From assembly GCA_025558095.1 (NCBI GenBank), contig JAIVFI010000040.1:1-64000 (forward strand): a stretch of DNA of 64,000 nucleotides, in the 5' to 3' direction. The first letter of the stretch is position 1. Each line of letters opens with the position of its first letter. The notes below the pieces were generated by a model. It was not told the DNA's origin. It made no database searches and saw nothing but the letters and a program-made list of their open reading frames with translations. A program made the translations under genes and the position numbers. Shown here piece after piece: positions 1 to 64,000 of the stretch. Source of the stretch: Hyaloraphidium curvatum SAG 235-1. Taxonomy: Eukaryota; Fungi; Monoblepharomycota.

Positions 1-288
1 CACCTCGGGGCCGAGGACGTACCTGGTCAACAACGAGTACACCATCGCCGGTCGGTAGCGCGTTTCCTGGTCGTTTGAGGATGCCTTCTCACACCTTCAT
101 CTCCCTTCGCGGCAGACATGATGCTCTTCGGCTGGCTGAACGGGCAGAAGAACAACGCCAAGGCCTTCAGCTTCCTCTCCCTCGACAAGTACCCGAACGT
201 GTGGGCTTGGATCGACCGCCTGGCGGCGCGGCCTGGCGTGCAGCGCGGGATTAAGGTGGCGGCCGCCCCGCCGCCCCCGTCGAGCTAA
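1..288 (+). CDS. Glutathione S-transferase, C-terminal part (5' end outside window)
   Basis: Removing intron 51-115 (gtcggt..ggcag) gives YLVNNEYTIADMMLFGW..KYPNVWAWIDRLAARPGVQRG, a GST C-terminal signature; TAA at 286-288. Confidence 0.85.
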
Positions 289-371
289 GCGGCGGCAATA
301 CCGACCAGTCAGGAGTGTAGTTCCGTTACTTTGACCCTAAAATCCGATGGTAAATCTACATCGCTCGAAAA

Positions 372-1376
372 CTAGCTGTGGATCGTGCGCCACAGGAACG
401 CGGTCGCGGCTGCCGTGGCCGCCGAAGAGACGAGGTTGACGGCCTCGTTGGAGAGGAGCGGGTACCCACAGACCACGACGAACGGGCCGCCACCTGCGCT
501 CCCCGGTGCCGTCTGCGCCGCGAGCATTTCCGGGTGGAACCCGCCGTCCTCGACGACCGCGTCCGCGGGCAGGGCCGCAGTTACCTTGCCGGTCGAGGGC
601 TGGTACCACGTGCGCTGGAGGGTCGCGCCGAGGAACGAGTCCACGAGCGAGCCGAAAAGCCCTGCGCCGGCCATCAGCGGCACCACGATGGAGGGAATCG
701 GGCGGCCGCCGACGAATCCAAGGGCGCGTCCCGTGGTGCCGATGCCGAGGGCGAAGACTCCGACGAACGCCCCGCCTCCTGCAGAGCACAACAGGCCCCA
801 TGAGGAGACGCCCCCGTTGGTCCCGCGGGGCACCTTCCCCATCGTGGTGACGAGCCGCGGGGAGTCGGAAGAGAGGATCCCGAGTTCTGAAGCCCAGGTA
901 TCGCCGCAAACGCAAGCGAACGACCCCAGGTATGCCAGCACGGCCGCGTCCCTATCGTCGACGCCGGTAGTGGCGAACCCGATGCCGGCATCTTCCCGGT
1001 CCAGTTTCGCGAAAAGATAGGCAGCACACGCTGCCCCCACGCCGGCGGTGCATAGGACCTGCATTGCACCCCGGCGAGACTTGTGCGCCTCGAGGTCCCA
1101 CCGCTCCTTGTCCGCCTCGTGGTACCGCGTCGCCGCGGTCCCGGTGAAACAAAACGCGAGCAGGACGCTGCCCAGCGCCGGAGAGCACGTCATGGTGAGG
1201 CTGCCGACGCCAAAGGCCGCCGCGGCGCCGGACGCGCTGAGGCTGCCCCGGTTGAGCCCGCGCCGCGCGATCGACGCGCCCGAGTCTGGTTCACTGATTC
1301 CAGGTCGCGCGGCGAATGGTCACTGATTCCAGGTCGTTCGGCTGCTGGTATTGCTCCCCCCGGCGCTACCTGCCAT
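372..1376 (-). CDS. TMEM19 / DUF92 family membrane protein
   Basis: Motifs RGSLSASGAAAAFGVG, RRGAMQVLC, GDTWASELG, VPRGTNGGVS and GSLVDSFLGATLQ. ATG at 1376 joins in frame through a putative intron at about 1286-1369; start uncertain. Confidence 0.88.
1291..1336. repeat. 17-bp direct repeat TCACTGATTCCAGGTCG x2
   Basis: Copies start at 1291 and 1320, inside the predicted first intron of the DUF92 gene. Confidence 0.85.
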
Positions 1377-1427
1377 GTAGCTTTGCCGCGGAGCGGCCCG
1401 CGAGCGCCAGCGAGCCCCGCGCCAGCG

Positions 1428-1490
1428 GGCACGTACCCGGCCGCCGCAGGCAGGCACGTTCCCGCCGCATGGAGGCACGTTCCCCGCCGC
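1428..1490. repeat. Three degenerate copies of GGCACGT(T/A)CCC..CCGC
   Basis: Copies near 1428, 1453 and 1474, just upstream of the DUF92 gene. Confidence 0.7.
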
Positions 1491-2288
1491 TATTTGATAT
1501 GCGAGCGAAGCGAGCGGTCTGGGCGAGGGGCGAAGCCCCGAGCTACAGGGCAGCAGGCTACAATAACTTTTCGCGGGCAGTTCTTTCCCCCGTGGACGCC
1601 CGCCGGCGGCGCGCGGGATTCGGACGTTGAGATGCATACGCACGCTTTTCATGCAATAAAACCCGTTGGGAAATGCATGGGTAGTGAGATCCCCTGCGGG
1701 GGGGCTTCCGGGCCGGTGGGGGCCAGACGCGGGCTGGAGCGCGCACCCAACACCCCCTAGCCCAAAACCGGCGCCCCGTCCACCTGGGCGGGTTCCGGAG
1801 GCGGCGGACACCACCGCGGTGACGGCGCGCGCGTTCCTGTGCGGCGGCGGCGCGGCGCGGCGGCGGGACGAGGCGCGGTGGGGGCAACCCGGCGCCGCTC
1901 CACGTCGGACCTCCTCACGCGCTGCACACCTCGGCGCCCCTCCCGCGCAGCCACGGTCGACGGCGGTGGACAGCGGGGCACGCCAGCTCCGGGTTGCCGA
2001 TCTTGACCGGAAACCGGACCCGTTCACACACTTTTCCGACGCTCCGGCCTCCGAGTGCCCGGCTAGGCAAAGATCTATCCCTCTGCAAGCTGGACAGTGA
2101 AAACATTCGCCAAATCTAACGAATTGGCTTCTCTAGCAGCCCTCGGCGCTGCCCAGCCAAATCCAGGCCTGGGCCAGACCCGCCACGCCGGTTGCGGAAA
2201 GAGTTTGGGAGGGTGCCGACGACGGCACGCACGCCGAGATGGAGTCCGGGAGCGTCCATCGTTTGCTCGGATACAGCAAGCAGGTGGG

Positions 2289-3465
2289 ATGGGATCGGTG
2301 AGCGGAGGTAAACAGGGCGACGCGTCCCGCACAGCCGACGCGCCCCTCCCGGGCGTCGCCGAGCGTATGGGAACCTCCATAACGAGGGCACCGGCACCCG
2401 ATGATGCGCTCGACGAATCCGTCCTGCCGACGGAACTGCTGCTGCAGGTGCTCGAGACCCTCGCGGACCGCGGCTGCAAGCGCACCCTCGCCGAGGCCTC
2501 CCTGGCCTGCAAATCGCTGTTCGCCGCCGGACTGCCGCTCCTGCACCGCGATGTGGTGGTCAGCAAAGGGGGAATCCCGTTCGAGGCCGTCCCGGGGCTG
2601 TTTGATGGGGAGGGCACCGGCCGAACAGCCGTCCGGCGCCGCGCGCTGAAGGACCTGACGGTCCTCGGCCAGGCACCCGACGCGGACAAAACAAACGAAC
2701 GCTTCTCCGAGATCCTGTACGCGCTCCTCGCTGGCGGTGTGCGGCGGGCGCCCCTCGTCGACCCCGGCCTCTTCGAGGTCGCCGCCGTCATCAGGGCCGC
2801 CCAGGCCCTCCCGGGGCATTTCGGGGTCGATGTCGCCGACCTCGCCGCCGGATCCTTCCAGCACCCGTTTCCCGCCTTCCTCCCCGACCCTAAACCCCCG
2901 CCCGCCACCGTGCGCCTCTGCGTCCCCGAGGACAGCGTGTTGGGCATCGCGGGAGCGGGAACCGCCGCGCCGAACCTGGTCCGGGTGCGGATGGGGTACA
3001 TCGGGCCGGCAGGGCTGGCGCTGCAGCTCGACAACTTCCCCGCGCTCCGGGGTGTGCTGACGTCGGTCAAGACCAACGCCGAGGATTTGCAGGCGACGCT
3101 GGAGCTCGGGATGCCGCTGGAATCGCTGCATGTCGCGGGAGGGACCAGGGCTGGAGGTGGTCGAGTTCTTCAACCCCCACCTGACGCTGAACGGCTCGGA
3201 CCGGGAAAGGATGCGGGCCAAGCTGGTCAGATTGGGACCAGGGTGCACTTCATCCTCGTTAGCTTCTTGTGGAAGGACGTGGACCACGAGGAGCTCTCGT
3301 TCTGGCGCTCCGTGCCCGGATTCTCGGCGGTGTATGTCGATCCGCCGGACGACCATCAGGGCAACAATGAGGATGAAGGGGGGGGAGAACGGAGGGGAAG
3401 GGGATGCGGTTGCACCGGACGCCACAGGGCCAGATGGCGGTGGATTCGTTGCAGAGGGCGTGTGA
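2289..3465 (+). pseudogene. Family A copy 1 (F-box-like N-terminus), disrupted
   Basis: LPTELLLQVLETLA..ASLACKSLFAAGLPLL aligns with copies 2 and 3. About 30 codons are missing near 3140, and homology switches frame near 3140, near 3235 and at a G8 run (3378-3385). Confidence 0.7.
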
Positions 3466-3606
3466 ACATGCTATCGGTCTCCCATAGCCATAATCCCTCC
3501 GCGCCACCATTACCCAACACATATCACGCCCGCCCGTCCGGCTGGTCCGCAACCTCCTGGTACGCTCCCGTCCCAAGCGACGCCAACCTCCTGCATCCGA
3601 ACTGCT

Positions 3607-4344
3607 TCAATAGTCCTTGCGTACGACAGCCCCCGACCGCACCCACCCTTTCGCCGTGAACAGGGCCAGGAACACGAGACCGTTGAGGAGCTGGATCGCG
3701 CCGAGTGCGAGCTCGCCGTACGTTCCGCGCAAATACAGCACCACGGAGCCCAGCAGGACCGCGTGCACCAGGATCCCGCCGAGGATCAGCACCGCCGCGT
3801 CCGACCGCGACACGAGCCCCTCGGCGAGGAACCTCCGAATCACATACAAGGACGCCGGGAAAAAGATGAGCAGGGACGTCACGAGCCCGGGATTGTACAT
3901 GGCGGAAGTGCCAATGGAGATCAGGCCGCGGAACGCGCCCGCGGTGTGCGCGACCGCGTTGACCGCCGCGACGCCGTAGACAGACAGTGCGATCCGCGGG
4001 TTCCTGGGCGCCAAGACGATGGCGATCGCGGCCGAGCCCCACACCGAGCCGACGTTGACGGCGGTGAAGAATGAAGCCGGGATCGGACATCTCGGCGGCG
4101 CGTCCAGCCCGAGGGTGCGGCACATCGCGGCGGGGAAGTCGGTGCCGTACTCCTCGGCTTGGTGCAACTGATACGCCGCGAGGGCGGCCCACGCGGCCGC
4201 ACGGGGGTCGAGCGGGGCGGAGAGGGAGAGCGTGCGGCGGGGGATGCCGAGCGAGGCGGGGGAGACGGCGAGGAGGCCGAGGATGGCGGGGGCGCAGACG
4301 GCGCCGAAGATAAACCAGTTGCGGTCGATGAGATTGCCCTGCAT
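3607..4344 (-). CDS. HXXEE-domain membrane protein
   Basis: AYQLHQAEEY motif, VNAVAH, YNPGLVTSLLIFFP and several TM segments; intronless. Confidence 0.88.
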   Translation of the reverse strand: MQGNLIDRNWFIFGAVCAPAILGLLAVSPASLGIPRRTLSLSAPLDPRAAAWAALAAYQLHQAEEYGTDFPAAMCRTLGLDAPPRCPIPASFFTAVNVGSVWGSAAIAIVLAPRNPRIALSVYGVAAVNAVAHTAGAFRGLISIGTSAMYNPGLVTSLLIFFPASLYVIRRFLAEGLVSRSDAAVLILGGILVHAVLLGSVVLYLRGTYGELALGAIQLLNGLVFLALFTAKGWVRSGAVVRKDY

Positions 4345-4517
4345 CGCGCGTTCGGGGCGGCGGCAGACGCGTCAATCTTGGTCGGCTGTTCACCGATTGC
4401 GTTCTCTGGGGACAGGGCTTCGCTTTTCGTGTATGTTGTGTCAGTGGACGCAACTCGAGTTTGGCGGCGCCGCGCGCGTCGATCGATCGTGACCGCGTGG
4501 CGAATCCCTGCCAAACA

Positions 4518-5762
4518 ATGGGGCCCCGGCGCCGTCGGAGACTGGCCGGCGGCCCGTCGAAGCCTTCCGAGCCCAGCGTAACACCGCATGCGTCCGCGGA
4601 CGAGGTCGCTCTGCCGCCGGAACTGCTATTTCTGGTGCTGGAAGTGCTCGCCTCGCGCGGCTGGAAAATCAGCCTCCTCGAAACTTCTCTGTGCTGCAAG
4701 GCGCTGTACGCGGTCGGTTTGCCTCTCCTGTACCGAGTGATTGTCGTCGGCCGGGGCGGCGTGCCGTTTGGCGAGCTTGGTGCTCTTTTCGGATCGCCCT
4801 CCAGCGGCACCGAGCTGCAGCAGGTTCGGCTCGGCGCGGTGCGGGACCTAACGATCGTCGGCGCTGGCCCCGAGCCGACGGGCGACAACGGAACGGCCCT
4901 GGTCTCCCTCCTCGCCCGCGCCCGACGGGCCACCCTCGACGAGCCGGGGATGAACGAGGTCGTGGCGTTTGCCCAGGCCGCCAGCAACCGGCCCGGCCGC
5001 ATCGGTGCCGACCTGCTCGTGCTTCGGGACCGCGAGCTGTACCCCGCCCTGCCCCCGGATCCGCAACCGGCGGAAGCCACGGTCCGCCTGCGCGTGTCGG
5101 ACGACGCGAGGCTTGGCCTGGCCGCCGTGGGCGTCGCGGCGCCCAGCCTCGCGCGGATCCGCATCGAGTTCCCGGGCGGTGCGGAGCTGGCGGATAGCTT
5201 TGAGCGCTCGGATTTCCTGAAGAGCAAGGTCACGGCGGTGAGGACGCCCTCGGAGGAGCTCGGATCGGTGCTGGCGCTGGGGATGCCGCTGGACACGATC
5301 AACATCTCGGGGTGGGGCCTTCCCGATGGGACCACGGTCGACACGCTCAGAGTGCGCGGGATTCGGTGCCTCAGGGTTGCTCTCCTGGAGACGAGCGCTC
5401 TGTTGGACCTGAAGGGGCCGGGTCTCGAAGTCATCCAGTTCTTCAACCCAATATCTGACCTGGTCTCGAAAGCAGAGCGCGAAGGGGTGCGCGAAAAGCT
5501 AACCAGCTACGGCGTGCGAATCCATTTCATATTCGCCAGCGGGTTTTGGAAGGAGAATTGGGAAGCCGACGGCATCGGGGAGGAGGAGTTTGCGTTCTGG
5601 CGCACGGTTGGCGGGTTTTCCTTTCAGGTTTTCGATTCGTCTGACCCGGAGGGGGCCGAGGAGGACGCCGACGAGGAAGCTGCGGGAGAGGGAGACGGCG
5701 TAGAGCCCGACGACGCCGATGGCGGGGACAATGCTCCTGCCGGGGGCGAGGTCGGGGAATAG
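4518..5762 (+). CDS. Family A copy 2, intact hypothetical protein with F-box-like N-terminus and acidic tail
   Basis: Uninterrupted ORF with LPPELLFLVLEVLA..SLCCKALY..GLPLLYR, GPGLEVIQFFNP and FWRTVGGFS. Confidence 0.8.
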   Translation: MGPRRRRRLAGGPSKPSEPSVTPHASADEVALPPELLFLVLEVLASRGWKISLLETSLCCKALYAVGLPLLYRVIVVGRGGVPFGELGALFGSPSSGTELQQVRLGAVRDLTIVGAGPEPTGDNGTALVSLLARARRATLDEPGMNEVVAFAQAASNRPGRIGADLLVLRDRELYPALPPDPQPAEATVRLRVSDDARLGLAAVGVAAPSLARIRIEFPGGAELADSFERSDFLKSKVTAVRTPSEELGSVLALGMPLDTINISGWGLPDGTTVDTLRVRGIRCLRVALLETSALLDLKGPGLEVIQFFNPISDLVSKAEREGVREKLTSYGVRIHFIFASGFWKENWEADGIGEEEFAFWRTVGGFSFQVFDSSDPEGAEEDADEEAAGEGDGVEPDDADGGDNAPAGGEVGE

Positions 5763-5921
5763 ACGAACAACGTCCACCCATTTGGATTTTTCAGCATCCC
5801 CATTAGACCGTTTTGCTGCAGGCGTGCCAATTCTAGTGTGTCAACGTTACGGCAGCCGAGCACGCCCCAGGACGCAGAGGCCAGACCCGGGGCCGCCGTC
5901 CCACCTTCCTCGGCCGTAACC

Positions 5922-7081
5922 ATGGGACCGCGCCGCAGTCCTCGGCTGGCTCTCGGCGCGCCGAACCGGTCCGAACACGGTGCAAAGCCGCCTGCGGCCG
6001 TCGACGAGGTGGCGCTGCCGCCGGAGCTCCTGTTCCTGGTGCTGGAGGTCCTCGGTAGATGTGGGTGGAAAAGGAGCCTGCTCGAGGCCTCCCTGTGCTG
6101 CAAGGCGCTATACTCCGTCGGTCTGCCGCTGCTCTACCGAAGTATTGTCATTGGACGAGGCGGAATCGCCTTCGAGGCTCTTGGCGCTCTCTTCCTGGAC
6201 TCCGAGGACGACGCGTCGGAAGGAATCCGCATGGACGCCGTGCGGGACCTGACTGTGACCGGGCCGGCGCCGCAGTCGCTGCTCGAATCGGACTACTTAC
6301 ACGCCCTGACCGCGTTGCTCGCGAAAGTCGGCACGGCCACGCTCAGGACCCCGGGCATGGTCGAGCTTGTCGCCTTCATCAACGCCGCGGCGGCCAGCCC
6401 CTCCCGGATCGGAGCCGACGTCCTGACGGAAAGCTCCTGGGCATGCGGACAGTTCTGCGCCGTGTTCCCGCCCGATCCCTCGCCTCCGCAAGCCACCGTC
6501 TGCTTCCAGGTTTGGGAGGCGGAGCACAGGTTCGTCCTCGCCGCGCTCGAGATGGCGTCGCACAACCTCGCCGGGGTGCGCCTCTCGCACGCCAACGTGT
6601 CGCGCCTGGAGGGGATCCTGGACGGCAATCTGGCCCTCAGGAACGCGGTGGTCGCCGCCACCACCACCTCGAGGCGCCTCGAGGCAGCACTGGCGCTTGG
6701 GCTGCCGCTGCGTGGCTCCAGGTCACGGGCGGGACATCGTTGCCCGACATTTTCGAGACCCTCCGGCGCAAGGGCATCAGGAGCGCGCGGGTGGCGCTCG
6801 TGGGAACGAATTCGTTGCTCCATCTGGAAGGACCCGGTCTCGATGTTGTCGAGTTCTTCAACCCCATTCCCAAGCTGGCCACCGTCGGGGACCGGGAGAG
6901 GGCCCGAAGGAAGCTTGCAGCATTCGGGACTCGGGTGAAATTCATCGTGGCAGATTACGTCGTGCGGGAGAGGTGGAGCACAAAGGGTGCTGCGGACGAG
7001 CTTGCGTTCTGGCGCACCGTGGACGGCTTTTCCTGGCACGTCTTCACGGACGATATGTACAAGGAGGAAGGAGGTAGCTAA
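5922..7081 (+). pseudogene. Family A copy 3, one frameshift near 6712
   Basis: N-half is in ORF 5838-6938; the homologous C-half (WLQVTGG..GPGLDVVEFFNP..FWRTVDGFS) is in ORF 6059-7081; no intron signals at the switch. Confidence 0.72.
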
Positions 7082-7153
7082 AAAGATGCCGAAAGAAAGA
7101 GTTTGGAAGGGTAACAGCCCGTCGACGAGCAGGCGCCCCACAAGGTGGCACTG

Positions 7154-8761
7154 TCACCGATACGGCAGGTACATCCACCTCTCCCTCGGATCGTCCTTGA
7201 ACGGCCACACCACGATGTGCGCCGCGAACGCCCCGACGGTGCACCCCAGCACCCCCGCCATCACCCTCGCCGCAAACTCCGGCCCCGCGAACCCCGCGCG
7301 CGAGTTGAACCCCGACAGCGACGCCTTCATCGACACGGCGCCGGGCACGACGAACTGCAGCGCGACGTAGACGACGACAAAGGCCGAGCGCCGCGTGAAC
7401 CGCGCGTAGAGGAAGCCCGGGAGGGAGCCGCCGAAGGTGGAGAGCAGGACGACGAGGCCGAAGCCGTTGGTGCCGGCGTGCTGGATCCACGGGATGCGCT
7501 GCAGGCCTACCCAGAGGGCGAATGCGACGCCGGCGGGGGGGATGGAGAGGAGGTAGTGCGACGGGAAGGTGCACTCCATCATGGCGCAGTGCAGGGCGGC
7601 GACGAAGGGGAAGAGGAGGAGGTAGTAAAGCGGGTCGACGGCCGCGGGGACGCAGTCGTTGGTGGGGAGGACCGGGAGGGGGAGGAAGTTGGCGAGCAGG
7701 AGGCCGGCGTCTAGGCCGAAGCCCATCAGGATCACGAGACCGACCGACTGGATGAGCCGCGAGGCGCCGGCCGAGGCCGAGTGCGTGATAAGTTCCATGA
7801 CCGAGAGCACGAGCGGCAGGCCCGGGATCAGCCAGACGATGCCGGCGAGGCCGAGGGTGCCGAAGCACACGCCGGGGAAGAGGCCGGTGCCGACGATGAC
7901 GGCCGCGAGGAAGCCGACGATCACGCACGTGAAGAGCTCGAAGAGGTAGCCGAACAGCGGGTTGGTCTTGTCCTTGACCAGCTGCAGCACCCCGGGCACC
8001 ATCCCCAGGGGGAACGCGAGCAGCGCGGCGATCCACGGGCCGTCAAAGAACATGATGGCCATTCCCGCCGAGATGAGTGGCACGAACAGCAGGTTCTTGG
8101 TGAGCGGGTCCCACAGCGGCGGCAGCGCGGCGATCCGGAACAGCTCTTCCTCGAGCGTCTGAACCATCACCAGCTCGTCCTCCAGAGGCTGCGGTGGCGG
8201 CGTGGGGAGTTCCGCGAGCTCGAAGTCGCCCATTGCGGGGATGGTGCCCTCCGTGCGACGCCTCGTCCGTATGGCGGGCGGGTTGTCCCCCGCCGGGTGC
8301 GCCCTCGCCGACCCCTGCAGCGCCCCCGCCCCGGGCGGCTCCCCGGCCGGTGCCGGCCCGCGCTTGGCGCCGAACATAAGCTGCGAATAGGCATCGGTGA
8401 CCAGATCGAGCTTGCGCAGGTCGAACCCGCGCTCGAGCTTGATGAAGCGCGCGGAGCCCGTGTCGCGCGACTCGGAGTAGTCGAGCAGCCCGGGCGGCGT
8501 TAAGGGCGCCGGGTCGAGGAACCGCACGAAGAGGACGTCGGAGCTCGCGGGAAACGTCTCGAGCGGGACGCCCAGCAGCTGGCTGGCGTGCTCGACCGTG
8601 TCGCTGGAAGGGGACGGGCGAATCAGCGGAAGGCGAGGGCGGCGGGGGGCGGCCCACCTGTTGCGGTGCAGCGACGCACCGTACTCGTAGTGCAGCTTCG
8701 TGAGCTCCAGGAGGAGGCGGCGCTTGCGGGCGACGAGCTGGTCGCTCATAGCGGTGGGCAT
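7154..8761 (-). CDS. ThrE / DUF1212 (Prm10-like) threonine-serine exporter family protein
   Basis: LHYEYGASLHR, GFDLRKLDLV, GIVWLIPGLPLVLSVMEL and about 10 TM helices; in-frame 54-nt intron at 8604-8657. Confidence 0.85.
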   Translation of the reverse strand: MPTAMSDQLVARKRRLLLELTKLHYEYGASLHRNRWAAPRRPRLPLIRPSPSSDTVEHASQLLGVPLETFPASSDVLFVRFLDPAPLTPPGLLDYSESRDTGSARFIKLERGFDLRKLDLVTDAYSQLMFGAKRGPAPAGEPPGAGALQGSARAHPAGDNPPAIRTRRRTEGTIPAMGDFELAELPTPPPQPLEDELVMVQTLEEELFRIAALPPLWDPLTKNLLFVPLISAGMAIMFFDGPWIAALLAFPLGMVPGVLQLVKDKTNPLFGYLFELFTCVIVGFLAAVIVGTGLFPGVCFGTLGLAGIVWLIPGLPLVLSVMELITHSASAGASRLIQSVGLVILMGFGLDAGLLLANFLPLPVLPTNDCVPAAVDPLYYLLLFPFVAALHCAMMECTFPSHYLLSIPPAGVAFALWVGLQRIPWIQHAGTNGFGLVVLLSTFGGSLPGFLYARFTRRSAFVVVYVALQFVVPGAVSMKASLSGFNSRAGFAGPEFAARVMAGVLGCTVGAFAAHIVVWPFKDDPRERWMYLPYR

Positions 8762-8914
8762 TTCTTCGGGACGCGGATTTGCCCCCGCCCGCGCCGCCAA
8801 ACAGGACCCGGGGCTCGGCGCGGGCAAACTCGGCAAGAGAGGCGTCACACACAGCAGGTGTAATTTGCCGAGTAAGGTTACGGTGATCACCCAAAGACAG
8901 GGCCCGAAAGCCGT

Positions 8915-10399
8915 CTACAGCGAGGCCGCACCCTCTGGCGGCCTGAACAAGTATGGCACCTCGACAAACGCCCCCTCCCTCGCCAGCCCCATCTCCTTGA
9001 GCTTCTTCCTGATCAATCCCAGCTGCTCCTTACCCCAGTACATCTCCCCGTCCACCCAGAACGACGGGATCCCCCAGATCCCCCTTTCGTGCGCCGTGCG
9101 GAGCACCCCCTCCAGCTCCTTCGGGCCGTCCCCGCGCGCGTAGGCAAGGAAGGCCGCGGCGTCGCCCTGGTCGCGGGTGCATTTCGCGACGAGCGCCGAG
9201 ATGGCGGCCGGATCCTCGAGGTTGAGCTTGCGCTTCCACGTGAGCTCGAACGCCTCGTCGACAAAGGCGTCCTGCGCCCACCGCCCCCGCGTCTCGCAAA
9301 ACAGGATGGCCAGGCAGGTCAGCGTCGAGTCCCACACCTTTTCCTGCCCGTAGATGGTGATCCCCCTGAGCTGGCCGAGGCGGCGGATGTCGGCGTACCC
9401 CACGAGCAGGTTGGCCCGCTGCTGCTCCGTGCGGGGCTTGGTCACCGCCGCGGCGGGCTTGCCCGGGTCGGGCTTGACGTCCTCGCCGTGGATCGACCCG
9501 ATGTCCATGTCGAAGGGCAGCGTGCGCACGCGCACGTCGAACTCGCGCTCCAGCGCGCGGGCGGGCTCGACGCCGAGGAACGCGTGCGGGCTCTTGATGT
9601 CGAGGTAGAGAACGATGGTGAGGCGGGCGGGGCGCGGGGTTCGCGAGTTGGCGTTGTAGGCGGCGAGGAGCTGCTGCCTGGTGGGGCCGCCGGGCATGCC
9701 GGGGGCGTCGGGGGCGACGGTGCGGTGGCCGGGGGACCAGGTGAAGGGAACGTCGGGCACCACGTCGGGGCGCCTGCGGGCGGCGCCGGCGAGCTCGAGC
9801 TGCAGGCGCGCCATCGAGAGGCCTTCGAAGGAGAGCGAGTCCACCTTGCCGACCCGCCACGTGCACGGGCGCACCGCGGCGCCGGGCATCACGTCGCTGC
9901 CCCGGATGGGACCCTCGGCCTCTGCCATGATGCGGGAGACGGCGCCGGGAGGGGGAGACACGCCGCACGCCTTTTCCAGGAGGCCCTCGGCCACGGCCGG
10001 GTTCCCGACGTCCACCGACGCGTCCACATACGCGGAAAAGCCGAGAGCGACGTAGGCGAGCGCCTGCGCCGGCGTGCCCCGCGTGCGGACGTGCCGCAGC
10101 CCCGCCAGCAGCGCGCGCGAGGACCGCGCCCTCTCGGCAAACACCGCGGCCGGCACCCGCAGCCCCTGCACCGCCGCGACCCTCTCGTAGTTGCGCACCT
10201 TGTGTGCGCGCGTGCGGTCGCGGATCGGCGTGGGCTCGGCGGGCGGGGAGAGGTCTCCCGCGGGTGCCTCCCACTCGACCACGACGAGCGGCGCCGCGTA
10301 GTCCTGCGGGACCGCGTGCGCGGGGCCGTCGGCGTGGAAGGAGAGGAAGCAGTCGCTGGACTTGAAGTCGACCGCGGCGAGGAGCACGGGGGCGGCCAT
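8915..10399 (-). CDS. Tandem-domain DsbA-like / HCCA isomerase (GST-kappa type) protein, paralog 1
   Basis: Two thioredoxin-fold starts (VDFKSSDCFL and YLDIKSPHAFLG) and C-terminal GIWGIPSFWVDGEMYWGKEQL; intronless. Confidence 0.85.
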   Translation of the reverse strand: MAAPVLLAAVDFKSSDCFLSFHADGPAHAVPQDYAAPLVVVEWEAPAGDLSPPAEPTPIRDRTRAHKVRNYERVAAVQGLRVPAAVFAERARSSRALLAGLRHVRTRGTPAQALAYVALGFSAYVDASVDVGNPAVAEGLLEKACGVSPPPGAVSRIMAEAEGPIRGSDVMPGAAVRPCTWRVGKVDSLSFEGLSMARLQLELAGAARRRPDVVPDVPFTWSPGHRTVAPDAPGMPGGPTRQQLLAAYNANSRTPRPARLTIVLYLDIKSPHAFLGVEPARALEREFDVRVRTLPFDMDIGSIHGEDVKPDPGKPAAAVTKPRTEQQRANLLVGYADIRRLGQLRGITIYGQEKVWDSTLTCLAILFCETRGRWAQDAFVDEAFELTWKRKLNLEDPAAISALVAKCTRDQGDAAAFLAYARGDGPKELEGVLRTAHERGIWGIPSFWVDGEMYWGKEQLGLIRKKLKEMGLAREGAFVEVPYLFRPPEGAASL

Positions 10400-10584
10400 C
10401 TCGGTCGCGAGTGTGGGTCGGCGGTTGGTTGGGGTTGGTCGGAGGCGTCGTCAGGGAAATGCGGAATTGAGAGCCCCGGTGGTTTCGGCGCGCACCCGAT
10501 TCGGCACGTACTCCTCCGTCTCCTCCACCAAAGCAAGCCACGATCGGCCCCCGACATTTCTACCCGCGACGGCGCCCGGGCGCA

Positions 10585-11925
10585 TCACCCCGCCCTCGTG
10601 ACCTCCGGCCGTCTCCACCCCCCCGACCTCGCCTCCTCCCGCGGCAGGTACAGCCTCAACGCCACCCAGAACTTCCCCCCCGGCGCCGGCAGCCAGTTGC
10701 ACCTCCTGTCCTCCCCGGGGTCGGCGTGCTGCATCGCGATCGTGAGCCCGCCGTCGTCGTCCTTCTTCAGGTCGGGCAGCATGGGGGAGTTGATCAGGTA
10801 CCGTTCCAGGGGGTTGGCGTACAGCAGGCTCTCGGGGAGGGTGTACATTGTCAGGCTCCAGAAGGCGTCCACGGGCGGCAGCCCCCCCGGCGGGAACCTG
10901 ATGGCGTGCCGCCCCGCCGACCCGTCGAGCGGGTCCCCGGCGGCGTCGGAAAAGTACGTCAGGTACAGCGCCTCCTCGACCGAGTTGCCGTAGATCCCGA
11001 TGCACGCCCCCGCGAAGCGCTTCAGGTGGTCGTCGGCCAGGTGCTCCCGCGTGCCGAACAGCGCGGCGCTGGTGATCTCGCCCGTGTCGATCTTCCCGGC
11101 CTTGAATCGGTCGAAGTCGGCCCAGGCATCGGCCATGCCCTGCGAGACGGCGTCGCGGATCCCGGGGGCTAGCGCGGCGGCGCCGAACGGCTTGCCGGGG
11201 ACGATCCCGAGCCGTTCGAACCGCGCGCGGAGATCCACCTCCGAGGGATGCGCCGGCGCGTATCCCAGCACGAACGCCAGCTGCGTGAAGAACTCGGGCG
11301 AGCTCTTCTGCGCCTCGCGGTCCAGCGGCTCCGGGAACTCCAGGGCCGGCGGCGCCGCCGGCGCCTCCGTGCCCAGGAACGCCGACAGCGGCCGCACGCG
11401 GTACCCGGCCTGCACCGCCTTGACCGCGTCCATGTCGTCGGGCCCGAAGAGCTGCGTGCGGTACACCGCGAAGCAGAGCCCCGTCTCGCAGCGGATCACT
11501 TTCCCGACGCCTTCGGGGGTGTCCCCCTTCCACCCGGGACCGGCAACCATGTAGTTCCCCCCCTCGGACCCCGTGGCGCGGCTTCCGAGGTAGTCGAAGT
11601 TGTGCGTGTAGGCGTCGATCAGCTGCACGGAATAGTACCTCCCCGCCCCGACCCTGGGCACCGTCAGCACCACCGGCTCGGCGCGCAGGTCCAGCCCGGC
11701 GAACGAGTACGGCGTGTCCGCGTTGGGCGTCTGTACCGCGGTGTCGGCGGGGGTGTACACCCGCGCGGCGGAGGCGATGGAGTTGAAGGGGCACTTGTAC
11801 TCGGGGCCGTCCCGCGAGACGAAGTAGGCGTGCTGGATCCGCAGGCTGTCCACGAGGGGGAAGCCGTAGAGGTAGGCCTCGCGGGCGATGGCGCGGGCTT
11901 CGGCGGGCGTGAGCGGCGGGGGCAT
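10585..11925 (-). CDS. DUF1254/DUF1214 domain protein
   Basis: AREAYLYGFPLV, TPNADTPYS..LDLRAEPVVLTVP, RYYSVQLIDAYTHNF and PPVDAFWSLTMY; intronless; no signal peptide from ATG 11925. Confidence 0.93.
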   Translation of the reverse strand: MPPPLTPAEARAIAREAYLYGFPLVDSLRIQHAYFVSRDGPEYKCPFNSIASAARVYTPADTAVQTPNADTPYSFAGLDLRAEPVVLTVPRVGAGRYYSVQLIDAYTHNFDYLGSRATGSEGGNYMVAGPGWKGDTPEGVGKVIRCETGLCFAVYRTQLFGPDDMDAVKAVQAGYRVRPLSAFLGTEAPAAPPALEFPEPLDREAQKSSPEFFTQLAFVLGYAPAHPSEVDLRARFERLGIVPGKPFGAAALAPGIRDAVSQGMADAWADFDRFKAGKIDTGEITSAALFGTREHLADDHLKRFAGACIGIYGNSVEEALYLTYFSDAAGDPLDGSAGRHAIRFPPGGLPPVDAFWSLTMYTLPESLLYANPLERYLINSPMLPDLKKDDDGGLTIAMQHADPGEDRRCNWLPAPGGKFWVALRLYLPREEARSGGWRRPEVTRAG

Positions 11926-12324
11926 GGCGGTGGACTGGGGTGCGTTGCGGGGGCGGTCGTTCGGGGATCGCGGCGCGGCGGCAATGCCCTGCCCTGAAGA
12001 CCCTTTGGCTGCCAAGCACTCGCACGGGTCCATATCGGCGCAAGGGACGCTCGCTCTCGAACACCGAAGACATGTTTTTCAAACGAAGGTATCGCTGCAC
12101 AAGAGGGCGCCGGCGCGGATGGCGGCCGGCCGCCTGCCGATACCCCGCAACTCCTGCAGTGGGGCCCGCGAACCCCCCAAAACACATCACCAGACGCAAG
12201 ACCTGCCACCGCACCCATCCATGCACCACACGTCGCTTCCAACGCCGCCCCTCCGCGGCCCGGCGGCGGACGTTGAAAGCCAATCCTCCTCCCGTCCCTG
12301 ACCCCCTGCCCGCCCGGCGGTCCA

Positions 12325-12943
12325 TCACGCGGCGCCCAGCGCGATCCCCGCGCCCGCCCAATCGTCCTCGGTCCACGGCGAGGCGAGCAGGAAGCCGTCC
12401 CCCCGCATGCCGGGCGGGGTGATTGGCGAAGGCGGCGCGGGCGCGGGGTCCTGCATGGCCGCGGGGGCATGTTGGGCGAAGAAGGGGCCCAGGGGCGGCA
12501 GGGGGCTGATGTCCCGGTAGGCCGGACGGGGCCAGGGAGATGACGAGGGGGGCTGCGGCATGAAGAGGAAGGCGAGATGGCCCGGCTGGGGCGCGGCGGG
12601 GGGTGTGGCGGGGGGCGACGGCAGCGGCGCGGGCGGGGCCGTGCGCAGGGGAGAGAGGAACACCGGCGGCAGCGTGAAGCGCAGGGGGGCGGCGGACGGC
12701 GGCGGGGCGGCCAGCGGCAGCGTGACGCGTGTGGGGAACGAGGCGGGCGAGAGCGCCGGCGCGGGCGGGGCGCGGGGGCCGCGGCAGGCGGCGCACGGCC
12801 TCCGGGGAAGGCCGTCGAGGCGCCTGCGGGCGCACTGCCGGCTGCGGGGAGACGAATCAGCACTCGCGGTCTCCGGGCGACGCCGCCACGCACCAGCGCC
12901 GCGCGGGGCCGGGGCTGCCCGGGGACCGCGGGGCTGACTCCAT
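12325..12943 (-). CDS. Small Pro-rich protein with CxxC-x12-CxxC and FPxxVxLP motif (cluster gene 1)
   Basis: Removing intron 12842-12893 gives ..ARRCRQCARRRLDGLPRRPCAACRG..SFPTRVTLP..MRGDGFLLASPWTEDDW. Confidence 0.72.
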
Positions 12944-13857
12944 GTTGCTCCGTGCGCGGCCTGCGGGGCTGCAGCTGGCTGCGGCGAACGCGCGATTGCG
13001 GGACGGCGACGGGCGGCGAGATTCGGGTTGCCGAACCATACCGCCCGCCAGCCCGCCGCGTGCGGACCGGCCTGGACCGCGTACCCTTCCCCACTTGTCC
13101 CCTTCCCCCAGCGCCGAGCATCAAATGGCCGCCCAGCACTGGTAAGGAACGATGGCGGGCCGAATAGGTTCGGGTGGGCGCCGGGCGATGCGCGGTGTGC
13201 AATGGCCAAGGCCCGTCACCGGACACCGCCCTCGGCCCACTCGGCCCGCCCGTCCCGCGCCGGGGAGGAATCGGATCGCCGTCCGAAGGTTCACCGAAGC
13301 GCAGTCGCCGGGTCCGATTCTCGTGCGAATGGCGAACGCCGCGCCGGCGCCGGCCGGCGGGGCAGACCGGCTGGACCCGCGCCGTGCCCGACCCGCGGTC
13401 CGCGCGACCCGGTTCGCAAAGCTACAAGACGCCCATCGGGGTCGAAAGCCGCGCCGCGTACTATGCGGGATGGCGGACAAGGCAAAGGCGGCTTCTTGGG
13501 CTTCGTCAAGGGGAGATCGGTCCCTACCGGAGGCTGACGCCGGCCGATGCCAACACCGACCTCCGGGCCCCGCCCGCATCCTTCCCCGCGCGTTTGTCTC
13601 CATCAGGAATATCCTGTGCAGGTGCCTTGTCTCCCCCTTTTGTGGTCTTTATTGCGGACGGATGCGCGGGTCGCGCGGCGATGCGATTCCGCGGTGCCGC
13701 GCGCGGCTCAACTCCGGGTCCTGGAGGCGGGGACCGGCCGGCAAATAGCGTCGCCGGGAAGCCCACCGATAGGCTTCGTAGCTGTGCCCCGTGCGCTGCG
13801 GCAGCGCCTGAAAGCAGCTCGATTCTTCAGAAGGAGTCCGAGGAAAGGGGAGAGGAC

Positions 13858-14463
13858 ATGGCCTGCCTGTCGTGGTGCGCACCCCGCCCGCCCGCCCGCT
13901 CTTGGCCGGCCGGTGCTGACGTCCCACGCAGCCGCAAGCTCAAGCGCAAGTGCGCCGACCGCGGCGGCCCGTGCCTGCGGTGCCGGCGCAAGGGCCTCGA
14001 GTGCTCCGCCGGGCGCCGCCCACCCCCCGCGTCGTCGTCGGCGGAGGAGACGCGGCCCGACGGCGCGCAGCAGGCGACGCCGCTGCCGCCCGCGGACCTC
14101 GCCGGCGCGCTGCGGCTGCTCTTCGCGCACCCCGTGTTCCCCGTCGTTTTCCCGACCGTCGTCTCCCTCCCCTCCCCCGCGCCGGCCCCCTTCCCCGCCG
14201 CCGCACCGGCGGACCCGGCCCCGGCGCTCCGCTCGCCCTCCGCCGCCTCGGAAGAGACACTGTACGACGACCCGTGGGCGCCCTTCCTGAAGGCGGAGGA
14301 GGCGCTGCACCGCCGCGCAAAGGGCAAGGGGCCCGTGCCGGCGATGCGGAGGGGCGAGGACCCGTTCCTGTTCCCCGCGGCGGCGGATGGCCAGGAGGAG
14401 GAGGCGGGGTGGTGGGGAACGGTGCCGTGGGACGGCGTGGAGATGGGCGGCGCAAGGGGCTAG
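13858..14463 (+). CDS. Minimal Zn2Cys6 transcription factor (cluster gene 2)
   Basis: Removing intron 13875-13931 (branch GCTGAC) gives MACLSCRKLKRKCADRGGPCLRCRRKGLEC, then VFPTVVSLP and an acidic Trp-rich tail. Confidence 0.85.
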   Translation: MACLSWCAPRPPARSWPAGADVPRSRKLKRKCADRGGPCLRCRRKGLECSAGRRPPPASSSAEETRPDGAQQATPLPPADLAGALRLLFAHPVFPVVFPTVVSLPSPAPAPFPAAAPADPAPALRSPSAASEETLYDDPWAPFLKAEEALHRRAKGKGPVPAMRRGEDPFLFPAAADGQEEEAGWWGTVPWDGVEMGGARG

Positions 14464-15191
14464 GAGGGGGGGACAAGGCGGACGGTGGAAGTCAAGGAGC
14501 GCCCTGGTGCCGGCTCCGCGTGGCATGCGGGGCCGGGAGGGACGCAATCCGGGCCTTTGGACAGCTGGCACGCGCGACCGCTATTCCGGTCGGATGGCAT
14601 AGCTAGTGTATGCAGCGGCAGCGCGGCGACCGCGGCAACGAGAAGACATCGATTCCGCCCTCGATCCCACCGACCTTCTTCCCACCGTTCGCGGGCTCCG
14701 CAACGATATCGCCGCGGGGCTTGATCCCCAGTCGGCGAGACGGATCCGCGCCTTCCACGAACGCCATCCACGTAGCGTATACTCAACACATCCCAACTTC
14801 CGTCCAAACCGCTCCCCGCTTCTTGGCGGCCCATTCCCCATCCACACGCCGGTTTCCCCCGGCGCGCCCGGCGATCCCCCCGGGCGATGCAATTCTTCGG
14901 CCGCCGGACGGATAATCCGGTCGGTGGTCGCGGGAGGAGAAAGCCCCCGCCACCGCGACCAACGTGGGGACGCAGCGGGAGGTGCGATGGCGCCTTCGGA
15001 CGCTTTGGAAGGGGGACGAGGGGTAGGTGGGTGGGCGCCCCTGGTGCAGCAGGGGTTTTGGAGATGGGGAGCGACGACGCAGTGAGGACCGGGCTCGCGA
15101 CGGGCGCACCGTCGCACCACCGCACGATACCCGGCGGCACGTCTCGGCGCATCAGTCCCATCCGTCGGGACCCCGCGGCGGATTCGTCGCG

Positions 15192-15193
<2 letters not shown>

Positions 15194-15223
<30 letters not shown>
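15194..15223 (+). repeat. (GTCGGG)n microsatellite, G-quadruplex capable
   Basis: gtcggggtcggggtcggggtcggggtcggg in intergenic DNA. Confidence 0.8.
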
Positions 15224-16038
15224 ACAGTTGGCGAGTCACATGCACCGCCCCAAGTGCCCCGTAGCCGGCGATCGCCCGTTTTCCGCGGGTCCGGGAACCA
15301 GATGGGGCAGCGGACCGGGCGGCAAACTCCCTAACGGTCCGGGTGTTCAACTTGGGGGCCGTTCGGACCCCGGATGGCGGCGGGCAAGCCCGCTCGCCGC
15401 CCGTCGGCGAGGCGGGAAACGCGGACGGGGGTCGGACGGCGCCGTGGCGTGCGTGCCGCCCGGATCGGACGCGCGGGATAGATAGTGGGGGGTGCCGCAA
15501 TGCAGGTGGCACGGGCGGCGCGGGGCGGCGAGGGCCCGGAGTCGGCGCGATCGGACCAGGAGCTTGGGACAGGGGGGAGTGGATGGGTCGGGTGACCGCG
15601 CGACGACGCGCTGCGTCCCTTCCAGCCAGCGGATGTTTCGTGGGCCGATGGGGCGGGGCAATGTGCCGAAGTGGATCGGCCACAGCGGCCGCGGCCGTGC
15701 GCAAGGGCACTTGCGGTTCGGCGACGTTCGGGTCTGGAGCTCGGAGCACAGCATGGCCGCCTATTCCGAACGAGAGTCGACGGCGGGCCGGAAGCGCAGG
15801 GACGGCTGCCGGAGGGGCGCCGGGAGCAACGGCTGGGCGGGTGGCCACCATTTGAGGCGGTCCGGAGGGCGATGCATGGCTTGGCGACGGGCGGAATACG
15901 CCTCGGCCAGTTGGTGCAAAAAAAGTCTGGGACCCGAATGGCCGGCTTCTTCCCCAATCGACCATCATCCATCGCCAAACCTCCAGGAGCCTCCCCGGCA
16001 GGAAGAACGCGTCCGCCGCGCCGCGCCAGCGAACGAAA

Positions 16039-16855
16039 ATGGCACCCTGGTAAGCACCGTCAGCGGCGGGCGGACGGGCAGCGCTGACGCGCCCGCACAA
16101 ACAGCGCCGGCTGCCGCCTCATGATCCGGCTCGGCCCCACGCGCGAGAAGTGCGGCCGCTGCAAGGCCAAGGCACGGCTGCGGCAGGAACAGCGCGCGCA
16201 GGCACGCGCGGCGAGGCCCGCCCCGCCCGCGCCGGCCGTGCCCCGTATCTCCTTCCCCACCGTCGTCGCGCTGCCCTCCCGACCCCCGGCCGCCCCCCTC
16301 CCCGCGTCGGCCGCCCCTCCGCCGCCACCGCGCGGCACCGTCGCCCCCCGGAGTACCCGCGGCGAGGCCTATCCGACGCCCCGCACGCCCCCTTCGCCGG
16401 GGTCGCCGCCCCTCCCGCTCGACGAGCTGTTCCCCCGAACAGCGGCCCACCTGCCCGACGCCAGGCCGGCGAAACGGCCCCGAGGCGCCGCCATGGCGCT
16501 CCATGCACCGCTGGAATGGACCTTCCTCGCGTGGAACCCTCCACACGGCCCTTCGGCGGACCCGCTGCCATCACCTCCCGCCGAGGATCCCCCCTCCCTC
16601 CCCCTCCCTCCCGTGGCCCTGTTCCCCCCCGCACCCGAGGACCTCCCCCCCGCCCTCTCCCTCCCGTTCGCAGCACCCGCGCTGCCCGCCCTGCCGGAGG
16701 ACGCGCTCCGCGCCGCCGACGCGTACCTCCTCTCGTTCCTCGCGGCCCGCACGGAACAGGCCGCCGCGTGGGACGGGGTGATGCGCGGGGACGGGTACCT
16801 CTTCGCGGGAACGGGCGCCGGGGAGGAGGAGTGGGTCGCGACGGGGGCAGCGTGA
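16039..16855 (+). CDS. Small Pro-rich protein with CxxC-x12-CxxC and FPxxVxLP motif (cluster gene 3)
   Basis: Removing intron 16050-16104 (gtaagc..acag) gives MAPCAGCRLMIRLGPTREKCGRCK..ISFPTVVALP..MRGDGYLF..EEEWVATGAA. Confidence 0.78.
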
Positions 16856-18392
16856 CCGGCCCCCCCACCCCCGGAGGCGGTACGGGTCCGGCAGGTTGGA
16901 CGACGGCGCGAGCGCTGCGCGGGCGCGGCGCGGGGAACAGGGCGACGCATGGCGCAGGATGGGCGGCGGGAACGCCGTGTTGTTCCCATGGGGAAGGTGT
17001 ATACCGCGGAGCGCGAGAACGGGGACATGCCACGTCAGGCCGGAATCCGCCGTCCTCCCCCCGCTCCGCGCTCTTATCTGCTTTTCCCTTCATTCGATCC
17101 CGTCCGCCCCGTTTCAGGCGTCCCTCCCGTTCGGCTCGGGCCCGCCGCGGACCTCCAATCCTTCGCGGGACGTCAAACCGCCCGCTGACCCTCCCGCGCA
17201 TGTCCGCCCCCCGATCACCGTCCCGATGCACTCCTCCCCAACCAATCGCCCGTTCGGGCACCCGGGATACGGTCCGGCCGGGCCTCCCCGGACCGGCACG
17301 CGGGGCGGCCGCCCGCCACCGCACCGCGCCGTCCCCTTTTCCCCGCCCCATCCTCCGGCGGGCCACCATCCCGGCAATTTCACGGGGATTCCCAAACCCA
17401 GCAAACAAGGACGACGGCGTCGGAGGGGCCAAACGCGCGTGGATCGGGCGTCGGACGGCTTCCGTCGGAGCGGGCGCGGGCGGACGCCGACGGCGGCGGA
17501 TCCGATCGGAACCGGATGCACCCGTCGCGTTTGTATACCGAATGCGAATGCGGAGCCGTATGGACGGGACAAAGTGATGCGCGCGGCGCCGGGGAGGTGG
17601 GGCGGCCGCGGTACGGCCGTGCGCCGCGCGCGTCCCCGCCATCCTGCCGGGCCGCGGCCGCACCGGAGCCCCGCTCGATGCCATCCGATGGCATCCGAAG
17701 CCCGGAAGCCGGGCGGCCGGGGTCGCTTGCCGCCGCGGAGGGTTGGGGACCGGCGCGTGGGACGGGAGGGGTCGCCAGACGTCGGGAAGGGGCGGGGCAT
17801 GCAAACCCGTCGTGTTCATCACGTTCCGGATAGCGGCACCTCCGTTTCGCGCCTTTGCTGGGAAGCAATGTCCGGTCGGGACGGCGGAGGCGGGGGACGG
17901 CGGTCGGCGAGGCGGGCAGAACGATGGCCGCGTTAGGGTCCCCGGGCAGAGGGCGGCTGGTGGTGCGCGGTGGCCGTCGCACGCGAACCAAGGGGAGCGC
18001 AAGGATTTGCCGGGTCCGCGTGGGACGGGGGAGTGCGAGCCGGCGGACGTTTCGTGATGGTGGTTTTGCCCCGGGTGGACGGAATCGGAGGCGGTTGATC
18101 CATTTCCAGTTGTTTTTTCATCGGCGGCCGAAGCTGTGCTCATCCGTTTCGGGCACTTTGCCGACCGCCGGCCACCGGCCGTGCTGACGGTCCGATCCGT
18201 TCTGCACCTTTGCCCACCCGCCGACCTCCTGCGAGCCCGTGCTACCACCCGGGGCGGAGAACAAGTGCGTGGTCCGCCGGGGTCCGTGCGCAACGCCAGC
18301 CAACGAGGGACGCACATCTGGACTCCGCGGCCGCCTTCCGTCCGCCTCCCTCCGACACGCGACAGGCCCGCCCCCGCCCGCCCGCCCCCGCG

Positions 18393-19010
18393 ATGAAGCA
18401 GCGCGCTTTGCCCCGCGCGCGCCGGCACGCCGCGGCGCCCGCCCCGCCGCCCGCCATCGCCTTCCCGCGCGTCGTCGTCATCCCCGGCCTGGCCGCCCTC
18501 GTCCCCGGCCCGGCCCCGAACCGGGCGGCCCCGCAGACCGTAGGGGAGCCCGCGCCCGCCTCCGTGGCGCAGCACACCGCCCCGCTGCTCTCCCCCGCCT
18601 CCGACTCCCCCCCGCCCGCCCTCCCCTCCCCCACAACACACCCCGGCCCCGCCGACGCCGACCGCATCGCAGACATGTACGCCTCGTTCCTGCGCGCGCA
18701 GCACGCCCCCCTCTCCGCGCCCCCGGCCGGCATCTGGGCCCTCGAGGGGGCGCACCGCCGCGCGGCCTCGGCAGCGGACGACGGGCTCTCCCTCTCCTCC
18801 TTCGACACCGCGAGCCACTCCTCCGCGGACCCCTTCCTCGCGTGGCCGTCGCCCGATCCGGATGTCCCCGGCTCCCCGAACGCGGGGCCGGACGGCGTCC
18901 CCGGCGCGCGGGACGGCGGCGCGGCGGACGGGCTGGACGCGTTCCTCGCCGACTTTTCCCTCGGCCATGCGCTCGCGCGGGGTTGGTCGGGCGCGCTGGA
19001 GGGCCTGTGA
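18393..19010 (+). CDS. Small Pro-rich protein with FPxxVxIP motif, no Cys finger (cluster gene 4)
   Basis: Basic N-terminus MKQRALPRARR, IAFPRVVVIP, acidic-aromatic tail (DPFLAW..LDAFLADF); gene-like codon use. Confidence 0.65.
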   Translation: MKQRALPRARRHAAAPAPPPAIAFPRVVVIPGLAALVPGPAPNRAAPQTVGEPAPASVAQHTAPLLSPASDSPPPALPSPTTHPGPADADRIADMYASFLRAQHAPLSAPPAGIWALEGAHRRAASAADDGLSLSSFDTASHSSADPFLAWPSPDPDVPGSPNAGPDGVPGARDGGAADGLDAFLADFSLGHALARGWSGALEGL

Positions 19011-19791
19011 GTCACGGCGGACTGCGGGGATCGGACGACCCGGTGGGGGGGGCGGTCTTTGGATGCCGTCCCGCGGGAGGGGAGGCGGGAAAACGTGGGC
19101 ATGGAAAGTGGTGGGATACCTATGTCATTTGTAACATTGGAGATGGACGATTGGTGCCGATCGAGCCCGTGGCTCGACCTCTGCCCGCGGCCGGATCGTC
19201 CCGTTTCCTGGCTCCCGCGCCCGCCCCGAACCGGCCGGGACCTTCGGATCGGACATCCATCGAGCTGCTCCGACGGTCGGGAGCGCCGGCGCGCGCATCG
19301 GCCGCCCGGTGCGAAACCGGATCTCGAGGGCGGTGCCCGGCGGGGAGGCGGACGCGGGGTAGGGGGTGGCGGACCCCCCGGATCGCGCATGGCCCGCCAC
19401 CGGCACGCTCGCGGGATTGCATTCGCTGTCCATTGATCCGCAATCCACCGTAACCGAGGCGGGGGGCTGCAGATGCCGGCGCGGGTGGGTGTCCCCGGCC
19501 GCCGCCAGATTTGCCGCCCCCCGCATCGGCCACTGGCTGGACCGCATACCGCAGGCCACGCCGCCCCCGCGCCTCGACGTTCCGACGCCGGCCACCGACC
19601 GCGGTGCCCATCCGACCCGAGCGCGCACGGCGAACCCGCTCCGAGCCGCGATTCGCCGCGGCCGCCCGTCTCCCGGAGACGCGGGGTGCGGTCCGGAACG
19701 CCGACGTAGGTCGTTCCGATCCCGATCCCAGCCGCGCGCAGATCGAACGCCCCACTGCCCTGTGCCTTGCGCCCCCCGCACGCACCGGACG

Positions 19792-20454
19792 ATGCCCAAG
19801 TCGCCCGCCCGCCGCGCGCCCCGCGGGTCGCGCGCCGGCCACGCCGTGCGCCGCCGGGCCGCGACCCCGCCACACGGCGCCGCGCGCAGCATCGCGGGGA
19901 TCACCTTCCCCCTGCGCGTCTCCCTCCCGCTGCCCCCCTCGTTCCCCTCCTCTTCCTCCCACCCTCCTCACCTCACCTCGCCTCCGCACTCGCCCGGCGC
20001 GACCGACCCCCTCCCGGACCCCATCGTGCCCCCCGGGGACCCATCGGCGCTCGCCACGGCCCTCGACTCGCGCTTCGCCCTCTCCCTGCTCGCCTCCTCC
20101 TCCTCCCTCGACGCATCGGTGCTGGGCTTCGTCCCGGACCCCGTCGTCCCCGCGCCCTCCTTCGTCTGCCTGTCCCCCACCCCCTCCTCCTCCTCCTCCT
20201 CCGACCAACCCCCGGCGGAAGTCCGCCGCACGGGGTCGGATTCCACCCTCCGCTCGCCCAGCCCGCGCTCCGGGTCCCCGGGGGGCGGCGACCCGTTCGG
20301 GTTCGGGTTCGGGTTCGGGTGGCAGGGCGGGGAGGGCGACGACGGGGTGGATTGGGACGCGCTGCTGGCGTGCGACTGGACGCTCGCCCCCGCGGGGCAG
20401 GACAGCGGGGGCGCGGAGCTGTTCGACGTCGGGAGCTGGGTGGGTGCGCGGTGA
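19792..20454 (+). CDS. Small Pro/Ser-rich protein with FPxxVxLP motif, no Cys finger (cluster gene 5)
   Basis: Basic N-terminus, ITFPLRVSLP, tail DDGVDWDALLACDW..ELFDVGSW. Confidence 0.65.
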   Translation: MPKSPARRAPRGSRAGHAVRRRAATPPHGAARSIAGITFPLRVSLPLPPSFPSSSSHPPHLTSPPHSPGATDPLPDPIVPPGDPSALATALDSRFALSLLASSSSLDASVLGFVPDPVVPAPSFVCLSPTPSSSSSSDQPPAEVRRTGSDSTLRSPSPRSGSPGGGDPFGFGFGFGWQGGEGDDGVDWDALLACDWTLAPAGQDSGGAELFDVGSWVGAR

Positions 20455-21165
20455 TGTGGGGGGCTTGATGTCGGGCGGGAAGGGACGGGGATCAGGGTGT
20501 GATCGGGATCTGGGGGGCCCAGGAGGGGGCGTGGGTGCGGAGAGGGCGGGTGTGAAGATCTGTGTCCGCTCGTCAACCTGTTCTACCCGTTCCGTGGCCA
20601 AGTGTGTGGCCTGTTCGGTGCGGTCTCCCACGGCGTCCTCCAGGCTTCCGGTTTCCGCGCCTTCCACCGCCCTCTGCCCCCCGAAGCCGAGCCCGGTATC
20701 GGGGCACAAAGTAGGCGCGGACACGCATTTATATCCCGTAACATCGCGGACGGGGGCGGACCCTCCCCCGGACCCCGGGGTGTGGCGAAGCAGGGGCGGT
20801 CGCGGTGCCCGTTACATCGTCGTGGGGCGGCGACCCGTCCCTCCAGCGCGACCAAGGCCGCGCAGCGTAACGTAAAGCGGAACCTGGGCTCGCTCATGGA
20901 GAACGGCGATCGCATCGCGTCTTCTGTCCCCACGGGCATCACGTGCCCTCCCCCCCGCCCCGCGGGCCCTGCTCCCCCCGCCGTCCTCCTCATCGATCGA
21001 CCCTGTTTTTCCCGTGGATTGGCGGGGGATCGATCGACGGGGGGCGGGGGCCTCGGCCGGCCGTGTGCGGAGCATCTGCGATCCCGACCCCAGGAAACGG
21101 CCCGCAATCTCCCACCTCTTCCCAACTCCGAACCCCGCGACCTCCTCCTTCCCGCCCGGGACAAA

Positions 21166-21817
21166 ATGGCCTGCGTGAGTCCTCCCCCTCCCCATCGGGA
21201 CGGCGCGGCGCAAGCTGACCCGCGGACCGCAGTCGGCCTGCCGCAGGAACAAGCGCCGGTGCGACGGCGACGGCCTCTCGGCGTGCGCGCGGTGCCGCAT
21301 GCGCGGGATACCGTGCGACGTGACGGCGCCCCCCGAACCGAGGCGGGACAGGACGAGGGAGAGGGAGAGGGAGCGGGAGAGGAGGAGGAGGATGGAGGGC
21401 GGGGAGGGGGCCAGCCCCGCGTCGTCGGCCTCGTCCGGGGCTTCCCAGGTCTCCCTATCCCGCCCACCGGCCTCGTACCCTTTCGCGCCCCGCCCCGCGG
21501 CTCCCCCCGCCGCCGCGTCCCGGGAACCGCTCCCCCTCGCGGGGCTCCCGCCGGGCGCGCGGATCGTGTGCTGCGACCTCGGCGCGGGGCCGGTGTGGGT
21601 GGTGCTGGCGCCCGGGACAGCGACGGTGGCGCATGCCGATCCGGGGGCGCGGGAGGAACGGTGGGCGGAGGAGGAAGCGGATGAGGAGGAGGAGGAGTTC
21701 GAGGAACGGGAGGGGGAGGGGGACGAGCAGCCGGGGCTGGCGAGGGACGCGGACCCGTACGTCGGGTGGGCGCTCGCGGATGCGGAGGAATGGGACGCGG
21801 CGGCGGAATGGGGGTGA
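21166..21817 (+). CDS. Minimal Zn2Cys6 transcription factor (cluster gene 6)
   Basis: Removing intron 21175-21232 (gtgagt..gctgac..cag) gives MACSACRRNKRRCDGDGLSACARCRMRGIPC; Glu/Trp-rich tail. Confidence 0.85.
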
Positions 21818-22649
21818 TCGGCCCCCGAGCGGCGCGGGACTCTGGCTTTGGGGATCGGGCGCCGCACGGCACGGCGCGTTGACTTGGGCGGGGCTGTGGG
21901 TCGGATCGGCGCGGGCGGCCGCGTTTGGAGCGCGGGGAGCGCGACGTAACCTTACCATGTTGGCATTCTCACCGTTGTAAACTTGGCTCGAGGGACGAAT
22001 TTGGCTTCGGGGTTCCGGGCTCGCCGCCGGGGACGGCCTGGGAAGCCTCGCGACCCTGGCAGGCTTGTCTTCAAAAAGAGACAATATCGGGGACAGAAAA
22101 GCGATTGTCACGCCGCATACATTAGCCGTTCCCGCGCGAGGGTGGTTTCGGCGGCCCGACCCCCGTTGCATCCGGCATCGCCCTTTCTTTGTGTGAAGTT
22201 CATATCCGCAGCACCAACGTCGGCCCGCACATCCCGGACCGAGCACCCATCCCGCCGTCTCCGCATGCGCACCAACTGGAGATGACCCTGCGCGCGTTCC
22301 GCGGGTCTGGAAGCGACGATCGCGGCCGACGACCGGGGGTACTCCAGCCACGGCGGCTGGTCTCGCTGACGCCCGGCCGCGCGCGTTCCCCGGCCGGTTG
22401 CGCACAGAACACCGGGCCGTCCCGCAGGAAGCTTCCCCAGAGCTTTTTGATGGACCTGCGGGGTGGCCGACGGGCGGATGTCGGGGGGAACGGGCCCGTT
22501 CCGCGGGCTTGGGACGCCGGCTGCGAGGCTCCGAGGACCCCCGGCAATCCCAGCCGCCCCCGGGCATGGTGCGAGCACCAAAGCCAAATCTCCGCGCGTC
22601 TCACAGCCATTCCCCGCTCAGGCAACCCCCGCGCGCCCCTCGGCGCACC

Positions 22650-23600
22650 ATGGACCCGCTCCCCGACCCGTCCCGCGCCCCCGCCCGCGCCGGCCCCGCG
22701 CCCGCTGCGCCGCAACCCGCGGTGCTCGCACCAACCCCGGGCGGCCCCCCTCGCATCTCTCCGCCCCCGCAGGCATTATTCATCCCCGCCCCCGGCCCGA
22801 TCCCCGCCCCCGCGCCCGGCCGCCCCCGCCACGCGCACGCGGCCGCGATCCCGGCGGAGCACTACTCCCGCGGGGGTGCGGAGCGGTTCCGCTGCGTCGT
22901 GGGCGGGAGGCTGTTCGACCTCGATGCCGCGCTGGGCGCGGCAGAGGTGCGCGAGGGCGAGATGCGGCGGTGGGCGCACTACGCGCGGCCGCTGCGGGAG
23001 GGGCCGGGAAAGGAGGGCTCGAGGGGGCGGTTCGAGGTGCGTCCGGTGCTGCGGCGCCCGTAATGCATGCATGTGCTCATGCGCGCCGCGTGGCAGCACG
23101 AGTTCAACGTGCAGCTGTGCAAGCTGGTCACCCTGAACCCCTGGCTCGCCGGCGAGGACCGCGGCATCCGGAGCCGCATCGTCGAAGCGTACCGCAACAG
23201 CCACCCTGCCGGGCTGTTTGCGAGCCGCCGCGCCAAGCAGCGCATCCGGCGCGACCGGACGCGGTCCGCGGGCGCATCGATCGCGGGCAGCGCGGCGTCG
23301 AGCGCGTCGAGCAGCCCGACCATGGCGTGGGCCCATGCTACGTGGCCGCCGGTGCCGTGCATGCATCCCGATACGGTGGTGGGCAGCGCGCCGGCGATGC
23401 TGGTGTTTGGCCCGCCTCCTCCGACCGCGCTCGCCGGTGCGCCGGCCTCCCCGCCGGCCGCGCGTTCGCCCCCTTGCGTCACCGTGCCCTGGACGATGCA
23501 CCGCGCGGTGCCCATCCCTCCGAACCGATCCCCTTCGCTGGACATGCTCGCCGCCGTCGCGCTCGGGACTGATCGCCCTCCGGACTCGCGCGCACAGTGA
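22650..23600 (+). CDS. Hypothetical Pro-rich protein, possibly regulatory (cluster gene 7)
   Basis: Intron 23037-23096 joins ORFs 22398-23063 and 23067-23600 (RFE|HEFNVQLCKL); basic patch RRAKQRIRRDR; C-terminal LDMLAAVAL. Confidence 0.68.
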
Positions 23601-24021
23601 CTTTGCACCCTCATTCAATCGACCGCATGCCGCACGCACCCATACCCAATGTAGTTTGCCACCGCCGTAGCACCCCATAGCATTCCCTGTAGATAGCAAG
23701 TTGATTAGCCAACCGTGTCCGTCTGTGCCGCGAGACCGCAGCTGTCAGACTGTGCCATGGGGGTGAATCGTGCGCAGGGGCGTAGAGGACCATGTCGGCA
23801 CGGGGGCAGAAAACAAGCATCTCGTTGGTTCCCAATTCATGGATGTCGCACCCCTGGTCCCTGTCCGAACATCCGGGACCCACGGCGGGCGGCTTCTACT
23901 CGAGGGCTCTTTGAGGTCGGGCCCTGCGGCCGCCGCCCACTCCCACTCCCCAACCGCCTTCGTTCCGACCGCCGCCAACCCCTCCGAAGCACCTCGGGCC
24001 CCGCCGACCGCTACTCTGCCC

Positions 24022-26996
24022 ATGGCGTCAGGCGCCGACGATCCCGTGCTCGCCGCGGGCGCCGACGTCGCGGAGCGCGTGGCGGACGCGATCCCCGCCG
24101 TGCCGGACGCGTCGCCCGACGGCGACCCGCTCCCCGCGACGGTCGACAAGATCGCGCTGGGCCAACTGGAGAACCCGCCGGTGCCGCCGGGCGCGTTCGT
24201 GCCGTACGTCGACGTGGAGCAGCCGAAGCGGCGCGGGACGTACGTGCTCGGGGAGCTGGACGTGACGAAGGAGCGGGAGCCGTTCCCGCTGCCGCCGCCG
24301 CCGCGGTCTCGGGACGGGCAGGCGCTGCGGTCGCGGCTGCGGCTGTTTGCGCCCAACCCGCTGGCCGCGGAGAGCGCGTTCGCGACGACGGACGAAGGAC
24401 GCGCCCTGCTCGACGAGCTCATGGCCAAGAACGACGGACAGAAGTTCGACCCGCTGCCGACTTTCAAGTAGTGCGTTTGCGGCGCGCAGGGCTCTCCCAG
24501 GGGCCGGGGCTGACCTCCCGCCGGCAGCATGATGGGCCGCCGCTGGGAACGGTTCAAGAGCGGCGAGTACGCCGCCAGCAAGACCGCGTCGCGGCTTTGG
24601 ACGCTCTTCTTCATCTTCATCGGCCTCCTGTTCGTGGTCACGGCCATCATCAACCTGATCACCTCCCAGCGGGGCCAGGAAATCGACCAGGAAGCGGCCC
24701 AGGTGGCCATCTCCCAATGGGTCTTTGGCGTCGTCATCGTCATCATCCTGCCGTGGTTCTTGATGGGGCGCAATGTGGGGCTCTCGCGGTATCCCGCGGT
24801 GGCGTAGAGGTTTTGACGACGCTCCACAATTGCAGACCAGCTCGTTCGTCAAGTTCATCTTCCTCACGATCGACGTCTACGCCCTCTGCACCTTCATCAT
24901 CAACCTCGTCTTCCTGAAGCGCGGCATCCCGGCCTCGGAATGGTCGAGCAACGCCGAGTACAAGCAGGCGACGACCGCGCTGGGCATCACCGCCCTCGTC
25001 CTCATCCTGCTCTCGCTCATCAACTGGCTGCTCCTCACCAAGATCTTCCCCTGGGCCCTGGAATCGGGCAAGATCGACGACCGCACGGCGACCTGGATCT
25101 GGGGCATCAAGCCCGCGCCGGACATGCCCCGCTGGACCTACACCTACCGCATCTCCGAGGCCGGGACCTTCGGCTCCCTGCAGACCCGCACCTTCACGTA
25201 CAGGGGCCAGGTGCACCCGGCGAGCGGCCGCGCGCACGGGCTCGGGGAATGGCTCGACGACTCGGCGCGGGGCGAGTCGCTCATCGGCTTCTTCCGCGAC
25301 GGCGTGCCCCTGGCGCCCTTCAGCTCCACCATCTACGCCTCGGGGTCGGCGTTCACGGCCACCCGCATCGGGCTGTACAGGAACAACGGGGCGGCGTGGA
25401 ACGCGGGGCAGCTCAGCCCGCGGCGGGACCCCAACGGCGCGGCGGTCGGCGTGGCGGGGGTCGAGGTGTCGATCGCGGGGGCGTTCCAGAAGACGCTGCC
25501 CGAGGCGAGGATGGTCATGGAGCCGGCGTACGTGTCGCCCGAGAGCGAGAAGATGATGATGGAGCATATGGGGCAGGAGCTCAAGGCGGTGGCGAGCGAC
25601 GAGTGCGTCTGTGGGTGTCTTGAGGGCGAGCTGGCGCCAGATCGGGCCATGCTGAAGCAGCGAACGGCGTTGCAGGCTACATTCATGGCCTGTGGAACAC
25701 GTGCGAGACCGCCTTGGACGAGATTGGGTTGGTCTTGCCGGGTCGACACCGTCAGCAAAGCCACTGACCCGCGATCTCCAGGCAATTCAGGGCGCTGGGC
25801 GGCTATCCCAAGACGATCAAGTGGTTCGTCTTCGACTGGCCGGCCGGGCTGTACCCGTGGGCCTCCTTCTTCACCGTGCGCAGGATGAGCAAGGACCGGG
25901 GGGTGAAGGAGGACCTGCGGGACTTTGTCAAGCTCCTGACGAGGCAGGGGTTCCGCAAGTTCCACTTCATCGGGCATTCGTGGGTCTTGAGCCTGTTTGC
26001 GCCGTTCTTTTGCCGGAAAATGTGATCAATCGCTGCCAACAGGATGGGCTGCCGCATCACGTGCCACTTGACCGAGTTCATCGGCGAGCTCTTCCAACCT
26101 CTTCCAGAATCCGGAATCCCGGTCGACACCTCCCTCCCCATATGCTCGACGATCACGCTCATCCACGGCGAGATGGATCTGGTCGATGTGTGGCCGCTCG
26201 GGCACGCAGGCCGCCAGAGAGCTCGCTGATGCCCCTCTCCTCTCCAGTTCATCACCATCAAGTTCCCCATCCTCCGCCAATATTGCCCCGTCATCACCTC
26301 GTACACCGACGCGGCCGACCAGGCCCTCGACCTCGCTGAGCTCCTCACGGGCCGCCTGATGATGGGCAAGAACCCCGAGGCCTACTTCGTGGACCCGCTG
26401 TCGCGCAACGTCGGCGTCGGTTCCGCCTTCGACATCACGCAGGAGGCGCGGATCGAGCTCCAGGAGCTCGTGAAGCTCGACGGCGGGATTCCCGGGGCGC
26501 TGCCGGCCGGCGTGCTGGAGACCGCGCGGACCATGCACCGGACGGCGAGCGAGGCGGCCGCTTCCGCTTCGGGCGACGGCCACGTCTCCATCCCCATGGA
26601 CGATCTCGTCGCGGCCAGCGCGTCCGCAGCGCCGGCCACGTCGGCGGCGCCGGGTGACGAGCCCCAGTTCCGGCGCAACACCAAGTACGCCTCGGTGTCC
26701 TCGCTCAAGGAACCGCACGTCAAGATGTGGCTCGACCTGGACGTGATCGACAACTCCTTCCTCGACACCAACGCGTCCGCCGTGCGGCACAGCATCTTCG
26801 TGAGTCTTTTGATGCCGAACCGGGGCGAGCTTCCCCTGAATCTCCGCGCTCGCAGGTGCTGAACCGGAGCCTCATCGACGACATATCAGAGATCATCCTG
26901 AAGGGCCACCGCGCCGCGCAGCGGAGCCAACGCCTGATCCGCAGGACGGGAAACCTGTTCTACTTCCTCTGCGCGCCGTCCTTCGTCAGCATCTAG
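24022..26996 (+). CDS. Membrane-anchored alpha/beta hydrolase (DUF900-like), about 8 exons
   Basis: Four N-terminal TMs; spliced motifs CYIHGLWNT, FDWP, HFIGHS|MG (nucleophile elbow split by an intron), D.ALDLAE and RHSIF. Introns include 24471-24527, 24775-24835 and 25611-25675. Confidence 0.82.
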
Positions 26997-27248
26997 TGCA
27001 AATGGGCAGAGCCAAGAGAGGATATTCCCGGCGGCTTTGGGCACGGCTTTGTGTGCGGAAGCGTGAAGAATATGAGTTGAAGATACCCTAATCTCTGTCG
27101 CGAATACAGGCTGACTTCAGCTCACCCCACCGTGCGGAGAGACAGGCCGTCCAACCCCATCGAACCCGTGCTCCAGAAAGCAGCACCGACCGGCATCCCC
27201 CGTATCTACCCTAGTTCTAGAACGGAATACCCGCGGCCCGGATCGCCG

Positions 27249-30200
27249 TCACTCCTCTCCCGAGCTCCCCGGACCGACCAGCGGGATCTCGACCAGATCC
27301 TCCCGCGCCTGGAGCCCCTCTGCCGAACATCCGCGCGTCAGCCCGTCCCTCCACCCCCGCCCCGCACGGAACCCACCGATCTCCTTGACCGACAGCCCCG
27401 CCAGCGACCCCTCCAGCCCCCTCTCCACCGCCCCCCTCGCCCTGCTCTGGTCCACCATCCCCTTGAACACCCTGTGCAGCTCCCTGATCCACAGCCCCCA
27501 GCTGTCGGCCATGGTTCCGAGCCAGTTCAGGCACGTGAGCACGTCCTGCTCCGCGTCCTGGATCAGCGACGCGTAGCCGTCGGCGGCCTCGCTGCCCGGG
27601 GGGGAGCGCGCGAGCAGCTCGCGGTACCGGTTCTGGATCGCCAGGTGGAGGCAGCCGATCCGGAAGGCGGTGTTGACGTAGCCGATGCCGCAGTACATGA
27701 GGGAGGGGTTGTAGGCCATGATGTTGTCGAGGTTGCGCGTGTAAAGGATCGCCTGTGGGTAGCATTGTGTCAGTACTTGTTTTGCACCGGCCGACACAGC
27801 GACCCACGTCCGAAAGGCTGCTCGTGAACTTCTCCCCCAACCACCACTCGTCCACGATCCTGTGCATCTCCGTCACCGGCAGCACCCCGAAGCTCGTGTC
27901 CAGCTCCAGCCTCAGCGCGCGCATCTGCACCATGTTGAGTATCGGCAGGAAGCAGTAGCCCCAGTGCCCCGCCTCGGCGTGGTAGTAGGGCGCGACCTCC
28001 GAGACCTCGGCGCGCTCCTCGGCCGCGCGGTAAGGGGCGGGGAGCATCTCCATGCTGTCGGCGATGGTACGCCGCAGGCGCTCGAGGATGGCGTGGAGCT
28101 CCGCCGCCTGCGGGGAGGAGGAGGGGGGTGGCAGCGTGGACGGGCTTAGCCCGTGGGCCTTGAGGCGCTCCAGGAGGTCGTCCACCTCCTCCCGCAGCGC
28201 CCAGAAGCACACCGTGGCGGTGACCTCGCCGAACACGGGGGCCAGCTTGATCAGCGCGGCGGCGCGGTCGGGGTCGGAGGGGTCCATTTCGATCCAGGAG
28301 GTGTAGTCGGTGATGCGGAGCGGCGAGGGCGGGTAGGCGTCGGGTTCGAAGTCGTCGCGCGCCGAGAGCACGTCCCACACGCGGAAGGGACACTGCATCC
28401 GCACGTCGTTGCAGTCGCGGTAGGTCATGTTGGTCGCGCTGTGGCTGACCGAGCGAGCGAAGCTGTCCCAGAACATCAGCAGTCCGGACCAAGTTACCTT
28501 CAAGGAACGACGCACCTGCCAAGCATCACCAGTTGGAACGTCACCCTCCTCCTCTGCTCCCTCTCGATCCACTCTGCCACCCTATCCTCCCTCGACCCCA
28601 GTATCGGCCCGGCCGGCTCCCTGTCCATCTTCCACCTCCTCACCAGCGCAAACGCCACCCCGTACATCCCCCTGCCGAGCTTCCCCATCCCCGCCTGGAT
28701 GCACCACGTCGCGAGCAGCACGAGCCCCACCAGCGCCTCCATCTTCCACCGCGGCACCCTGTCCGGCCCCCCGGGCGGCGGCGGCGGCCCCGCGGCCTCG
28801 TTGTAAAGCTGCACCACGTGTCCCCTGCACAGGGCAAACAGCTCGCCCTCGAGGCGGCCGCGGTTGTCGCGGACGGAGGGGTGCAGCGCCCAGATGGCGC
28901 CGTTGAGGAGGACCGAGGCCAGGAGGAGCGGGTGCGCGGAGGGGTAGGTGCGTACGAATGTGTGGGGGTGCACGATGGGGAGCATGGGGTGGTAGCGGTC
29001 GAAGTAGAGGGCAAAGAGCTCGAACATGGCGGCTGGCGGGCAGCGGAGCGGTCAGCGCGGTGGTCGCGAATAAGGGCGGGGAGGAACTCACGGTCCTCGA
29101 GCCAGGTGGCCTTGCCGAAGCGCGGGCCGAGTAGGTTCCATCCTGTGCGGATGGGCGGCTCGGCGGGCACCTCGGACCTGGCCTCGGCGACCGAGACGAA
29201 GTCGTCAAAGTCCATCTCCATAGACGCCCCCGACGACGCGGGGGGCAGGTGGATCTTGCCCGGCCACCTGCGCGCCAGAAAGTCCGCCATGCGGTCCGCC
29301 GGCGGCGCGTCCGAGGGGGGCGAGGGGGTGTTGGGGTGCTCGGGGCCCGAGAGGCCAAATGCCGATGCGGGGACGGAAGGGAAGGAGTAGGTCACAGGGT
29401 GCTGCCCCGCCGCGAAGCCGACGAGGTCCAGCTGCTGCGACGGGCTGGGTATGGAGACCGAGGAGGCGGAGGAAGGGGAGCCGAGCGCGTTCGGGGCCAT
29501 GAGGCCGGCCGTGGCCAGGCTGGGGGTTCCGCGGGCCGACTTGATCGAGCCGTCGCCCGTGGTGCTGGACGGGACCGAGTCGGTCCCTTCCACGAGCTCG
29601 AAATCGTCCCCCGAAGAGGGCGAGTCGTCCGAGTCCTCATCCGACTCATCGCCCGAGCCCGACTCGCCCGGGCGGGCCCTGGAGCGTTTCCGACGGCCGG
29701 AGTTGGAAGGCTGGCTGGAGGCCTGCCTCGGGGTGTTGGTTTTGCGGTCCACAAAGACGCACACGAGGCCTCTGCAGGGCGGGAGGCCGTTGGGGCGGGG
29801 CGGCAGGCGGAGGAAGGTGGTGTCAGCGGTTGCCAGAAGGAGCGATACGCCGGGAAACGCGGCCGCCAGAATATTCCATCGCGTGCGAAGATATTCCGGC
29901 GGCTCTGGAGCGCGATGGAGCCCCCTCGACACGGCGATGGCGGCCGCCCGGCACGGCCGCCCCCTGCAGTCCCCGTCGACGGCCCCCGCCCCCCCACGCG
30001 ACGCACCTCGTGCGGCACATCTCGCAGGCGTCTTTTCCGTCCTCGGGGCCCTCGCAGAAGCGCTTCGAGGCCCTGCAGTTGACGCAGGCGATCTTGCGGC
30101 GCTCCGGCTTGGGCAGCGGGTCACGGTGCAGCGGGCCCTGGGTCGCGGCCCTCTGCGGCGCGCCGTCGTACACGCACACGACGCCCTTCAGCTTGCAGCG

Positions 30201-30341
30201 GCCGCACATCGGCAGCGCGGTGTCGCAGAAGCGGCGGTCGTCGTGGCAGCTGCGGCACGCGCGCTTCTTCGTGCGCGGCGGCCCCGCGGCCGCCCCGCGC
30301 CCGCCGCCCGCCGCTCCGCCGTCCGCGGCCGCCGCAGACAT
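27249..30341 (-). CDS. Transcription factor with two Zn2Cys6 clusters and a fungal TF middle homology region
   Basis: CRSCHDDRRFC..CGRCKLKGVVC and CVNCRASKRFC..CEMCRTR|GLVC (intron 29772-30006); LYFDRYHPMLPIVHPHTF; EREQRRR. Confidence 0.88.
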
Positions 30342-31411
30342 CGCTGCCGCCGCCCGCCGCGCGCGTGCTTCGCTCGTTCCGACTCGACGCCGCCGAAAGC
30401 CCTTACGATCGCCGATGGCGCTTCGCCCGCAACGCCGCTCGCGTCGGCCCGCCCGATCGCGCCTCGGAGTTGCTGGCCGCGCGCTCGCCGGCCTCGTTCC
30501 CGGGTGTCCGGCAGCGGAGGGTCTCCCGTGCCGCCAGGGTCGCTGTGCGGTTCGGGACGGGATGCCGCGGGCCGCAGGTCTGGGCCGGCCGACAGCCGGA
30601 ACAAACACCGCCCACAGCTCGCCGGGGCAGCCGCCGCACCCGCAGCCCTCGCGTTGGTCGGACGGCCTTCAATCGCCTTCGTTAGCTCCGCAGCCAGGCT
30701 CCCCGTGCGCATCCGCCGCAACTGGCAACCGGAGCAATTTAGTCTCCGCCACACCATAGATCCAGGCCAAGAACCCGTTGCGGCACGCAGTTTCCGCCGA
30801 GCCGAACCGCGTCCCGATCCCAGCCCCGCCGTCCGCGTCGCCGCCCCCAGGACGCTGGGATGCGGAGGCATCGCCGATCCGATCCTGTTCTGCTGGGGGC
30901 GAAACGGCGCCGTCACCGTGCCCTTGCATCCGGCCGCCCGATCGTCGGGGTCTGTCGTCCGCTTCGGGCGACGTTTCTCCGACTCCCGCCCACTCCATTT
31001 GTCTCCCCCCTCCGCGGCCGATAGCCGTGCATACTGTTCACGGCAGCTGCGCGGGCGCAAATCATGCGGAAGGGACCGCTTACGCGGCGCGTTCCAGGGT
31101 CTCCCGCTGGATCCCGCCTTCCATACCGGGCGGGATTGCATCGCCGCACCGCCATGCCCTCGCGAATATTCGCCATCGGGCTGCCCCGCGTACTGGCGCC
31201 AGGGCTGCGTGCGGGGACACATCACCGCGGGACCGACAGTGCGATGCGGCCGCAGCTCCTCGGACTTCGCGGTCGCCCGGGAGGCCGCCGCCGCTTCGGG
31301 GCAGCTGTAACGGGCGGCGTCGAAAACAGCGTGGCGCAGCGCCACGTCCTGTATGCCGACTCAGCTGGCGCGGCGGGACAACCGGTGGAACCCCCATGCC
31401 CGCAAAGGCCG

Positions 31412-31943
31412 TCAGCCCAGGGCCCCCACGAACAGTGCCGTCTGAAACATGGCCTCGTATTCCTCCGGAGCGGCGACCTCCACCTCGAACATCATGGTCG
31501 TGAAACCCTCACCGGACGCGAGGTACTCCTTGCGCGCTTCCTCGTCCTGCCAAGGTTCCTCGGGGTCCCACAGGTGCGCCCAGAAGCGGATATCGTCCCG
31601 GGCTTCCTCAGACATCCAGCGCTGGCAATGGAAGCCGACGTCCACGATGAACTTCACTTTGGTGCCGAACGCCAGCAGCCTCTGACGCCGCGCCGCACGT
31701 CCTTCGACAGGGAGCGTCGGCAGCGGGTTGAAAAGCTCGATCTCCTCCAGCCCCGCGCCGGCGACCTGCGCCACGGCCCCGGTGGGAAACAGCGCCAGGC
31801 GGAGCTACTTGACCCCTGCCAGCCTCGCCATCTCGAGCACCCCGCCCTCCTTGCCGGCGTAGGGCCCGTACACGTGCACCTTGCGCACGGCCTCCATCAG
31901 TCGCCGCTGCTGGGGCGGGACGGCGCGGCGGTGCATGTACATG
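31412..31943 (-). pseudogene. Family A remnant, C-terminal half only, with in-frame stop
   Basis: LRLALF..AGLEEIELFNP..LLAFGTKVKFIV..FW matches the family A C-terminus; in-frame TAG at 31805-31807. Confidence 0.7.
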
Positions 31944-32010
31944 TCCCATGCCTCCGGCCTGATTCTCGGCACGGTGCCTTTGCGATCTTCTCTTGAACCG
32001 ATTTACACGC

Positions 32011-33536
32011 TCACTCCTGGAAGAACTTGACGATCCCGCGGGCCACCTCGCCCTTGCGCAGCGCCTCAAAGCCCTCGTTGATGCTGTCCAACGTGTACAC
32101 CTTGCTCACGAGCTCGTCAAGCATGACTTTCTTTTGCTGGTAGAGGTCCAGGATGCGGATCATGTCCAAAGCAGGCCGGGCGCTGCCGTAGAACGAGCCC
32201 TTGAGGATCTTCTCCTGCATCGAGAGCTGGAACGTCGGGATGGAGGCCGTCATCGTGATCGCTGGGCGGATGGGACGTCAGCCGAACATTCCCCGGCGCC
32301 GGCACAAACACCCACGGCTCACGCCGACCTCGACCGCCGTCCCGCCGACCCTGATCGCCTGGAAGCACTGCTCGAGGACCTTGCCGAGGCCGATGGCGTC
32401 GAACGCGTAGTCGGCCCCCGCGCCGCCCGTGAGCTCGCGGATCCTGGCCACCGCGTCCTCCTTGCCGCCGTCGATCACGTGGGTGGCGCCGAATTGCTTG
32501 GCTGTGGGTTGAACCGCGATTACTTACGCCAGAAATAGTGAAATGTCGCGAAGGACCCACCGTACTCGAGCTTCTGCGGCAGAAGGTCGACGCCGATGAT
32601 CTTGCCCGCCGAGAGCATCCTCGCGCCCTGGATGATGTTGAGTCCCACGCCGCCGCAACCAAAGACGACGACCGACGAGCCCGGCTCTGGAGGCGGCGAA
32701 TCAGCGAGGCAAGGATGGGCTCCACGGCGCATACCGACCGACTTTGGCCGTGTTCATGGCGGCACCGACGCCAGTCATGACGGAGCAGCCGACAAGTGCG
32801 GCGCGGTCCAGGGGGATCGACTTGTCGATGGGGAGCAGCTGTTCCTGGTCTGGTGCCCGGGTCAGTACTGTACGACGAACTCGTGGCGTGGTGAGGCACT
32901 GACCAATGACAGCATACTCGCCGTAGCACGCGAGCCCGGCCATGTGGAGGCTGAGCAGGAACATGATCAGGCGACGAATCCGGTGCGACGCCGAAAAGGA
33001 CCCCACCAGGACGCCCCCGACTTGGCCAGCTTCGCCCGCCTCGTCCCGTCGAGCAGCGTCCCCGGCGCCCTCCCGTTGTGTCCTTGGCAAATCATAGGCC
33101 GCCCCGTCTGGCATTCCCCGCACCGTCCGCACGCGTGCTTGAAGAGGAGAACGACGTGGTCGCCTTCCTTGACGCGGGTCACGGCGGAGCCCGTCTTGAC
33201 GATCACACCGCTGCCCTCATGGCCGAGGATATGAGGGTCGGTTTCGGGGGTGACGGCCCAGTCGCCCTTGATGATGTGCTCGTCGGAGAGGCAGATCCCG
33301 GCGGTCGCGACCCGCACGAGGCACTCGGTCGCTGCCGGAACGGGTCAGCGCCCCCATCACCTCGCCGACCGCGCGCACCCACGCTTGGGCTCGTCCAGCT
33401 CGATGTCGACGACTTGCAGCGGCGTCTTGTAGGCCGTCAAGACGGCGGCGCGGCATTTGAACGGAAAGGTGAGCTCGTCGCCCTTGGGCGTCGGCGCCGT
33501 CGAGGTGACCACGGGGGCGGCGTCTCCGGACGGCAT
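32011..33536 (-). CDS. Zinc-dependent (MDR) alcohol dehydrogenase, 6 introns
   Basis: GICLSD, ILGHEGSG, CGRCGEC..C, GCSVMTGVGA, FGCGGVG, GADYAFDAIG and EKILKGSFYG across exons. Confidence 0.92.
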
Positions 33537-33729
33537 TTTTGAGCGCGAGGTCGAGGGAGACGGCGGACAGATGCCTAGCGAGGGTGTAGACGGGCGTCGA
33601 CAGTGAGAGGATGGGGGACAGACGTGGCAAAGCTCCGCAAAGGCTCAATGGTGCTTCGTACCCCAACGGGCCTACGGACAGGGACATCAAGCAGCATTCA
33701 CAATGATGCGGATTCAGCTGCGTGGCACG

Positions 33730-36700
33730 CTAGTGGCCGGCGTGGAGCGCGTCGTGCTCCGCATCCACAAGTCTGCGCCGAGTCACAATTCCGACCACCT
33801 TCCCCGACGCGTAGCTGTCCACGACGATCATGTGCCGAAGCTTTAGGTTGCGGAAGGTGGCAAAGGCCTTGGACACCGACATGGTCGAGGGGACGCACGT
33901 CGGGGAGGGGTTCATGATTGTCGAGAGGTTCACGGGGAGATCGTCGAGCGTCGGATCTGCGGAGAACGGCCTTCAACGATTCCGCGGGTCCTCGATGTGC
34001 TGCGGCACCGACCTGCGGATGCGAGGATCGACTCGAGCCTCTCGCGCAGAACCAACCCGAGGACCCGCCCATGCCCGTCGACGAGCGGGAAGCCGCAGCG
34101 TTTCGGCACCTCCGACAGCGCGGTCTTGATCTCGCCCCGCGTCGGAGCAATCCCGACCAGCACCCGCACGGGCCGCGACATGATGGCGGAAACAGGCTCT
34201 CGCGCCATGATGTCCTTGGCGTCGGGCGCCGGTTCGACGGGCAGGTACGGGATCCGGCGGTTGTGGATCTCCATGTGGTAGAGCGAGTGGCCCAGAGCGT
34301 TGCCTGTGATGGTGGCCACCGTCACGACCACGAGGATCGCCGGCAGGTGGGTGAGCTCGAAAGTCGTTTCAATCGCGATCAGCGCGACCGTGATGCTCAT
34401 CCGCGACGTCCCCGCGAACAGCGCGGACATGCCGAGCATCGCGTACACCCCCGGATCCACGAGCGTTATCCCGGCTTGCTCCTTCAGGACGTTGACGCCG
34501 AGGGCGCACAGGCGTCCGAAGGAGGCGCCCACGATCAAGTTCGGAATCACGAGATCCGTGGGAAGGCAGACGCCGTTGACGAGCATCGAAAGGCAGAGGT
34601 AGACGGCGAAAAAGGCGAAGAGGACCTGCCAATCAAAGACGTTGTATACCCCGCGGAGGAGCAGGTTCTGGATGACCCGCTCAGGAAACTCCCACAGGAG
34701 GGAGCGCATTTGCCAGGCGCAAATGACGTTCTCCCCCGTCTCGGGATCGACCACCGCCCCCATTTTGATGTACGGCAGCGAGGTGCTCTCGGCAAGTTCC
34801 TGGAGAGTCGTTGCGTTGAAGGGGTCAAAAAAGTAGGTGCCGTTGCTGGGCATGCTGGGGCAGATCGAGAGCGACACGGAATCGAACGTCGAGATGACCA
34901 TCTGCCAGAACGTGCGCGGCCCTTCAATGGTCGAACTTCACCACCTCGGATACGGATCTAGCTCACCGTGAAGATATTGGCGTCCATGTCGTCCGGGATG
35001 CAGACGTTCTCGCCTGTGCTCGTCTTGTCGATGAAGAGGTGACACCTGGGGTTAATTGATGTCGTTGGAGGCACCACGCGCGTGTCGCAGAGGACGGTGC
35101 ACGCCCCGCGCTGCGTGTCCACGTGATTCAGTGCGTGGCGAAGCGGCGTGCAGGTATCAAATGCCAGGGGCAAGAAGACGACAAAGGCCATCGAGACCAG
35201 CGTGACGAGGACGAGGTCCAAGAGAGCGCGACCGGGCCACGCTGGCCACGTCCACTTGATGCGGAACGTCCTGATCTTGGTGACGGCCACGTTGTAGCAG
35301 TGTCCCGCGATGCCGGCAAACAGGCCCATGGCGGCCCAGAGCAGCACGTCAACATACTCCGTGCGGACGAAACACGACGCGTTGACCGTGAAGATGGAGA
35401 AGGAATGCGGGTTGAGCCAATCAAGCTTGTTCAGGAAGCTCAGCATCAGAAAGGCCCACGTCCCGACCAGCAGTGCCTTTGCAATGAAGCTGGGCTCAAA
35501 GTGGGTGATGGCCTCCTCCAGAGCAAAGGTCACGCCGGCTAGCGGGCTCCAGAACGCCGAGCTGATGGCGGCGCAGGCGCCGAGCGTCGTAAAGTCCAGA
35601 GTATGTTTGTGCAGCTCCGCGTGCCGTACCTCGTCCACCTCGTCCTTGCTGACGCTGCGGCGGAAAAGGGTCTGAAGCCCCGGATTGTGGCGGTCCTTAT
35701 CCGGCTCTTCCGTGTAGAAGAAAGGAGGTCCCCAGAGAAAGAACGTCATCAGGTACGCCATGATGCTTCCGATGTGGATTATCGGTCCGTCGAAGCCACT
35801 GAATAGCCCGCTCGCCACGATGCCGATGGCGCCGGCGATCTTCAGGATCAATGTCGAGAACTGGAAGGCACCCAGCTGTAGATCCCCGTTGAGCAGCGCA
35901 ATCACTTCCGGCATGCCGGCTCCCGCCGCGACGGGCTTCAGAAAGGCAATGAAGACGGCCGCTGGGAGCGTGAACAGCAGGGAAGTCCCGACGGCGGCAA
36001 AGTACGCCGCCGCAAAGTTCGGTTTGTTCAGTTGGCCCCAGACCTGGACGGTCTTGGGCTCCAACAAGGCGAACGACGGTTTCGAGACAGAGTAGTAGCC
36101 TTCGATGCCCAGCAAACGCTCCATGAGCTCAAAACGCCAATCGAAACCCGCCTCCGACGCGTAGAAGACAAACTTGTAGACGCACGACACCAGCGTGCCC
36201 AGGAAGATGATGACGAGGTAGCGCCCAAAGTCCTTGAGCCTCCTCTGCCACGCTATGCTTCTGGCGCTGGGCCGCGTCCGAATGGAGGAAACCGCGGAGG
36301 CCTGCCGCGAAGGCAGCGCTTCCTTTCCGTCCTGGAGCGAGCCATCGTCGTCCGGCAGGTCGAAACGGACGCCCTGCTCCGTCTCCTCCCCGTCGTCGTT
36401 CCCCGCGAGAGTGTCAGGTGACAACAGTCCACCGCTCCTGGCCGGTAGAGGCGGGACGGTGTCTGGCCCGGGGGCAGCAGTCGGAGTGCGTCCTCCACGC
36501 CTGCCGACAGCGGAGCGGAAGTATAGGTCGGGTTCTGAAGACGATGCCAGGCCCGGTGAGGTTGCGCCCTCGCGATGCCCCGGAGCGGCCCACCTTCGAG
36601 GTCGAGGGACTCGACGAGCTCGTAGTCAAACTCCAAGGAGCGGGCCTCCGCGTAGCTCCGCTTCAGGTCCTCCTTCAGCTGGCGCAACCGCAGGCGCGGG

Positions 36701-36828
36701 GAGCGCCGGGGTCGCGAGGCGTCTCCCGCACCGGGCTCTCCTCCATCCCCTTCCGCCGGCTCCGGAATAGGCACCGCTTCTTCGAGCGCATCCTGCTTAT
36801 GTTCGCCCGGTTCGTCCGTGCCGGCCAT
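33730..36828 (-). CDS. CLC family anion channel/transporter with two CBS domains, 3 introns
   Basis: AAGAGMPEV, SGFDGPIIHIG, AF.SPLAGVTFALEE, GASFGRL, FAGTSRMSITVALIAIETT, SLYH and CBS motifs GFPLVD and LRHMIVVD. Confidence 0.93.
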
Positions 36829-37085
36829 CGGTTGGCACGCGCCGGCAAGATGCCCGCGGAACCTCGGCGAGGCGGGGCCCCCCAAAAGGGCCCGCGCGCG
36901 GCCCACGCGTCGCCGCAGCCAGATGACGAACTGGAACGATTGTGAGGCAGAGCAAGACAGTTCACCTATCATATCAATAGAAGCACCATGTCTAGATGAC
37001 GAACAACACGATTGCCGGGGCAAAGTCAATGCTCAGCCGGTTCCCCTTGGCACCGACTCCGGTATGCGAAGGGAGCCGCCCACAG

Positions 37086-37131
37086 GTCTAGAAATCAAGG
37101 AAACTTGGGTCTAGAAATCAAGAAAACTTGG
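37086..37131. repeat. 23-bp tandem duplication GTCTAGAAATCAAG(G/A)AAACTTGG
   Basis: 37086-37108 and 37109-37131, one mismatch, spanning the stop codon of the adjacent gene. Confidence 0.9.
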
Positions 37132-38236
37132 AGATCGGCACCCTTGCCATCCATCCAACCTGCGGAAGCGATGCCACGAGGGTCTCGGGCCAGCGAGGCC
37201 ACAGGTCCTGCAGGTATTCACCCCTCTTCATGTCCTGGTACCCCCTCCCATTGTACTTTTCGATCGCCCTTTCTACTTTCAGGGTCGGCGTGAAGAGGTT
37301 CTTGACGTAAAGGGCGCGGAACGTGTGCTCCGGGAACAGGACCCGGATGCGAGATCCATCAAAAAAGTTCATGACGCACGAGACGTGGTACGTGAGCACA
37401 AACGCGGTGGCGGTCATTTCGCGCGGAACGCAGAGGTCGATCGTGGCGGACCCCTTGGTGCCCTTTTTCCGCCACTTTGTGTGCTTGAACTGCCCCGCTT
37501 CGTGGATCTTACGCTCGATGTATGCCTGCACTGGGCCGTCCTCATAGATATCGTCGTCCATGAAGTACGAAGGTGTGTGTTCCTCGAAGACTTCGTATCC
37601 AAGGCACTCGAGGTAGCTCTCGAAATGCTTGGAGGTCATCTTCGGCACGACCACATCGAGGTCGCCTGGTGCCCACTTCCCCGGTCGCACAATGGAGAGC
37701 GCGGTCGAGCCGCCGACAATCGCACCGTGCGCGCGAAGCTCGTCGCAGAAGCGCTTCGGGTCCGGGACGTACTTGGCCAAGGCGCGCGTGATGCGGCGTG
37801 ACAAGTGGTCATCCAGCTCCGCGTGGAACCTCCGCGACACACGGCCCAGCACGGCAACGTCCAGCAGGCTGAGCATCGAGGCAACGCGGTCCAGAATGCC
37901 CGTCACGAGCAGGGTTTCGGCGCGGGTCGGAGAAAGAGGGTGCGCTTCAAGTTGGCACTCCAGAGCAATGGATGTCTTGCTCCAAACGTTGGCCGAGACC
38001 TCCTGGAAAAGGTTATCGAAAACAATGACCTCGTCTCCACGGGAAAGAAGATGGCGCGACGCCGTTCTGAATTCGGGATGCCAAGGATACTTCTCGCTCG
38101 GCGCAACCGTCTCGGCGCGGAACGAGAGCTCAACTTCGTCCTCGTGGCACATGTCAAATGCGTAGGACAAGACAAAGAGCTGCGTCGCGTTGTCGAGGAA
38201 CGGAGAGACCTCCGCTTTGACGAATCCCGTTGGCAC
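37118..38236 (-). CDS. F-box-like plus nucleotidyltransferase-like protein; 5' part (to about 38777) unresolved
   Basis: ILDRVASMLSLLDVAVLGRVSRRF (F-box-like), then GAIVGGSTAL..W.PGDLDVVV, TYHVSCVMNF and IEKYNGRGY. Confidence 0.7.
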   Translation of the reverse strand: MPTGFVKAEVSPFLDNATQLFVLSYAFDMCHEDEVELSFRAETVAPSEKYPWHPEFRTASRHLLSRGDEVIVFDNLFQEVSANVWSKTSIALECQLEAHPLSPTRAETLLVTGILDRVASMLSLLDVAVLGRVSRRFHAELDDHLSRRITRALAKYVPDPKRFCDELRAHGAIVGGSTALSIVRPGKWAPGDLDVVVPKMTSKHFESYLECLGYEVFEEHTPSYFMDDDIYEDGPVQAYIERKIHEAGQFKHTKWRKKGTKGSATIDLCVPREMTATAFVLTYHVSCVMNFFDGSRIRVLFPEHTFRALYVKNLFTPTLKVERAIEKYNGRGYQDMKRGEYLQDLWPRWPETLVASLPQVGWMARVPISKFS

Positions 38237-38809
38237 GATTGGCAGGAGAGGCGCAAAGGAGAGCCTGAAGGATCGACAACGCCTGGCTTCAGGAAGCTCC
38301 CGATCCGATTTCCAAAATCACTTGGGACAACGCCGCCCTCATCGCTCCCAAGACCGCGAAGGAACTGGGCATTTACGACCAGATCGTCGAGCCCGAGCCC
38401 TTGTCCGAGGCGGTTCCATTCGTCGTTCCGGTTGAGGGCAAGTTCGCCAAGGTCGGTCCGGATGGAGAAGGTGAGAACCGCAAACAGCGGATGATCGCCG
38501 TCACTGTGAACGGCAAGACTCTGGAAATCCCGGTTGTCATTTCCTTCGGTCAGGCCGAATACGTCCCGCAAGGCGAATTCCAGCCCGCGACGGCACGGTA
38601 GATGCCGCGCGCGTACTTTTCCCGCACTGAGGCAGAGAAGACGGCGCGCCCCACTAGCTCGTCGAAGGTCACTGGGGGGAGCGTGTGCTCCCATGCCGCG
38701 GGGTTGCGCAGGCGGGCACACGGGCCGAGGTCGAGGCTGAACGCGTAGCCCGCCACCGGAGAGAGCGCGCTCGACATCGCGGACAGTCGGGCTCAGACCG
38801 CTTCGCCAA

Positions 38810-40173
38810 CTATAGCTTGCTTTCGTTGCCCACTGCCTCTTTGACCGCCCCCCTGGCCACCATCGCGTCGATCTCGCCGTCCGCGTACCCGAGCCACCGC
38901 AGGACCGCCCTCGAATCCTCCCCCGTCTTCCTCGCCCGCCTCGGCCGCACCTTCTCCATGCCCACGACCTCGACCGGCGTCGTCACCGTCTCGCTCTTGA
39001 CCTCCTCCTCCTCCCCGGGCTGGTATTCCACCACCGCCCCGGCGAACCGCGCCTGCGGATCCTCCGCGGCCTCCTCGAGGCTCGGGATCTTTGCGTGCGT
39101 GACCCCGTTCGCGAGGAGGCGCCCGCACGCCTCTTCGCGGGTGAAGCGGGCGAACGCGGCGTCGAGGTGCGCGATCAGGTCCCGCCTGTTCGCGGTGCGG
39201 AGCTGGGGGTCCGCGAAACGTGGGTCGGCAGACAGGTCGGGGATGGAGAGCGCGCGGCACAGGCGCGGGATCTCGTCGGGGTTGACGGCGGTCAGATACA
39301 GCCTGGCGGGACCTGTCGTCAGTACGTTTGGTAGCGACGACTTGCGCGGCAGACGGCGCGATATTTGCACACACCATTTTCCATCGCCGCAAGGGTAGCT
39401 GTTGATCAGCGGCACCGGAGATTCCACCCTCGAGTTGGGAGGGGGCGGATTCTCGACTTTGCTCAGGCTGTTGAACACCATGTAGCTGAAGCCGTAGAGC
39501 GCGGTCCCAAGCAAGCTCGTCCTCGCCAACCCTCCGAGCCCCGTGGCCTCCCGCCGGAACAGCGCGCACATGATCGACGCGAACAGGGCCATCCCCGTCG
39601 TGTGGTCGCCGAGCCCGGCCGGACACGGCGCCGGCGGGCCGTCCCGGAAAGGTTTGGTCCAGTCCTGCAGGCCCGATCGGGCCCAGAAGGCCGTCGTCTC
39701 GAAGCCCGTCCTGTCCGCTTCCGGGCCGGACTCGCCGTACCCCGAGACCGAGCCGTACACCAGCCTGGGGTTGATCCTGCTCAGGGTTTCGAACGAGATG
39801 CCGAGCTTGTCGCGGACGCCGGGGAGCATGTTGCAGACGAACACGTCGGCCGCCCGGACGAGCCGGTGCAGCGCGTCGCGGCCCTCGGGGGTCGCGAGGT
39901 CCAAGGCCAGCGACTCCTTGGTGCGGTTGTCGAGCTTGTACCCCCACGAATCGCCCCAGCTGGTCAGCCTGCGGTACCTGTAGCGCACAGACGTCGTCAA
40001 TGGCGCTCTTGACGTGCCGCTCGCGTGCGCGCCCACGGATCCCCTCCCAAGGGCTCTATCTTGACGACGCGCGCCCCGAGGTCCGCGAAGAACGTGGCGG
40101 CCGACGGGCCGGCGATGAAGGACGCGCAGTCGACGACGATGAGCCGGCGGAACGGGTTGCCGTCCGACGCCAT
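38810..40173 (-). CDS. CoA-transferase family III (CaiB/BaiF), 2 introns
   Basis: VVDCASFIAGP..ADLGARVVKIE..GDP|YR, NRTKESLALDL, NPRLVYGSVSGYG and GLGD (catalytic Asp). Confidence 0.93.
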
Positions 40174-40473
40174 CGCGGGTTCGTCGAAGGCGAGGCGCGG
40201 CAACGGGGATGGCGGGGAGCTTCCAAGGACGTTCCACAGGAACTGTCTCCCAGGGTCCCCTTCCCACCGCGGCCATCTCCAACCGGACTACCCCTGGATC
40301 TCCGGGAATGATGCATTGATACACATGCACACACTATCCCTTACCGTCCCTTGTAGACGAAGATGTCTTCTCAAAGACCTCAATTATAGCTTCACCACGG
40401 TGAAATCCCTTCGCGGCAGCAAGTCGACTCGACCGCCCCGATTCCCGATTCCCCGCACGAAAGATGCCGTGAA

Positions 40474-41468
40474 ATGCCGCCTCCGCTCCGCATCGGCATC
40501 GCGGGGTTAGGCGCCGTCGGCTTCCCCGTCGCACTGCGGCTGCTCGCGGCCCCCGGCATCCCCGGCCTCTCCCTCGCGGCGATCGCGTCGCGCAACCCCG
40601 GCTCGTCCCTGGCGCGCCTGGCGGACCGCGGCGCGTCCGTCGAGGGCGTGAAGAGCGTGCCGGTGGCGGAGCTCGCGGACCACGCGGACGTGGTGGTGGA
40701 GTGCCTCCCGCCGGGCATGTTCGCCGAGGCCGCGAGGGCGTGCCTGGAGAGGGGCAAGACGTTCGTCCCGCTGAGCGTGGGCCAGCTGCTTTCGTGGGCC
40801 CTAACCGCACCTGCACCGGCTGGCCGGCTCGTGGTGACGCGTTTCCGTGCCAGGCACCCCGACCTCGTCGACCTCGCCGCCTCCCGCCGCGCCCGCATCG
40901 TCGTCCCCACCGGCGCCCTCCTCGCCCTCGACGCCGTCCGCGCCGCCGCGCAGGGCACCATCCGGAGCGTCCGCATGGTCACGCGCAAGCCGCCCGCTGG
41001 GCTGGCGGGGGCGCCGTACCTCGTGGAGCGCGGGATCGACCTGGCGGGCCTGGCGGAGCCGAGGAAGGTTTTCGACGGGACGGCGAGGGAGGGGGCGAGG
41101 GGGTTCCCGGCCAACGTGAACATCGCCGCCGCGCTGTCGCTGGCCGGCATCGGGCCGGACCGCACGATGCTGGAGATATGGGTTGGTGTCCCTTAGGCCA
41201 TGTTCTCCCGCCGCCAGACGCTGAATCCGTTTCCGCCAGGCCGACCCGACCATCGCCCGGAACACGCACAAGGTGACCGTCGAATCCGACGCCGCAAAGT
41301 TCGAGGTCTCCATCGAGTCCGTCCCCTCCCCCGAGGTGCGTCCCGCCCGCGCGGACCCTGGTCGGGCGTGACCCGCCGCCGCAGAACCCACGCACGGGCC
41401 TCCTGACGCCGCTGAGCGTGATTGCGTGCCTCAAGGGGATGGTGGACACGCTGCGGGTCGGCACATGA
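40474..41468 (+). CDS. nadX: L-aspartate dehydrogenase, 3 introns
   Basis: IGIAGLGAVG, VPTGALLALDAVRAAA, TRKPP, GFPANVNIAAALSLAGIG, W|ADP..RNTH and NPRTG..TPLSVIACL..LRVGT; TGA at 41466-41468. Confidence 0.9.
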
Positions 41469-41624
41469 CGGACGCGGCGCGGGCCCGGGCCGATCTCCAG
41501 CTCCTTCCTGTCTCCTGGCCGACGGGCGGGCAAACAAAACACGCAGGCAAACCGCCCCGTCCCCGATCCGCCCGTCCAGCGTCCGCCGCGGTCCCGACGC
41601 CGCCCCCCCTTCCCCCACCCCCGA

Positions 41625-43116
41625 TCACACCTTGCCCCCCTCCGCCCCCGCCCCCGCCCTGTCCAAAATCTCCGCCAGCCCCTCCTTCCCCAGCGCCTCC
41701 TCCAACCACCCGTCCCCCAGCGCCCTCTTCGCATCCCACCTCTCCCTCGTGCTCAGCGTCAAACACCCTTTGACGAACCCCCTCATCCCCTCGCCCACCC
41801 CCTTCCACTCTGGCTCCGCGAAAGGGACCCCGGCCACGATCCGCGCCCGGATATCGCCCCAGTCCCTCGCCGGCGGGTACGCGAACGGCCCGTGCCCGCA
41901 CGCGCACGCGTACACGAGGCAGCCGAGCGACCAGACGTCGGCCTTGGGGCCGTAGGGCAGGTCCGAGAGGATCTCGGGGGCCATGGAGGAGGGGGTGCCG
42001 GCGGGGGCGGTGAGGAGGCCGTGGGAGGGGCGGCGGGAGGGCGGTGGTGGGTGGCCGGGGGCGGGGATGGGGGTGATGGTGTCCGCCGGGGTGGGGAGGT
42101 GGGGTTCCGGCGGGGGGGAGGAGGGCGGGGCGCCGACGGTCGGCTGCTGCAGGGCGGGGCGAGGGGGGGTGGGGCGGCCGGCGAGCGCGCCGGCGGTGTC
42201 CGTTTCCCGCCTCTCGAGCGCCCTGCCCGCCGGCGGGAGGCGCACCTGGTCCGCGACGCCCCAGTCGCCCAGCACCGCCGACGCGGGCTCCCCCGTCGCG
42301 CGGAACAGGCAGTTCTCGGGCTTCACGTCGCGGTGCACGATGCCCAGGGAGTGCGCCCGCACCAAGGCGGAGAGCAGGCACGCTGCGACGGCGGCGGATT
42401 CGCGCTCCGTCAGCAGCGGCTTGGCCTTGTCCCGCGGCAGGGAGGCGCGCTCGTCCAGCAGCGCGCGGAGCGTGCCCCCGCGGGCGAACGGGAACACCAT
42501 CACGAACTCCTCCGGCGTCTCGAACGCGTCCAGCAGCGGCAGCACGTGCGGGTGGCCCGCGAGGCGGTAGTTGAACGCCGTCTCCCTCAGCGCGTCCTCC
42601 AGCGCCCTCTCCACCACGGTGGGGCCCCACAGCGCCGCGGTGATCTGCCACGGCTTGGCGTGGATCTTGAGCGCGACGCGGTCGGCGGTGGGCAGGTGCA
42701 CGGCGAGCGCGACGCGCGACTGGGCGCCGTACGCGAGCGTGCCGAGCTCGCGGAACTCCTTGCGGCGGCGGGCGTTGCTGATCGGCAAGGGGGCGACGAC
42801 GATCAGCGGGATCCGGGCGCCGGCGCGCGGGAGCCCACCGCTCCAGGTACGACGGGCCCTGCTGCGGCACCGCGACCGGCGACCGCGGCGACACCGCGCC
42901 CTCCACGGGGCTGCCGAGCGGCCCCGAGCCCGGCCGGCCCCCGAACAGCCCCAGGATCGGCGCCAGCAGCGGGCTCGCGGGTTTCTCCCCCGGCGGCCCC
43001 TCGGCCGCGCCGTTGGCCTCGCCGCCCGGGGACGGCAGCGGCACCCCGATGTCGACCACCTCCAGCGCCGCGGGGTCGCTCGACGGTCGGCCCTCGGCTT
43101 CCTCCGGCGTCATCAT
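41625..43116 (-). CDS. Ser/Thr protein kinase (CAMK-like), 1 intron
   Basis: VALK, HRDVKPEN, DWG in place of DFG, GTPSSMAPE and DVWSLG. Confidence 0.88.
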
Positions 43117-43741
43117 CGCAGCTCGCGGGGCGGGGTGGGGACGATGGCCGATCAGGGACCCGGTCCGGTCCGTGGGCGGTGCAGCGTGACTCAAGGGGTC
43201 CCCCATCCATCCGCGGCCGGGGCGCGGGGCGGAGTGCGGGCGGGAAAGGCGCGCGAGGATGGAATGGGGAGGATGGGGGGGATGGGTGGGGAAGGGTGGC
43301 CCGGCGGCCGGGGGTTCGGGCGATCGGATGGGCGGTGAGTGGTGGGGACCCCGCACACGGCCGGCGGGCGAGGAGGCGGGGCGGATCGGCGGGCGGGGTG
43401 CGGTGCCGACCGGTCGGCGGTGACAACTGGTGGGCGCCGAGATGGGATGGATGGCCCCCCGCGCGGGGCGGGAGATGCCGCTGTGGCCTTGCGCCGGATG
43501 GATGAGGCGCGTCGGCGGGCGGGGGTGCTGAGGCCGCGGGGGCCGGCATCCCCCCGGCGGAGCGCCCGATGCGGGGCCGGCGGGCGGAGCGGAGGCGTTG
43601 CCGCCCCGTTCCGACGCGGCCGAGGGACATCGATCGGTTGGGGACAGGCGGGTGCGGCATTTTGCCAGCTGGAGACTGTTCTGGAACCGCCCGAGCCCGG
43701 AGGGGCCGCCGACCACTCACCCGCGGCCGCCGGGCGCAGAG

Positions 43742-44407
43742 ATGCCGGACCGCCGCGCGGCCGCGCGCTCGCCGGCGTCGCCCGCCGCGCCGTACGGCTC
43801 GCCGGGGTCGGCGTACGGCACGCCCGCGCCGGCCACGCCTCCCGCCGCGCCGTCGCCCGCCGAGCCGCCCTCCCCCCGCCCGGCGTGGGGCGTCGACATG
43901 ACGCTGGCGCTGTACCGCGCGCTGATCGACCACCTCGACGTGGCCGTGCTCGTCGCAGACGACTCGGCAAACTACCTCGAGGCAAACGAGGCCGCGTGCA
44001 GGCTGTTCCGCCGCGGCAGGGACGGCATCGTCGGCCACCACCTCTCCGAGTTCGTCGTCGACGGCACGCTCGAGTCAGTCAACGCGCAGTGGCGCGTGTT
44101 CCTGCGCGACGGCGTGCAGTCGGGCGTGTTCCCGCTCAAGCTGGCCCCCGGCATCGAGGTGCTCGCCTCGTTCAACGCCCGCGCAAACGTGCTGCCCGGC
44201 CTGCACTGCTCCTTCCTCAACGCCGTCGAGCGGCCGCCGTCGGGCCCGGACGTGCTGACCCTGTGCGCGTGGACCCACAGGGTGTCGTGGAAGGGCGGCT
44301 GGGTCAGCCTGGAGCAGTACCTCAGGGAGGCGCACGGCGTCAGCGTGTCGCACGGCATGTGCCCCGAGGCGTTCGACGCCATCATGGGGGGCGCCCAGCC
44401 CAAGTGA
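43742..44407 (+). CDS. Stand-alone PAS-domain protein with bacterial-type C-terminal 'CAW..SHGxCP' domain
   Basis: YRALIDHLDVAVLVADD..YLEANEAACRLF (PAS); LCAWTHRV..WVSLEQYL..VSHGMCPEA; intronless. Confidence 0.82.
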   Translation: MPDRRAAARSPASPAAPYGSPGSAYGTPAPATPPAAPSPAEPPSPRPAWGVDMTLALYRALIDHLDVAVLVADDSANYLEANEAACRLFRRGRDGIVGHHLSEFVVDGTLESVNAQWRVFLRDGVQSGVFPLKLAPGIEVLASFNARANVLPGLHCSFLNAVERPPSGPDVLTLCAWTHRVSWKGGWVSLEQYLREAHGVSVSHGMCPEAFDAIMGGAQPK

Positions 44408-44812
44408 CCCGGGGGGAAGGTTCCCCCGACAGGGACCCCTCCCCAATCCCCTCCCTCGGACTCTTCCTTCTTCTGCCGCGGCCGCGTGCCCGGCACCACG
44501 CTCGGACCTAGGACAGTCGACACATAGCACTTTTGCGCGCCGCGTAATCGGACTCGGGCGGTTGGTGGTGGATGGCGGGGGCGGACGGGACGGTCCCCGT
44601 GTAGATGGGCGGCCGGCGGGAGCAATCGAGAGCGGAACAGGATGCTTTGCCGGGGGGTCCTTTCGTGATCAGCGTCCGCGGTTGTTCCTTGCTTTCCGTG
44701 TCGGTCGATGGGCGGGGATCGGCCCCGTCGGGACCAGCCTGCCGTTCGCCACCGCCCCGGCCCGTCCCGTCCGATCCCGCCGTGCCCCTTCCCTCCCAGC
44801 CTGCCCGCCGCG

Positions 44813-46351
44813 ATGTCGCAGCCGTCCATCGTCGCCGCCCTGGACTTCAAGTCCAGCGAGAGCTACCTCGCCTTCCACGCCCGCGGCGCCGCGCACGCCG
44901 TCGCGCGCGACTATGTCGCCGAGCTGGTCCCGCTGGAGTGGGAGGACAAGGCGAGCCTCCTGCCGCCCGGGGACGGCGCATCGGCGATCGAAAAGAGGAC
45001 GCACGCGTACGCGGTCGGGAACTACGAGCGGTACCGCGCGCTGCACGGTCTCCCGGCGCCCGCCTCGGCATTCGGCGAGCACGCGCGGCCGACCCGCGCG
45101 CTCCTCGCCGGCCTCCGCGTCGCCCGCCGCAGGGGCGCCGCCGCCGCGCTGCGCTACATCGCCGCGGCGTTCGATGCCTACGCCGACCCCGACGCCGACA
45201 TCGAGCTCCCCGCCGGCGTGGAGGCGCTGCTCAACAGGAGCGGGGTCGCGGCCCCGCCGGGCTCCGTCTCGCACGCCCTGGCCGAAGCCGGCGAGGCCCC
45301 GATCCGCGCCACCGACGTGCTCGACGCCTCCCTCGTCCTCCGCCCGCCGAGCTTCCGCGTGGGCAGCGTGGCGAGCGTGGACCACTTCGGCCTCTCCATG
45401 GCGCGGCTCCACTTGGAGCTCGCCGGCGCGAAGAAGCGCAGGCCGGACGTGGTGCCGGACGTACCCTGCCTCGGCCCATCGTCCCACCTGCCCCCGGACG
45501 CACCCGGCATGCCCCTCGGCCCCACCCGCCGCGCCCTCCTCGCCGCCTACGACGCGCACTCCCTCCGCCCGGAACACCCCACCCCGGAAACGGCGGTCGA
45601 CATGTACGTCGACGTCAAGTCCCCCCACGCGTACCTCGCCGTCGACATCTTCCGCTCCCTCGAGCGGGACTTCCGCGTGCGGCTGCGCACCCGCCCGTTC
45701 GACATCGCGCTGGACCGGATCTACGGCGACGCCGTGTCCGCCCCCGTGCCCAAGCCCGGATCCAAGGTTCCCCCGCCCACCTCCAACCGCGCGCGGCACC
45801 AAGGGAGGCCGCAGCGCACCGAGGCGCAGTGGAAGAACGTCAAGTGGACGTACGCGGACCTCCGCCGCCTGGCGGGGCTCAGGGGGATCACCGTGTTCGG
45901 GCAGGAGAAGGTGTGGGATTCGCGGCTGGCGATCATGGCCGTCGCGTTTTCGGAGCGGTACGGGCGGAGGGCGCAGGACCGGTACGTGGACGAGGCGTAC
46001 CGGCGCACGTGGAGGCGGGAGCTGGATCTGGAGGACGCGGGGGCGATCGCGGACTTGGTCGCGTGGGCGGCGGGACGGCCGGATGCAAGGGAGGCGTTCC
46101 TCGCGTACGCCGCGCCGGACGGGCCGGGCTGGTCCGAGCTCGCCGCCGTTCAGGCCGAGGCGGAGGGGTTGGGGATCTGGGGCGTGCCGGCGTTCGTCGT
46201 GGGTGGGGAGATGTACTGGGGCAAGGACCAGGTCCCGCTGGTCAGGAAGAAGCTGCTGGAGATGGGGCTGGCGAGGCACGGGGGGGTCGGGGCGGAGGTG
46301 CCGTACCTGTGGCGGCCGGCGGAGGAGGAAGGGGGAAAGGGGAAGCTGTGA
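44813..46351 (+). CDS. Tandem-domain DsbA-like / HCCA isomerase protein, paralog 2
   Basis: ALDFKSSESYL, YVDVKSPHAYL and GIWGVPAFVVGGEMYWGKDQ; colinear with 8915-10399; intronless. Confidence 0.87.
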   Translation: MSQPSIVAALDFKSSESYLAFHARGAAHAVARDYVAELVPLEWEDKASLLPPGDGASAIEKRTHAYAVGNYERYRALHGLPAPASAFGEHARPTRALLAGLRVARRRGAAAALRYIAAAFDAYADPDADIELPAGVEALLNRSGVAAPPGSVSHALAEAGEAPIRATDVLDASLVLRPPSFRVGSVASVDHFGLSMARLHLELAGAKKRRPDVVPDVPCLGPSSHLPPDAPGMPLGPTRRALLAAYDAHSLRPEHPTPETAVDMYVDVKSPHAYLAVDIFRSLERDFRVRLRTRPFDIALDRIYGDAVSAPVPKPGSKVPPPTSNRARHQGRPQRTEAQWKNVKWTYADLRRLAGLRGITVFGQEKVWDSRLAIMAVAFSERYGRRAQDRYVDEAYRRTWRRELDLEDAGAIADLVAWAAGRPDAREAFLAYAAPDGPGWSELAAVQAEAEGLGIWGVPAFVVGGEMYWGKDQVPLVRKKLLEMGLARHGGVGAEVPYLWRPAEEEGGKGKL

Positions 46352-46595
46352 TTGGGTGTGCGTGGGAATCTGGAGGGGCGGGAGACGGGCCGGGCGGCGA
46401 AGCGGATAACGGAGGATGGGCGACGAGGGATCTTGCCTCGCGGTTCTTTTTTAAAGTGCAGTGCGATTGCAATCAAAGCTTACATGCTGGGCCGGGTACT
46501 TCTCCCGTTCCCCCTGCCCCCCTTTCCGCTCCCTCGCGAGTTCCCGTTGTTTCTACCGACCGGAATAGGCTGGTCTTCGTCCCCCGGCTTCGCAT

Positions 46596-49117
46596 CTACT
46601 CCCAGTTGCCTCTCCCGCCGCTCTGCTGCGACTTCCCCGTGTCGCGAGTAGGTCCCTTTATCTTCTCCGGTCCCGCGAGCCCATCGTCGGGAGCGCTTCC
46701 CCCGCCTTCGTCGTCCCCCTCGGCGTCCCATTCGCCGTCCTCGCCGCCGTCCCCGTCTCCGCCCCCGCTCTTGATGTTCTGCTGCACCAGGCGATCCCGG
46801 ATGTCGATGAACTTCTGCGGCACCTTGTTGCCAAAGTCCCGCGTCGGGGGGACCAGGGGCTCCGCCTCGATCTCGTCGAGCAGCAGCGCGACCGGGCCCT
46901 TGGCATCCGGATTCATGTCGTTGTCGAGGGGATCCTGGTTGGCCTCGCTGGCGAGGACATCGACGAGGTCGCCGACGAAGTCGTTTGTGCTGGGGCGGCC
47001 AAAGTTGAGGCGGGGACGCGGCTGGGTCGCGGCCTCGGTGATCCCCGAGTTTTCCTTGTTGTCGAACTTGGACGCTTCGATGCCGCCGCGGACGAGGTCG
47101 CCGAAAGTTATCTTCATCCGCTTGAAGAACGGAAGCTGGAGGAGCGTCATGGCGCCCGACACCCTGAAGGCAAGTGGGACGGGGTGAGACGACACACAGT
47201 ATCAGGCGGCGTGCAGGACGCCAACGAACCGCTTCACCGGGTCCGGCTCGAGCATCTTGGTGAGCAGTTCGACGCACTCGTCGATCGACTGGTCCGAGGT
47301 ACCGAGCATATGCATGTACGTTCGGAAGAAGTTGAAGTCCATTGGCTTGGTGTAGTCGGGCTCGTAGCTGCGAGCCGGAAAACCAGTTAGCAGGCCAGCA
47401 GAGACAAGGAATCGGTCCAGATGGAGCCGCTCACGCACGCACCGACTCATTCCTTTGACGTGGGGGAATGGACCATACTTCGCCTTGACGGCAGCATAGC
47501 CAGTGAACAGGCTTTGAGGATCACATAAGCACACCTTCACGAAACGTGACGACCGCACCCACTCGTAGATCGTCATTCCGAGGGCAAAAGAGTCGATGGG
47601 CTTTCCGTAGACTGCGCCCGGATTTTCGCGCATGATCTGCTGCCGCCTGGAGCGAAGTTGCAAATCAGGGCATCCGTCGTGTTCACGTGCGCCTACCAGC
47701 CGGGCATCTCCTGCGCGAATTCGCCCTTGACCCGGTTTCTAATCGTGGCAATCTCGTTGGGCGTCAGTTTCTTCGAAGGCAACTTCTCCGCGTTGGCGGC
47801 AACGGCCGCGTCGTAGGCGACCTTCTTCTCGGCACGCTTCTCGGCGAGGAGCCGCTCGAAGATGGAGATTACGGCGTCGTTCTGAAGGGTCGAAATACGG
47901 CGCTGGACGCGGGGAAGGTGAGGTTCCGTCGCACACCGGTGCGCGGACGACACCGCGTTCGTACCCACGGCTTCCTGCAGCTCCGGTGCCCTGTAGGACG
48001 GATTGTCGAGCTGCAGATGCATTTTCCCGGGGATTAACAGCCGCTCCTTGTAGTTGTATACCTTCCCCTTCAACTCGGGCGCGTTCTGGGGAGTAAATGC
48101 CACCGATCCGAGGTTGCTGAGAATGTCCTGGTGTACATAGAGTCAACTCGAGTCCCAGTCATGCCCGTAATGACCCGCTCACATCCCAGATCACTTTCGG
48201 ATCGTTCTTGATTGCCAGACCGAAATCAGTGAGGCGAATGTGTCCGTCCGCCCCGACAAGAAACTGCTCCATCTTGATGTCGCGGTGGAGGTAGCCTTTC
48301 GAATGCAGCATGGCAAGGGCGACGATCATCTCGCCCACAATCATGCGAGAGTTGACCGAGTCCAGGTCCAGAGCCCCTTTGTAACGCTTCTCCATCACGG
48401 ATTCGAGAGACCCTTCGTGTGCGAGGTTCAGGAAGATCTTCACGTCGGGGCCCTTGTTCGCCGTCGGTCCCGTGATCTGTGAGCCCAAGTACCGGACCTG
48501 AAGGCAAGAAACCGCGCGCAAGCGGCGTCAGTCTCCATGACCGCGCCGCGACGCCCGCGACCCACCATGAACGGCAGCCCGTTCACGTCGTCCATGACTT
48601 CGATCTCGTACTTCAGCATGCCGAACTGCTTCGCGGCCACTTCGGGATCATTGTCGAACACCGCGTCCTTGATGATGATGGCCGGTTGCCTTCCACGTGC
48701 CGCCCCCATGACCTTGAGGGGCTTGGCCCGGTAGATGACGGCCTGGCTCTTGGTGAGCTCCTCCGTCTTCCACGCCGACATAGTGAGGAGGTCCCTCCTG
48801 AGCATGCGGACCTGGGCCCGGTCGAGGAAGTCTGTCTCGAAAGGCTTGAGGGCCACGAGGAACCGGTCCGGGCGCCGCGCGGGGGCCGAAGGAGCGTTGT
48901 TCTGCCCATTGTTCTGCCCGTTGTTGTTCGCATTGTTGTTGTTGTTGTTCCCCGGGCGCTTGATGTTCTTTCGGTTCGAAGCGTTGCCGGGCCGGCGCCG
49001 GCCATTGGCCTCCGTCGCCGCGGTTTGGTCGAGGAGCAGGAGCAGAACCAGCGCCAGCGCCAGCCCCGTAAAAAGCGCGCGGCGCGCGACGAGGCGCATC
49101 GACGCGTCCGACGCCAT
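46596..49117 (-). CDS. Multi-exon Ser/Thr-type protein kinase with signal-peptide-like N-terminus
   Basis: RRALFTGLALALVLLLLLDQTAA leader, Asn-rich linker, IIIK, YE, LHRDIKMEQ, TDFGLA, SYRAPE, IDSFALG and KMLEPDPVKR. Confidence 0.82.
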
Positions 49118-49406
49118 TGGGCCGACGGGAGCCTCGAGCTCTGGTCCTGTCGGGAAGGCGGGCGCGCGGCCACGGTGGGTCCAGCCCCGTCAAACTCAGA
49201 GCCGACGAGGCCGTTTCAGCGTTCAATGATCGGGCATACCGATCCAAAAAACAGGGAAACACTTTCTTCGAAGGCATGAAGTTGCACCTAGCTTTGTAGC
49301 CCCTAAAGAGCTGTCGGCGTTTCCTCACGGTCTAGCGCGCCCAAGCCAGAGCGCGGGGCACAAATCGGGAGATGATCGCTATGTTCTTGCCGGTGCTGCT
49401 GCTACA

Positions 49407-49610
49407 GGCCGGTACCGGCGGCTCGATCATGCAGTGGTGCGCGGGGCACGAGGTCTCGATCGGGTTCCTGCCCAACTACCTCCATCTTGCCTTGCTTGGC
49501 GATGAGCGGGGCAAGGATCTGGCGCTGGCGTTGGTGGAGTGCGTCGAGGAGATAGAGCGGAGAGAGCAGGGAGATTCTAAGATGTAGTCTAATGGAGCGG
49601 ATCCATGTGG
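49407..49610 (+). pseudogene. Duplicated 3' fragment of the beta-lactamase-family gene (copy of 54801-55004)
   Basis: Near-identical 204 bp encoding AGTGGSIMQW..EQGDSKM*. Confidence 0.92.
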
Positions 49611-49612
49611 AG

Positions 49613-50829
49613 GCATTCCAGTCTTTGGCAGGCATGGGCTTCACTCGGAGTCGCCGGCGCAGCGCGCGGGCACCGGCACAGCTCCGGCCCCGGCCCCACG
49701 GGCTCTCCGTCTTTTTGGCCATCCAGAAGCGAAGCAGCTAGTGCTTCGGCACTAGAAGAATCTGACAGAAGGTGGCGCCGGCAAGCGACCAATGCCATCG
49801 CGTCTATCGGAAGATCCGATCGACGTTTCCGCCCGGCCGCGCCCGTTGTCTCCGTCTCCGGCCCCATCCGGCCCATCAAGGATCCGATTCCTGGATTCCA
49901 TGGCTCCCGCGCCGCCCGGCGACGGCGACACTCGGGTCATCGCATCGACCGGCCCGTCCGATCGATTGTGAGCCCGAGCCCGCCGTCTCCGCCCGTGACG
50001 CGGCGGCCATCTGATCCAGCCAAGTCCAGCCCGAATGGTCTGTCGGTGACGGTGGGACCGCAGAGCGCAAAAAGGGACGGCGGGGTTGGCCGGCCCTCGA
50101 TCGCGGTGCTGATTCCACCGTCCCCGAGGCCTCCCTGCAACTGGTGAAGCGCCCCTGTTCGTCACACGCGCCCGTCCGCTGCTGGCTCTTCGCTTTGACA
50201 GCGGCTCCTGCTCTTCATCTCATCGATGGCGCGCGGCCGTCGACGAGTCGATGCAGCGCCGCTGTCTTCCGCGCCTGCCCGCCGTTTCATTGCCGTTGGG
50301 AGAAGCCACCTCGGTTGTCCTTCCGCCGTGGCCCAGCGGTCCTCCGGCGACGGCGAGCTGCAACGTACGAGAACACCGATCGTCGCCGGGATCGCCGACG
50401 AAGATCGATCTGCCCGGAAGATCGCCGTCATCTCCGTTCGGCTTTACGCCTCCGCCCCGTCCGGCTGACCTCTCCGCTCCTTGCGCGGTGCCTGCGGTTT
50501 CCTCCCGGGCCGGTGTCGCAGCTCCCTAGATCGATCCGGCGACGGCGGCAACGTACAGCGCCAAATGAACGGCTTCTGCAGTCCAGCCGTTGCCGCGGAA
50601 CGCCGCGGTCTCCGGCCCCTCGGTCCGGCGGGGAGGCGTAAGAAGCCCGGAGGGTCGGTCGCGTCCCGTCCCGAACGCGGTCCCGCCGACAGCAGCCCTA
50701 CACCCAGAGGGATTGATGGGTATACTTGTCCGCCCATCACCGCGAAGCATCGAGCGGCTGTCTGCGAGTCGGGAACGGGTGATGACGTGGAGCTGAAACG
50801 CGGGACCGCGGGCCGGGAGCCAGGTTGAG
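49613..50829. repeat. Non-coding repeat, copy 1 (about 1.2 kb)
   Basis: Colinear with 56993-58118 from gcattccagtctttggc to ccgggagccaggttgag. Confidence 0.92.
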
Positions 50830-51089
50830 GCGCTGCCAGCAAACTCGGGAACGAGTCCTATCCCAAAGAAGTCCCGGAAGCTGTCCGACGCCTGCTTATA
50901 CGACTCCATCGCGGCCTCGATGGCGGTACCGTCCGCACCGGAGCCCAACTCGTGCCGCAGTTTCTCGAGGGCGACAACCCTCTCGGCCGTTACGGTTCGC
51001 ATGGCGTTCAGGAAGCGGTCCTCGGGACTCGGCTGCGCGGGGCCGGACGTTGCCGGCCCCGCTTGCATGCCGTTCCCGTCGGCCGCCAT
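50830..51089 (-). pseudogene. 5' fragment of a gene truncated at the repeat boundary
   Basis: Protein-like helical segment PEDRFLNAMRTVTAERVVALEKLRHEL..YKQASDSFRDFFG that reads straight into the repeat. Confidence 0.45.
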
Positions 51090-51251
51090 GCCGAGGGCAC
51101 GCTGTCGAAGACAGCCCTCCGAATATGGCGTTCCAATAGGCCGGCTACTCCGCAAGACCTGCCCAAGCGCGATAAACAGAAAGGGACTGCGGACAAACAG
51201 ACGGCGGGCAATTGACGACGGCCCGCAGGACAGCCTGCAGGAGGTAGAAGC

Positions 51252-52783
51252 ATGGCTTCGGACGCGCTGCTTCCTGCCCGGCTCTCCGACCCCGAGCTCC
51301 TCGCGCTGCTTCCCGCGGAGCCGCCGCGTGGAGTACCGCCGCCGTGGGAACCGCCAGTGGAAACCGACCCCGCGGCCGCGGCGCGCCGTGCGTCGCCGCT
51401 GACGCCTGCTGAGCTAAAGGTCGCGTTCCCGCCGTCGTCGGGGCTCCGTTTGCTTGCGGAAATTGCCGTCGCACTGCGGCCGTACGCGCGGCTGCCGTCT
51501 TCCCCGCGCTGGCCGTTACGTGGGTGTACGGCGAGCAGGTCTTTGGCGTGCGGCAGCGGGCGTTCGCGACTGCCGCGAAAGTTTTTGAGTTTGCGTGCGT
51601 CCTGGTACTGCTCGCAGCAACGGGCTTCATGGTGCGCGAACTGGAGCCCGCCGGCGGTGGTTTGGACCCCGAAACAAAAGGGAAGGGAGCGGAGCCCGTC
51701 ATGGATGACGATGTCATGGCACCTCTCGCACGATGGTTCCAACTGATTGCGACCCGCGGCGAAGCGGGGCGTGCAGACGGAGCGAATGGTGCCGACAGTG
51801 GTTCGAGTGTGACGCCTTCCACCTGGCCGCTGATTGCGCACGTCGATAGGGACCCCTTCTGCCCTTGTGTTGGGGCACCGTGCCTGGGCTCCCTGCCTCG
51901 GCGCACCGTCGCGTCCTTCGCAGCGTTCTGCGGCATCAATTTCTTCTTCTTAATGGGCACATACGTCATCCTGGCCAACTATACCCCCCTGTTTACCCTC
52001 GCTGCGGACACATGGACCCACGTTTGGAGTGCAGTCGCCTGCACCTTGGTGATTCTTCTGCAGGCATCGTACCAGCTCCTTGCCCAGTTGACGTTCGCGC
52101 GGAACGACTCCTCACTGCAGGCCACGAGCCTCGAGACGCGTCTCCAAGTCCGCGCCTTCCGCCTCGCCCTGGGCTCCCTCGTCAGCCGCTTTCGGCAAGC
52201 CGAGCTTTTCGCCACCGACCTACCTCCCGAATCGCTGCCGATCCCTGCGGACGCTGAGCTCCACGTCGTGCTGTTCCGCGCCCTCGCCCCCACATGGCGG
52301 TTCCGTGCCGCCTACCACGGCGTGCTGCACGCCCTCATCGTTGGCCTCTTTTTCCACCACCTACTTTCTTCCGTCTTCTACCTGGTCGGCGGAGCGTGCC
52401 TGCCCGCGTATGAGCTGATGGCCTTGGGCTACTACCTCTGCTTCGTGTTCCTGCAGCTCGGCAACCTTGTCCGGAGCAACGCCAAGCTCGACGCGGTCGC
52501 GCGGTTGTTTGCCCAGGCCCGCGCCGAGCTCCGCCTGCTCCGGATCCGCCTCGGGCCCGCGGGCGGGCCGCTGCGGGACCGCGCCGCGGACGCGATCGCG
52601 GCGCTTTCGACCGCGCTCGAGGGCGGCGCGGACATGCGCGCCACGTTCCTGCGCGTGCCGGTGTCGGTGGGGCTCATACGGACCGCCGCAGCGTCGCTGC
52701 TGACCGTCGGGCTGGCGGCGTTCGGGCTGCTGCGTGGGGCGGGGGTGTACGTGACGGTGCAGAATGTGTGCTGGGCGACGTGA
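51252..52783 (+). pseudogene. Family B multi-TM protein copy 1, one frameshift near 51488
   Basis: N-terminus (DPAAAARRASP) in ORF 51252-51746, remainder in the frame of ORF 51524-52783; shares HxxxDxxCPCxGxxC and the C-terminal pattern with 55315-56923. Confidence 0.7.
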
Positions 52784-53391
52784 GGGGCAGGTGCATGGGA
52801 TCTTCCGGATCGTGACGGCATTGCATTGCAATAGCGATGCGAAGAACTCAACAACCACCTCGTCTGGCTTGTCATCACCTGGCCTCCGACCCCAGACTGG
52901 GGACTCCACCTTTCCGGGATCGCGACGGGGCCTGTTCCGTAGATCGCCACGGGGAGGGTCTTGATCCTCGAGTTGGAAATCTCGGCAACAGACGTAGGAA
53001 CCACTTTCACCGTCGTGGTTGCCGGTGAGGGTCAGATTTTCTGACGGTCTGCAGCGGGCTGGAGCTGTTCAAGCAAGAGCGCGGGAGCCGATTTTCTCAC
53101 TAGTTCAGATGCCGCCGACGGCTTCCGGACAGCACTTCGCCGGACCTGGGCCTCGAGGCAAGGCATCCTTACCGATAGTCGGGACCCTTTCTTTTGAAAG
53201 GATTGAGTCCGTGGCATCAGGAAGAAGATGCTCCGCTCCCATTGTCGTGCTCGTGCTGGATGGTCGGTGGGAGAGGCGGTGTTGCGCACCAGCCATCCAC
53301 GGCGGCAATGCCGGCGGGAAATGCCCTCGGCGGCATCTCGCGACGCGCATCCCGCCCCTCCGACAGGTCCTGCTCCGGTCTACCGTCCACC

Positions 53392-54981
53392 ATGGTGACG
53401 CGAATACCTCCAGTGTCGACGTTCTCGACCGACCCGCCGCTCTCCGGCTTCGTGGCGCCGGGTTTCGAGGCCGTGCGGGAGCGCTTCCTCGCGCAGCTCC
53501 GTGCCGCTCCGGGAAGCCTTTACGAGCAGCTGGGCGCCTCTTTCGCCGCCTTTCACCGGGGCCGATGCGTGGTCTGCCTCTTCGGAGGGTGCGGAGCGCC
53601 GGCCGAAGTCGCTGCGCGGCCTCTGACGGTCCCGCTTGCAGATGGGAGGACCAGAGCCGGACAAGGCCCTTCGGCCCGGAAACACTCACCGTCATCATGT
53701 CCAACAGCAAGACGATCACCGGGATTGCGGCCGTCAAGATGATTTCGGAGGGGAGGCTGCGGTGGGACACGCCCGTCGCGGAGCTGTGGCCCGAGTTCCG
53801 GACGGGCCACAAGGAGGGTGTGACGGTTCGGGACATTCTCGAGCACCAGGGCGGCGTCGGATGGATGGTGCGGGCTTCCTTTCCTGCTTCTGCCCCTCTT
53901 TGATGTTCTTTGTGCCGCTAGGACAGGGAACACATTCCGACTATTGACGAGGCGAGGGACCTTGACCGGATGGCGGCCAAGATCGCAGGCCAGCCGCACA
54001 ATTTCGGCGGCAAGCTGGTCAAGTCCTATCACGGGATCTCTGGTGGCTGGTTTCTCAATGGTTCGCGGTTCCGCGGCTCGGCACGGACTGCAGTGCTGAC
54101 TCCCCGGATTTGCAGAGGTATTCCGGCGGGCGCACCCCGAAAGAAAGACCCTCGGCGAGATTCTTCTGGGCGAGATCAACGCTAAGCTCGGGATCGAAAT
54201 CTACTGCGGCCTTCCCTCCGCCCTCCAGAGCCGAGTCTGCCGCGTGGTGATGGCTCCTTCGATGCTCTCCCCTCCCTCTCACCCCATTCCCGCCGAGGAC
54301 GGCGACCCTTGCACCATCATCTTGAACCCGGAACACGAGGAGAAATCTCTCACGAGGAGCTTCTACACCGGCATCCGCGACATTCCTCCGGAACCGGCGA
54401 ACGAAAGGACCATTGCCAACAGCCGGCGCGCGCTCGAAGTCGAGACGCCCAGCGGCTTTTTGGTTTCGAACGCCTACAGCATGGCAGCATTGGCGAGCAC
54501 CATGAGTCGGAAAGGGGAAGGATGGCTCGCGGATGAACGGACGTGGGAAGAAGCCCACACCTTGGAGCACCGGAATCTGGGTGAGCTCCTCGCCCGCAGC
54601 TGAGACTTTCACCCACTTACCTGTCCTCTTGCAGACCAACGCGACACGGTCATAGGAACACCGATCCGGACAACGTGGGCCGGCTTCATGTTGTCTGATC
54701 CAGGTGTCGCGATTCCCGGATGGGGCGTGGACTGGGTGACCGGCCGGCGGCGGACTGTCGTTCCCGAGGCCCGGAGACCGGGATGGGAATGGACCGGCTG
54801 GGCCGGCACCGGCGGCTCGATAATGCAGTGGTGCGCGGGGCACGAGGTCTCGATCGGGTTCCTGCCCAACTACCTCCATCTTGCCTTGCTCGGCGACGAG
54901 CGGGGCAAGGATCTGGCTTTGGCGCTGGTGGAGTGCGTCGAGGAGATAGAGCGGAGAGAGCAGGGAGATTCTAAGATGTAG
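53392..54981 (+). CDS. Beta-lactamase-family serine hydrolase, about 4 introns
   Basis: GFVAPGFEAVRERF, SNSK (SxxK), WDTPVAELWPEF, VTVRDILEHQGG, YHG and GWAGTGGS. Confidence 0.9.
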
Positions 54982-55314
54982 TCTAATGGAGCGGATCCAC
55001 GTGGCACGGCGCGGGGGTTTCGGTGCGGCTCGTCCGTCGACCCCGCGGGCAGGTTCTACCCGGGCCAGCTGCCGGACGGGATCCTGCCGGGGCACGCCAA
55101 GTGGTTCTACCGGGGGTGCGCGACCGATGCGGCGCCGGTGAGGTGTCCGCAGCGGCCGCTGAAGGCGTACGAGGGGTTCGGGCCGGACCACACGGCGTGT
55201 CCAGAGGGCAACGGGCTCTGGTGTGCGTACTAGAAACTGTACTGCGGGGATGCAAAGACATGGTTGACGGTGCGAGCTGTCCGCGGGCCAAGAATCCCGT
55301 GTCCCGGCGGCCGG

Positions 55315-56923
55315 TCAACCCGGGCACACGCTCCCCAGCGCCACCGCGACCCCGAACCCCCTCGCGGCCCCCCACGCCGCGAACGCCACGGTGGCCAGCG
55401 ACACCAGCAGCGCCCTCAGGCTCCCGTAGCCGACCTCGAACCCCAGGAACTTGCGCCGCGCCTGCAACGATTCGGCCACGCACCGCGCGAGGAACCCCGC
55501 GTGCGCGGCGAGGTGCGCCGCGGGGGGGAGCTGCGGCGCGTTGGGGGGCTGCGCGAGGACGAGGAGCTCCCCGATTTCGGAGAGGGCGAGGGAGTAGAGC
55601 TCCCCCGCGAGGGCGATCTCGCGGTTGGCCGCGGCGGCGGACCACAGGTCCACGAGGAGGTGCGCGAGGTAGTAGGCGAGGAAGGCGACGGTCCATGCGG
55701 GGACGCAGCCGCCGATGGCCTGCGGGGAACGGTGGGGCGGTCAGTGGGCGTCGCGGCATTGTGGTAGGGAGGCGGCCCACGATGCTGAGGGCCACCAAGG
55801 CGGCGTAGAGGCCGATGAAGACGGGGAAGATGTGGGAAAGGCTGAAGAAGGCAAACTCGAGGCGCCAGCGGGGGCGCAGCTCGGCGTGGAACTGCATGTA
55901 GGGTTCCGCGGTGCCCCAGAGGTCGCCGGAAGCGGGGAAGGGTGCCTTGTCGACGATAGCGCGGCGCGCGCGGGCGAGGAGGGCGCCGAGGGCGCGGCGG
56001 AGGAGACGCCGGCGGACGCGGCCCTCGATCTTGACGAGGGTAAAGTCGGCCTGCTGGACGGTGAAGGGCTCCAGAGCCACGGTCGGGATGAGGGCACATG
56101 CGAGCACGGCCAGAAAAATGCTCCACCAGTGCGCCCATATCTCCGGCGCTGCAAACAGCGGCGTCCACAGGAGCATCACCCCCGCGACGGTGAACAGGGC
56201 CGCGTACAGGCACCTCACGGCGAGCCACTGCGCCGGTGCCGCGTCCAGCAGCCCGCCGCAGCATGCCGATCCGGAGCACGGGCACTCGTCGTCGCCCTCG
56301 TCGTGGCCGAGCAAGGTGCCGGGGAGGAGGCCCGAGCGGTCCGGCGGCCCGACGCAGCGGAACCAGGCGGGGAGCAGGGCGAGCTGCCGCAGGAAGCCGG
56401 TCGCCATGCGCCGTGCCCCGAGCGCCGGTCGGATCCAGAAGGAGACGAGCATGCGCATGTGGTTCAGCATGGCGACAAACGTGCCCAGCGCGCGGTTGAA
56501 GGCCATCTGCCCGCCGAGCCACACGAAGGGGTCCGCGGCGCACGCAAAGGCGAGCACCGCGAAGCCGCCCGCCAGCTGCCGCGTCGGGGTGGGCGGCGAC
56601 AAAGGGAAGGCGAAGAGGGCGCAGGCGACGAGCGCGGCGGCCGATCCGTAGAGCAGCGCGTGGCGGAAGAAGATCGACGGCGGCGCCCACGACAGGCGGA
56701 GCGTGAGCGCCACCAGCCCGCGGAGGGGCCGCCACGGCGCGAGCGCGGCGAGCAGCCCCGCCTCGGTCGGCGGCGCGGCGCGCAGGGCTGCGGCGGGGTC
56801 GGCGGGGCGCGGCGCGTCCGACAGCGACTGCGGGGCTGGGCCCGGCAGGGGGAACGCGGCCGCCCAGTCTTCCGCGGAGAAGAAGCCGCGCTTGCTCGGC
56901 TCCGGGTCGAGAATGGCCGCCAT
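55315..56923 (-). CDS. Family B multi-TM protein copy 2, 1 intron
   Basis: Intron 55720-55780 joins the frames; about 7 hydrophobic segments; GHDEGDDECPCSGSACC; tail RKFLGFEVGYGSLRALLVSLATVAFAAWG..SVCP. Confidence 0.8.
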
Positions 56924-56992
56924 TGGACCGCGTTGGGGGAAGGGGATGAGGGGAGTGGCGAGCACAGCCGCACAACACACACAGCCGATGAT

Positions 56993-58118
56993 GCATTCCA
57001 GTCTTTGGCAGGCATGGGCTTCACTCGGAGTCGTCGGCGCAGCGCGCAGGCACCGGCACAGCTCCGGCCCCGGCCCCACGGTCTCCGTCTTTTTGGCCAT
57101 CCAGAAGCGAAGCAGCTAGTGCTTCGGCACTAGAAGAATCTGACAGAAGGTGGCGCCGGCAAGCGACCAATGCCATCGCGTCTATCGGAAGATCCGATCG
57201 ACGTTTCCGCCCGGCCGCGCCCGTGGTCTCCGTCTCCGGCCCCGTCCGGCCCTCAAGGATCCGATTCCTGGATTCCATGGCTCCCGCGCCGCCCGGCGAC
57301 GGCGACACTCGGGTCATCGCATCGACCGGCCCGTCCGATCGATTGTGAGCCCGAGCCCGCCGTCTCCGCCCGTGACGCGGCGGCCATCTGATCCAGCCAA
57401 TTCCAGCCCGAATGGTCTGTCGGTGACGGTGGGGCTCCACGGCGCAAAAAGGGACGGCGGGGTTGGCCCGTCCTCGATCACGGTGCCGATCCGACCGTCT
57501 CCAAGGCCTCCCTGCAACTGGTGAAGCATCCCCGTTCGTCACACGTGCCCGTCCGCTGCTGGCTCTTCGCTTCGACAGCGGCTCCTGCTCTTCATCTCAT
57601 CGATGGCGCGCGGCCGTCGACGAGTCGATGCAGCGCCACTGTCTGCAGCGCCTGCCCGCCGTTGGTTCATCGCCGCTGGGAGAAGCCATATCGGTTGTCC
57701 CTCCGCCGTGGCCCAGCGGTCCTCCAGCGACGGCGAGTTTCCACGTATGAGACATCGATCGTCGGCGGGATTGCCGACGAATGCCCGGAAGATCGCCGTC
57801 TCCATTCGGCTTTACGCCTCCACTCCATTCGGCTTGCGCCTCGGGCCCGGCCACCATGCGTGCAGCTTCCGCCGCCGATCGGTGGCCGGGGAATGCCGCC
57901 GTCTCCGGGCCGCGCCGCCCTCCGGCTGGAAGGCGTAAGAAGCCCGGCCCCTCCTTCTCGTCCCGTCCCGAAAGCGGTCCCACCGACAGCTGCCCAAGGC
58001 AACCGTCTGGCGATGGGTATACTTGTCCACCACAACGCACCGGCGGCTGTCAGCGAGTCGGGAACGGGTGATGACGTGGAGCTGAAACGCGGGACCGCGG
58101 GCCGGGAGCCAGGTTGAG
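56993..58118. repeat. Non-coding repeat, copy 2
   Basis: Highly similar to 49613-50829, with small indels. Confidence 0.92.
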
Positions 58119-58249
58119 ACGCTGCGAGCGAGCTGTTCGAGCCGAATAGATAAGCCGCGCATCTCGACGTGGTGGGGAAAGCGGCATGGTGAAGTGGAAG
58201 CCGGCGACGGTGGAGCGCTCGAAGTCCAGAAAAACGTCGGCGATGCGCG

Positions 58250-59270
58250 TCCGCCGACATCCCGGTGCCGCCCCGTCGTCTCCGTCCTGCAGGCCCTCGC
58301 GGGGGCGGACCTTGATGATGCGTCGGTCAATGCGGCGGCGGCACGCATCGGACGAGCACATCGACCGGGAATGCGATCGGATGCGTCCGCCCGCGCCCGC
58401 CGTCTTCGCCCCCGTCCCCGTCCAGTCCCCGAAAGGCTAGGTCGCTTTATCCTGTGGCTGCAGAGCCTTTCATCGGCGACGGCGGACTGCATCCTCGCAT
58501 CGACCGGCGCGTCCGATCGATCGAGGCTCCGAGCCCGCCGTCTCCTTCCCGGCCGTGCCGCGGCTGTCGCGCATGGCTCATCCGGGGACGGTAGGCTTCC
58601 ACGCACACCATTGCCGGCAAGGTTGCCCTGCGTCCATCGGTTGCCGGCACCGGGTCCCACCGTCCCCGCGGCCTCGCGAGGAGAAGCTGCGATGGCGGAC
58701 GGCCAGCGACCAGTCGATGCGGACCCGCTGTCTCCCGCGCCTGCGTGCCGTTGGCGGGTCGGCGCAGAAGCCACCTCGGCTGACCGTGCGTCGTGGTTCG
58801 ACGGTCCTCCAGCGACGGAGAACTTCAATGGACGGTCGTCGGCAGGATTGCCGCCGACGATCTGCCCCGAAGATCGCCGTCTCCGTCCGGCTCGCGCCTC
58901 CGCCCCGGCCGGCCAGCATGCGTGCAGTCCTGCGGCCCGGGCCGGTGTAAGCACAGTTCCCTAGCTAGTTCGATCCGGTGACGGCGGCGAGGCCGGGGAA
59001 ATGCATCAACAGCTTCCGCCGTCGATCGGTTGCCGCGGAATGCCGCCGTCTCCGGCCCGCGCCGCCCTCGCGGGGAGGCGTGCCAAGCCCAGCGCGCCGC
59101 GCCGGTCGCGTCCCGTCCCGAAGCGGTCCCGCCGACAGCCGCCGAACCAACATTCCCAGAAGATGTGCAGAGTCGTCCGCCCATCACCGCGAAGCATCGG
59201 GCGGCTGTCTGCGTGTCCGGAGCGGGGATGACGTGGAGGTGAGGCGCGGGAGCGCGGGCCCAGCCCGAGC
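58250..59270. repeat. Non-coding repeat, copy 3 (more diverged, tandem to copy 2)
   Basis: Shared blocks include cgcatcgaccggc.cgtccgatcgat, gaagatcgccgtctcc and ccatcaccgcgaagcatcg..gatgacgtggag. Confidence 0.8.
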
Positions 59271-59475
59271 TGGGGCACCGGGAGCGGAGTATAGGAGCTG
59301 GATAGATGGTCTGCGAGTCCAGCCTATGGTCGTAAATGGGTCGCCCGGCGTCCTGTCCAGCCTTGCGTGGCAAGGGGCTGAAGTTAGAGTCGCGCGCTGT
59401 TTAGGGCGCTAAGGCCAAGTCCGCCACCGGAACTTCAGTCAGACGCGTCGATTCGAGTGCGCGCAGGCAGTCAAA

Positions 59476-62400
59476 ATGGACTCCGACGCGCCCCAAAACG
59501 GCGGCTCAGGGCCACGCGGCCGCGGCGCCCCGCGCGGGCGGTTCCGCGGGCGGTTCCGCGTCCCGCGCGGCGAGCGGGGCGGCCGCTCCCAAGGCAGCAA
59601 CGCGACTCAGCCCATCGAGGCGGCGGCCGCCGACCCGTTCTCCGCGGCGGGCTCGGAGGCCGTGCTCGACTTCTCGGCGCTGGCGGGCGTGCCGGCCGTG
59701 CGGACGCGCGCGTTCGTCGACATGCTGTCGGACGGCCAGGCCGCGGCGGACCCAGACGCAAGCTACCAGACATACGCCGATCCCGGCTATCCCGACGCGG
59801 CATACGCTCCCAGAGGCCGCGGGAGGGCCCGCGGGCGGGGCGGGCCCGGCGGCCCCCGCGCCCCGCGCGGCTCCTTCGACACCCCGATGCCCGCCCCGCC
59901 GCGCGACTTTGGCGCAGACCTTCGGGGACGCCTCCGCCCGCCGCGCTCCTCAGGCAGCATGCCGCAGTCGGCGGACACCGTGGACGCGTTCATGGACGCG
60001 CTGAGGAGCTCCGATGCGATGGACGACGACGGGCCTGAAGAAACACCCGGGCCGTCGGCGCAGCCGGGAGATCAGAAGGCACGGAGGAAGCAGCGGCCCG
60101 GCAAGCGCGACCGCGACCGCATGCGGGCCGAGGCACCCGCCGCTGGCAGCTCCTTCTCGTCGGCTGGCGCGGAACCATCGGGCGATGTGGAGATTGTCGG
60201 CGGATGGGCGGACGACCCCTCCCCGATCCCCGCCCCGCAGCCGTCGCACACACCCCTCCAGGCGGACCAGCCCTCGGACTCGGACGCCACGCTGGGCCTG
60301 CGCGTCGTACCCCGCGGCCGAGGCAGAGGCAGGGGCCGCGGAAGGGGCGGCGTGCCGGCGTACGAAGAGAGCGAGGCGAGCAGCAGCGCCCGCGAACCCG
60401 ACTCGGACCGCGGCGGGAGGGGCAGGGGACGCGGAAGGCGCAGGGGCGCGGACGGGTTCGTGCCGAGGGGGCACGCAGGGAGGGGAGGGCATCACCGGGA
60501 GGCGGATCCGGCTGCCGAGCGGGGAGGCCGCCACCAAGAAAGAGGAGCCCACCACCACGAGCGGGGCAGCCACCACCGCGGTGCGCTCTCGCAGCTCACG
60601 CACGGCCGTGGCGGGCACCAGCACCACGAGCGGGGCGGGCACGCGCACCAGTCCGACCGCGGCGCGCACCGCGGCGCTCACCAGCAGCACGACCGCGGGC
60701 ACACCCCCCACCGCGGCCGCGGCCGCCCCTCCCTCCCCCCCGACACCCCGCCGCCCTCCTCCGCCTCCCCGCGAGGGCGTGGCCGCGGCCGCGGCGGTTC
60801 CACCCCGTCGGGACTCGGCGCCCCGTCGCCCGGCCGCCGCCCCCCCTTCGACGAGCACCTCCCCGAGCCCGACCTCCGCCGCCTGCTCGCCACCGACCCC
60901 CTGTGCTTCTCCGCCGCGATCCGGCTGAACCGCCGCGCGCGCGACGAGGCGTTCGCCACGCCCCCTCCCGGCTTCCGCACGGGTGCCGCGCCCGGTGTGG
61001 ACGTGCTGATCGCGGGGAGCAGGATGCGCAACCGCGCGATGGAGGGGGACGTGGTGGTTGTGCGGTTGTTGGATGGGGAGGAGAGGGAGAGGGAGGAGGG
61101 GAGGAGGGACAGGGGGAGGAGGGAGAGGGGGGAGGAGGACTCGCGGCGGAACGAGGTGGCGAGGGGGGAGGGCGTGCAATCCGGGGGCGAGAGCGATTCG
61201 GAGGATGGGGACGGGCAAGACGGGGGGAAGGAAGCCTACGTGAGGGTGGAGGACAGGCCCGAGTTCAGGAACCCGCTGGGGAGGGTGCTCGGCATCCTGG
61301 AGCAGAGGAGGCACCCCGTCGTCGGGAGGGTGGTTCTGGATCCGTTCGAGGAGGAGGGCAAGGAGAGGCCGAGGAAGGAGGGGGAATGGCCGAGGATGGT
61401 GTGGTTCAGGCCGGTGCGTCGAACTCGGGGCAAATGTGCGATCAGTCGCTGACTTTGCTTGGGGTCATGACGCAGACGGACAAGCGCGTGCCGCTGCTCG
61501 CGCTGCCCTCGGAGGACCTCCCGCCCGACACCATGCGCGCGCTCCTGACGCGGCAGGCCCCCGCCACCGGCCCCGACCCGCGCACGACGCTCTACACCGC
61601 CACCGTCTCGCGCTGGCCCGCCACCTCGCGCCACCCGTTCGGCCGGCTCGGCGGCGTGCTCGGCGAGATCGGCCAGCTCGAGGTCGAGTCCCGCGCGCTG
61701 CTCGTGGACCACGACGTGCGCACGGAGCCGTTCGGCGAGGCCGTGCTGGACTGCCTCCCCGCGACGCCGTGGTCGATCCCCGACGACGAGATCGCGCGGA
61801 GGTGGGACCTCCGCTCGGAGCGCGTGTTCTCGGTGGACCCGCCCACGGCCAAGGACCTCGACGACGCGCTCTCGGTCACCCCGATCCCCGGCCGGCCGGG
61901 CTGGTTCCGCGTGGGCGTGCACATCGCCGACGTCTCCTTCTTCGTCCCCGAATCCTCCGCTTTGGACGCCGAGGCGCGCGAGCGCGCGACGACGGTCTAC
62001 CTCGTGCAGAGGGCGGTGCCGATGCTGCCCGCGCTGCTGTGCGAGGAGCTGTGCTCGCTCAACCCCGGCGTGGACAGGCTGGCGTTCAGCGTGCGGTGGA
62101 CGATGGACGCCGCCGGGAACGTGGAAGGGCAGCCGGAGTTTGGGAGGAGCGTGATACGGAGCTGCGCCAAGCTCGCGTACGGGGACGCGCAGGAGGTGAT
62201 CGAAGGGAGGGCTTGGGAGGGGGGGTACTGGAGCCCCGAGACGATGAAGCACCGCCCCCCTCCGCACGTCGAGGCGCCGCACACGTCGGAGCAGGTCGCC
62301 GAGGACATCAAGGCGCTGTGGGGGATGGCGAGGGAGCTGAGGAGGAGGAGGTACGAGGGCGGGGCGCTGTGGATGCAGAACGTCAAGCTGTGGTTCGCGC

Positions 62401-64000
62401 TGGACGACAGGGGGAATCCCGGGGGGGTGGGGGTCTACGTGCAGAAGGAGGCCAACAGGATGATTGAGGAGGTGGGTAGTGGGGCGGACTGGTCCGAGCG
62501 CTTTGAGATCTGACGGAAGCCTCTGTCCATTGACCCACAGTTCATGCTCCTCGCCAACATGGCCGTCGCGCAGCGCCTCGCCACCGTCTTCCCCGAGCAC
62601 GCCCTGCTGCGCAACCACGGCGCGCCGCAGCAAAAGGCAATGACCAAGTTCCTCGAGCTCGCTGCGCGCCTCGGCCACCCCATGGACGCCTCCTCCGCCG
62701 GCGCGCTGCAGGCCTCGTTCGACGCCATCCCGGACGAGAACGTGCGCCTCACCCTGCGGCTCATGTGCATCAAGCCCATGCAGCGGGCAAAGTACTTCTG
62801 CACGGGGATGCTGGACGTGGACTACTGGGGCCACTACGCGCTCAACGTGCCGCTCTACACGCACTTCACGAGCCCCATCAGGCGGTACGCCGACCTCGTC
62901 GTGCACAGGGAGCTCGATCGGGGGCTGAAGCACGAGGGGTGGGACCTTCCCGAGACGGAGGTGCAGGCCATCGCGGACAACTGCAACCGAAGGAAAGGTG
63001 GGACATCGGCGGGTCGGGCTGGTCTCGGATCGCGGTTGACGCCTCGGCGTTTGGCAGAGGCGGCCAAGAACGCACAGGACGCGAGCCAGAAGCTCTACCT
63101 CTGCGCCTACCTCGCGCAGCGCCAGGCCGAGGACGGAGGCGCCCCTCTCCACGAGGAAGCCATGGTCGTCGACGTGGCCGAGCGCAGCTTCGACGTCATC
63201 GTGCCCCGCTACGGCCTCGAGAAGCGGGTTTGGCTCGAGGACAGCGTCGAGGGCGGCGAGGTCGTGGGGTCGGCGTACGACGCCGCGACGATGAGGCTCA
63301 AGGTCGCGTGGAGGAAGCTGGGCGCGGACCTGGGGGATTTTGTCCCACCGTCGCCGGGGCAGCAGAACGGGAAGCGCGGCAAGGGCATTGACAGACCCGG
63401 GCAGGGCAACCGCAAGAAAGACAAGGGTAGGGGCAGGGCGGAGCCTCTGCCCGAGGACGGCCCCGCGTCGCCGCGGCCGGAGCCTTCGATTGCCCGCATC
63501 GTCAAGGACATGGAGCAGCTGGCGGTCGACGAGTCGCCCGCGGACGGGAGCTCCTCCGGCTTCGAGTCGGACGTGTCGAGCGAGGGCGATGAGGCCGAAT
63601 CAATCCGCACCCCGGAGAGGCTGGAGGTGCCCGTCGCCGCCGGCGAGTTGCCGGCGGACGAGATCCCGCCGACCCCGTTCCGCACGCCCGAAGGCGGCAT
63701 GGATTCCAAGGTGCTGGAGGCTGTCAACGCCGTGGACCGGGAGTTTTCCGAGGTGGGTGGATTCTGGGACCTAAGTCTGCTTCTATTAACCTCTTTCCCT
63801 ACCAGACGGAGGATGAGAAGGCCGCAAAGAATGCTCCTGCCGTCCCGACCATTGCAATTCCCACCCCCACTCCGCCTGCGGAGCCGGCCCCGACCACTGC
63901 TTCCCCGATCACGCCGGGGCGCCCGCAGCGCGTGATCCAGGAGATCGCCGTTTTCACCCGGCTGCTGGTGAAGCTGGAGGTGCTGATGAAGAAGTCGCCA
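59476..64000 (+). CDS. DIS3L2: DIS3-like exoribonuclease 2 (RNB family), runs off the right edge
   Basis: No PIN domain; RNRAMEGDVVVV, DPPTAKDLDDAL, HIADVS, TVYLVQRAVPMLP, HYALNVPLYTHFTSPIRRYAD; four short introns. Confidence 0.93.

Follow-up and report, generated by a model that had tools for sequence, protein, structure and literature searches.

Six small zinc-cluster-derived genes in tandem, five of them with a common FPxxVx[LI]P motif, in the fungus Hyaloraphidium curvatum

A row of six genes (g1 to g6), each encoding a protein of 182-253 aa, was found at positions 12325-21817 of a 64,000-nucleotide stretch of Hyaloraphidium curvatum contig C40 (the window). The six genes are paralogues and are expressed or coding-like. 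We consider it about an even chance (~0.5) that they form a lineage-specific tandem array, in which a small GAL4-type Zn2Cys6 activator gene was duplicated repeatedly and whose members are now in birth-and-death divergence. Microprotein-like modulators possibly belong to the resulting subfamily. The locus would then illustrate the birth and decay of a gene family restricted to one species, with fast-diverging genes in a chytrid-grade fungus.

The six genes had been proposed in an earlier note and were recovered at the same places. A GC3 frame plot detected values of 0.90-0.97 in exactly these six frames, whereas the spacers and the two remaining phases gave ~0.6-0.8. Four of the genes (g1, g2, g3 and g6) have a 52-58 nt intron placed within the first CxxC, in agreement with the short first introns read previously; those of g3 and g6 (both GT..AG) were backed by spliced contigs of a public sequencing run, that of g2 is present in a public protein model and that of g1 is a prediction. 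The spliced joints showed the RNA nature of this run, whose contigs carry no strand or end information. Transcript contigs were detected over g3, g4, g6 and most of g5, with a low word depth in g3 and g4 and a depth in the g5 contigs comparable to that in g6. Transcription of the two fingerless genes, g4 and g5, on which the earlier note had made its reading depend, was seen for both, but for g5 only 3' of ~19940. The neighbouring genes are unrelated and of housekeeping type (DUF1254/DUF1214, DsbA-like and ThrE-like). Short zinc-cluster genes are numerous in the H. curvatum genome, so that small size is not peculiar to this locus, and a second tandem triplet of such genes lies at 80-91 kb of the same contig, 16-27 kb past the window's end. 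The genome is 73% GC, a composition at which open frames of 200 codons come cheap, and GC3 periodicity fades slowly once a gene is dead.

Complete zinc clusters were found in g2 and g6. The g2 gene (13858..14463, + strand; 182 aa; Pfam and public model) consists of exon 1 (13858-13874), an intron (13875-13931) and exon 2 (13932-14463). Its finger, C-x2-C-x6-C-x6-C-x2-C-x6-C, is followed by the motif VFPTVVSLP (FPTVVSLP at 14149..14172, + strand), a predicted helix (PFLKAEEALHRR) and an acidic Trp/Phe tail. The public model, P0001 (DFJ74DRAFT_694402, PF00172), has an identical intron but an ATG further upstream. The g6 gene (21166..21817, + strand; 197 aa; spliced contig and Pfam) has its exon 1 at 21166-21174, an intron at 21175-21232 with the joint 21174->21233, and an exon 2 (21233-21817) that lies entirely under one contig. 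With the intron removed its finger reads C-x2-C-x6-C-x7-C-x2-C-x6-C, and an Arg/Glu repeat and a very acidic Trp tail follow; the motif is degenerate, with QVSLSRPP aligned to RVSLPLPP of g5. Both fingers conform to the Zn2Cys6 spacing rule (C-x2-C-x6-C-x5-12-C-x2-C-x6-8-C), and g1, g3, g4 and g5 do not. When exon 2 alone was compared with Pfam Zn_clus (gathering cut-off, 21), g6 scored 23.2 bits and g2 20.0 bits, the latter falling below the cut-off because Cys1 and half of Cys2 lie outside the exon 2 query. The other four genes gave no Pfam match at E<=1, and none of the six matched the middle homology region (PF04082 / PF11951) at that threshold; the proteins end 150-230 residues past the finger.

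A four-cysteine finger, C-x2-C-x12-C-x2-C, is present in g1 and g3, which are identical in all four cysteines and their spacing while agreeing in only 2 of the 12 loop residues. The g1 gene (12325..12943, - strand; 188 aa) was delimited by GC3 (0.88-0.97 in its frame) and by reading of the sequence, with an ATG at 12943, exon 1 at 12894-12943, the predicted intron at 12842-12893 and exon 2 at 12325-12841; it carries the motif SFPTRVTLP (FPTRVTLP at 12715..12738, - strand) and an acidic Trp tail. The g3 gene (16039..16855, + strand; 253 aa; spliced contig and GC3) has exon 1 at 16039-16049, an intron at 16050-16104 (joint 16048/49->16104/05) and exon 2 at 16105-16855, with contigs at 16000-16196, 16357-16585 and 16722-16909. 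Its motif is SFPTVVALP (FPTVVALP at 16253..16276, + strand), and its acidic tail has an ending similar to that of g1.

No Cys finger is present in g4 or g5, each of which has a single exon and a basic N-terminus. In g4 (18393..19010, + strand; 205 aa; GC3 0.93-0.97; transcript contigs at 18364-19151), the motif AFPRVVVIP (FPRVVVIP at 18462..18485, + strand) precedes three helices predicted by AF2 at residues 86-103, 112-127 and 178-204. In g5 (19792..20454, + strand; 220 aa), a GC3 of 0.88-0.97 extends from ~19760, and contigs of high word depth lie at 19940-20530; the motif TFPLRVSLP (FPLRVSLP at 19906..19929, + strand) is followed by a Ser/Pro-rich middle and a Gly/Phe/Trp/Asp tail. The bin 19743-19939 has no contig cover, which may be an assembly hole, and the g5 start codon and motif (first 150 nt) are uncovered because the contigs begin only at ~19940. 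Read in the spliced models, the finger classes were those described before, with two of the six genes having a complete Zn2Cys6, two CxxC-x12-CxxC and two no finger. Comparison of these sequences indicated that the finger has been lost stepwise across the array, from complete (g2 and g6) through four cysteines (g1 and g3) to absent (g4 and g5).

The proteins have a common layout: the N-terminus is basic or a zinc cluster, the motif comes next, the middle is disordered, rich in proline and contains one or two amphipathic helices, and the tail is acidic and aromatic. Composition counts confirmed the basic N-terminus, Pro-rich middle and acidic aromatic tail that had been claimed for all six: the first 35 residues have a charge of +4 to +10, proline makes up 15-33% of the middle part, and the last 60 residues have a charge of -2 to -21 and contain 5-9 Trp/Phe/Tyr. 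All six tails thus have the negative charge and interspersed aromatics of acidic activation domains. AF2 predicted the zinc-cluster region, an extended motif region (pLDDT 70-83; in g2, 73-83 and without regular secondary structure) and helices in block 2 and in the tail, which is helical in g4; the remainder was disordered. In the low-confidence g2 prediction (mean pLDDT, 64; nine sequences) no helix was present from the finger to residue 116 and no coiled coil was seen, so that g2 and g6 would not necessarily bind DNA as classical dimers. No enrichment of CGG-Nx-CCG spacing was detected in the spacers of the cluster, a result that is weakly telling in DNA of 73% GC.

The specificity of the motif was examined by sequence reading, by pattern and profile searches and by codon comparison. 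FPxxVx[LI]P was confirmed in five of the six genes (g1 to g5), with the sequences given earlier. A degenerate DNA pattern of the motif had 107 matches in 31.9 Mb versus 87 for a reversed control, which is chance level genome-wide; at this density ~0.03 matches are expected per 9.5 kb, and 5 were observed here. A codon-aware pattern had 30 matches versus 12. The motif profile (E<0.02) recovered ten instances in the genome, all in zinc-cluster-derived genes: g1 to g5, three small double-finger genes on contig C26 and long factors on C17 and C23, in all of which outside genes the motif sits downstream of the zinc clusters. The next two profile matches were in non-coding frames. Occurrence of the motif in unrelated Pro-rich proteins had been set beforehand as a check, and its outcome was clearly favourable to the earlier note: FPxxVx[LI]P is no general property of Pro-rich sequences. 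In the ten genes the conserved residues (F, P, V, L and P) are encoded by differing synonymous codons. The motif is thus under protein-level constraint, and it marks a ten-gene zinc-cluster-derived subfamily of H. curvatum.

Two described motifs were compared and rejected. In the MAPK docking (D) motif, (R/K)2-3-x1-6-hydrophobic-x-hydrophobic, only the V-x-[LI] part fits; in the alignment, at least two basic residues within six positions upstream of the motif were absent from g1 to g5, C26a, C26b and C23, and an upstream basic cluster was found only in C26c (R; K five and three before the motif; RR inside) and partly in C17. The HP1 chromoshadow-binding PxVxL was ruled out, as two residues separate P and V in F-P-x-x-V-x-L-P. 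A literature search detected no paper naming FPxxVx[LI]P, and we know of no description of this motif.

Pairwise similarity among the six proteins was weak and weakest for g5, and an ordinary search detected no paralogue. The g1 and g3 proteins were colinear over their whole length, g3 and g4 were colinear from just past the g3 finger to the C-terminus (z 4.5), and pairwise comparison gave z 11 for g2 and g6 and z 4.1 for g5 and g6. The membership of g5 is indicated mainly by its motif, layout and place in the array. When 1.84 billion proteins were searched with a profile, only members from the same genome were returned, with no relative outside H. curvatum, and g2 is the one gene of the six with a public protein model. 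These results bear out the earlier description of a tandem set that is derived from transcription factors and was previously undescribed.

The composition of the proteins and the properties of the GAL4-type family suggested how such an array might function. The g2 and g6 proteins would recognise DNA sites of the CGG type and act as transcriptional activators via their acidic tails. In g1 and g3, Cys1, Cys2, Cys4 and Cys5 of the former cluster may be retained as a single-zinc knuckle. The g4 and g5 proteins are predicted to enter the nucleus by their basic N-termini without binding DNA, and could therefore act as modulators of the family, in the manner of microProteins, by competition for any partner that recognises the motif and the tails. 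The motif itself would most likely be a short linear docking site that is bound in an extended conformation by a shared partner. A bolder form of this proposal, which we regard as improbable, is that the four-Cys and fingerless copies are fungal microProteins, that is, small nuclear proteins derived from transcription factors, which tune the motif-bearing subfamily (g2, the C26 trio and the C17 and C23 factors) by competition for one motif-binding partner, and that CxxC-x12-CxxC is a new single-zinc fold that arose from the binuclear cluster, with Cys3 and Cys6 lost symmetrically.

A simpler history is one of plain decay, in which only g2 and g6 are working factors and g1, g3, g4 and g5 are near-pseudogene duplicates, transcribed from inherited promoters and without a role. 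The divergence is extreme enough to escape an ordinary search, a public model exists for only one of the six genes, word depth is low in g3 and g4, open frames are cheap at this GC content and duplication is frequent here, as shown by the other small zinc-cluster array on the contig. However, all four supposed relics have kept the motif as a protein sequence while its synonymous codon positions vary, g1 and g3 keep four cysteines and their spacing despite near-total replacement of the loop, and g3 still has C-terminal blocks in common with g1 and with g4. Furthermore, the GC3 of g4 and g5 equals that of g2 and g6, and the word depth of the g5 contigs resembles that of g6. Such an inert history is a real possibility, though clearly a lesser one than the diverging array. 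An artefact of the gene models, with the fingerless genes being 3' portions of longer genes that have zinc-cluster exons upstream, or with frames that are not real products, was considered very improbable. The first 150 nt of g5 are without a contig and loose g4 contig ends lie at 18487 and 18689, but the upstream stretches 16856-18392 and 19011-19791 contained no Zn_clus match, no C-x(5-14)-CxxC frame and hence no finger-like exon on either strand, and the depth was zero 5' of g4 and g5 (17576-18363 and 19152-19939, respectively). The GC3 signal begins near the proposed ATGs, and the first residues of g4 already align with g3 just past the g3 finger.

The earlier note had taken the motif for a mutual-binding interface through which DNA-binding activators and fingerless partners or competitors associate as one self-contained module. 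Its presence in five of the six genes, where no other stretch is so well conserved in protein or in DNA, the clustering of the genes with g3 to g6 all represented in one transcript run, and the need for some other association element in proteins that have no classical coiled coil after the finger are all consistent with this reading. In contrast, g6 has a full finger and no motif, and the motif occurs in five genes elsewhere, two of them long factors, so that the module is not self-contained and the motif looks like a subfamily signature. A Pro-flanked motif of eight residues without predicted strand or helix is also more typical of docking to a folded partner. Such a signature is explained by a shared partner from outside no less well than by mutual binding, and we regard the self-contained module as doubtful.

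The diverging array resembles GAL4-type Zn(II)2Cys6 factors (PF00172) in the canonical spacing of six cysteines, the basic Cys2-Cys3 stretch, the N-terminal finger and the acidic C-terminal tail of g2 and g6, of which the other four genes are paralogues. It differs in the small size of all six proteins, which have no middle homology region and no predicted coiled coil, in the retention of only Cys1, 2, 4 and 5 in g1 and g3 and of no finger in g4 and g5, and in the conserved FPxxVx[LI]P after the finger. MicroProteins are small proteins derived from transcription factors that have no DNA-binding domain and titrate their relatives, as Id does bHLH proteins and LITTLE ZIPPER does HD-ZIPIII; MIF is a further case. 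Their definition requires that a dimerisation domain be retained and that non-productive complexes be demonstrated. Like these, g4 and g5 are small proteins of transcription factor descent that lack the DNA-binding part and have a motif and tails in common with finger-bearing relatives. In size and origin g4 (colinear with g3) corresponds to a microProtein, and g5 does so by motif, layout, position and weak similarity; unlike microProteins, they have no recognisable dimerisation domain, and what is shared is the eight-residue motif and amphipathic helices. In fungal pairs such as that of the aflatoxin cluster, a pathway-specific Zn2Cys6 activator (AflR) is accompanied by a fingerless co-regulator (AflS); AflR and AflS are not paralogues, and their genes lie inside a biosynthetic cluster. 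Here, too, genes for predicted zinc-cluster activators adjoin genes for putative modulators that would not bind DNA, but the putative partners would be decayed copies of the activator, set among unrelated genes of housekeeping type.

The window has a GC content of 62 to 78%, and a six-frame survey detected ORFs of hundreds of codons in every frame. Because such a composition produces long ORFs in all six frames, these alone are no proof of genes. A plot of GC content by codon position detected third-position GC (GC3) of 0.90 to 0.97 in precisely six proposed frames, compared to ~0.6 to 0.8 in the other phases and in the spacers. This coding signal bore out the claim of an earlier note that six small tandem genes are present at 12325-21817, with g1 on the minus strand and g2 to g6 on the plus strand. 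Reading of the 5' ends revealed four short introns of 52 to 58 nt within the first CxxC of the zinc finger, all having GTRNGY at the donor site, a branch-like GCTGAY box, and CAG at the acceptor site. The GT..AG introns of g3 (16050-16104) and g6 (21175-21232) were removed exactly by spliced joints in the contigs of a public run (X1), indicating that these contigs were RNA derived. The g2 intron was identical to that of the public model, and the translation of g2 exon 2 exhibited a 100% match to the Hyaloraphidium curvatum protein DFJ74DRAFT_694402. Hence, the introns on which the gene models depend were upheld for g2, g3, and g6, while the g1 intron is predicted only. With introns removed, the products of g1 to g6 were 188, 182, 253, 205, 220, and 197 amino acids (aa), respectively.

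Mapping of the X1 contigs, which carry no strand or end information, covered 5.9 kb with g3 to g6. Contigs were detected on g3, g4 (18364-19151), g5 (~19940 to 20530), and the whole of g6. The bins at 17576-18363 and 19152-19939 were empty, so that coverage of g5 lacked its initial 150 nt. The fingerless genes g4 and g5 (the latter from ~19940) are therefore transcribed. Contigs were also observed that matched up to 18487 and 18689 (in g4) or 17004 and 17503 (in a spacer) and then continued with 180 to 255 dissimilar letters; these could be chimeric assemblies formed via GC-rich low-complexity sequence or joins to sites elsewhere.

Complete binuclear clusters were present in g2 and g6, with Pfam Zn_clus scores of 20.0 and 23.2 bits, respectively, for exon 2 alone, and the full public g2 model bears PF00172. 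Genes with introns were searched one exon at a time. In g1 and g3, a C-x2-C-x12-C-x2-C unit was found, corresponding to the old cluster minus Cys3 and Cys6. The four Cys residues and their spacing are identical between g1 and g3, whereas the 12-residue loop has just 2 positions in common; retention of the Cys residues despite replacement of the loop argues that they are still under selection, and the unit could plausibly form a single-zinc knuckle. No finger was present in g4 or g5, and no Zn_clus match or finger-like frame was found upstream of either gene. The stepwise loss of the Zn-binding domain described in the earlier note, with full, four-Cys, and absent fingers, was thus reproduced. 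A plus-strand frame with C-x6-C-x7-C-x2-C at 20561-20640, between g5 and g6, had low contig depth and no GC3 coding signal; it is probably due to chance, a relic finger exon being the possible alternative. The computed compositions agreed with the proposed layout for all six products, which have a basic start (+4 to +10 within 35 residues), a Pro-rich middle (15 to 33% Pro), and an acidic tail with 5 to 9 aromatic residues among the last 60.

A search of the H. curvatum genome with g2 detected no paralogue, the adjoining array genes included. Smith-Waterman comparisons against shuffled sequences gave modest scores, yet these chained the genes together. The highest score was for g2 and g6 (z of 11). 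The g1-g3 pair (z of 4.4) is colinear over the full length, including a C-terminal MRGDG[FY]L...W...A, and the g3-g4 pair (z of 4.5) is colinear from directly after the g3 finger through the tail block D-A-[YF]-L..F...W.G; g5 and g6 gave a z of 4.1. Three blocks are held in common: the motif FPxxVx[LI]P (FP motif), D-P..P-aromatic-[LIV]-[RK]-A (block 2), and D-[PA]-[FY]-L in the tail. The tandem position, the same intron site, and these blocks support a common descent of the six genes as judged from their sequences, with g5 being the member whose place in the family is least secure.

The specificity of the FP motif was examined in the 31.9-Mb, 55-contig assembly used for all genome-wide counts. 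A back-translated pattern gave 107 matches compared to 87 for a reversed control, a chance level when any frame is allowed, and a codon-aware pattern gave 30 compared to 12; the array contains five copies in 9.5 kb (g1 to g5), compared to ~0.03 expected. Inspection of the other pattern matches identified five shortly after zinc clusters, with the remainder in noncoding frames or unrelated proteins. Among 19 inspected matches elsewhere in the genome, one was in a real zinc-cluster gene (contig C17), and the rest were again in noncoding frames or unrelated proteins. The earlier note had raised the possibility of an equal frequency in unrelated Pro-rich proteins; however, a whole-genome search with a 22-column profile of ten instances returned these ten zinc-cluster-derived instances alone at an E value of <0.02, and the next two matches were noise. 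Nor is the motif a general trait of the zinc-cluster genes of this genome, as it was absent from 27 of the 30 top Zn_clus loci, the other 3 being the contig C26 relatives described below. The g6 version of the motif is degenerate (QVSLSRPP, aligned with RVSLPLPP of g5). Synonymous codons for the invariant F, P, V, L, and P vary across the ten genes, indicating that the constraint is on the protein and not on a DNA element. Known short motifs were compared by eye on an alignment of the ten instances, and none of the MAPK D-motif, HP1 PxVxL, PP1 RVxF, calcineurin PxIxIT, SIM, eh1, or hydrophobic-x-x-hydrophobic-hydrophobic patterns fitted all ten. The FP motif may mark a co-regulator docking site. 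Literature searches found nothing on this zinc-cluster subfamily, and the motif is not known to have been described.

Five of the ten instances lie outside the array. Contig C26 encodes three small proteins, at 526 kb (L004:1545-2375, plus), 613 kb (L005:4264-5058, minus), and 536 kb (L011:4200-5105, minus), each with two complete Zn2Cys6 clusters, an FPxxVxLP motif, and an acidic Trp-rich tail like those of the window genes. One (C26c) has a second, variant motif copy, FPRLASLP, and is without a public model; another (C26b) has a truncated public model whose start lies 3' of both fingers. The remaining two instances are in long zinc-cluster factors on C17 at 523 kb (L053:1234-3099, plus) and C23 at 442 kb (L007:3066-5099, plus), ~40 and 110 residues, respectively, after the finger. 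Word-indexed searches of 5.8 billion proteins returned only its own model for g2 and only itself for the long C17 factor. A profile was built from the nine small members (g1 to g6 and the C26 trio) with their fingers left out, and an exhaustive search with it across 1.84 billion representative proteins returned three, all encoded by H. curvatum: g2, C26a, and the truncated C26b. As training sequences, g1, g3 to g6, and C26c would have scored if present, and the public protein sets therefore lack them; an exact-match look-up of g4 and g5 likewise found no entry. In the ESM Atlas, g2 matched generic Zn_clus clusters only, at below 0.9, and g4 matched none. As far as these searches can see, the family is confined to H. 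curvatum, a chytrid-grade, early-diverging fungus of the Monoblepharidomycetes for which, to our knowledge, no close relative has been sequenced. The suggestion that the genes were undescribed therefore held.

At least 111 Zn_clus matches were detected in the genome, many of them tandem double clusters, an architecture that is unusually frequent in H. curvatum. One double-cluster factor lies within the window (29700-30350, minus), with an intron-interrupted second cluster and no FP motif; LYFDRYHPMLPIVH, which resembles the start of a middle homology domain, occurs further downstream in another frame. Three near-identical tandem copies of another small Zn2Cys6 gene (~275 aa, Ser/Pro rich, without the FP motif) are present on the contig that holds the window, at C40:80236-90719, 16 to 27 kb past the window end, with a period of 5,191 bp. 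These copies and the many Zn_clus loci indicate that duplication and reshuffling of the module are common here and that the array is not the only site with short zinc-cluster genes. The array neighbours are unrelated (DUF1254/DUF1214, DsbA-like, and ThrE-like genes) and gave no sign of a biosynthetic-cluster setting. A GC3-supported gene at 22647-23600 (plus), with no Pfam match and no likeness to the array genes, consists of two in-frame ORFs parted by one stop at 23061-23063, which is probably a short intron. A search of the long spacers for common promoter elements or repeats gave low-complexity GC-rich matches only, and meaningful DNA similarity within the array was limited to the FP motif inside the genes. 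No CGG-Nx-CCG, CGG-Nx-CGG, or CCG-Nx-CGG spacing in the spacers had a z score of >2.5.

AlphaFold2 models built with nine-member alignments had low overall confidence (mean pLDDT of 63 to 64). The g2 finger region was compact, the FP motif and following Pro-rich residues were extended without helix or strand (pLDDT of 70 to 83), and a confident amphipathic helix was predicted at block 2 (residues 116 to 130 of g2, and 86 to 103 of g4 with a pLDDT of up to 92). The g4 tail was helical (residues 178 to 204), and the remainder was disordered. The predicted picture is that of a short linear motif set in a transcription factor effector region and not of a folded enzyme or structural protein. One idea considered was that block 2 is what remains of the helix that opens the middle homology region, but the similarity was not significant (z of ≤1.6); by eye, FFAQHAP (g1), LRAQHAPL (g4), and ALHAPL (g3) are suggestive when set beside SYFAEQHPLIP of C23. 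Pfam detected no middle homology domain even in the long C17 and C23 factors.

Judged by sequence, we regard the array as a subfamily of small GAL4-type factors, specific to this lineage, that evolves as genes are duplicated in tandem and their DNA-binding fingers decay. A serious rival is that the graded fingers reflect plain decay and that these are dead or dying duplicates. This reading is rather unlikely, though far from negligible: the four Cys residues are conserved in g1 and g3 and the FP motif at the protein level, while the fingerless copies retain their tails, exhibit coding-type GC3, and have transcripts. The presence of the motif in five of the six genes had led the earlier note to propose a self-contained module whose members bind each other through it. 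This proposal is the less likely one, because the motif also occurs in five genes outside the array, long factors among them, and is not intact in the full-finger g6; a shared outside partner would fit better.

For a subfamily of duplicated factors with decaying fingers, g2 and g6 would most likely bind DNA and activate, and g1 and g3 to g5 would most likely be nuclear relatives with altered or no DNA binding. In the manner of microProteins, these relatives would compete with g2 and g6 for co-activators and for the partner of the motif. The public proteome misses five of the six array genes and one C26 relative, and it models a second C26 relative without its fingers. Zinc-cluster factors are the largest fungal transcription factor family, and their birth, shrinkage, and death are known mostly from Dikarya. 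At the present locus, from an early-diverging lineage, full, half, and lost fingers occur next to one another, and the intermediate forms are still expressed. If the four-Cys unit does bind one zinc, the array would document the passage of a binuclear cluster to a simple zinc knuckle, and should the fingerless copies act as modulators of related genes, it would illustrate clearly how microProteins can evolve in a fungus.
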